Source: Caedibacter taeniospiralis
GTDB taxonomy: Bacteria > Pseudomonadota > Gammaproteobacteria > Francisellales > Francisellaceae
DNA length: 32,000 nt
Reading direction: 5' to 3'
Assembly (NCBI RefSeq): GCF_002803295.2
Contig: NZ_PGGB02000012.1
Location: 6,364 to 38,363, forward strand
Shown: piece after piece, positions 1 through 32,000 of the stretch
Numbering within the stretch: the first letter of the stretch is position 1
How the letters are laid out: each line of letters opens with the position of its first letter
Translations under genes and position numbers: made by a program
The notes under the pieces: generated by a model
What the model was told of the DNA's origin: nothing
The model's input: the letters and a program-made list of their open reading frames with translations, nothing else
Databases searched by the model: none

Positions 1-792
1 GAAAGCCCCCCCTCCATGGTGTGCCGCTCCACCATAGGTGTCCACAATAATCTTGCGTCCAGTTAATCCGCAATCACCCACAGGACCGCCGATGACAAAT
101 TTACCTGTGGGGTTAACAAAATAGCGAGTTTTAGCTGTGATCCATTCTCTTGGCAAAACAGGTAAGATGATTTCTTCAATGACTGCTTCTTTAATCACAT
201 GATATGGAATTTCAGGTGCATGTTGTGTTGAGATAACTACTGTATCTACGCCAATCGGTTTGCCATTGACATAGCGCAGTGTCACCTGACTTTTGGCATC
301 TGGTCTAAGCCAGGAAAGCGTTTTGTTTTTGCGTAAAAATGCCTGACGCTGCATGAGTTTATGCGAATAATAGATGGCTGCAGGCATTAGCGTAGGTGTT
401 TCATTGGTGGCAAAACCAAACATTAATCCCTGGTCCCCCGCTCCTTGATCAAGAGGGTTTGCGCGATCAACGCCTTGAGCGATTTCAGAGGATTGTTTGC
501 CGATAGCATTAATAACCGCACAGCAATTACCATCAAAACCCAGGTCATCTTTATCGTAACCGATACCAATCACGACGTTGCGCACGATTTCTTCAATATC
601 AACCCATGCTGAAGTGGTGATTTCACCTGCTACCAGTGCCATTCCTGTTTTAACCAAGGTTTCGCAGGCCACACGTGCGTGTTTGTCCTGTATGAGAATG
701 GCATCCAGGATGGCATCAGAAATCTGATCGGCGATTTTATCAGGATGACCTTCAGAAACAGATTCAGAGGTAAATAGAAAATCATTTGCCAT
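1..792 (-). CDS. metK: S-adenosylmethionine synthetase (MetK), N-terminal about 264 codons; the 3' end runs off the left window edge
   Basis: Absent from the ORF track because there is no stop in the window. My minus-strand translation from the ATG at 792-790 gives [33 protein letters not shown]...[31 protein letters not shown]. At the window edge it gives [20 protein letters not shown]. Both are hallmark MetK motifs. Confidence 0.93.
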
Positions 793-978
793 GGTGTATT
801 ATCCTTTTGTGTTTGTTGCAAGCTAAAAGGATTCTATAGAGTGAAGAGGGAAATTATAGAAACGCTTTAGCGGTGTTATTTTTTGTCGCCCGCAAGTTGT
901 GGTTAAATCAGCGACAGTGTTAATTCCATCAGCGATGCTAGCCTCATTATGACTGAGTGTCAAAGCGTTTAATAAAAA

Positions 979-1317
979 TTATTTGGCTTGATTGATGATT
1001 TCCTGTAATTCACCATTTTCATGCAACTCAAGAATAATATCGCAACCTCCGATAAGCTCACCATTGACATAAAGTTGCGGAAAGGTCGGCCAATTGGCAT
1101 ATTTTGGTAAGGTTGCACGAATCTCAGGATTCTCCAGAATATTGACAAAAGCAAATGGTTTTCCACAGGCTTGAATTGCTGCAACAGCATGAGCTGAAAA
1201 ACCGCATTGAGGCATTTTAGGAGTTCCCTTCATATACAGTAAAATACCATTGTTAGCAATTTGTGATTGTATCGTTTCGATTACTTTTGCTTCATCAAAG
1301 TTATGGTTTATATTCAT
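979..1317 (-). CDS. grxD: Grx4-family monothiol glutaredoxin
   Basis: ORF 979..1470 contains MNINHNFDEAKVIETIQSQIANNGILLYMKGTPKMPQCGFSAHAV...WPTFPQLYVNGELIGGCDI, with the CGFS active site. The first 51 residues of the track ORF look non-coding, so I place the start at the internal ATG (1317-1315), giving 112 aa. Confidence 0.9.
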   Translation of the reverse strand: MNINHNFDEAKVIETIQSQIANNGILLYMKGTPKMPQCGFSAHAVAAIQACGKPFAFVNILENPEIRATLPKYANWPTFPQLYVNGELIGGCDIILELHENGELQEIINQAK

Positions 1318-1342
1318 TTTGATTTCCTTTGGTTGCCTAAAC

Positions 1343-1371
1343 TTGAAAAGGTACGAGATTAGTATTATATT
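1343..1371 (+). promoter_or_regulatory. Candidate sigma70 promoter for sodB (TTGAAA-N17-TATATT)
   Basis: TTGAAA at 1343-1348, a 17-nt spacer, and TATATT at 1366-1371, about 55 nt upstream of the sodB ATG in the divergent grxD/sodB intergenic region. Sequence pattern only. Confidence 0.45.
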
Positions 1372-1424
1372 GCGCGCAGTATATATCAGATTCCAAATTT
1401 CGGTCAATAAACAAGGAGCAAGAA

Positions 1425-2018
1425 ATGTTTGAATTACCACAGTTACCATATCCAAAAAATGCGTTAGCACCCATTATTTCTGAAGAAACCATAGAGTATC
1501 ACTATGGCAAACATCATCAAGCATACGTCACGAATTTAAATAATTTGTTAAAAGCAGATGAGCATAAAACGTTTGCAGGAAAATCTTTAGAAGAAATTAT
1601 TTTAACTTCCAAAGCGGGTGTATTTAATAATGCAGCACAAATCTGGAATCATACCTTTTACTGGAATTGTTTAACCCCAAATGCCAAGGCAAAGCCAGAG
1701 CCAGAGGGTAAACTATTGCAGGCGATTGAGAAAAAGTTTGGTAGCTTTGAAGCCTTTAGAGAGGACTTCAATAAAACAGCCGTCACAACTTTTGGTTCTG
1801 GCTGGGCGTGGCTCGTTAAAGCCAAATCAGGTGAGCTTGAACTTGTGAGTACGAGTAACGCGGGATGTCCATTGACAGAGGGGCATATCCCACTACTAAC
1901 CTGTGATGTGTGGGAGCATGCGTATTATATTGATTACCGCAATGCGCGTCCAAAATATGTAGAAGAATTCTGGCATATCATTAATTGGGATTTTGTTGCA
2001 AAACAGTTTGCAAAATAA
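1425..2018 (+). CDS. sodB: Fe/Mn-family superoxide dismutase (Fe-SOD type)
   Basis: [39 protein letters not shown]...[14 protein letters not shown]...GSGWAWLV...[19 protein letters not shown]. An AAGGAG RBS lies upstream of the ATG. Confidence 0.95.
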
Positions 2019-2145
2019 ACCCTCACCCAAAATCTCCGTTTGTCGAGGAGTCTATATTTCACTTTTATTTCCTAAGATTACGTGTATGTGGTTGATTGTT
2101 TCTATTTTAATCAAAATATCTTTAAATATTCCTGTACCTTTCATT

Positions 2146-2173
2146 AAATTCAGGTAGAATACCGCCTGAATTT
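2146..2173 (+). promoter_or_regulatory. Perfect 9-bp stem-loop in the deaD 5' leader (aaattcagg-N10-cctgaattt)
   Basis: Inverted repeat 2146-2154 / 2165-2173, with TAGAAT in the loop, about 90 nt upstream of the deaD ATG. Its function as a leader structure or operator is not established. Confidence 0.3.
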
Positions 2174-2264
2174 ATCAACAACATACTCGTCACGTATCGT
2201 TTGTAGTCGTTTAAAACGCAGAAGGGCAGTGATTGGTATCATAACTTTTGGGTTTTAAATCATT

Positions 2265-3998
2265 ATGAATACTGAAATACAAGGCTTAAGCTTTCAAGAC
2301 TTAGGCTTAAATGAAAAATTATTGTCTGCCATTGAATCAATGGGTTACCAGACGCCGACGCCAATTCAGGCAAACACCATTCCGTTTGTACTCCAGGGTC
2401 GCGATGTTTTAGGGCAGGCGCAAACAGGAACGGGTAAAACGGCTGCTTTTGCGTTACCTCTATTGAATAATATGGATTTGACCATCCAGGAACGTATGCC
2501 GCAAGTTTTGGTGCTAACACCAACACGCGAGCTTGCGATTCAAGTGGCTGAGGCTTTTGAAACATTCTCTAAGAATATCGCTAAGCTTGAGGTCGCTTCG
2601 ATTTACGGTGGTCAGGAATACGGGCGCCAAATCCAGGCACTTCGCCGTGGTGTACACGTCATTGTCGGTACCGCAGGACGCGTGATGGATCATATGCGTA
2701 AAGGCACATTAAAACTAGACACCTTAAAAGCGCTGGTGCTTGATGAAGCAGATGAAATGCTGCGCATGGGCTTTATCGATGATGTTAAATGGGTTTTATC
2801 ACATACGCCAGAATCCTGCCAGCGTTTACTGTTTTCAGCAACCATGCCGCGCGATGTGCTGGACATCGTGCATGAATATTTGCGTGAACCTTGTAAAGTG
2901 CAGATCAAAACAAAAACAGCTACAGCAAAAACGATTCATCAGCGTTTCTTAGTGATCAAAGGCTTATCTAAATTAGACGCACTTGATCGCATTTTAGAGA
3001 TTGAAGATACCGATGGCGTGATGGTTTTTGTCAAAACGAAAACTTCCACTATTGAGGTTGCTGATGGTTTGAAAGCACGTGGTCATTTGGCAGTAGCCAT
3101 TAATGGTGATATGCAGCAAAACCAGCGTGAATATATTATTGATCAGCTCAAGTCATCGAAGATCAATGTTTTAGTCGCCACTGATGTTGTGGCACGTGGC
3201 TTGGATGTTGAACGCATTAGCCATGTCATTAACTACGATTTGCCACAAGACAATGAAGCCTACGTACACCGTATTGGACGGACGGGGCGCGCGGGACGCG
3301 AAGGTGATGCCATTTCTTTAATCTATACAAGAGACTTACGTCAGTTACGCACACTTGAGCGGATGATTCGTGACACGATGGAAGAAATGCAGCTCCCAGG
3401 TGCAAAAGAAATTACTGACAAACGCATTGTGCGCTTTAAGCATGAAGTAGCTGAGATCATTCGCCACAAAGATTTAACGAAGTTCAGAGCACTAATGCAG
3501 GAGTTTGCAACTGAATATGGCTCTGAAGCTGAAGATATGGTGGCAGCCTTAGCATTTTTGGCACAAGGAGATAGACAGCTTTTTGTTAAAGAAATTCAGG
3601 TACAGGAAACAGGAAGAACTGAGCGTGGATATGGCGATCGTGATGGTCGTCGCAATGAGGGGCACGGTAATCATAGAGATGATCGCAGCGCTCGAGGAGG
3701 TAGTCGCGAAAGAGGTTCGCGCGATGCTCGTGAAAGAAACCCACGTCATTCATCGGATTTGGAGATGACGACCTATCGCATTGAAGTGGGGCGTAATGAT
3801 GGGGTGGAGCCACGTAATATTGTTGGCGCAATTGCCAATGAAGCGGGGATCAATAGTCGCAACATCGGGCATATTAAATTATTTGACCAGTTTAGTACGG
3901 TGGATTTGCCAAGTAATACGCCTAAAAACGTCATAGAGCACCTAAAGAAAGTCTGGGTAGCGGGCAAAAAGCTTGAAATCAAAGAAGACAGAAGATAA
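2265..3998 (+). CDS. deaD: DEAD-box ATP-dependent RNA helicase DeaD/CsdA with a C-terminal RNA-binding (DbpA-like) domain and an Arg/Gly/Asp-rich linker
   Basis: Q-motif region GYQTPTPIQ, AQTGTGKT (motif I), DEADEML (motif II), SAT (motif III), HRIGRTGRAG (motif VI), and the C-terminal MTTYRIEVGRNDGVEPRNIVGAIANEAGI. Confidence 0.95.
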   Translation: MNTEIQGLSFQDLGLNEKLLSAIESMGYQTPTPIQANTIPFVLQGRDVLGQAQTGTGKTAAFALPLLNNMDLTIQERMPQVLVLTPTRELAIQVAEAFETFSKNIAKLEVASIYGGQEYGRQIQALRRGVHVIVGTAGRVMDHMRKGTLKLDTLKALVLDEADEMLRMGFIDDVKWVLSHTPESCQRLLFSATMPRDVLDIVHEYLREPCKVQIKTKTATAKTIHQRFLVIKGLSKLDALDRILEIEDTDGVMVFVKTKTSTIEVADGLKARGHLAVAINGDMQQNQREYIIDQLKSSKINVLVATDVVARGLDVERISHVINYDLPQDNEAYVHRIGRTGRAGREGDAISLIYTRDLRQLRTLERMIRDTMEEMQLPGAKEITDKRIVRFKHEVAEIIRHKDLTKFRALMQEFATEYGSEAEDMVAALAFLAQGDRQLFVKEIQVQETGRTERGYGDRDGRRNEGHGNHRDDRSARGGSRERGSRDARERNPRHSSDLEMTTYRIEVGRNDGVEPRNIVGAIANEAGINSRNIGHIKLFDQFSTVDLPSNTPKNVIEHLKKVWVAGKKLEIKEDRR

Positions 3999-4083
3999 TG
4001 CAGCTTTTTGCTGTGGATGATGAAAAAATCAGCCGAGGTTCAATGCCAGAAACTCCTGCTTTGACAGAATTTCACAGCCAATT

Positions 4084-4371
4084 TTAATGTGTGACTATGG
4101 GGATAAACTTTAAAGCAATTGGAACTAAAATAGCGAGAACGACAGTACTCATAAGCCATTTAAAATTGCTATCAATACGGTTGTCTAACTTGTCAATACG
4201 GTTGTCTAACTTGTGAATGCGACTATCAAGTCGGTCAATATCCTTTCTTAGGCTATCAATGCTCAGATTTACTTCATTTCTTAAGGTTGAAATATCTTCT
4301 CTTGTTGCAGCGTGCATTAAGATGTCAACTAACTTATCTTGTGTAATTGTTACTCTCATCTCGTCACTCAT
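4084..4371 (-). CDS. Hypothetical tail-anchored coiled-coil protein (DUF1640/XhlA-like architecture)
   Basis: 95 aa. Heptad-like repeats DIDRLDSRIHKLDNRIDKLDNRID are followed by one C-terminal hydrophobic helix, WLMSTVVLAILVPIALKFIPIV. I recognise no enzymatic motif. Confidence 0.5.
   Translation of the reverse strand: MSDEMRVTITQDKLVDILMHAATREDISTLRNEVNLSIDSLRKDIDRLDSRIHKLDNRIDKLDNRIDSNFKWLMSTVVLAILVPIALKFIPIVTH
4173..4214. repeat. Perfect 21-bp tandem duplication (caatacggttgtctaacttgt x2) inside the coiled-coil gene
   Basis: Unit 1 is 4173-4193 and unit 2 is 4194-4214, with degenerate further copies downstream. Each unit encodes one heptad, (K)LDNRID(K). Confidence 0.8.
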
Positions 4372-4644
4372 TTTGCTGCTCCCGTGAATTTATCTGGACG
4401 CTATCATAGCACTAAAGTAGTTTAAACAAAATGAGCAAATTAGCCAATTTTGGCGTATGGCTTGTCCCTTTTTGGTAGACTCAAGATCATATTTAAATGT
4501 AATTTTTTTTCTCGCTTAAAGTAAAAGAAATTTTATCAATGTGTTGCAGGTGCAAAATCAGTAAAGCTATGTTATGTTACCTCGCATGCAAGTCTTGAGG
4601 ACATTATACAAAAGTAGATGCTTTTATTACAAAGGAGAGTGAGC

Positions 4645-5469
4645 ATGAAGGCAATCAGCAAGTATGTTTCTAAGAAGCCCGATTATCGGGGACTGGTGAG
4701 CTACAATGAGATTGAAAACAACACCTGGCAAACACTTATTCAGCAGCAGCTGGAGATTGTTAAAACCAGGGCATGTGATGAATATTTGTCAGGGCTTCAG
4801 CTGTTGAATTTCCCCTTAAATCGTATTCCGCAAATACCCGATGTTAATCAGTGCTTGCAAAAAACGACAGGATGGTCAGTTGAGCCTGTGTCGACACTGA
4901 TTGGTTTTGATCGCTTTTTTAAATTATTATCTGAACGCAAGTTCCCGTGTGCGACATTTATTCGCACACCTGACGAGCTTAAATATTTACAGGGGCGAGA
5001 TATATTTAATGAGCTATTTGGGCATTGCCCGATGTTGACGCATTCTGTATATGCCGACTTTATGCAGCGTTATGGTGAGTTAGGGGTTGGTCAGCCTCAT
5101 GATATCCAAAGGCTTCTTGCACGTTTTTACTGGTTTACGGTTGAATTTGGTTTGATTAATACGCCCCAAGGTTTGCGTTGCTATGGTGGTGGGGTTCTCT
5201 CATCAATAGGGGAAACGGTTTATGCGCTAGAGGATCCTTGCGTACGTTATGAACGCTTTGATGCGCTAAATATTCTAAGGACACCGTATCTCATCGATAT
5301 CTATCAACCCGTGTATTATGTCATTCGTTCATATGAGAGTATTTACAACGTGCTTAAAGATGACTTTATTGAGTTAATTAAAAAATCCCAAACACTACCA
5401 GAATTTAAGGCGCTTTATCTGCAAAAGGAAAGACTAGCTGCAGATTTGGAGCTTGAGGCAGTGAAATAA
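4645..5469 (+). CDS. phhA: Phenylalanine-4-hydroxylase family (aromatic amino acid hydroxylase), with an atypical metal-ligand position
   Basis: NNTWQTL..., FIRTPDELKYLQGRDIFNELFGHCPML and RFYWFTVEFGLINTPQGLRCYGGGVLSSIGE. The start is set at the ATG at 4645 (MKAISKY), preceded by AAAGGAG. The track ORF starts 27 nt earlier. Confidence 0.85.
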   Translation: MKAISKYVSKKPDYRGLVSYNEIENNTWQTLIQQQLEIVKTRACDEYLSGLQLLNFPLNRIPQIPDVNQCLQKTTGWSVEPVSTLIGFDRFFKLLSERKFPCATFIRTPDELKYLQGRDIFNELFGHCPMLTHSVYADFMQRYGELGVGQPHDIQRLLARFYWFTVEFGLINTPQGLRCYGGGVLSSIGETVYALEDPCVRYERFDALNILRTPYLIDIYQPVYYVIRSYESIYNVLKDDFIELIKKSQTLPEFKALYLQKERLAADLELEAVK

Positions 5470-5496
5470 ACATATTGGCTAGTTTAAGGAAGATAG

Positions 5497-5832
5497 ATGG
5501 AAAATCGGCTAGATAAAAAATGCCAGGCTTGTGAATATGGTGATGTTGCGCCATTTAGCATTAAAGAGGCAAAACAATATCTTCAAAAAATATCACTTTG
5601 GCAGTTAAGTGCTTGTGGTAAAAAAATTTCACGTACATTTGATTTCAAAGGTTTTTATAAAACGATGGCATTTGTCAACGCCGTGGCATGGGTTGCTAAT
5701 AGCGAAGGACATCATCCTGATATGGAGATCAGTTTTAACCGCTGTATTGTGCATTTTACAACACATGCCGTTGGTGGTTTAACGGAGAATGATTTTATTT
5801 GTGCCGCAAAGGTCGATGCGTTGTTAAGTTAA
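5497..5832 (+). CDS. phhB: Pterin-4-alpha-carbinolamine dehydratase
   Basis: FKGFYKTMAFVNAVAWVANSEGHHPDMEISFNRCIVHFTTHAVGGLTENDF. It sits directly downstream of phhA, with an AAGGAAG RBS. Confidence 0.9.
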   Translation: MENRLDKKCQACEYGDVAPFSIKEAKQYLQKISLWQLSACGKKISRTFDFKGFYKTMAFVNAVAWVANSEGHHPDMEISFNRCIVHFTTHAVGGLTENDFICAAKVDALLS

Positions 5833-6076
5833 AATCCACTACTATTAGTGTAGTGCGATTGAATTTGAGGATAAGGCAGTTGCCATGCGATTCAAGGAAT
5901 TGGTGCACGTTTTGTAGAGCGTTTTGAAGGAGACCTTAAATAAAGGTTGTCGGTTTACCCGTTGAGGTAGTGAAACAAGTGTTTGTGGACCTGGAAATTC
6001 CCATCACAAAATCATAGATTATTGATGGCAAGATCCGTACACTGTGCTCATCTAAAAAATTCTAATATTTAAAGAT

Positions 6077-6814
6077 ATGGCAATTGAGCGATTTGAGGTG
6101 CAGTTGGTTGAAACTAAACAAATTGCCCCAAATGTAAAACATCTTGTATTTAAAAAAGTCGATGGCGGCAAATTTGAGTTTGTGCCTGGTCAGTTTATTA
6201 CTTTTTTATTTGACCACGAGGATGCGAAAGTAAGGAGGCGAAGTTACAGTGTGGCGAGTATTCCTGACCAGACAAATGACATTGAAATTGCTATTTCATA
6301 CGTTGAGGGTGGAATAGCTTCGGAGCATTTATTTAATATGCAGCCAGGGGATAAGTTTAATGCCATGGGACCCGCGGGACGTCTGGTGTTAAAAGAGGAC
6401 GAGAGGATTCGTAAACTTCTTTTGGTTGGAACGGGTACTGGTATTGCCCCATATCGTGCGATGCTACCAACACTAAAAACGCTGTTAAGCGCCAATATAC
6501 GGGAAGTTCATGTCTTATTGGGGGTGCAGTATCAGGTCGATGAAATTTATGCCGAGGACTTTCGTGAGTATGTTAGTAAACTGGAAAATCTGCACTTTAG
6601 TGTATGTTTAAGTCGTGAGAATAGAGCATTAGCAAAGGATGAAATCAAGGGATATGTCCAGCACTGTTTTGGAAATCTTGACCTTGATTCTAAGCAGGAT
6701 GTTGTGTATTTATGTGGCAATCCTAATATGATTGATGACTCCTTTGCCTTGCTAACAGAGCGTGGATTTGATGCAAAACGTGTGCGTCGCGAGAAATATA
6801 TTTCTTCAAATTAA
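6077..6814 (+). CDS. FNR-family FAD/NAD(P)H oxidoreductase (ferredoxin-NADP+ reductase-like)
   Basis: RRSYSVAS (the RxYS FAD-binding motif), GTGTGIAPYRAM (the NAD(P)-binding loop), and YLCGNPNMIDD. About 245 aa, the size of bacterial Fpr. Confidence 0.75.
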   Translation: MAIERFEVQLVETKQIAPNVKHLVFKKVDGGKFEFVPGQFITFLFDHEDAKVRRRSYSVASIPDQTNDIEIAISYVEGGIASEHLFNMQPGDKFNAMGPAGRLVLKEDERIRKLLLVGTGTGIAPYRAMLPTLKTLLSANIREVHVLLGVQYQVDEIYAEDFREYVSKLENLHFSVCLSRENRALAKDEIKGYVQHCFGNLDLDSKQDVVYLCGNPNMIDDSFALLTERGFDAKRVRREKYISSN

Positions 6815-6827
6815 TAACCCTAAATGC

Positions 6828-6856
6828 TTGAGAGACAACGCGCTTTGCGTTATGAT
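6828..6856 (+). promoter_or_regulatory. Candidate sigma70 promoter for rpmE (TTGAGA-N17-TATGAT)
   Basis: TTGAGA at 6828-6833, a 17-nt spacer, and TATGAT at 6851-6856. A small hairpin (cctaag-N5-cttagg) follows in the leader before the AAAGAGG RBS. Confidence 0.5.
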
Positions 6857-6931
6857 GTCGAGCGTTTTACTCTGCGGTGCCTAAGATGGGCTTAGGTGGC
6901 GGCGAGAATTTAGCTAAAGAGGTAAGTAAAC

Positions 6932-7150
6932 ATGAATTTAGAGATTCAACCAAAATATGAAAGTGTTTCAGTAAGCTGCAGTTGTGGTAATAGGTTTGAA
7001 ACGCGTTCAACTAGGTGTAAGGATATTCAGCTGGATGTGTGCTCCATGTGTCATCCGTTTTACACAGGCAAGCAACGTGTGGTTGATACTGCGGGTCGCG
7101 TAGATAGCTTCCAAAAACGCTTTGGTGACCTGAAGTCTCGTAAGTTATAG
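6932..7150 (+). CDS. rpmE: 50S ribosomal protein L31 (bL31), zinc-ribbon (Cys-containing) type
   Basis: [65 protein letters not shown]. Confidence 0.95.
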
Positions 7151-7182
7151 ATTTAATAACACAGAATCTGAATGCTATAATG

Positions 7183-7206
7183 GCGCCGTAAAGGCGCTTT
7201 TTTATT
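7183..7206 (+). terminator. Rho-independent terminator after rpmE
   Basis: GC stem gcgcc-gtaaa-ggcgc followed by ttttttatttttat. Confidence 0.65.
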
Positions 7207-7311
7207 TTTATACTACGCCAAAGAATCAGGCTTGAAGATGAGCTCTCATCGCCTTTAAATCTAGGCATTTCATACTTCGTATTAACTGGTGTTTCGTTAG
7301 GATTTAAAAAA

Positions 7312-7653
7312 TTGATGCGTAGTTCCCGTGAGTTCTCGTCCATAGGCAAAGAATTTTGCGGAAAAAATCTTGGAACGATACATACATTTCAAGGGAAGCA
7401 GTCTGATATTGTCATTTTCTTGCTAGGTGGTAATCCTAATAAATATGGGGCAATAAACTGGGTCTCAGGAACAGTAAATATGATTAACGTTATAGTTAGT
7501 CGTGCAAAGGCAGTTTTAAAAGTTGTCGGGAATAGCAATGTTTGGGGCGCATCAGGATATGTCGCTGATGTAAATATGGCGCTGCTTAGTAGCTCACCAA
7601 AAATGTATTCTCATGATTGGGTTGAAAAACCTAAAGACATAGCAGCGATTTAG
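7312..7653 (+). pseudogene. Remnant of a superfamily-1 helicase (C-terminal motifs V-VI only; AAA_12/UvrD_C_2-like)
   Basis: The 113-aa ORF starts at TTG. GTIHTFQGKQSDIVIF and MINVIVSRAKAVLKVVGNSNVW match the last two SF1 helicase motifs. No Walker A/B-containing N-terminal domain exists in any frame between the rpmE terminator and 7312. Confidence 0.55.
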
Positions 7654-7688
7654 TTTAAAAGGTAGAAAAACAGGAGATATTTAACCAC

Positions 7689-8090
7689 ATGAGTTTTACA
7701 GTGAAGATACCAGTAAGATGGGCAGATACGGATGCTTATCAGCACGTGAATAACAGTGTTTATTTCAGGTATTTTGAAGAAGTTCGCTTCCAGTGGCAAG
7801 AAGGGCAGTTAAGGTTTAAGCAATGGACTAAAGCACATGCTCTGCAATTTGTCATTGCATCGCAAAAGGCAGATTATAAAAAGCCAGTTACTTATCCGAA
7901 TATGCTAAAAATCAAGCAAACACCACTTATGATAAGCAACTCAAGTTTTACCTTGGCTTATGAAATCACGCTAGAGAATGACGACAATGTTTATTGTACT
8001 GGTGAGGTAAAGTTGGTTTGTTTCGATCCAAAGACAAAAAGACCTTATAAAATGCCAGATGACATTAAATCGCTATTAGAAAACGCATAG
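7689..8090 (+). CDS. Acyl-CoA thioesterase, 4HBT/YbgC-like hotdog fold
   Basis: MSFTVKIPVRWADTDAYQHVNNSVYFRYFEEVRFQW is a typical YbgC/4HBT N-terminus with the catalytic Asp. 133 aa. Confidence 0.8.
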   Translation: MSFTVKIPVRWADTDAYQHVNNSVYFRYFEEVRFQWQEGQLRFKQWTKAHALQFVIASQKADYKKPVTYPNMLKIKQTPLMISNSSFTLAYEITLENDDNVYCTGEVKLVCFDPKTKRPYKMPDDIKSLLENA

Positions 8091-8234
8091 GATGAGTTGA
8101 ATATTAGGCTTCTGCGTTTAAAAATCGCAGGACTAGCTGAGCTAATTTGAACATTTTAAGTGTACACTAACGCAGAAATGCCTGAAAAGACGATGCTTTA
8201 ACGAGGTTTGTATGTCGAACTCACATTAGCAACA

Positions 8235-9647
8235 CTAAAGATAGTTGTAAAAAATCTTGATCACGGCATCTTCAAACATGCGTGCCTTAACGCGCTGTTT
8301 GCGACTTAGATCATTTAACATAATTGAAAAGCTAATAAGGTGATTTTGTCTGGTAAGCAGGTAGCCTGAAAGAGTCGACACGCCAGCAAGGGTCCCTGTT
8401 TTGGCGTGTACTCGCCTTTGGAGTTTTCCGCCCATGCGATAAGCTAAACTACCATCTTCACCTGAGCTGGGAAGTGCTTGATAAAAGCGTTTACCAATAC
8501 TGCTGTTATAGACTTTTGTTAATAGCTCAACCATGAAAGCAGGGGTGACCGAATCAAGCTTTGAAAGACCTGAACCATCTTCCATGTGTAGCCCACCTGT
8601 TGTGTCGATGGCATAGGTTTTTTTTATGAGTGATTCTACGGTTTGAGTGCCTGCTGCAGTACTGCCTTGACCTAACTGGGTGTGACCGATCGTTCTCAGG
8701 AAGCTTTCAGCGTAGAGATTATCTGACTTTAGCAGCATATGCGTAATTAAATCATCCAAAGATGCCGAAGATGTTGATGCAACTAGAGTAAGCTGAGATT
8801 TATCAGGCAACTTACCAAAAATAGTATTTCCATAATGGGAAATTCCGACCTCCGATAAAAAGCCATCAATGCTTTGTTTTGTTTTTAAAGCAGGGTTAGC
8901 AATGGCAAGCTTAAGATAAAATTCAGCTTTTTGAGGCAAACAGCCTGATAAATTAAGGACGTTGTCACGCGTCATTTGTATATCAAAAGCGCAGCTCTTA
9001 CGATCACTTGCCGAGGCTAGCTTAGTCGTGTTATTGATGGTGATATTACTGGTGTTGGCGATTTTTTTAACTTCGGTATTATTGCCACTAGTGTTCACCA
9101 GTTTAATGACAAGGCAGTTTTTATTCATATTGAGCGTGGAAGCAGGGGCTGCAAAGCAATAGGGGATATCATTTTTATCCCAACCATTAGGCGTGTAGTC
9201 ACCCGAAAAATGATTTGCAATTAAGATGACATCACCGTTGATTCTTGTGATTCCATGTTGCTTGACTTGGGAAATTAAGTTATATAGTGATGCGCCAGTT
9301 AAACTAGGGTCTCCCGTAAACTCGATGTACAAGTTACCGTTTAAAATGCCATGGTTATATTGGGCGCTTGCATAAAAAACGCTAGTGGTAAATTGGAAAT
9401 TTTTAGGCAAAGCGGTGAGTGCAGCAATTGCCGTAAATATTTTATTGTTACTTGCAGGGATAAATTGGTGGGTTTCAGAGTATGTGTAAAGCATTCCCCC
9501 TGAGCTGACTTGTTTGGCAGCAATACCGATAGACACATCAGATAAGCGATACGTTTTCACTAAAGATTGAATTTCACTACGCATTGAGGCAAAGGATAGG
9601 GCTATTGTGCTTATAACAGCACAAGTAATAAGGATTATCTTTTTCAC
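8235..9647 (-). CDS. dacB: D-alanyl-D-alanine carboxypeptidase/endopeptidase, PBP4 family
   Basis: Signal peptide, SxxK (PASNNK), SxN (KSDN) and KTG (HAKTGTL) motifs at PBP4-like spacing. 470 aa. The only start upstream of the signal peptide is the GTG at 9647. Confidence 0.85.
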   Translation of the reverse strand: MKKIILITCAVISTIALSFASMRSEIQSLVKTYRLSDVSIGIAAKQVSSGGMLYTYSETHQFIPASNNKIFTAIAALTALPKNFQFTTSVFYASAQYNHGILNGNLYIEFTGDPSLTGASLYNLISQVKQHGITRINGDVILIANHFSGDYTPNGWDKNDIPYCFAAPASTLNMNKNCLVIKLVNTSGNNTEVKKIANTSNITINNTTKLASASDRKSCAFDIQMTRDNVLNLSGCLPQKAEFYLKLAIANPALKTKQSIDGFLSEVGISHYGNTIFGKLPDKSQLTLVASTSSASLDDLITHMLLKSDNLYAESFLRTIGHTQLGQGSTAAGTQTVESLIKKTYAIDTTGGLHMEDGSGLSKLDSVTPAFMVELLTKVYNSSIGKRFYQALPSSGEDGSLAYRMGGKLQRRVHAKTGTLAGVSTLSGYLLTRQNHLISFSIMLNDLSRKQRVKARMFEDAVIKIFYNYL

Positions 9648-9735
9648 ACTAATAACTATTTTTGACTATCGATTTTTAAAGATGTCGCCGATAATAGCAA
9701 GTTTTAGAAATGATTGTAATCTGTGATTCGGCATT

Positions 9736-10101
9736 ATGTATAAGCTTAAATTAAAGAACGTTATCATAAATGCCTATTTAGGGGTTTATGACTTTGAGCA
9801 ACAGACAGCCCAGGAGGTTTTGTTAGATTTGTGTGTTGCTTATCATCAGATACCCAAGGGGTGTTTCAGTGATCAACTTGAAGACACCGTGTGTTATGCT
9901 GACATTAATGCACTTTTAATTCAAACTGCATTAAAAAAACGCTATCAGTTGATAGAGCATCTGGCATACACTTTACTACATGCTGTAGTCGATATGTTGA
10001 AAGAGTACAGTGTTGATATATATCTTGAACTGCATAAAAAACCACCCTTGGATAATGTTTCTGTGGCAAGCTTTTGTGTGGAGCATTTATGTACCAGGTA
10101 G
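9736..10101 (+). CDS. folB: Dihydroneopterin aldolase
   Basis: 121 aa. GVYDFEQQTAQEVLLDLCV...DTVCYADI...LIEHLA is a FolB-like pattern. It lies immediately upstream of, and overlaps, the folK-folP gene. Confidence 0.8.
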   Translation: MYKLKLKNVIINAYLGVYDFEQQTAQEVLLDLCVAYHQIPKGCFSDQLEDTVCYADINALLIQTALKKRYQLIEHLAYTLLHAVVDMLKEYSVDIYLELHKKPPLDNVSVASFCVEHLCTR

Positions 10102-11396
10102 TGTTGGGTCTGGGGAGTAATATGGGGCAAAAGCTTCATTATTTACGTCAAGCAGTCATGTTAATTGCACAGGAACTTGGTGAGATTAAAAAATTTTCAC
10201 CGATCTATCAAACAAAAGCATTATTGCCTAATAATGCCCAGAGTAACTGGGATATTGATTATTATAATGTAGCCGTTTTAATCAGTACGACCCTCTCCCC
10301 TGAAAGGCTGCTAGATAGCATCAAGCGTATTGAAATACAACTCGGGCGTGATCCAAATCATGCGTTTTGGTCACCAAGAGAAATTGACATTGATATTCTC
10401 TGTTACGATGACTTAGTCTATCAGAGTGAGCGGCTGCAGATCCCACATCGGTACCTGTTGGAGCGAAACTTTGCTTTACAGCCCCTCCTGGATGTATGGT
10501 CAAATTGGTGCTATTCAGAGCGCGCTATCAACCTGTATGCCAGGCTTAAAACCATGCCAGCATTAACAATGGCACCATTTACCTTGTCTGGCAGCCAAAT
10601 TATGGCAATCGTTAATTTATCGGCAGACTCGTTTTCTACACACGCGGAAGGCGTTGTAGCGATAGAGCAATTTGCACAATATATTGTCAATCTTGTGAAC
10701 TTGGGTGCGGAAGTGATTGATTTAGGTGCCGAGAGCACAAAACCAAATGCTATTGCAAAATCAGCAGAAAATCATTGGCAGACCCTTATGCCCTATCTTG
10801 AGATTGTCAATGAGCTCGTTAAAACAAAAATACTTCCACTTCATCTTCAGGTCAGTATTGACACGTATCATGCAGGGGTCGTTGAGAAAGCATTAGCATA
10901 TGAGTGTGTGACGATGATTAATGATGTTTATGGTATTGAAGAACAAGAAATAGCAAAATTGCTCTCAAATAAACCGATAGCATATGTTTTTATGCACCAG
11001 CTGGGTAAAGCAGGTACTGAGTACTTGAGTCCAGATAGAGATCCAGTGGAGGAGCTTATTAGCTATGGGCAGGGTAAAATTACAAAACTGCTTGGCTATG
11101 GACTTAAGCGTGAGCAGTTAATTTTTGATATGGGTATTGGTTTTGGTAAGTATCCGTATCAGGCGCAACATCTCTTGCAACATGTGGAGAAAATAAAAGC
11201 GAGTCTTGGGATAAGCCTTCTTGTCGGGCACTCACGTAAAGCTTCTGTGATGCCGTGTGTTATAGGAGCTAATAATGACCTAAAAGATCTGGCAACAGCA
11301 ATGATCACCAGGTCGTTGATTCATAAAAATATCGATTACATTCGTGTGCATAATGTCAGTTTTGCGCGCGTGGCTAAACAGTTACCCTTCATGTAG
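10089..11396 (+). CDS. folKP: Bifunctional 6-hydroxymethyl-dihydropterin pyrophosphokinase (HPPK) / dihydropteroate synthase (DHPS) fusion
   Basis: The N-terminal MYQVVLGLGSNMG...SPIYQTKAL...REIDIDIL...IPHRYLLERNFALQPL is HPPK. The C-terminal IMAIVNLSADSF...IDLGAESTKP...SIDTY...INDV...GIGFGK...GHSRK is DHPS. It is one uninterrupted frame. The ATG at 10089 overlaps the folB stop by 13 nt. Confidence 0.85.
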   Translation: MYQVVLGLGSNMGQKLHYLRQAVMLIAQELGEIKKFSPIYQTKALLPNNAQSNWDIDYYNVAVLISTTLSPERLLDSIKRIEIQLGRDPNHAFWSPREIDIDILCYDDLVYQSERLQIPHRYLLERNFALQPLLDVWSNWCYSERAINLYARLKTMPALTMAPFTLSGSQIMAIVNLSADSFSTHAEGVVAIEQFAQYIVNLVNLGAEVIDLGAESTKPNAIAKSAENHWQTLMPYLEIVNELVKTKILPLHLQVSIDTYHAGVVEKALAYECVTMINDVYGIEEQEIAKLLSNKPIAYVFMHQLGKAGTEYLSPDRDPVEELISYGQGKITKLLGYGLKREQLIFDMGIGFGKYPYQAQHLLQHVEKIKASLGISLLVGHSRKASVMPCVIGANNDLKDLATAMITRSLIHKNIDYIRVHNVSFARVAKQLPFM

Positions 11397-11418
11397 GGTA
11401 TAGGTGAAAATTTAAGGA

Positions 11419-11886
11419 TTATTTCTTAGTGCTTTTTAGGTTATCCCAAGACTTTTGCCAGCGATCAATGTTATCTCGAGCCACAGTATTGAAATAATCA
11501 CCAGGACTCATTGCAGAGCTGTTTTTTTTGCTTAAGGCTTCAGATGTCTGCTTCTGCCCCAGGTACAAATCAAGCGTTTTATTAAAACATAACACCAGTG
11601 TGTGTTGCATGTCGGTGCCATAAGACTTAATGACATGAGCTAAAAAATCATTGCTAAACATTTGTCGTGGGCTGTTCTCTTCCAGATCATTAATTATCTG
11701 CATTAATACGCTTCGGGTGATGTCCTTACCTGTTTTGTTTTCGATAACCACAATATTTTCGTGCTCAAGAACAAGCTTATGCACCCCTTCGGTAGTGATG
11801 TAGCAACTGGTTTGAGTGTCATACAAGCGCCGATTAGGATATTTTTTAATAAAGCGGATCTTGTCTTTATCATCTTGTATTTCCAT
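11419..11886 (-). CDS. phaR: Polyhydroxyalkanoate synthesis repressor PhaR
   Basis: IKKYPNRRLYDTQTSCYITTEGVHKLVLEHENIVVIENKTGKDITRSVLMQII is the characteristic PhaR N-terminal DNA-binding domain. Confidence 0.85.
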   Translation of the reverse strand: MEIQDDKDKIRFIKKYPNRRLYDTQTSCYITTEGVHKLVLEHENIVVIENKTGKDITRSVLMQIINDLEENSPRQMFSNDFLAHVIKSYGTDMQHTLVLCFNKTLDLYLGQKQTSEALSKKNSSAMSPGDYFNTVARDNIDRWQKSWDNLKSTKK

Positions 11887-12118
11887 GAGAGATTATCGCC
11901 GTATTGAAAGAGTTTGTGGTCCTAGTCTATCACAGATCCATGCTTATCGGTAATTAAGAAAACAGATAGAGCAAGATAGGCAATAAAGAAAGTGCGAAAG
12001 AGATGATGCAAAAATCAAAGAATATTTGAGGTTAACGCAGAGAAATCTCATTATTCTTAGCGTATTTACGTATATACTAATGGGCGTCTTTGAATAAGGG
12101 ATAAGATTAGGAGAAACT

Positions 12119-13222
12119 ATGTCCAAGTTAGAGCAAGAACAGCATTCAAGCGGTTTTGAACACGGTAGAATTAAAGTCATTGGTGTTGGCGGCGGCGGTG
12201 GTAATGCCGTGAGTTACATGGTGGAAAAAGGTCTGCAGGGTGCCAAGATTTACGCCTTAAATACTGACAAACAAGCACTAGATAAAAATCTTGCTCCAAA
12301 TAAGGTGCAAATAGGTGAATTTATTTCTAAAGGTTTGGGTGCTGGAGCTAACCCTGAGGTGGGTTTAAAAGCAGCTCAGGAAAGTATGCATTATATTGAA
12401 GAGGCGATTGCAGATTGTGATATGTTGTTTATTACAGCAGGGATGGGGGGAGGAACTGGAACGGGTGCTGCTGGTATTATCGCCGAGGTCGCCAAACGCA
12501 AAGGTATTGTGACTGTTGGTGTGGTGACAACTCCATTTTCTTTTGAAGGGCGCAGACGTGAAGTGGTAGCAAGACAAGGAATTTCAGCACTACAGGAGCA
12601 TGTCAATTCACTTATTGTCATTCCAAATGACAAACTACGAAAATCACTGGGTGATAAGACAACCTTAATGGCTGCATTTCATGCCGCAAATGATGTTCTC
12701 TACAATGCCATGTCGTCAATGACAGGAATTATACGTACCCCTGGGCATATCAACGTTGACTTCGCCGATGTGAAAACAGTGATGGCTTCTCCTGGTTTAG
12801 CCGTTATCGGAACGGGACACGCAAGTGGCGAAGATCGGATATTAAAAGCAGTTGACAAAGCGATTTCATGTGATTTGTTGGAAGATATTGAGCTTAGAAA
12901 TGCCAAAGGTTTGTTGGTGTGTGTCACATCAAGCAATGATATTTCACTGGGAGAGTTTACTGAACTGGGAGATAAAGTGGCAGAGATTGCTTCTGCTGAT
13001 GCGCCTGTGATTATAGGAACTTCCATCAAAGAAGATATGGGTGATGCGGTTGATATTACGATTATCGTTACGGGTTTTGATGTTGATGTCACCACAGAGC
13101 GCTATAACACGATTCGCCAGGTAAAGGCGCAACAACAGCAGGCAGGATCACTGCATTTAAGCGAAGGTCAAACTCTTGCGCGTAAAGTCAATGTGGACGG
13201 TAAGCCCGATACAAATTCTTAA
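12119..13222 (+). CDS. ftsZ: FtsZ-family tubulin-like GTPase with an intact GTPase core, no conserved C-terminal peptide, and no dcw-cluster context
   Basis: IKVIGVGGGGGNAV, NTDKQAL, GLGAGANPEVG, GMGGGTGTGAAG, TTPFSFEGRRR, IPNDKL, and the T7 loop NVDFADVKTVM. A TAGGAG RBS sits 7 nt upstream of the ATG. The tail is ...VKAQQQQAGSLHLSEGQTLARKVNVDGKPDTNS. Confidence 0.85.
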   Translation: MSKLEQEQHSSGFEHGRIKVIGVGGGGGNAVSYMVEKGLQGAKIYALNTDKQALDKNLAPNKVQIGEFISKGLGAGANPEVGLKAAQESMHYIEEAIADCDMLFITAGMGGGTGTGAAGIIAEVAKRKGIVTVGVVTTPFSFEGRRREVVARQGISALQEHVNSLIVIPNDKLRKSLGDKTTLMAAFHAANDVLYNAMSSMTGIIRTPGHINVDFADVKTVMASPGLAVIGTGHASGEDRILKAVDKAISCDLLEDIELRNAKGLLVCVTSSNDISLGEFTELGDKVAEIASADAPVIIGTSIKEDMGDAVDITIIVTGFDVDVTTERYNTIRQVKAQQQQAGSLHLSEGQTLARKVNVDGKPDTNS

Positions 13223-13234
13223 GAAATGTGCCTG

Positions 13235-13666
13235 TCATTTAAGCAGCAGCTGTTTTAGTTGATCAATATATATCGCTTCATCAGCTAAGGTCTGATATTT
13301 CTGTGAACTCCAGATAGACTCAGCCAGGTAATCCATCATATCGTGCTGCACTTTATGCTCATCCTGATATTTTGCGCAAAGCTGTTGATAAATGGTCGAA
13401 ATCCCAGAAGGTCGATTAGTCACCACCTGCTCTATCAAGCCAAGATGCAGACCCATGTGTAAAAATGGATTGGTTTCACCAAGTTCAGGTGGGAAGTCTT
13501 TGTCTAAATTATCCTGATTTGATAAATAATGCTGGTATTCAGGATGACACTCAATCACTCGTGCAATTTGTGTTTCAAGAGCACTTAGCGCTTGCTTCGT
13601 TAAGTATTTGTGCCAGCTGTCAAAATATAATTTTCTCAGTTCAAGGCGATTTGAGTTAAAAATCAT
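13235..13666 (-). CDS. DUF1841-family protein
   Basis: 143 aa. ...GETNPFLHMGLHLGLIEQV... resembles the conserved DUF1841 core. It overlaps the nth stop by 4 nt (ATGA). Confidence 0.65.
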   Translation of the reverse strand: MIFNSNRLELRKLYFDSWHKYLTKQALSALETQIARVIECHPEYQHYLSNQDNLDKDFPPELGETNPFLHMGLHLGLIEQVVTNRPSGISTIYQQLCAKYQDEHKVQHDMMDYLAESIWSSQKYQTLADEAIYIDQLKQLLLK

Positions 13667-14301
13667 AAGTAGTCTTCTTTTTGTTTAAATTCACACAAAG
13701 CATAAATAGGGCATTGACCACATTTTGGCTTTTTTGCGGTACAAATATAGCGCCCATGCAAAATAAGCCAGTGATGTGCATTCTTTAAGAATTTTTTAGG
13801 GGTCACTTTCAGTAAGTGTTCCTCAACTTCATGCACATTTTTGCCTGGGGCAAGATTAATACGATTAGCAATACGAAAAATATGGGTATCAACCGCCATG
13901 GTGAGTTCTCCAAAAGCAGTGTTTAAGACAACGTTGGCAGTCTTGCGCCCAACGCCTGGTAATGCCTCAAGTGATTTGCGTTCATATGGTACTTGACCAT
14001 TGTGTTGCTCGATTAATATTTGACAGGTTTTAATGATATTTTTGGCTTTAGTTTTATACAAGCCAATCGATTGGATATATTCCATTAATCTGGTTTCACC
14101 CAAGGCGAGCATCGTCTTTGGTGTATTAGCGATAAGGTAAAGCTTATCAGTGGCTTTATTAACACTCGCGTCAGTTGCCTGTGCTGAGAGGATAACGGCA
14201 ATTAACAACTCAAAGCTGGAGTTATAGCGGAGTTCTGTTGTCGGATTGGGATTGTTTTGTTGCCAAATCTCAAATATTTTCTGGCGTTTTAGCTTATTCA
14301 T
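13663..14301 (-). CDS. nth: Endonuclease III (DNA glycosylase/AP lyase)
   Basis: FELLIAVILSAQATDASVNKAT, the HhH-GPD segment LPGVGRKTANVVLN, and the C-terminal 4Fe-4S cluster loop CTAKKPKCGQCPIYALC. Confidence 0.95.
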   Translation of the reverse strand: MNKLKRQKIFEIWQQNNPNPTTELRYNSSFELLIAVILSAQATDASVNKATDKLYLIANTPKTMLALGETRLMEYIQSIGLYKTKAKNIIKTCQILIEQHNGQVPYERKSLEALPGVGRKTANVVLNTAFGELTMAVDTHIFRIANRINLAPGKNVHEVEEHLLKVTPKKFLKNAHHWLILHGRYICTAKKPKCGQCPIYALCEFKQKEDYL

Positions 14302-14310
14302 AAGATTGCT

Positions 14311-14934
14311 TTAATCCAATTTCTTTTTGGCTTTAAAGTTAGCAAGTGCCTGTTGAATATACGCCTTTTTATCAATGTTTAAATTGTTGAGCTCAATATT
14401 TTGCTGATGCTTTTGGGTTTCAGCAACTTTTTGCTGCTTCATGCGAAATTTACGCTGGTTGTGTTTTAGGCGATAGTGATTTTTCTGTGCTTCGTTTTGC
14501 TTATGACTTAAAAATTTTGGTTGCTTTTGCAAAGGCAGCTCACGCATCTCAATGCAATCCATAGGGCATGGCTCAACACATAAATCGCACCCTGTGCATT
14601 CTTCCTCGATGACGGTGTGCATTAATTTTTTAGCGCCAATGATGGCGTCCACTGGGCAGGCTAAAATACACTTCATGCAACCAATGCACAGATTTTCATT
14701 AATCCACGCAATTTGTTTGGGCTGATGTTTACCACAGCTTTCATCCAGTGCAAGAGTTTCCCTTTGAAGTAAGTGAGCAAGCTTATCAGCGCCTTCTTGA
14801 GCTCCAGGTGGGCAGCGATTATGTTTCTCACCATTTTTTATTGCTTTGGCGTAATCATAGCAATCCTGATAGCCGCACTTAGTACACTGAGTTTGGGGTA
14901 AAATGGCATCTATGGCGTCAACGGATACGATCAT
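14311..14934 (-). CDS. rnfB: RnfB/RsxB-like 4Fe-4S ferredoxin: soluble form without an N-terminal membrane helix, with a Lys/Gln-rich C-terminal tail
   Basis: [18 protein letters not shown]...NRCPPG is the RnfB N-domain. There are two CxxCxxCxxxCP motifs, [12 protein letters not shown] and [12 protein letters not shown]. It sits directly upstream of nth, as in rsx/rnf operons. Confidence 0.8.
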
Positions 14935-14998
14935 TTAACTAACTAACTTGTCACTTTGATTTAGGCGGCATTGTAGCGTAAATCAATGAGAATATGAA

Positions 14999-15580
14999 TT
15001 ATTGCTTTCGCAATAAGCAGGCGGAAACGGCACCCTGCCTGGTTTGTTTGAGTATACTGAAATGCACCAATAAGTCTGGTGGCGTTATCGTTGGATATTC
15101 GGCATAGATTAGCGCGTCTTGGCTTATGTTTTCATTGGCAAGAATAAGGGATAATGCCTCGCTTAAAAGCTCACTTTTAAAAGGGGGGTCTAGAAAAATC
15201 AGCTGATAATTGAGGCAATGCTGCACATGACTTAAGACATTGGCGTGATAAATGTTGGCATTATCTGCGTTTAATTTATTTTTAGTATGCTCTAATTGTT
15301 TAATCGCTTGTGCATCAAGCTCAAAAAAATCACAAGATTTTGCAAGACGTGATAAGGCTTCAAAGCCAAGAGCTCCACTGCCAGCAAAGGCATCAAGGCA
15401 TTTTGCCTCAACAATGTAGGGCATAAGCCAGTTAAACAGAGTCTCACGCAGGCGATCAGAGGTGGGGCGAAGATCGGCATTTTTGCGCGCGGAAAATTCA
15501 ATGTGGTGTGCTTTATATTTTCCCGAAATAATGCGGATTTTACTTGATGACGGTGTTGTTGTCTTAGGGGGATAAGCCAT
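14999..15580 (-). CDS. rsmD: 16S rRNA (guanine966-N2)-methyltransferase
   Basis: [47 protein letters not shown] and IFLDPPF. Confidence 0.85.
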
Positions 15581-15585
15581 GGAAG

Positions 15586-16656
15586 TTACTCACGCATTTT
15601 CCAGAATAAAAAGCCCAGTATAACCACAAAAATAATACTTGGAATTGCTGCCCCCCAGAAGGCGGACAGGTTATAGACTAAGCTAAAGGGACCAAAGGTC
15701 TGGTTAATAATATAGAAGCTAAAACCAAACAGCATGCCAATAATAAACTTATAGCCCAAAGCAGATGAGCGCATTGAACCTAAAGAGAAAGGAACGGCGA
15801 TCAGCATGAGAATGATTAAAGACAATGGTTGGAAAAAAATCTGCCAGAATTTAAGCCAGATGCGGTTGGAGCTTTGTTGACCTTCTTTGTTAAGTTTAAT
15901 GTAGTCCACTAGTTCGTTTAAATTTAAGTATTCTGTATTTGATGTAATTATTTTTAACAGTAAAGGCGGGAGTAAATTATGCCAGTATTGCTTTTTGTCA
16001 TGATAAACAATGCTGCTGTCTTTGCCAATTTGAGTGCTAGTAACATTATTGACTTGCCACTGATCGTTTTTGAAGTTTGCATTCTCAGCATGATCAATAG
16101 CAGTAAGTTGATTGCTGTCAATCGTATATTTGGTGATGTGGTTTAACTTCCCGCTAGTATCATTTTGCCCTACATGAATGAAAGCATTACCTTCTCTGAT
16201 CCATAAAGTTTGTGTGTCATACAAAACCAGAGCTTCATTGCCGCCCGTGGCGAGCGTTTTATTTATCGTGGCTTTTTTCTGAAAGTAAGGAGCAATATAG
16301 GCGCCTGTGAGGAAAGTCAAAAAAGCCAAACCAAAAGCTGCAAGCAGAACGCCTTTGGCAATTTGCGTAATGGATTGCCCTGAGGCACGCATCACGATAA
16401 GCTCGCTGTTGTTCGCGAGGAGACCCAAGCCCATTAGTCCGCCTAAAAGTGCGCACACAGGCATGATGAGGTAAATATTAGCAGGCGCTTCATAAAGGAC
16501 GTACAAAAAGGCAGAAAGGGCAGAGAAGTTTCCTTTCCCAATGTCACCTGCCTGGGCGATATAGGTGAACAAAAAGAAAATGGCAGTCAATGCCAGAATC
16601 ATGATAAATGAGGTGTATAAGACGGTTGAAGCAACGTATAAGGTTAGGCGTTTCAT
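15586..16656 (-). CDS. lptG: LPS export ABC transporter permease LptG
   Basis: 356 aa with a YjgP/YjgQ-type topology: three N-terminal TM helices, a periplasmic beta-jellyroll region and C-terminal TM helices. Its start overlaps the lptF stop by 4 nt. Confidence 0.85.
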
Positions 16657-17750
16657 ATTTTCCCCATTTTGCCCACTTTGCTTTTGACGGCGAAAATCTG
16701 TCCGTTATATTGCTTTAAAATGAAAAGCATAACACCTGCAAAAACAAAATGCACCCACCAAAGTCCAATCCAGCCAGGGATGTTGCCATTATTTAACCAT
16801 GACTTAGATAGTGAGAGGAGGTTAAAGTAAATGATAAAAACCAGGAGAGCTGGAATAATTTTGTTATAACGACTTTGTCGCGGTCGCATTTTACACATGG
16901 CTAACGCGATAAGGGATGACACCAGGATCGCAATAGGAAAGCTTAGACGCCACTGAAACTCAGCTTGGTAACGAGGATTGTCTGTATTGGTAAGCTCAGA
17001 TGTGGGTACAGCTTCAACCGATGCGTTGTAGTCAAGCGTAACTTTGGATGAAATAAATTGTGTAGCCTGAGCGAACTGTCCTTTTTGTAACTCAGCACTT
17101 CCTGGTCTGGCATCATAGAAATAGCCATTTGCTAACACCAAATATTGATCTCCATTAGCCTCTGTTTGGGCATAACCCGTTGGTGCGGTAATGATGGTAC
17201 TGCCATTATTTGGCTTTTGCTGATAAATAAAAATATCATGCATGGTACCATCACTATCGATGGATTTGGTATAAACCACTTGCTTCCCATCACTAAAAGG
17301 AATAATTTTCCCAGGCTGAACAAAACTGATCAGGGAGTTTTTTGTCGTTGTTTTTTGTACCAGAAAATAGTTTTGATCCATTTTAGGCAATATGGTGATC
17401 GTCAGAATCAGCTCAATGATAAATAAGCTAAGTGCTGGTATAAAAATAAACTTTAGCAGTTGAAACCAGCTGATGCCGCAAGCAAAGATAACCGTGAGTT
17501 CATTATTAGCAAACAGCTTGCCGTAGACTATTAAAATGGCAAAGAAAAAACTAATGGGTAATAGATAGGCAATGTACTTAGGTAGCATGACGGAAATCAT
17601 TTTGAACACCGCTCCTGCTTCGATGTTTCCTCCAGAGGCAATGGATAAGTAACGCACAAACATATTGCTGATGACGATCAAAAGCAAAATCAGAATAATT
17701 GCCATCGTCATATTAACAAGCTCACGGTTTAAGTAACGAAGTAATATCAA
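16653..17750 (-). CDS. lptF: LPS export ABC transporter permease LptF
   Basis: Same YjgP/YjgQ architecture. The track ORF starts at TTG 17768. I prefer TTG 17750, which gives M-ILLRYLNRE like the canonical LptF N-terminus MIIxRYLxRE and has a GAGGA 7 nt upstream. There is no in-frame ATG before the first TM helix. Confidence 0.85.
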   Translation of the reverse strand: MILLRYLNRELVNMTMAIILILLLIVISNMFVRYLSIASGGNIEAGAVFKMISVMLPKYIAYLLPISFFFAILIVYGKLFANNELTVIFACGISWFQLLKFIFIPALSLFIIELILTITILPKMDQNYFLVQKTTTKNSLISFVQPGKIIPFSDGKQVVYTKSIDSDGTMHDIFIYQQKPNNGSTIITAPTGYAQTEANGDQYLVLANGYFYDARPGSAELQKGQFAQATQFISSKVTLDYNASVEAVPTSELTNTDNPRYQAEFQWRLSFPIAILVSSLIALAMCKMRPRQSRYNKIIPALLVFIIYFNLLSLSKSWLNNGNIPGWIGLWWVHFVFAGVMLFILKQYNGQIFAVKSKVGKMGKI

Positions 17751-17998
17751 AAGAGCGTCCTCTATCAAGTCTTTGGTTGATTAATGTAATCGCTATGCCA
17801 AAATCTTAACGCATTTTACATGAATATCCGAGAAAATCAGCGGCGTTGCCAGCGATTTCATTGGAATATTGTGATAGATTGCATGCTGTTTAATAGGGTA
17901 TTTGTTAGAGTTCCTTATTAGTCCGTCATTTTAGTTGGCGTAATCAGCGCAATTTGGTAGATTGCAGCATCAAAAGATAAGTAAAATTAAGGCATAAA

Positions 17999-18994
17999 AT
18001 GATTTTAATTACAGGTGGTACAGGGTTTATTGGTTCACACACCGTGGTTGAATTTTTAACGGCAGGTTTGGAGGTTGTTATCTTGGATAACCTATATAAC
18101 AGCAGCGCAAATATGATTGAACGGGTACAGCAAATAACCCATATGAAGCCCGTATTTGTTAAAGGGGATATTCGTGATGAGCGTACTCTTCAGACCATAT
18201 TTAAGCAATACAAAATAGAAATGGTTATTCATTTCGCTGCATTAAAAGCGGTGGGTGAGAGCGTCTTTAAGCCTTTGGAGTACTATGATAACAATGTTGC
18301 AGGAACACTGAATTTACTAAAGGTGATGCAAGAAAACGGTGTTAAAAAGTTTGTCTTTAGTTCATCAGCAACCGTCTATGGTAATCCAGTGGAAATGCCA
18401 ATTACTGAAAACTGTCCAATTGGTGTGCCAACGAATCCCTATGGCGTGTCAAAGGTGATGGTTGAAAAAGTATTACAAGATATAGCTTTTGCTGACACAT
18501 CATGGTCCATTGCTTTATTGCGGTATTTCAACCCAGTTGGGGCGCATGAAAGCGGTTTGATTGGCGAGTTGCCAAACGGCATTCCAAATAACTTATTGCC
18601 TTATTTAACCCAGGTTGTCAGCGGTAAACTAGCTAAATTACCGGTATTTGGCAATGATTACAACACCCCAGATGGGACATGTATTCGCGATTATATTCAT
18701 GTCGTTGATTTGGCAATGGGACACTTAAAAGCCTACGAATATATCAAAGCTAAAACAGGTTGCTTTGTGTGGAATCTGGGTACTGGCAACGGCTATTCTG
18801 TACTTGAGGTGATCAGCGCATTTGAACAAGCCACAGGCAAAAAAGTGCCTTTTGAAATAAAACCAAGGCGTATGGGTGACATTGATGAATGTTGGGCTGA
18901 TTGTAGTAAAGCCAAAGTTGAGCTCAACTGGCAAGCAACAAGGGACATTCATCAAATGATGATTGATAGCTGGGGCTGGCAAAATCGTCAGTAA
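17999..18994 (+). CDS. galE: UDP-glucose 4-epimerase
   Basis: MILITGGTGFIGSHTVVEFL (Rossmann GxxGxxG), SSSATVYG, and YGVSK (catalytic YxxxK). 331 aa. Confidence 0.93.
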   Translation: MILITGGTGFIGSHTVVEFLTAGLEVVILDNLYNSSANMIERVQQITHMKPVFVKGDIRDERTLQTIFKQYKIEMVIHFAALKAVGESVFKPLEYYDNNVAGTLNLLKVMQENGVKKFVFSSSATVYGNPVEMPITENCPIGVPTNPYGVSKVMVEKVLQDIAFADTSWSIALLRYFNPVGAHESGLIGELPNGIPNNLLPYLTQVVSGKLAKLPVFGNDYNTPDGTCIRDYIHVVDLAMGHLKAYEYIKAKTGCFVWNLGTGNGYSVLEVISAFEQATGKKVPFEIKPRRMGDIDECWADCSKAKVELNWQATRDIHQMMIDSWGWQNRQ

Positions 18995-19061
18995 TTAAAA
19001 GAATTGTACTTCCTTGTAATCTCTGCCACTATGCAGCAATGACTTTAAAAGCGAAACTTGC

Positions 19062-21434
19062 ATGTTATACCACACAATTAACTTCAAAAGACGCTTATGT
19101 GCCTGGCTTATCCTCGTGATCTTAAGTTTGTCTGGTTTTGCTTTTTTATTGATACAAGGCTTACCGATAAACACCAATATGCTTGCTCTTTTGCCTGGTG
19201 CTAAGGAATCAGATAGCATTCAAAAAACTGCCGATGGTTTTGCCAATCAGATGGGAAAACAGATGGTGATCTTGGTTGGGAATTCAGATCAGCAAAAAGC
19301 ATTACAAGCCTCGGATATATTCACTTTCAAACTTAAGCAATCGAATGACTTTAGCGTGGTTACTAATGAGGTAAGCACAAATGAACAAGAGGCCTGGGGG
19401 CAATTTTATTTTCCCTATCGCCTATCCTTACTCTCAAGCTCTGATACACGTTTAATGGGAGGTCATGAATTTGATAAAATTGAGCAAGAAGCGCTATCTA
19501 ATCTCTATAACCCAATGGGAATCACCAATTCGAGACTTCTTGAAACCGACCCGTTTTCGCTATTTCAGCGTTTTATTCTTGAGCTACCTAAACCCTCTAA
19601 CACGCTTGAGTTATATCAGAATCATCTTATGACGGAAAGCGATGGCATCTGGTATAGCATGATCAATGCGACCTTGAAGGAGGGTAGCTTTTCACTCTCT
19701 AATCAAAGTAAAATCACTGATTTATTGGCAAGCACGCAAACTGAGATTCAAGAGATATACCCAGAAACCCATTACTTGATGACTGGCATGATCTTCTACG
19801 CCAAAGCAGGCACTGATAGCGCGCATCATGATGTTTCGATTATCGGTGCTGGTTCATTGATTGGCATTATCCTATTGGTACTTATGTGCTTTCGCTCTAT
19901 CTTACCTCTGTTATTGACTCTTTTTTCCAGTGCGATGGGATTTGTGTTTGCCTTCGTAGTAACCTATCTCATCTTTGGTGAGGTGTTTTTATTTACCCTC
20001 GTTTTTGGCGCAAGCCTTATTGGCATTTCGGTGGATTATGCTTTCTTTTACTATGCCGATCGACTTTATGGTGGCAAAAACTGGGATTCACAATCAGGAT
20101 TAAAGCGGATATTCTCAGGTATCACCCTTGGGTTATTCAATGTGATCATTGCCTATGTAATCATTGCGGTTGCGCCTTTTCCAGGCTTAAGGCAACTGGC
20201 AAGTTTCGCTATTAGCGGTTTGTTTATGTCCTATTTAACCGTTGTGAGTCTCTTTCCTTACGTGCTTCGCGCAAAAAACACCACGCATGATTCGATAATT
20301 AATCGCATGTCTAGCGCTTATCTTAGACTTTGGCAAGGTTTATCAGCTGCCAAAATCATCCTCATTTACCTTATCCTTAGTATCATCGTAATAGCCGGTG
20401 TTAGACGTTTACATGTCAATGATGACATTCGTATTTTAGAGTCCACGCCACATGCCCTAAAAAGCAACGAGCAGCAGCTAAAATCAATTATCGATAGCGA
20501 TGTCAGCACCAATTTCGTGATTATTACTGGAGACTCTGGCGATGAGGTGATAGCGCATGAGCATGAGTTTGTACGCTTGATTAAACAGGATAACCCTGAG
20601 ATTGCACACCCAGTCATTGCCATTAGCCAATATTTACCTGATATTAACACTCAAAAGCAAAATTATGACTTGGTGCGCAATAATTTACTCAATGCTCGTT
20701 TGTTAAAATTTTTTGCTGACATTGGCGTTGACCCCAAAGAAGTAGAGCGCATACAGCGGGCACTAAGCTCGATTTCATTTAAACCGCTCACCGTTGATGC
20801 GTGGTTAAACTCGCCTATATCAGAAAATTTAAAATTCCTGTGGATGGGGGAGCTCTATCGTGGAGAGGGAAGGGCTCCACAATTTGCCTCTGTTGTTTTA
20901 TTGTCGCAAAAACTTAATATGACCAGTATCAAGGCGTTAGCTGCGAAGCTCGCTTATGCAGGTTTTATCAATAAAGCCGATGATATTTCGAGTGTTTTTA
21001 AAACATATCGCCAGTATATTGGTTGGCTACTTATCCTTGTTTTTGCTGTCTTGTTTTTATTATTGCTACTGCGTTACCGCAATATTAAAAAAACCTTCTG
21101 TTACTTTATTCCCCCAACCATGGCAACCCTTTTAAGTCTTGCTGTATTCGGTCTCTTTAATGTACCCATCACCTTGTTTAGTATTCTGGCACTCATCTTA
21201 GTGTTAGGAATTGCCGTTGACTATGTGCTATTTTTTGCCGAGACCAGATCGACAACTCACAGCACGATGCTCGCGGTCGCGCTCTCAGCAATCACTACCA
21301 TCTTATCATTTGGTCTGTTGGCATTTAGCCAAACTCCCGTCATTCACTACTTTGGTCTGGCTGTTTTCGTTGGAATCACCAGCGCATTTTTGCTATCGCC
21401 ATTAAGCTCTAACGTAACTTACCGCCCTATTTAA
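19062..21434 (+). CDS. MMPL/RND-superfamily predicted exporter (COG4258-like)
   Basis: 790 aa. An N-terminal TM helix and periplasmic domain are followed by two hydrophobic bundles of about 5-6 TM helices each, separated by a second soluble domain. I recognise the overall layout and N-terminus (...INTNMLALLPG) as the predicted-exporter family. The substrate is unknown. Confidence 0.65.
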   Translation: MLYHTINFKRRLCAWLILVILSLSGFAFLLIQGLPINTNMLALLPGAKESDSIQKTADGFANQMGKQMVILVGNSDQQKALQASDIFTFKLKQSNDFSVVTNEVSTNEQEAWGQFYFPYRLSLLSSSDTRLMGGHEFDKIEQEALSNLYNPMGITNSRLLETDPFSLFQRFILELPKPSNTLELYQNHLMTESDGIWYSMINATLKEGSFSLSNQSKITDLLASTQTEIQEIYPETHYLMTGMIFYAKAGTDSAHHDVSIIGAGSLIGIILLVLMCFRSILPLLLTLFSSAMGFVFAFVVTYLIFGEVFLFTLVFGASLIGISVDYAFFYYADRLYGGKNWDSQSGLKRIFSGITLGLFNVIIAYVIIAVAPFPGLRQLASFAISGLFMSYLTVVSLFPYVLRAKNTTHDSIINRMSSAYLRLWQGLSAAKIILIYLILSIIVIAGVRRLHVNDDIRILESTPHALKSNEQQLKSIIDSDVSTNFVIITGDSGDEVIAHEHEFVRLIKQDNPEIAHPVIAISQYLPDINTQKQNYDLVRNNLLNARLLKFFADIGVDPKEVERIQRALSSISFKPLTVDAWLNSPISENLKFLWMGELYRGEGRAPQFASVVLLSQKLNMTSIKALAAKLAYAGFINKADDISSVFKTYRQYIGWLLILVFAVLFLLLLLRYRNIKKTFCYFIPPTMATLLSLAVFGLFNVPITLFSILALILVLGIAVDYVLFFAETRSTTHSTMLAVALSAITTILSFGLLAFSQTPVIHYFGLAVFVGITSAFLLSPLSSNVTYRPI

Positions 21435-23453
21435 CCAGCGTTTAATAATGAGATCAATGCTTTCAGGGTGGGAGGCAATAAGCCTATCGGCAATGCGGGT
21501 GACATCATCGAAAAGTGCCTGATGTTGACTTAAATCAGCGACTTTGAATTGAATATCCCCTGTTTGATTTTTACCAAAAATGTCCCCATGACCGCGAAGT
21601 TTAAGGTCTTCCTCGGCGATCACAAAACCATCTTGTGTCTGGCGCATAAGTTCAAGCCGTTTTCTGGCCGTATAAGACAAGGGGGACTGGTAGAGAAGGA
21701 TGCAATTACTTTCCTTTTCTCCGCGACCCACACGTCCTCTTAACTGATGCAATTGTGATAAACCCAAACGCTCGGCATTATCGATGATCATAAGATTGGC
21801 ATGAGGCACATCGACACCAACTTCAATCACCGTTGTCGCGACTAAGAGGTCAATTTGATGTGCTTTGAATTGAAGCATAATGTCGGTTTTTTGCTGAGAT
21901 TTCAGTTTGCCATGAATAAGACCAATGCGCGCATGAGGAAGCGTGAGCTTAAGCATTTCAAATAAAGACTCCGCATCCTGCAAGCTCACCAACACTTCTG
22001 AAGTTTCGATTAAAGGGCATACCCAATAGGCTTGACCATTGTTTTGGATATGCTGCCTAAGCCTGGTGATGAGAGCTTCTTTTTTGCTTTGATTTAACAC
22101 ACTGGTGGTAATGGGCTTGCGATTAGGGGGTAGCTCATCAATGATAGATAGATCTAAATCACCATAAACCGTCATCGCCAGTGTGCGTGGTATTGGTGTG
22201 GCAGTCATCACAATTTGGTGCGGCTGCCAGGCATTCACGCGGGCTTTCTCAAGTAAAGCCAGGCGCTGCTCAACGCCAAAACGGTGCTGTTCATCAATAA
22301 TTACAAGTCCAAGCTTTGGATATTCAATGCTTTGCTGAAAAACAGCATGCGTGCCTATGATCACGCAATTATAATGGGCATTAATGATCCCAACTGCCTT
22401 GTTACGCTCACTGGCTGTGAGTTTTTGTGCCACAAAAACAACGGGGATATTAAAATCGTTGAGCCATTTCGATAGGTTGTGATGGTGTTGCTCTGCCAGA
22501 ATTTCTGTTGGTGCCATCATCACGGACTGAAGATTATTTGCTGATGCCTGAATTAAGGCGGCTGCTGCGATAACGGTTTTGCCTGAGCCTACATCACCTT
22601 GTACCAAACGTAAGGTCGGTTTGGCTAAGCTTAAGTCAGTGAATATCTCGTGAATGACGCGCAGTTGTGCCTGAGTTGGGGTGAAGCCCAGTTGTTCAAT
22701 CAGTTGATTTAACCGTGTATTTTGGATATGAATGGGCGCAAAAGGTGTAGACTGATTGGTGATACGTGCTTTTTTGGCATTGAGATTATGCGCCAGCATC
22801 TCTTCTAATGCCAGGCGATATCTTGCTTTACTTGCCAACTGCATGGCTTGACCAAAATGGGTATTTTCAGGGAAGTGAATATGATGTAAAGCAGTGTTGA
22901 TTTCAGGTAACTGATAATGATGTAAAATGCTTTGCGGCAAAGCCTCTTGGAAGATATTGTGTGTTTTTAGCTGTTGGATTAATCGGTAGATTACGCTAGA
23001 GCTAAGACCTTCAATGCTTGGGTAAACAGGAGTGATCTCCCCTGATGGGTTTTGATCTTGATGCGTGATAATTTGCCATTCAGGATGAATGATTTCAATG
23101 CCATGATGATTATGAATGATCTCGCCAAAACAGCGAAGTATGCGTCCTTTCTGTAACAAATTCACTTGGTTGGGATAGAACTTAAACAGGTGCATTATGC
23201 AGGTGCCACTATCGTCGGAAAAATAACAGCTAAGATGTTTTTTGCCATAATCTGAGACATTTACCTGGCGAATAACGCCTTCAATCTGCTGCTTTTGTCC
23301 TGGAGTCGTTCTTGCGATCGCTGTGATAGCGCGCCTATCCTGATAATCTTTAGGTAAGTGTAATAACAAATCACACGAGGTATAAATCTCAGCTTTATGC
23401 AGTTTGCCAAGCGTTGATTTACCCATGCCTTTTAGTGATTCAAGCGCAATCAT
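21402..23453 (-). CDS. recG: ATP-dependent DNA helicase RecG
   Basis: GDVGSGKT (motif I), DEQHRFG (motif II), and QLRGRVGRG (motif VI). The wedge-domain N-terminus is present. I use the ATG at 23453, one codon inside the track TTG. Confidence 0.95.
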   Translation of the reverse strand: MIALESLKGMGKSTLGKLHKAEIYTSCDLLLHLPKDYQDRRAITAIARTTPGQKQQIEGVIRQVNVSDYGKKHLSCYFSDDSGTCIMHLFKFYPNQVNLLQKGRILRCFGEIIHNHHGIEIIHPEWQIITHQDQNPSGEITPVYPSIEGLSSSVIYRLIQQLKTHNIFQEALPQSILHHYQLPEINTALHHIHFPENTHFGQAMQLASKARYRLALEEMLAHNLNAKKARITNQSTPFAPIHIQNTRLNQLIEQLGFTPTQAQLRVIHEIFTDLSLAKPTLRLVQGDVGSGKTVIAAAALIQASANNLQSVMMAPTEILAEQHHHNLSKWLNDFNIPVVFVAQKLTASERNKAVGIINAHYNCVIIGTHAVFQQSIEYPKLGLVIIDEQHRFGVEQRLALLEKARVNAWQPHQIVMTATPIPRTLAMTVYGDLDLSIIDELPPNRKPITTSVLNQSKKEALITRLRQHIQNNGQAYWVCPLIETSEVLVSLQDAESLFEMLKLTLPHARIGLIHGKLKSQQKTDIMLQFKAHQIDLLVATTVIEVGVDVPHANLMIIDNAERLGLSQLHQLRGRVGRGEKESNCILLYQSPLSYTARKRLELMRQTQDGFVIAEEDLKLRGHGDIFGKNQTGDIQFKVADLSQHQALFDDVTRIADRLIASHPESIDLIIKRWLNRAVSYVRA

Positions 23454-23457
23454 CAAG

Positions 23458-24756
23458 CTACCTAAAAAATGAACCTAGTTTATTGCTCAAGGCTTCAGTT
23501 AGTGCTTTTTCAATAATTGGTTGTAAATTTCTCTGTAATTTTTCCTGATCAACCCCTGCGGTAAATTGCTTATTTTGATAGCTAATCATGTAAGGAATGG
23601 ACAGAATTTGTTTACCTGGAATATTGATGCTAAGAGGGTAATGCCACTCTTTAGGTGCAAAGTTGAACATGCCATTTCCCGTAATGCTAAATTCAGCTGC
23701 CTGCCAGTTTATGGACTGAGTCAGTAAATGCTCCGTGCTGATTTCACTCTCAATGGCAAGTGTTTTAAAAGTAGTCGTTTTACTGGGGTCAGCGATGAAT
23801 TTTGCCTGATTAAACAAGGGTAACAATCGTGTTTTAAGCGTTTGAAATGCGCTACCAATTCCATCGCCCTTATCAACAGCGGCAAGTAAACTCTGTGTCG
23901 AATATGCAATGCTATTTAAATCAATCCCAACGAGTTTTCCTTTTTTAGCGTGAATACTCAATTTGACTTGTGGTGCTTGTTGTGGGTTGTTCTGGATGAG
24001 AAAATCAACTGCAAATTGCTGGAGTTGCAACGAAAAGCCATTTAAATCAAGAAGTTTATCAACGGAGATTTCAGGTGCAAAAAAACGACCTTTGGCTGAC
24101 AGCGTGGGCCTTAGCGTAACTTGACTGAGTTTTCCTATTAAAACCTGATCGTTAATGGTTAAACGAATGTTGTTGATACTGTTTATGGGGGAAGCATCAC
24201 TGAGATATAAGTTTGGAATGCTTAAATCAACAGGCTGATCATTTAGATGGGTCTGTAAGCGCAGATCTTTGATTTCTATGGCATCGGTATGTGGAATAAG
24301 GGTGAGTTCGATCAATAGCTGTTGAAGGTTATTCGTAAGCTCAGTGGTTACTTTGTACTGTTGTGTGCTTTCAATTACATTAAGCTTTGGTACATTAAAG
24401 ATATGCCCAGACTGGATTTCAATTCTACCGCTACTCAAAGTAAGAGATTCAAACGGGTTCCTCGGATGAGTTAAAAAATTAACTGGATTGATTGTAATCG
24501 TAGCATTTCGCCAGTAGCTTTTAAATGTGCCATTTTGTGCGTTAATAGCGACCTCTTGAGATCTTAACTGCATTGACCACAGAGAAAAATCCAGCTTGCC
24601 TTGGAAGGTAATGTTAAGATTGCCGTCATTATTTATTTTTTGCGTTATCCAGGCTTTGTGATCATTGGGATTAAATAAAAAAGCAAGCCAGATAAACAGT
24701 AGAATTATAAGAAGCACAAACAGGCTGATCATGCTGAGTAAAATTTTCTTTATCAC
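23458..24756 (-). CDS. AsmA-family protein (short, 432 aa), N-terminally membrane-anchored
   Basis: The N-terminus IKKILLSMISLFVLLIILLFIWLAFLFNPNDHKAWITQKI...LDFSLW matches the AsmA N-terminal signature. The GTG start is preceded by GGAGG at a 6-nt spacing. Its stop lies 4 nt from the recG start. Confidence 0.7.
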   Translation of the reverse strand: MIKKILLSMISLFVLLIILLFIWLAFLFNPNDHKAWITQKINNDGNLNITFQGKLDFSLWSMQLRSQEVAINAQNGTFKSYWRNATITINPVNFLTHPRNPFESLTLSSGRIEIQSGHIFNVPKLNVIESTQQYKVTTELTNNLQQLLIELTLIPHTDAIEIKDLRLQTHLNDQPVDLSIPNLYLSDASPINSINNIRLTINDQVLIGKLSQVTLRPTLSAKGRFFAPEISVDKLLDLNGFSLQLQQFAVDFLIQNNPQQAPQVKLSIHAKKGKLVGIDLNSIAYSTQSLLAAVDKGDGIGSAFQTLKTRLLPLFNQAKFIADPSKTTTFKTLAIESEISTEHLLTQSINWQAAEFSITGNGMFNFAPKEWHYPLSINIPGKQILSIPYMISYQNKQFTAGVDQEKLQRNLQPIIEKALTEALSNKLGSFFR

Positions 24757-24886
24757 ACTGAATTCCTCCAGTTAGTTATATCTCAAATTAAACGTAAAAA
24801 TACCACGAATATATTTGGCTTCATGCCTAATGTTTTCTATTATGTGGGGTCATTGTAACGAATATTCGAATTGCGCCAAGCGGATT

Positions 24887-25198
24887 ATGACAAAAAGTTC
24901 TCTTAAATTATCAAGCCTCTTTTCCTTAAGTCTTCTATTAACAGGATGTGGTCAAATGGGTCCATTATACTTACCGCAAGAAAATGCAAAGTCAAGCACA
25001 TCAGTCCCCAAAAAAACAGAGTCCACAACAGTAATGACCAGCACGCAAGGGCACGAACATCAGATGCTCAATGTATCGGAAACTACGGGTGAACCCGAGG
25101 TTAATAATGCCACAGGAAGCGGCGGCAAAGATGTTGATGCGGATCAGGATCAAGCGATCAACAAAACTAAAAGCACTGAAAATACTAACACCGACTAA
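24887..25198 (+). CDS. lptM: LptM/YifL-like small lipoprotein
   Basis: The internal ATG at 24887 gives MTKSSLKLSSLFSLSLLLTGCGQMGPLYLPQE. That is a lipobox LTGC followed by the G-x-x-GPLYLP motif typical of YifL/LptM (LPAM_2), then a low-complexity Ser/Thr/Asp tail. Confidence 0.65.
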   Translation: MTKSSLKLSSLFSLSLLLTGCGQMGPLYLPQENAKSSTSVPKKTESTTVMTSTQGHEHQMLNVSETTGEPEVNNATGSGGKDVDADQDQAINKTKSTENTNTD

Positions 25199-25212
25199 GA
25201 CAGGAGTTTCTA

Positions 25213-26351
25213 ATGAGAAAAAGGCTAACTGGTGTAGCCGTATTAATGGGGGCAATAAGTGCAACAGTTGCCCATGCAATGAGTCCAAATGATGCCAGGA
25301 TTATGGCGGAAAAATATAAAGCACTAGCAAAAAGTTATGAGGAGCTTGCGCAACATTATGAAGCGCTAACTTATACTCAAGTAGAGACGGGTAGCGCGGA
25401 GGTTCAATCAAATAGTGAAACTCAAACTGGTGCCAAAGAGCAAAGTCAGGATGTAAGGCAAGAAGCATCCTCAGGTACCCCTCAACCAGTGAGTTCTTGG
25501 AATGGGAGCATGCAGTCGCAGTTTGCGCACGTGCCAGAAGCAGTGGAAAAAGCAAGAAACGCAGGAAGTGACGCGCCTAACTCGGCAAGTGTAACGGTCA
25601 GCTCATTGCTAAATAGTTTAAATCTGCCTGAGGGTATTATAAATGATGATGCAATATCTCAAAAGAAACCAAATATTGCCGTGGCAGAGCCGTGGAAGGG
25701 GACAAGTTTCGGGTTGGGCGGGAGTGTTGTCACAGGAAACTCGGCTGCGACTAACTACAACGCCAATGCTAATTTAAGCTATCAGCCGATAGTTCCATGG
25801 CAAAATACTTTGGTGATGAGTTACTTGTATAATCGCGATGATATGCCCAATGGCAAGGGTGTCAAAACGAATAAATTTCAGGGAACCATAACCTCGTCAT
25901 GGAATTTTGATAAACATAACGGCGTCTATGGCAGAGTAAATTATCTTAATGATCAGTTAGATAGCTATAGTTACATACTGTCTGAGTCGGTGGGATACAA
26001 GCGTCAGCTATTTACGAGTGCTGTAATGTCACTAAGTGCTACGGTGGGTCGAAGTTTAACGCAACAGAAGGTCAAGGATACAGGGGAGTTCTCTAATGCC
26101 CTGGGTGTGCGCAGGGAGGTCTGGATTACGTGTGGAATTTTACCGATTTTTCAAGCTTTAAACAAAGTATCTTAGCCAACTGGACGGCAGATAATGCAAC
26201 GAATTATCAAACCAATAGCACACTGTCGATGGAAATTTATAAGAATCTGATTGTACAATTGGGATTCCAGATAAATGGTAACAGTTGGGCAAGTGCAGGC
26301 AAAAAACGCATGAACACGATCACTTCAACGACGATTGCGTATAGTTTTTGA
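25213..26351 (+). pseudogene. DUF481 (YdiY-like) outer-membrane beta-barrel protein with a long N-terminal extension, split into two frames
   Basis: ORF 25213..26175 has a signal peptide ending AHA, a coiled/low-complexity region, then WKGTSFGLGGSVVTGNSAATNYNANANLSY. ORF 26130..26351 is in another frame and carries the missing C-terminal strands (VWNFTDFSSFKQ...STTIAYSF), ending in the aromatic residue typical of OMPs. An AGGAG RBS precedes 25213. Confidence 0.65.
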
Positions 26352-26366
26352 AACACTGAGGGGCTT

Positions 26367-26509
26367 TTGACGGTATCGTAAAGTTTTATTCGAAGATTTA
26401 TCTTACAAAATCTGGGGGAAGCCAGGAACCATCTGGATGACAACATTATTACGTCATCCTCATTCCCACGCTCCCGCGTGGGAACGCATACTTAGACGTT
26501 TACCGTCAA
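26367..26509. repeat. REP/MITE-like palindromic element bounded by 9-bp inverted repeats
   Basis: Terminal inverted repeats are ttgacggta (26367-26375) and taccgtcaa (26501-26509). Internal hairpins are ggatgac-N11-gtcatcc (26435-26459) and ttcccacgc-tccc-gcgtgggaa (26463-26484). Translating the latter gives the SHAPAWER-type string seen in repeat-derived pseudo-ORFs of many gammaproteobacteria. Confidence 0.5.
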
Positions 26510-26599
26510 ACAAGTTCTGCGGACAATATTCAGGTTCGGTAATTGCCTTTCGACAAAAAATCTTTAGAATGGGGCAACCTCGGGCAACGTGAACTTTCA

Positions 26600-29500
26600 A
26601 TGACTAATCATCGCGAGCAATTCAAACATATCCAAAAAGTTTTACTCTTAGGTTCTGGTGGCATTCGTATCTCACAAGCAGGTGAATTTGACTATTCAGG
26701 ATCCCAAGCCATTAAGGCCTTGAAAGAAGAGGGCATCAAAGTTATTCTGGTGAACCCGAATATTGCCACGATTCAAACGGATCCAGGCATGGCGGATGAG
26801 GTTTACTTTGAGCCTTTAGATTTAGCTCATGTGACTAAAATCATTGAGAAAGAAAAGCCCGATGCCATTATGTTAAGTTTTGGTGGGCAAACTGCTTTAA
26901 ATTTAGGGCTTCTGCTTGAAGAGAAAGGGATTTTAGCACTGCATAATGTCAAGGTTTTGGGAAGTTCGATTCAAACCATCAAAGATGCGGAAGATCGTGG
27001 ATTATTTAAAAATAAACTCGATGAAATAGGTATTAAAACTGCTAAGAGTTTTGTTGCCACAACAGGTAAACAAGCGCTTGAAGCAGCTAAGGAAATCGGC
27101 TTTCCACTGATGATGCGCTCTGGTTTTTCACTTGGCGGGTTGGGGTCTGGGATCGTTAAAACAGAAAGTGAGCTAAAACACAGAGTAACCGAGGTGCTTA
27201 ATGCAACCTCCCAGGTGTTGATTGAGGAGTGTCTTCTTGGCTGGAATGAGTTTGAATACGAAATCGTGCGTGATATGGCAGGCAATGTCTTAACCGTGTG
27301 TAACATGGAGAACTTTGATCCTATGGGGATTCACACGGGAGAAAGTATCGTTGTATCGCCGTCACAATCCTTAAATAATGAGGAATATCATCGTTTACGT
27401 GAGATTGCCATTGAAGTGGCGAATCATTTTAACATCGTTGGTGAGTGCAATATTCAATATGCCTTTAATCTGGAAACTTCCGATTACCGCGTGATTGAGA
27501 TCAACCCAAGATTATCACGCTCTTCAGCGCTTGCCTCAAAAGCCACAGGCTATCCACTCGCGTTTATCGCTGCCAAGCTTGTTTTAGGTTATAAACTGTA
27601 TGAATTACAAAATGCAGTAACCAAAAAAACCTGTGCTTATTTTGAACCAGCACTTGATTATATCGTGGTAAAAATTCCACGCTGGGATACGCATAAGCTG
27701 AAAAAAGCTGAGCGCTTTATCGGGACTGAAATGAAATCGGTCGGTGAGGTAATGGCGATTGGTCGCTCATTCCCTGAAGGTTTACAAAAAGCTGTGGGTA
27801 TGCTGAATATTGGTGCAGCCGATTTAGCAGATTATCCTTATGAGATTCCTGATTTAGCGCTTGAAATTGAGCGCGCAACGGATCGCAGGATTTTTGCGCT
27901 GCATCGCTTTTTTGTCGCAGGGGGTGAGATTGAAACAGCCTATCAGCTATCAAAGATTGACAAATGGTTTTTAAATCACATGCGTACGATTGCGCAAATG
28001 GAGAATCGACTAAAGGATTTAAATAACCCATTAACTAAAGAGCTATTAAAAGAGGCGAAAAAACTCGGCTTCTCAGATAAGAGTATTGCGCGCTTTCGTG
28101 AAATGGATGTAGAGGCTCTGCGCGCCTGGCGTATTTCACAAGGGATTATTCCTTATGTGAAACAGATCGATACTCTGGCGGGGGAATTTGAGGTCGAAAC
28201 CAATTATTTATACATGACTTATCACGGCGTTGAACATGATGTGAAGCCATCTGAGCTCCCCGCAACTTTAATTATCGGCTCAGGACCCTATAGCATTGGC
28301 TCATCCGTGGAGTTTGACTGGTGTGGTGTGACCACCGCTCACACCTTAAAGAAGCTTGGTGAGTCGCCTATTATTATCAACTCCAATCCCGAAACCGTTT
28401 CAACGGATTATGATGAATCCGATAGACTTTACTTTGAGCAGCTTACTTTGGAGCGAGTGCAGGATATTGCCGATTTTGAAAATCTCAAAGGCATTATTGT
28501 GTCAGTTGGTGGGCAGATTGCAAATAATCTTGTTATTCCTTTGTCAAAAGCTGGCTACCAGATCTTAGGGACTTCACCCAAAAACATTAATAAAGCAGAG
28601 AATCGCGCGATATTTTCGCAGATGCTTAATGAACTTCAGGTCGATCAGCCTGATTGGCAATCGGTGACAACCCTTGAAAATGCCAAAGACTTTGCCAACA
28701 AGGTTGGCTATCCCATTTTGGTGCGCCCATCCTATGTGTTATCAGGGGCTGCAATGAATGTCATTTATTCAGAAGATGCACTTAAACAGTACCTGGCGGA
28801 AGCAACCTTGGTATCCCCTGAATACCCTGTGGTGATTTCAGATTTTATCAGTAATGCCAAGGAGCTTGAGATCGATGGGGTTGCTGAAAATGGTGAGATT
28901 GTGATTTATGCCATTTCTGAACACGTTGAGAATGCAGGTGTGCACTCAGGGGATGCAACCATTGTGCTGCCGCCGCAGAATCTGTATCTGGAAACCATAC
29001 GTCGCGCCAAGCGTATTACCAAAAAAATCGTGAAATCCCTGGAGATTTCTGGACCTTTTAATATTCAATTTATTGCCAAAGACAATAACTTGAAAGTCAT
29101 TGAATGTAATCTTAGAGCCTCTAGATCTTTTCCATTTGTATCTAAGGTAACAGGGCATAATTTTATTGAAATTGCCACCGAAGTGATTATGGGCAAATAT
29201 AAGAGAAAGCGCTATAACACGCTGGATCTGGACTATGTTGGCGTTAAGACTTCACAGTTTTCATATAACCGCTTAAAGGGTGCCAACCCTGTGGCGCATG
29301 TTGAGATGTCCTCAACGGGGGAGGTGGGCTGTATTGGTTATGACCTATTGGATGCTTTTTATAAATCCTGGCAAGCCACCGAGATGTTTGTCAAGCGTAA
29401 GAAGGTGCTGTTGTCTATTGGGGGAGATAAGAAAGTCAAACTTCTGCCTGAAATTAAAAGACTCTCTCAAGAAGGCTGGGAAATCTACACGACAACTGGC

Positions 29501-29818
29501 ACGCATCAATATCTCAAAGACTTAGGTATTGAAACAAAGCTTACCCACAAGATCAGCGAGTCAGAAATGCCAAATGTTGAAACCATCATTGCTAATCACT
29601 ACGTTGACTTGATTATTAATATTCCAAGAAGACCACAGCATGTTAGTGATGATAATGTTTCTGATGGTTTCAAAATCCGACGCTTAGCCGTCGATCATCA
29701 CATCCCGCTTATTACTAATTTGCAGATTGCGGAGCTCACTTTGCGCTCCTTAGCCGAGCTGTACGATGCGCCACTGCAGGTAAAATCGTGGCGCGAATTT
29801 ATGGAGACGCGTACTTGA
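26600..29818 (+). CDS. carB: Carbamoyl-phosphate synthase large subunit
   Basis: 1072 aa from the ATG at 26600 (the track ORF begins at an upstream TTG). It has two ATP-grasp halves, with GEFDYSGSQA in the first half and VEFDWCGV in the second, an oligomerisation domain, and a C-terminal MGS-like domain (VLLSIGGDKKVK...). Confidence 0.95.
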   Translation: MTNHREQFKHIQKVLLLGSGGIRISQAGEFDYSGSQAIKALKEEGIKVILVNPNIATIQTDPGMADEVYFEPLDLAHVTKIIEKEKPDAIMLSFGGQTALNLGLLLEEKGILALHNVKVLGSSIQTIKDAEDRGLFKNKLDEIGIKTAKSFVATTGKQALEAAKEIGFPLMMRSGFSLGGLGSGIVKTESELKHRVTEVLNATSQVLIEECLLGWNEFEYEIVRDMAGNVLTVCNMENFDPMGIHTGESIVVSPSQSLNNEEYHRLREIAIEVANHFNIVGECNIQYAFNLETSDYRVIEINPRLSRSSALASKATGYPLAFIAAKLVLGYKLYELQNAVTKKTCAYFEPALDYIVVKIPRWDTHKLKKAERFIGTEMKSVGEVMAIGRSFPEGLQKAVGMLNIGAADLADYPYEIPDLALEIERATDRRIFALHRFFVAGGEIETAYQLSKIDKWFLNHMRTIAQMENRLKDLNNPLTKELLKEAKKLGFSDKSIARFREMDVEALRAWRISQGIIPYVKQIDTLAGEFEVETNYLYMTYHGVEHDVKPSELPATLIIGSGPYSIGSSVEFDWCGVTTAHTLKKLGESPIIINSNPETVSTDYDESDRLYFEQLTLERVQDIADFENLKGIIVSVGGQIANNLVIPLSKAGYQILGTSPKNINKAENRAIFSQMLNELQVDQPDWQSVTTLENAKDFANKVGYPILVRPSYVLSGAAMNVIYSEDALKQYLAEATLVSPEYPVVISDFISNAKELEIDGVAENGEIVIYAISEHVENAGVHSGDATIVLPPQNLYLETIRRAKRITKKIVKSLEISGPFNIQFIAKDNNLKVIECNLRASRSFPFVSKVTGHNFIEIATEVIMGKYKRKRYNTLDLDYVGVKTSQFSYNRLKGANPVAHVEMSSTGEVGCIGYDLLDAFYKSWQATEMFVKRKKVLLSIGGDKKVKLLPEIKRLSQEGWEIYTTTGTHQYLKDLGIETKLTHKISESEMPNVETIIANHYVDLIINIPRRPQHVSDDNVSDGFKIRRLAVDHHIPLITNLQIAELTLRSLAELYDAPLQVKSWREFMETRT

Positions 29819-31770
29819 TCACATTACAGAATATCTCACTCCAACGTGGCTTAAAACAGCTACTCAATGAGGTAAGTTTCTCAATTTATGACCAACAAAA
29901 AATAGGTCTTGTTGGGGCTAATGGCGCGGGCAAAACTTCCCTGTTTATGCTTTTGGCAGGCGCTTTGCACGCTGACCAAGGTGAGATAGAGATTGCAAAA
30001 GGCACACGTATCGTGACAGTAAAACAGGAAGTGGATGATTTAGATGCTTCCATTTTACATTATGTGATGCAAGGCAATCGTGAGCTTTATGCGCTTAATC
30101 TCGCGATGCAACAGACTTTACAGGATGAAGCATATGAACAATATGCGCAGTTGCATGCGGATTTTGAGGTCTTGGGTGGCTATCAACTAGAATCACAAGC
30201 TTCTTTGTTACTCGATGGATTGGGCTTTGAAACAAGACAATTTCATGAACCTGTTGGTACTTTATCAGGAGGATGGCGAATTCGCTTGAATCTCGCGCAA
30301 GCACTATTGCAGCAAGCGGAAGTTTTACTTTTGGATGAGCCAACAAACCACTTAGATCTTGATGCGGTGTTGTGGCTTGAGCGCTATTTGCAAAATTATC
30401 CAGGGGCAATTGTGCTTATCTCGCATGATCGGATATTTTTAGACAATGTGGTGAATCGTATTTTACACATCGAAAATAAATCGCTGACAAGCTACAGCGG
30501 GAATTACTCAAGTTTTGAAAAACAATATCACGAGCAAAGGCTTTTGCAGCAGAAGGCGCACGTCAAGCAGCAGCAAAAGATTGCCCATTTGGAGAGCTTT
30601 GTCAATCGCTTTAAGGCGAAGGCTTCTAAGGCGAAACAGGCGCAATCTCGCATGAAAATGCTTGAGAAAATGCAGCGTATAGAAGAGGTGCATGATAAAA
30701 AAGCATTTAGTTTTTCATTTGCGCAAAGTGCTAAAATGCCAGCAGGATGCCTGTTAGCACTGAATAATGCTGCCTTGGGTTATGCTAAGAAGCCCATTTT
30801 GCACAATGTGAATCAAATGATTTTGCCAGAAATGCGCATAGGATTGTTGGGCAAAAATGGCGCGGGTAAATCAACCCTGGTGAAAACTTTGGTAGGTGAG
30901 TTGCCATTATTATCTGGCGAGTGTAACAAGCATCCAGATTTAAGAGTGGGTTACTTTGCACAGCATTCGTTAGATGCACTTGATTTTTCAGCCTCTGCCT
31001 TAACGCATATTAAGCGTTTAGATGGCAAAATAACGGAAGAGCAGGCACGCAAGTTTTTAGGGCGCTTTAACTTTAGCAATGACATGGCATTGTCGAATAT
31101 TGGTGGGTTTTCAGGGGGTGAAAAAGCACGTCTGGCACTGGCATTGATTGTTTACCAAAAGCCAAATTTTCTGTTGTTAGATGAACCAACAAACCATTTG
31201 GATATTGAGGTACGCGAAGCCTTGGCTTATGCCCTGCAATCATTTGAAGGCGCATTAGTGCTTATTTCACATGATCGCTATTTGTTGGAAAGTACGGTCG
31301 ATGAATATTGGTTGATTGATCAAGGGCAGGTAAGGGCTTTTGATGGTGATTTAAATGATTACTATCAGTATATGCTTGGACAGAAAAAACAAGAAAAACA
31401 AGAAAAACAAGAAAGGCAGAAAAGCCAACAAAAGCAAGATGCTGTCGTTGAAAACTCAAATGAACCTCAGACTTTAGAATCTACAACTGAAAGTGCGAAA
31501 AATAAAAAAGAAACCCGTCAGCAGCGCGCGCAAGTACAAGCTAAATTAAGACCCTTGCAAGATAAGGTAAATAAGCTTGAAAAAGAAATCACCAGGTTGC
31601 AAGCGCAGAAGAAATTATTTGATCTTAGGTTGCAAGATGAAGCATTTTATCAGGATAAAGTGCAATTAAATGAGGTATTAGCCGCACAGCAACAGCTGCA
31701 AACTGAGATTGATGCAAAAGAGTTAATATGGATTGAATTAGTTGAGGAATTGGAAAGGTTGACGGGATAG
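29815..31770 (+). CDS. ABC-F family ATPase (YheS-like) with a C-terminal coiled-coil extension
   Basis: Two ABC cassettes with no TM domain. The first has GANGAGKTS / LSGGWRIRLNLAQAL / LLLDEPTNHLD. The second has GKNGAGKST / FSGGEKARLALALI / LLLDEPTNHLD. The track start is GTG 29788. I favour TTG 29815 (M-ITLQNISLQRG, with a GGAG 8 nt upstream), which overlaps the carB TGA. Confidence 0.9.
   Translation: MITLQNISLQRGLKQLLNEVSFSIYDQQKIGLVGANGAGKTSLFMLLAGALHADQGEIEIAKGTRIVTVKQEVDDLDASILHYVMQGNRELYALNLAMQQTLQDEAYEQYAQLHADFEVLGGYQLESQASLLLDGLGFETRQFHEPVGTLSGGWRIRLNLAQALLQQAEVLLLDEPTNHLDLDAVLWLERYLQNYPGAIVLISHDRIFLDNVVNRILHIENKSLTSYSGNYSSFEKQYHEQRLLQQKAHVKQQQKIAHLESFVNRFKAKASKAKQAQSRMKMLEKMQRIEEVHDKKAFSFSFAQSAKMPAGCLLALNNAALGYAKKPILHNVNQMILPEMRIGLLGKNGAGKSTLVKTLVGELPLLSGECNKHPDLRVGYFAQHSLDALDFSASALTHIKRLDGKITEEQARKFLGRFNFSNDMALSNIGGFSGGEKARLALALIVYQKPNFLLLDEPTNHLDIEVREALAYALQSFEGALVLISHDRYLLESTVDEYWLIDQGQVRAFDGDLNDYYQYMLGQKKQEKQEKQERQKSQQKQDAVVENSNEPQTLESTTESAKNKKETRQQRAQVQAKLRPLQDKVNKLEKEITRLQAQKKLFDLRLQDEAFYQDKVQLNEVLAAQQQLQTEIDAKELIWIELVEELERLTG
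31385..31411. repeat. In-frame 9-nt tandem repeat (aaaaacaag x3) inside the ABC-F gene
   Basis: Encodes KQEKQEKQE in the Lys/Gln/Glu-rich linker that precedes the C-terminal coiled coil. Confidence 0.8.
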
Positions 31771-31774
31771 GTAG

Positions 31775-31800
31775 TAGGGGCGAAAAATATTTCGCCCCTA
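31775..31800. terminator. Bidirectional hairpin terminator between convergent genes
   Basis: Perfect 11-bp stem taggggcgaaa-aata-tttcgccccta, immediately after the ABC-F stop and 5 nt from the stop of the minus-strand gene. Confidence 0.7.
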
Positions 31801-31804
31801 CGCG

Positions 31805-32000
31805 TCAAAACGACTCAGATACTAAATCAATCACATTCCGTTCTTGTGAGTCGAAGCTGATACCGATCAAATAAACAGGCTTATTGCTGCTAAGGTATTT
31901 TTCCGCATATTTTTTATCTTTAATCTGCTTGATGGCACTCTTGGCATCCCCCAACTTAGCGAGTTTAAATTCAATAATTACCACCTTATCGTGCATGATC
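31805..32000 (-). CDS. C-terminal end of a PD-(D/E)xK nuclease-family protein (PDDEXK_9 / AAA-ATPase-like family); the 5' part lies beyond the right window edge
   Basis: ...KVVIIEFKLAKLGDAKSAIKQIKDKKYAEKYLSSNKPVYLIGISFDSQERNV resembles the ExK-containing C-terminus of that family. The frame stays open to position 32000, so the track Met is probably internal. Confidence 0.5.
   Translation of the reverse strand, partial: IMHDKVVIIEFKLAKLGDAKSAIKQIKDKKYAEKYLSSNKPVYLIGISFDSQERNVIDLVSESF

What the first reader, a model, noticed from the sequence alone, without database searches (positions are those of the whole stretch)
12119..13222. FtsZ homologue outside any dcw context, without the C-terminal FtsA/ZipA-binding peptide, divergent from phaR
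Seen in the sequence:
- The 367-aa protein keeps every tubulin/FtsZ GTP-binding element: GGGGGNAV, GMGGGTGTG, TTPFSFEGRRR, and the T7 synergy loop NVDFADV.
- Its neighbours are phaR (divergent, 232-bp intergenic region) and a convergent DUF1841 gene only 12 nt away. There is no ftsQ, ftsA or lpxC.
- After the globular domain (ending ...ITIIVTGFDV) there is only a short Gln-rich tail ending ...VNVDGKPDTNS. It has nothing resembling the conserved terminal peptide (E. coli ...DIPAFLRKQ) that tethers FtsZ to FtsA/ZipA.

Established knowledge: gammaproteobacterial division ftsZ normally sits in ftsQ-ftsA-ftsZ-lpxC. Truncated FtsZ paralogues with specialised roles exist elsewhere, for example FtsZm in magnetotactic alphaproteobacteria and FtsZ2 in rhizobia.

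Inference: this is either a second, specialised, probably polymerising FtsZ paralogue whose partner or tether is unknown, or a relocated sole FtsZ with a non-canonical membrane-anchoring mode. The divergent arrangement with the PHB-granule regulator PhaR could hint at co-regulation, but that is pure speculation.
Basis: partly seen in the sequence, partly recalled or inferred. Interest (0 to 1): 0.7.

Follow-up and report, generated by a model that had tools for sequence, protein, structure and literature searches.

The report
Second, tail-truncated FtsZ in Fastidiosibacteraceae
This gene encodes an intact, strongly conserved extra copy of the cell-division protein FtsZ that has lost the peptide used to dock onto membrane anchors; it is kept by a whole family of bacteria related to Francisella, apparently alongside their ordinary FtsZ, so it adds a gammaproteobacterial case to the known class of truncated FtsZ duplicates.

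Summary
Window 12119-13222 (+) encodes a 367-aa FtsZ with all GTP-binding and T7-loop motifs, no dcw neighbours and no C-terminal conserved peptide (CCTP).

The window is Caedibacter taeniospiralis (family Fastidiosibacteraceae), not Legionellales.

The protein belongs to a sharply separated FtsZ clade. That clade is found in Caedibacter, Cysteiniphilum, Fastidiosibacter, Facilibium, Fangia and related metagenome-assembled genomes (MAGs). It always lies outside dcw, in changing contexts, and always lacks the CCTP. Its globular domain is under very strong purifying selection (dN/dS about 0.02).

A published orthogroup table for eight Fastidiosibacteraceae genomes lists two FtsZ orthogroups plus FtsA, FtsQ and MinCDE. 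The order of orthogroup numbers reproduces this window's gene order. That assigns this gene to one orthogroup (OG0000798) and places the other (OG0000420) beside ftsA-ftsQ-ddl.

So this is most likely a second, family-wide FtsZ paralogue, not a relocated sole FtsZ. I never saw the second FtsZ's sequence, so this step rests on the table alone.

By analogy with plastid FtsZ1 and rhizobial FtsZ1, it probably co-assembles with the dcw-linked FtsZ and modulates the Z ring. This is inferred, not shown.

The phaR adjacency is lineage-specific. The gene carries its own conserved upstream block, including a 16-bp palindrome.

Verdict: new member of a known kind, moderate interest.

The parts
12119..13222 (+). 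Coding sequence of the FtsZ paralogue (367 aa plus stop codon).
   Evidence: ORF list. Pfam Tubulin and FtsZ_C. TIGR00065 at 373 bits, above the 295 cutoff. 99% identical to C. taeniospiralis FtsZ, P0001.
12119..12163 (+). N-terminal extension (residues 1-15) that is polar and predicted disordered. It precedes the conserved SGFEHG segment.
   Evidence: pLDDT is below 50 for residues 1-14. The extension varies in length and sequence across the clade and is absent from canonical FtsZs, which start MFEL.
12167..13078 (+). Globular FtsZ core (residues 17-320): GTPase domain plus C-terminal subdomain.
   Evidence: Pfam stretches 17-176 and 226-321. AF2 model matches solved FtsZ structures at TM 0.94. 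dN/dS is 0.015-0.02 against Cysteiniphilum and Fastidiosibacter. Fourteen clade-specific signature residues.
12188..12211 (+). T1 glycine-rich loop GGGGGNAV (residues 24-31).
   Evidence: Position computed. Invariant in the clade.
12440..12466 (+). T4 tubulin signature GMGGGTGTG (residues 108-116).
   Evidence: Invariant in the clade.
12752..12772 (+). T7 synergy loop NVDFADV (residues 212-218). N212, D214 and D217 align with S. aureus N208, D210 and D213.
   Evidence: Invariant in the clade.
13079..13219 (+). C-terminal tail (residues 321-367). It is a short linker with a Gln run and has no canonical CCTP.
   Evidence: pLDDT is below 50 for residues 328-367. The CCTP pattern is absent. Tail dN/dS is 0.12-0.17, relaxed but not neutral.
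13163..13186 (+). Clade-conserved tail motif EGQTLARK (residues 349-356). It is a candidate short linear binding motif.
   Evidence: The motif appears as EGQTL[AV]RK in Caedibacter, Cysteiniphilum and Fastidiosibacter. It appears as PLARK, SLIRK, PLRK and VIKR in Facilibium, P0005, Fangia and P0004. MAFFT aligns it with the canonical linker motif PTIARK rather than with the CCTP.
12036..12085 (+). Conserved upstream block, probably the gene's own promoter region, including a -10-like TATACT at 12073-12078.
   Evidence: The block is nearly identical in Caedibacter, Cysteiniphilum, Fastidiosibacter and the P0004 organism, although the upstream gene differs. The consensus promoter scan did not call it.
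12062..12077 (.). 16-bp near-perfect palindrome GTATTTACGTATATAC, a candidate operator overlapping the -10-like hexamer.
   Evidence: Unique in the window, with 0.02 matches expected by chance. The core is found once, at the same position upstream of ftsZ, in 6 family loci and in none of 90 other loci.
12109..12113 (+). Shine-Dalgarno sequence AGGAG, 5 nt upstream of the ATG.
   Evidence: Sequence. Conserved as TTAGGAGA in relatives.

Best explanation
The gene encodes a functional, GTP-hydrolysing, polymerising FtsZ that is a second copy (paralogue). The copy is conserved throughout Fastidiosibacteraceae and related MAG lineages. These genomes appear also to carry a dcw-linked FtsZ next to ftsA-ftsQ-ddl.

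The paralogue descends from a full-length gammaproteobacterial FtsZ. Deep-branching members still end in decayed CCTP-like peptides. The crown group kept only the linker up to an L-A-R-K motif.

Without the CCTP it cannot dock on FtsA, ZipA or MinC in the canonical way. It therefore most likely reaches the division site by co-assembling with the CCTP-bearing dcw FtsZ. There it would alter filament turnover or divisome activation, as plastid FtsZ1 does with FtsZ2 and A. tumefaciens FtsZ1 does with FtsZ_AT.

It is transcribed from its own conserved promoter region, which carries a palindromic candidate operator.

**Shown here:** identity, conservation, lack of CCTP, non-dcw location and purifying selection.
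**Shown indirectly, from a published table:** coexistence with a second FtsZ and with FtsA.
**Inferred by analogy:** co-assembly and a modulatory role.
For: **It is an intact FtsZ.**
- Pfam, TIGR00065, sequence matches to solved FtsZ structures and a confident FtsZ-fold model all agree.
- All catalytic motifs are present.

**It forms a distinct clade.**
- Members score at least 572 bits against the clade profile; the next best protein scores 458.
- Fourteen signature residues are shared by no other FtsZ, with a maximum of 5 of 14 in any outsider.

**It is present and tail-less in every sampled genus.** These are Caedibacter, five Cysteiniphilum, Fastidiosibacter, Facilibium and Fangia, plus MAGs.

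**Its context is always non-dcw and variable**.

**It is under strong purifying selection.**
- Globular dN/dS is 0.015-0.02 and tail dN/dS is 0.12-0.17.
- It is retained in the reduced 1.32-Mb C. taeniospiralis genome.

**A second FtsZ exists in the same genomes.**
- Table S5 of PMC12213064 covers eight Fastidiosibacteraceae genomes and contains no Francisella.
- It lists two K03531 FtsZ orthogroups, OG0000420 and OG0000798. Both are scored as ancestral to the family.
- It also lists FtsA, FtsQ, Ddl and MinC/D/E.
- OG0000795-806 reproduce this window's gene order: phhA, pcbD, dacB, FtsZ, lptF/G, galE, recG, ABC-F. This gene is therefore OG0000798 (one search compared).
- OG0000420 is collinear with ftsA-ftsQ-ddl at four anchor points: yidD~rpmH, rimP~infB, ftsZ~ftsA, minD~minC/E.

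**The CCTP decayed within the clade.** P0010 ends ...DIPVDINHFLKKK and P0005 ends ...KLDLSEF.

**Precedents exist.** Truncated FtsZ paralogues tune division in Hyphomicrobiales. Plastid FtsZ1/FtsZ2 are a further case (titles and abstracts).
Against: - I never saw the sequence of the second FtsZ. Its existence rests on a KO label given to an orthogroup representative and on orthogroup size classes and ordering.
- Whether the second FtsZ has a CCTP is unknown.
- The second FtsZ did not appear among the best 120 hits of either homology search. It is therefore no closer to this protein than FtsZs of unrelated gammaproteobacterial orders. That fits an ancient duplication or a horizontal acquisition, which I cannot distinguish.
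- Co-assembly is inferred only by analogy.
- Constraint this strong (dN/dS about 0.02) and retention in a 1.3-Mb endosymbiont genome are more than one would expect for a dispensable tuner such as A. tumefaciens FtsZ1.
- The conserved LARK motif suggests a partner of its own.
Confidence: 0.6

Rival explanations
1. It is a separate FtsZ cytoskeleton with a function other than tuning the Z ring. It would form its own filaments and be recruited or anchored by an unknown partner that reads the conserved C-terminal LARK motif or the N-terminal extension.
For: - It has its own conserved promoter region and palindromic candidate operator.
- It has a clade-conserved tail motif.
- Fourteen signature substitutions include S200, I230 and C268. 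These align with S. aureus G196, M226 and N263. From my own knowledge, these positions line the interdomain cleft, which would suggest retuned assembly behaviour.
- It is under very strong constraint.
- RS3 and XS4 lost this gene together with peptidoglycan, FtsA and FtsQ, while XS4 kept the other FtsZ.
Against: - No conserved neighbouring gene that could be a partner appears in any of the contexts examined.
- All characterised bacterial truncated FtsZ paralogues localise with, or depend on, the primary FtsZ (own knowledge).
- Nothing in the tail resembles a membrane-targeting amphipathic helix (direct reading of the tail sequence).
Confidence: 0.2
2. It is the only FtsZ of the organism. It has been moved out of the dcw cluster and is tethered to the membrane by a non-canonical route.
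For: - It passes the ftsZ equivalog threshold.
- It is single-copy in each family locus scan.
- It is extremely constrained.
- No second Fastidiosibacteraceae FtsZ appeared among the top 120 hits of two searches.
- The dcw cluster is visibly broken after murF in one relative.
Against: - Two FtsZ orthogroups of size class 8-9 genes exist for eight genomes.
- Each orthogroup is present on both sides of the family tree.
- One of them is collinear with ftsA-ftsQ-ddl.
- XS4 retains the other orthogroup, not this one.
Confidence: 0.07
3. Its function is coupled to PhaR and PHB granules, through co-regulation from the divergent promoter region.
For: It is divergent from a PHB_acc_N/PhaR-like gene across 232 bp. 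The pair is conserved in Cysteiniphilum and Caedibacter sp. MAG-148.
Against: - The pair is absent in Fastidiosibacter, Facilibium, Fangia and the MAGs.
- The conserved upstream block stays with ftsZ when the upstream gene is recF or plsY.
- The phaR-proximal half of the spacer is poorly conserved.
Confidence: 0.03
4. It is an artefact or a decaying gene: a truncated or frameshifted ftsZ produced by assembly error or pseudogenisation.
For: The extreme C-terminus differs between this window and the 99%-identical P0001 (...GKPDTNS against ...GKGTPT).
Against: - The same architecture is found in at least 9 independent genomes and several MAGs.
- Globular dN/dS is about 0.02.
- All catalytic residues are intact.
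- The ribosome-binding site and upstream block are conserved.
Confidence: 0.01

Closest known systems
Canonical gammaproteobacterial division FtsZ (E. coli, K. pneumoniae, P. aeruginosa; TIGR00065)
   Same: - Same fold and domain pair.
- All GTP-binding and T7 residues are present.
- 52-54% identity.
- It keeps a linker motif homologous to the canonical PTIARK/PTVMR linker motif.
   Different: - No CCTP.
- Not next to ftsA or lpxC.
- An N-terminal extension is present.
- Fourteen clade-specific substitutions.
- It coexists with another FtsZ orthogroup.
Truncated FtsZ paralogues of Hyphomicrobiales (A. tumefaciens FtsZ1, S. meliloti FtsZ2)
   Same: It is an extra FtsZ with an intact GTPase domain and no CCTP, encoded away from dcw alongside an essential full-length FtsZ. 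A role in tuning division has been proposed for these paralogues.
   Different: - Independent origin: the nearest relatives of this protein are gammaproteobacterial FtsZs.
- It keeps a tail of about 47 residues with a conserved terminal motif, rather than ending at the globular domain.
- Constraint is much stronger, and it is conserved across the whole family, including a 1.3-Mb endosymbiont.
Plastid FtsZ1 (partner of FtsZ2) in plants and green algae
   Same: It is one of two FtsZs in one compartment. The member lacking the C-terminal core motif is thought to co-assemble with the motif-bearing one and to change filament turnover (PMC3494859, PMC8142252 abstracts).
   Different: The plastid pair has a cyanobacterial origin and uses a different anchor (ARC6). 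Co-assembly has not been tested here, and the tail of the partner FtsZ has not been seen.
FtsZm of magnetotactic Magnetospirillum
   Same: It is a C-terminally truncated FtsZ paralogue outside dcw (own knowledge).
   Different: FtsZm is alphaproteobacterial and is encoded in the magnetosome island with a specialised link to that organelle. No comparable conserved gene neighbourhood exists here.

Membership tests
FtsZ (tubulin/FtsZ superfamily, TIGR00065 equivalog) | Tubulin/FtsZ GTPase domain with the G-box GGGTGTG, plus the FtsZ C-terminal subdomain. | tested here: met
   PF00091 at 4.8e-49 and PF12327 at 2.1e-26. GMGGGTGTG at residues 108-116.
FtsZ (tubulin/FtsZ superfamily, TIGR00065 equivalog) | Whole-protein score above NCBI's curated equivalog cutoff. 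| tested here: met
   373.3 bits against a cutoff of 295.2.
FtsZ (tubulin/FtsZ superfamily, TIGR00065 equivalog) | T7 synergy loop N-x-D-x-x-D, needed for GTP hydrolysis in the polymer. | tested here: met
   NVDFADV at residues 212-218. N212, D214 and D217 align with S. aureus N208, D210 and D213.
FtsZ (tubulin/FtsZ superfamily, TIGR00065 equivalog) | FtsZ three-dimensional fold. | tested here: met
   AF2 model has pLDDT 78.5 overall and 85-94 in the core. Foldseek matches KpFtsZ, EcFtsZ and PaFtsZ at TM 0.94 and rmsd 1.6-1.8 Å.
FtsZ (tubulin/FtsZ superfamily, TIGR00065 equivalog) | GTP-dependent polymerisation. | not testable with these tools
   This needs purified protein. It is inferred only from intact motifs and strong purifying selection.
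Primary (dcw-linked) bacterial division FtsZ | C-terminal conserved peptide that binds FtsA, ZipA and MinC. | tested here: not met
   The pattern is present in 159 of 161 nearest FtsZs. It is absent from this protein and from all 11 clade members.
Primary (dcw-linked) bacterial division FtsZ | Gene located in ftsQ-ftsA-ftsZ(-lpxC). | tested here: not met
   No dcw gene is found in the window or in 14 family loci. By contrast, the comparators P0025 and P0013 sit in full dcw clusters.
Primary (dcw-linked) bacterial division FtsZ | It is the only FtsZ of the genome. | tested here: not met
   This was tested indirectly. Two K03531 orthogroups are listed for the eight family genomes, and this gene is OG0000798. 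I did not scan the genomes myself.
Truncated accessory FtsZ paralogues (rhizobial FtsZ1/FtsZ2, FtsZm and plastid FtsZ1 type) | Coexists with a full-length FtsZ in the same genome. | tested here: met
   The orthogroup table of PMC12213064 shows this. OG0000420 is collinear with ftsA-ftsQ-ddl. The evidence is indirect, and the tail of the partner FtsZ was not seen.
Truncated accessory FtsZ paralogues (rhizobial FtsZ1/FtsZ2, FtsZm and plastid FtsZ1 type) | Intact GTPase core but loss of the C-terminal docking peptide. | tested here: met
Truncated accessory FtsZ paralogues (rhizobial FtsZ1/FtsZ2, FtsZm and plastid FtsZ1 type) | Localises or co-assembles with the primary FtsZ. | not testable with these tools
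   This needs microscopy or biochemistry, or at least multimer structure prediction using the partner sequence, which I could not retrieve.
Truncated accessory FtsZ paralogues (rhizobial FtsZ1/FtsZ2, FtsZm and plastid FtsZ1 type) | Common descent with the alphaproteobacterial or plastid paralogues. | tested here: not met
   All nearest non-clade hits are gammaproteobacterial FtsZs at 47-55% identity. The similarity is therefore analogous: an independent duplication or acquisition.

The most novel reading that the evidence does not exclude
The paralogue is not just a Z-ring tuner. It would be the core of a separately regulated FtsZ-based system in a gammaproteobacterial family. Its expression would be controlled through the conserved 16-bp palindrome. 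Its assembly switch would be retuned through substitutions at interdomain-cleft positions (S200, I230, C268). A still unknown partner would recognise the C-terminal LARK motif in place of the FtsA/ZipA-CCTP interaction.
Probability: 0.2. Interest if true: 0.7.

Novelty: new member of a known kind. Interest (0 to 1): 0.45.

Why it matters
- **Rarity.** Most bacteria have a single ftsZ. Only a handful of independent duplications are on record, and why truncated copies are maintained is an open question.
- **Why this case is clean.** It comes from Gammaproteobacteria and is conserved across a whole family under very strong selection. It is retained even in a 1.3-Mb Paramecium endosymbiont. Within the clade, members range from ones with a decayed CCTP-like end to ones with none.
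- **Testability.** The family includes culturable organisms (Cysteiniphilum, an emerging human pathogen, plus Fangia and Fastidiosibacter). Localisation, depletion and co-polymerisation experiments are therefore feasible.
- **Practical caveat.** Genome annotation pipelines name both copies 'cell division protein FtsZ'. Studies that use ftsZ as a single-copy marker or as a drug target in this family could pick the wrong gene.

Tried and rejected
- **Direct search for a second FtsZ or FtsA in family genomes.** The single genome-contig scan used query-specific peptides. It returned only the eight orthologous loci.
- **Profile search.** It showed no intermediate or second family FtsZ in the top 120 hits.
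- **Walking into the family's dcw cluster.** I spent the third protein search on a family-specific MurF fragment from L001. It found nothing.
- **Metagenome scan.** It fell back on universal FtsZ peptides and returned only generic FtsZ loci of at most 54% identity.
- **Retrieving a Francisella FtsZ.** I tried 50%-identity cluster representatives plus cluster name look-ups. None was named Francisella or Fastidiosibacteraceae.
- **tblastn of dcw proteins.** MraY through LpxC, plus ZapD, from a canonical locus hit only ftsZ in the window and family loci.
- **Literature.** Searches on Caedibacter or Fastidiosibacteraceae with FtsZ or cell division found no description. The Caedibacter and Cysteiniphilum genome papers hold no usable gene tables.
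- **Consensus promoter scan.** It found nothing convincing in the spacer.
- **Reading TLARK as a remnant of the CCTP.** I consider this less likely than homology to the canonical linker motif PTIARK. TLARK matches PTIARK at 4 of 7 positions and the CCTP at 2 of 7. Deep-branching members also keep QDLxK upstream of it. This is not settled.
Full report
**1.

Window 12119-13222 (+) is an ORF of 367 codons plus a stop codon. An AGGAG ribosome-binding site sits 5 nt upstream of its ATG.

It matches Pfam Tubulin (4.8e-49) and FtsZ_C (2.1e-26). It exceeds NCBI's curated cutoff for the ftsZ equivalog model TIGR00065 (373 against 295 bits).

- T1 GGGGGNAV at residues 24-31
- T4 GMGGGTGTG at residues 108-116
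- TTPFSFEGRRR at residues 137-147
- T7 NVDFADV at residues 212-218

The nearest solved structures are E. coli, K. pneumoniae and P. aeruginosa FtsZ (E = 8e-99). An AlphaFold model built on the clade alignment has a confident FtsZ core. It superposes on those structures at TM 0.94 and 1.6-1.8 Å. Residues 1-14 and 328-367 are predicted disordered.

The neighbours are as described. A PhaR-like gene lies divergently across 232 bp, and a DUF1841 gene converges with a 12-nt gap. The rest of the window holds housekeeping genes: dacB, folB, folK-folP, nth, rnfB-like, rsmD, lptG, lptF, an epimerase, recG, carB and an ABC-F protein. It holds no ftsQ, ftsA, lpxC, ddl or mur gene.

**2. Organism and relatives**

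The protein is 99% identical to the FtsZ annotated in Caedibacter taeniospiralis. This is an obligate Paramecium endosymbiont of the family Fastidiosibacteraceae, order Thiotrichales. It is not Legionellales. Its genome is 1.32 Mb at 41% GC (PMC7297999).

Close relatives of the protein occur in:
- five Cysteiniphilum genomes and a Caedibacter MAG (90-92% identity)
- Fastidiosibacter lacustris (87%)
- Facilibium subflavum (77%)
- Fangia hongkongensis (69%)
- several MAGs labelled Francisellaceae or unnamed (59-77%)

The group is sharply bounded. Against a profile of the clade, members score at least 572 bits and the next protein scores 458. Fourteen positions carry a residue shared by at least 10 of 11 clade members and found in fewer than 10% of 312 other FtsZs. 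No outsider has more than 5 of the 14.

The next-best hits are ordinary gammaproteobacterial FtsZs at 47-55% identity. The two I checked sit in complete mraY...ftsQ-ftsA-ftsZ-lpxC clusters and end in LDIPAFLRRQAD.

**3. The tail**

A strict CCTP pattern, [ILVM]P.[FYW][ILVM][RK], is present in the last 35 residues of 159 of the 161 nearest non-clade FtsZs. It is present in 0 of 11 clade members. The missing peptide is therefore a property of the clade, not an error in this assembly.

The tail is not random, however.
- Crown-group members end ...L(T/N)EGQTL(A/V)RK(V/A)NP(D/E)xN.
- Facilibium, Fangia and two MAG lineages keep (P/S)L(A/I)RK or VIKR at the same place.
- MAFFT aligns this with a motif in the linker of canonical gammaproteobacterial FtsZs (YQDLEKPTIARKR, PTVQRQ, PTITRR) rather than with the CCTP.
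- The deep-branching members P0009 and P0010 keep QDLFKKS/DMFKQS at the position of QDLEKPT.
- P0010 still ends ...SDIPVDINHFLKKK and P0005 ends ...KLDLSEF. Both look like decayed CCTPs.
- P0011 stops right after the globular domain.

The simplest reading is descent from a full-length FtsZ, followed by decay and then loss of the docking peptide.

**4. Selection**

Against Cysteiniphilum and Fastidiosibacter, the globular domain has pN of 0.037-0.045 while synonymous sites are near saturation. This gives dN/dS of about 0.015-0.02. The tail gives 0.12-0.17. This is a working protein under housekeeping-grade constraint, not a decaying copy.

**5. Context**

The gene is never in a dcw cluster, and its neighbours change from lineage to lineage.

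| Lineage | Neighbours of ftsZ |
|---|---|
| Caedibacter | phaR, DUF1841 |
| Cysteiniphilum, MAG-148 | phaR upstream, other genes downstream |
| Fastidiosibacter | recF upstream |
| P0004 organism | plsY, rluD-like/bamD; murF ends 9.5 kb upstream and is followed by non-dcw genes and IS200-type transposases |
| Fangia | MFS transporter, bamE |
| P0009, P0010, P0005 | amino-acid permease upstream; alanine dehydrogenase-family (AlaDh_PNT) gene or dus downstream |
| P0011 | prs/rplY, 1.7 kb after rsmH-ftsL-ftsI |

What does travel with the gene is about 50 bp of upstream sequence. This block includes a -10-like TATACT and a 16-bp near-perfect palindrome, GTATTTACGTATATAC (12062-12077).

The palindrome is unique in the window, with 0.02 matches expected by chance. 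Its core occurs exactly once, at the same position, in six family loci and in none of 90 other loci. The phaR-proximal half of the spacer is poorly conserved. The phaR link is therefore incidental, and the gene appears to be its own, possibly regulated, transcription unit.

**6. Sole FtsZ or paralogue?**

My own database routes to the rest of these genomes failed (see 'tried and rejected'). The deciding evidence comes from a published table.

PMC12213064 ran OrthoFinder on the endosymbionts RS3 and XS4 plus eight Fastidiosibacteraceae genomes:
- C. taeniospiralis GCF_002803295.2
- four Cysteiniphilum
- Fangia
- Fastidiosibacter
- Facilibium

No Francisella genome was included. An orthogroup was flagged 'ancestral' if it was present in Fangia or Facilibium and also in Cysteiniphilum, Fastidiosibacter or Caedibacter.

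Table S5 lists two orthogroups annotated K03531 FtsZ, and both are flagged ancestral:
- OG0000420, with 0 genes in RS3 and 1 in XS4
- OG0000798, with 0 genes in both

It also lists FtsA (OG0000695), FtsQ (696), Ddl (697), FtsL, FtsB, LpxC, MurC, MinC, MinD and MinE.

OrthoFinder numbers orthogroups by size. Within a size class, the numbering here follows the gene order of the first species, Caedibacter. OG0000795-806 read phhA, pcbD, dacB, FtsZ, unknown, lptF/G, galE, unknown, recG, unknown, unknown, ABC-F. This is exactly the order of this window (one search compared). In the neighbouring size class, rsmD and carB are consecutive (OG469, OG470). The window's gene is therefore OG0000798.

OG0000798 sits among single-copy housekeeping orthogroups that RS3 and XS4 have lost, which is the 8-gene class. 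OG0000420 sits in the 9-gene class, meaning eight genomes plus XS4. Together they imply about two FtsZ genes per genome.

The two size-class lists are collinear at four anchor points:
- yidD (417) with rpmH (692)
- rimP (419) with infB (693)
- FtsZ (420) with FtsA-FtsQ-Ddl (695-697)
- MinD (427) with MinC-MinE (702-703)

This places the other FtsZ beside ftsA-ftsQ-ddl in Caedibacter.

I regard this as good but indirect evidence. I have not seen that protein, its tail or its exact position.

**7. How it most likely works**

*Shown here:*
- an intact, constrained FtsZ core
- no canonical docking peptide
- a location outside dcw
- its own conserved upstream block

*Shown indirectly:* coexistence with a dcw-linked FtsZ, FtsA and MinCDE.

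*Inferred:* An FtsZ without a CCTP cannot bind FtsA, ZipA or MinC in the canonical manner (established knowledge for E. coli FtsZ). It most plausibly reaches the division site by co-polymerising with the CCTP-bearing copy. There it would change filament stability or turnover, or divisome activation. Two precedents support this:
- Plastid FtsZ1 lacks the core motif and counterbalances FtsZ2 filament stability (PMC3494859, PMC8142252).
- A. tumefaciens FtsZ1 is truncated and inhibits division when overexpressed (bioRxiv 10.1101/2025.09.29.679267).

Three of the clade's signature residues (S200, I230, C268) align with S. aureus FtsZ G196, M226 and N263. From my own knowledge, these positions line the interdomain cleft that opens on polymerisation and binds PC190723. 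A G196S mutant structure is in the PDB (5xdv/5xdw). Changes at these positions would fit altered assembly kinetics, but this is speculation.

The main rival, at about 0.2, is that the protein builds a separate structure and uses the conserved LARK motif to bind a partner of its own. The very strong constraint and the candidate operator argue that it is more than a dispensable tuner. The absence of any conserved neighbouring gene argues against a dedicated partner operon.

**8. Origin**

The second family FtsZ did not appear among the 120 best hits of either search. It is therefore no more similar to this protein than FtsZs of unrelated gammaproteobacterial orders. No Francisella protein falls in the clade.

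The paralogue thus arose by one of two routes. It may be an old duplication that predates the radiation of Fastidiosibacteraceae and related MAG lineages. Or it may have been acquired from another gammaproteobacterium. I cannot distinguish these without the partner and Francisella sequences.

**9. Novelty and verdict**

I found no description of a second FtsZ in Caedibacter, Fastidiosibacteraceae or any gammaproteobacterium in the searchable literature. The two orthogroups sit uncommented in a supplementary table.

Truncated FtsZ paralogues as a kind are well known. This is therefore a new member of a known kind, of independent origin, with some distinctive features:
- a retained linker motif
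- a graded series of CCTP loss within the clade
- very strong constraint
- a palindromic upstream element

Interest is moderate, at 0.45.

Noticed in passing
window 12062-12077 (also L001 9948-9961, L008 9946-9959, L009 9949-9962, L010 9946-9959, L011 8679-8692, L014 9946-9959): A 16-bp near-perfect palindrome, GTATTTACGTATATAC, overlaps a -10-like TATACT. It lies about 40-55 nt upstream of the paralogue's start codon in several genera, even though the upstream gene differs. It looks like an operator for an unknown dimeric regulator.
   Followed up: partly
window 13187-13222 compared with P0001: The window protein and the 99%-identical database C. taeniospiralis FtsZ differ only at the extreme C-terminus (...VNVDGKPDTNS, 367 aa, against ...VNVDGKGTPT, 366 aa). 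This suggests a strain-level indel. The residues after LARKVN appear free to vary.
   Followed up: no
L010 about 9730-9890 (Cysteiniphilum sp. JM-1, phaR-ftsZ spacer): An insertion of about 157 nt is present only in this strain's phaR-ftsZ intergenic region. It may be a small mobile or repeat element.
   Followed up: no
window 10074-11396 (+), overlapping folB 9736-10101: A single ORF fuses HPPK (FolK) and the pterin-binding dihydropteroate synthase (FolP) domains. Its predicted start is TTG, and it overlaps the end of folB.
   Followed up: no
window 11419-11886 (-): The PhaR-like protein is short (155 aa). It scores just under the TIGR01848 PhaR cutoff (107.7 against 109.45 bits). Only the N-terminal DNA-binding domain matches Pfam.
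   Followed up: no
L097 10001-11002 and L098 3993-4994 (metagenome contigs encoding P0011): A clade member of 333 aa ends immediately after the globular domain. It lies 1.7 kb downstream of rsmH-ftsL-ftsI, separated from them by rplY and prs. This looks like a collapsed dcw region in an unidentified relative.
   Followed up: partly
L001 1-9800 (relative encoding P0004, 782-kb contig): murF is followed directly by an rpiR-like gene, the riboflavin operon and IS200/IS605-type Y1 transposase genes, instead of mraY. The dcw cluster is therefore broken after murF in this relative. ftsZ lies 9.5 kb downstream on the same strand.
   Followed up: partly
PMC12213064 Supplementary Table S5 (not in the window): The peptidoglycan-less endosymbiont RS3 has no gene in either FtsZ orthogroup. 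XS4 keeps only the dcw-type FtsZ orthogroup plus MinD, and it lacks FtsA, FtsQ, MinC and MinE.
   Followed up: no
window protein residues S200, I230, C268 (nt 12716-12718, 12806-12808, 12920-12922): Three clade-specific substitutions align with S. aureus FtsZ G196, M226 and N263. From my own knowledge, these are interdomain-cleft positions linked to PC190723 binding and resistance. The paralogue naturally carries the G196S-type change.
   Followed up: partly
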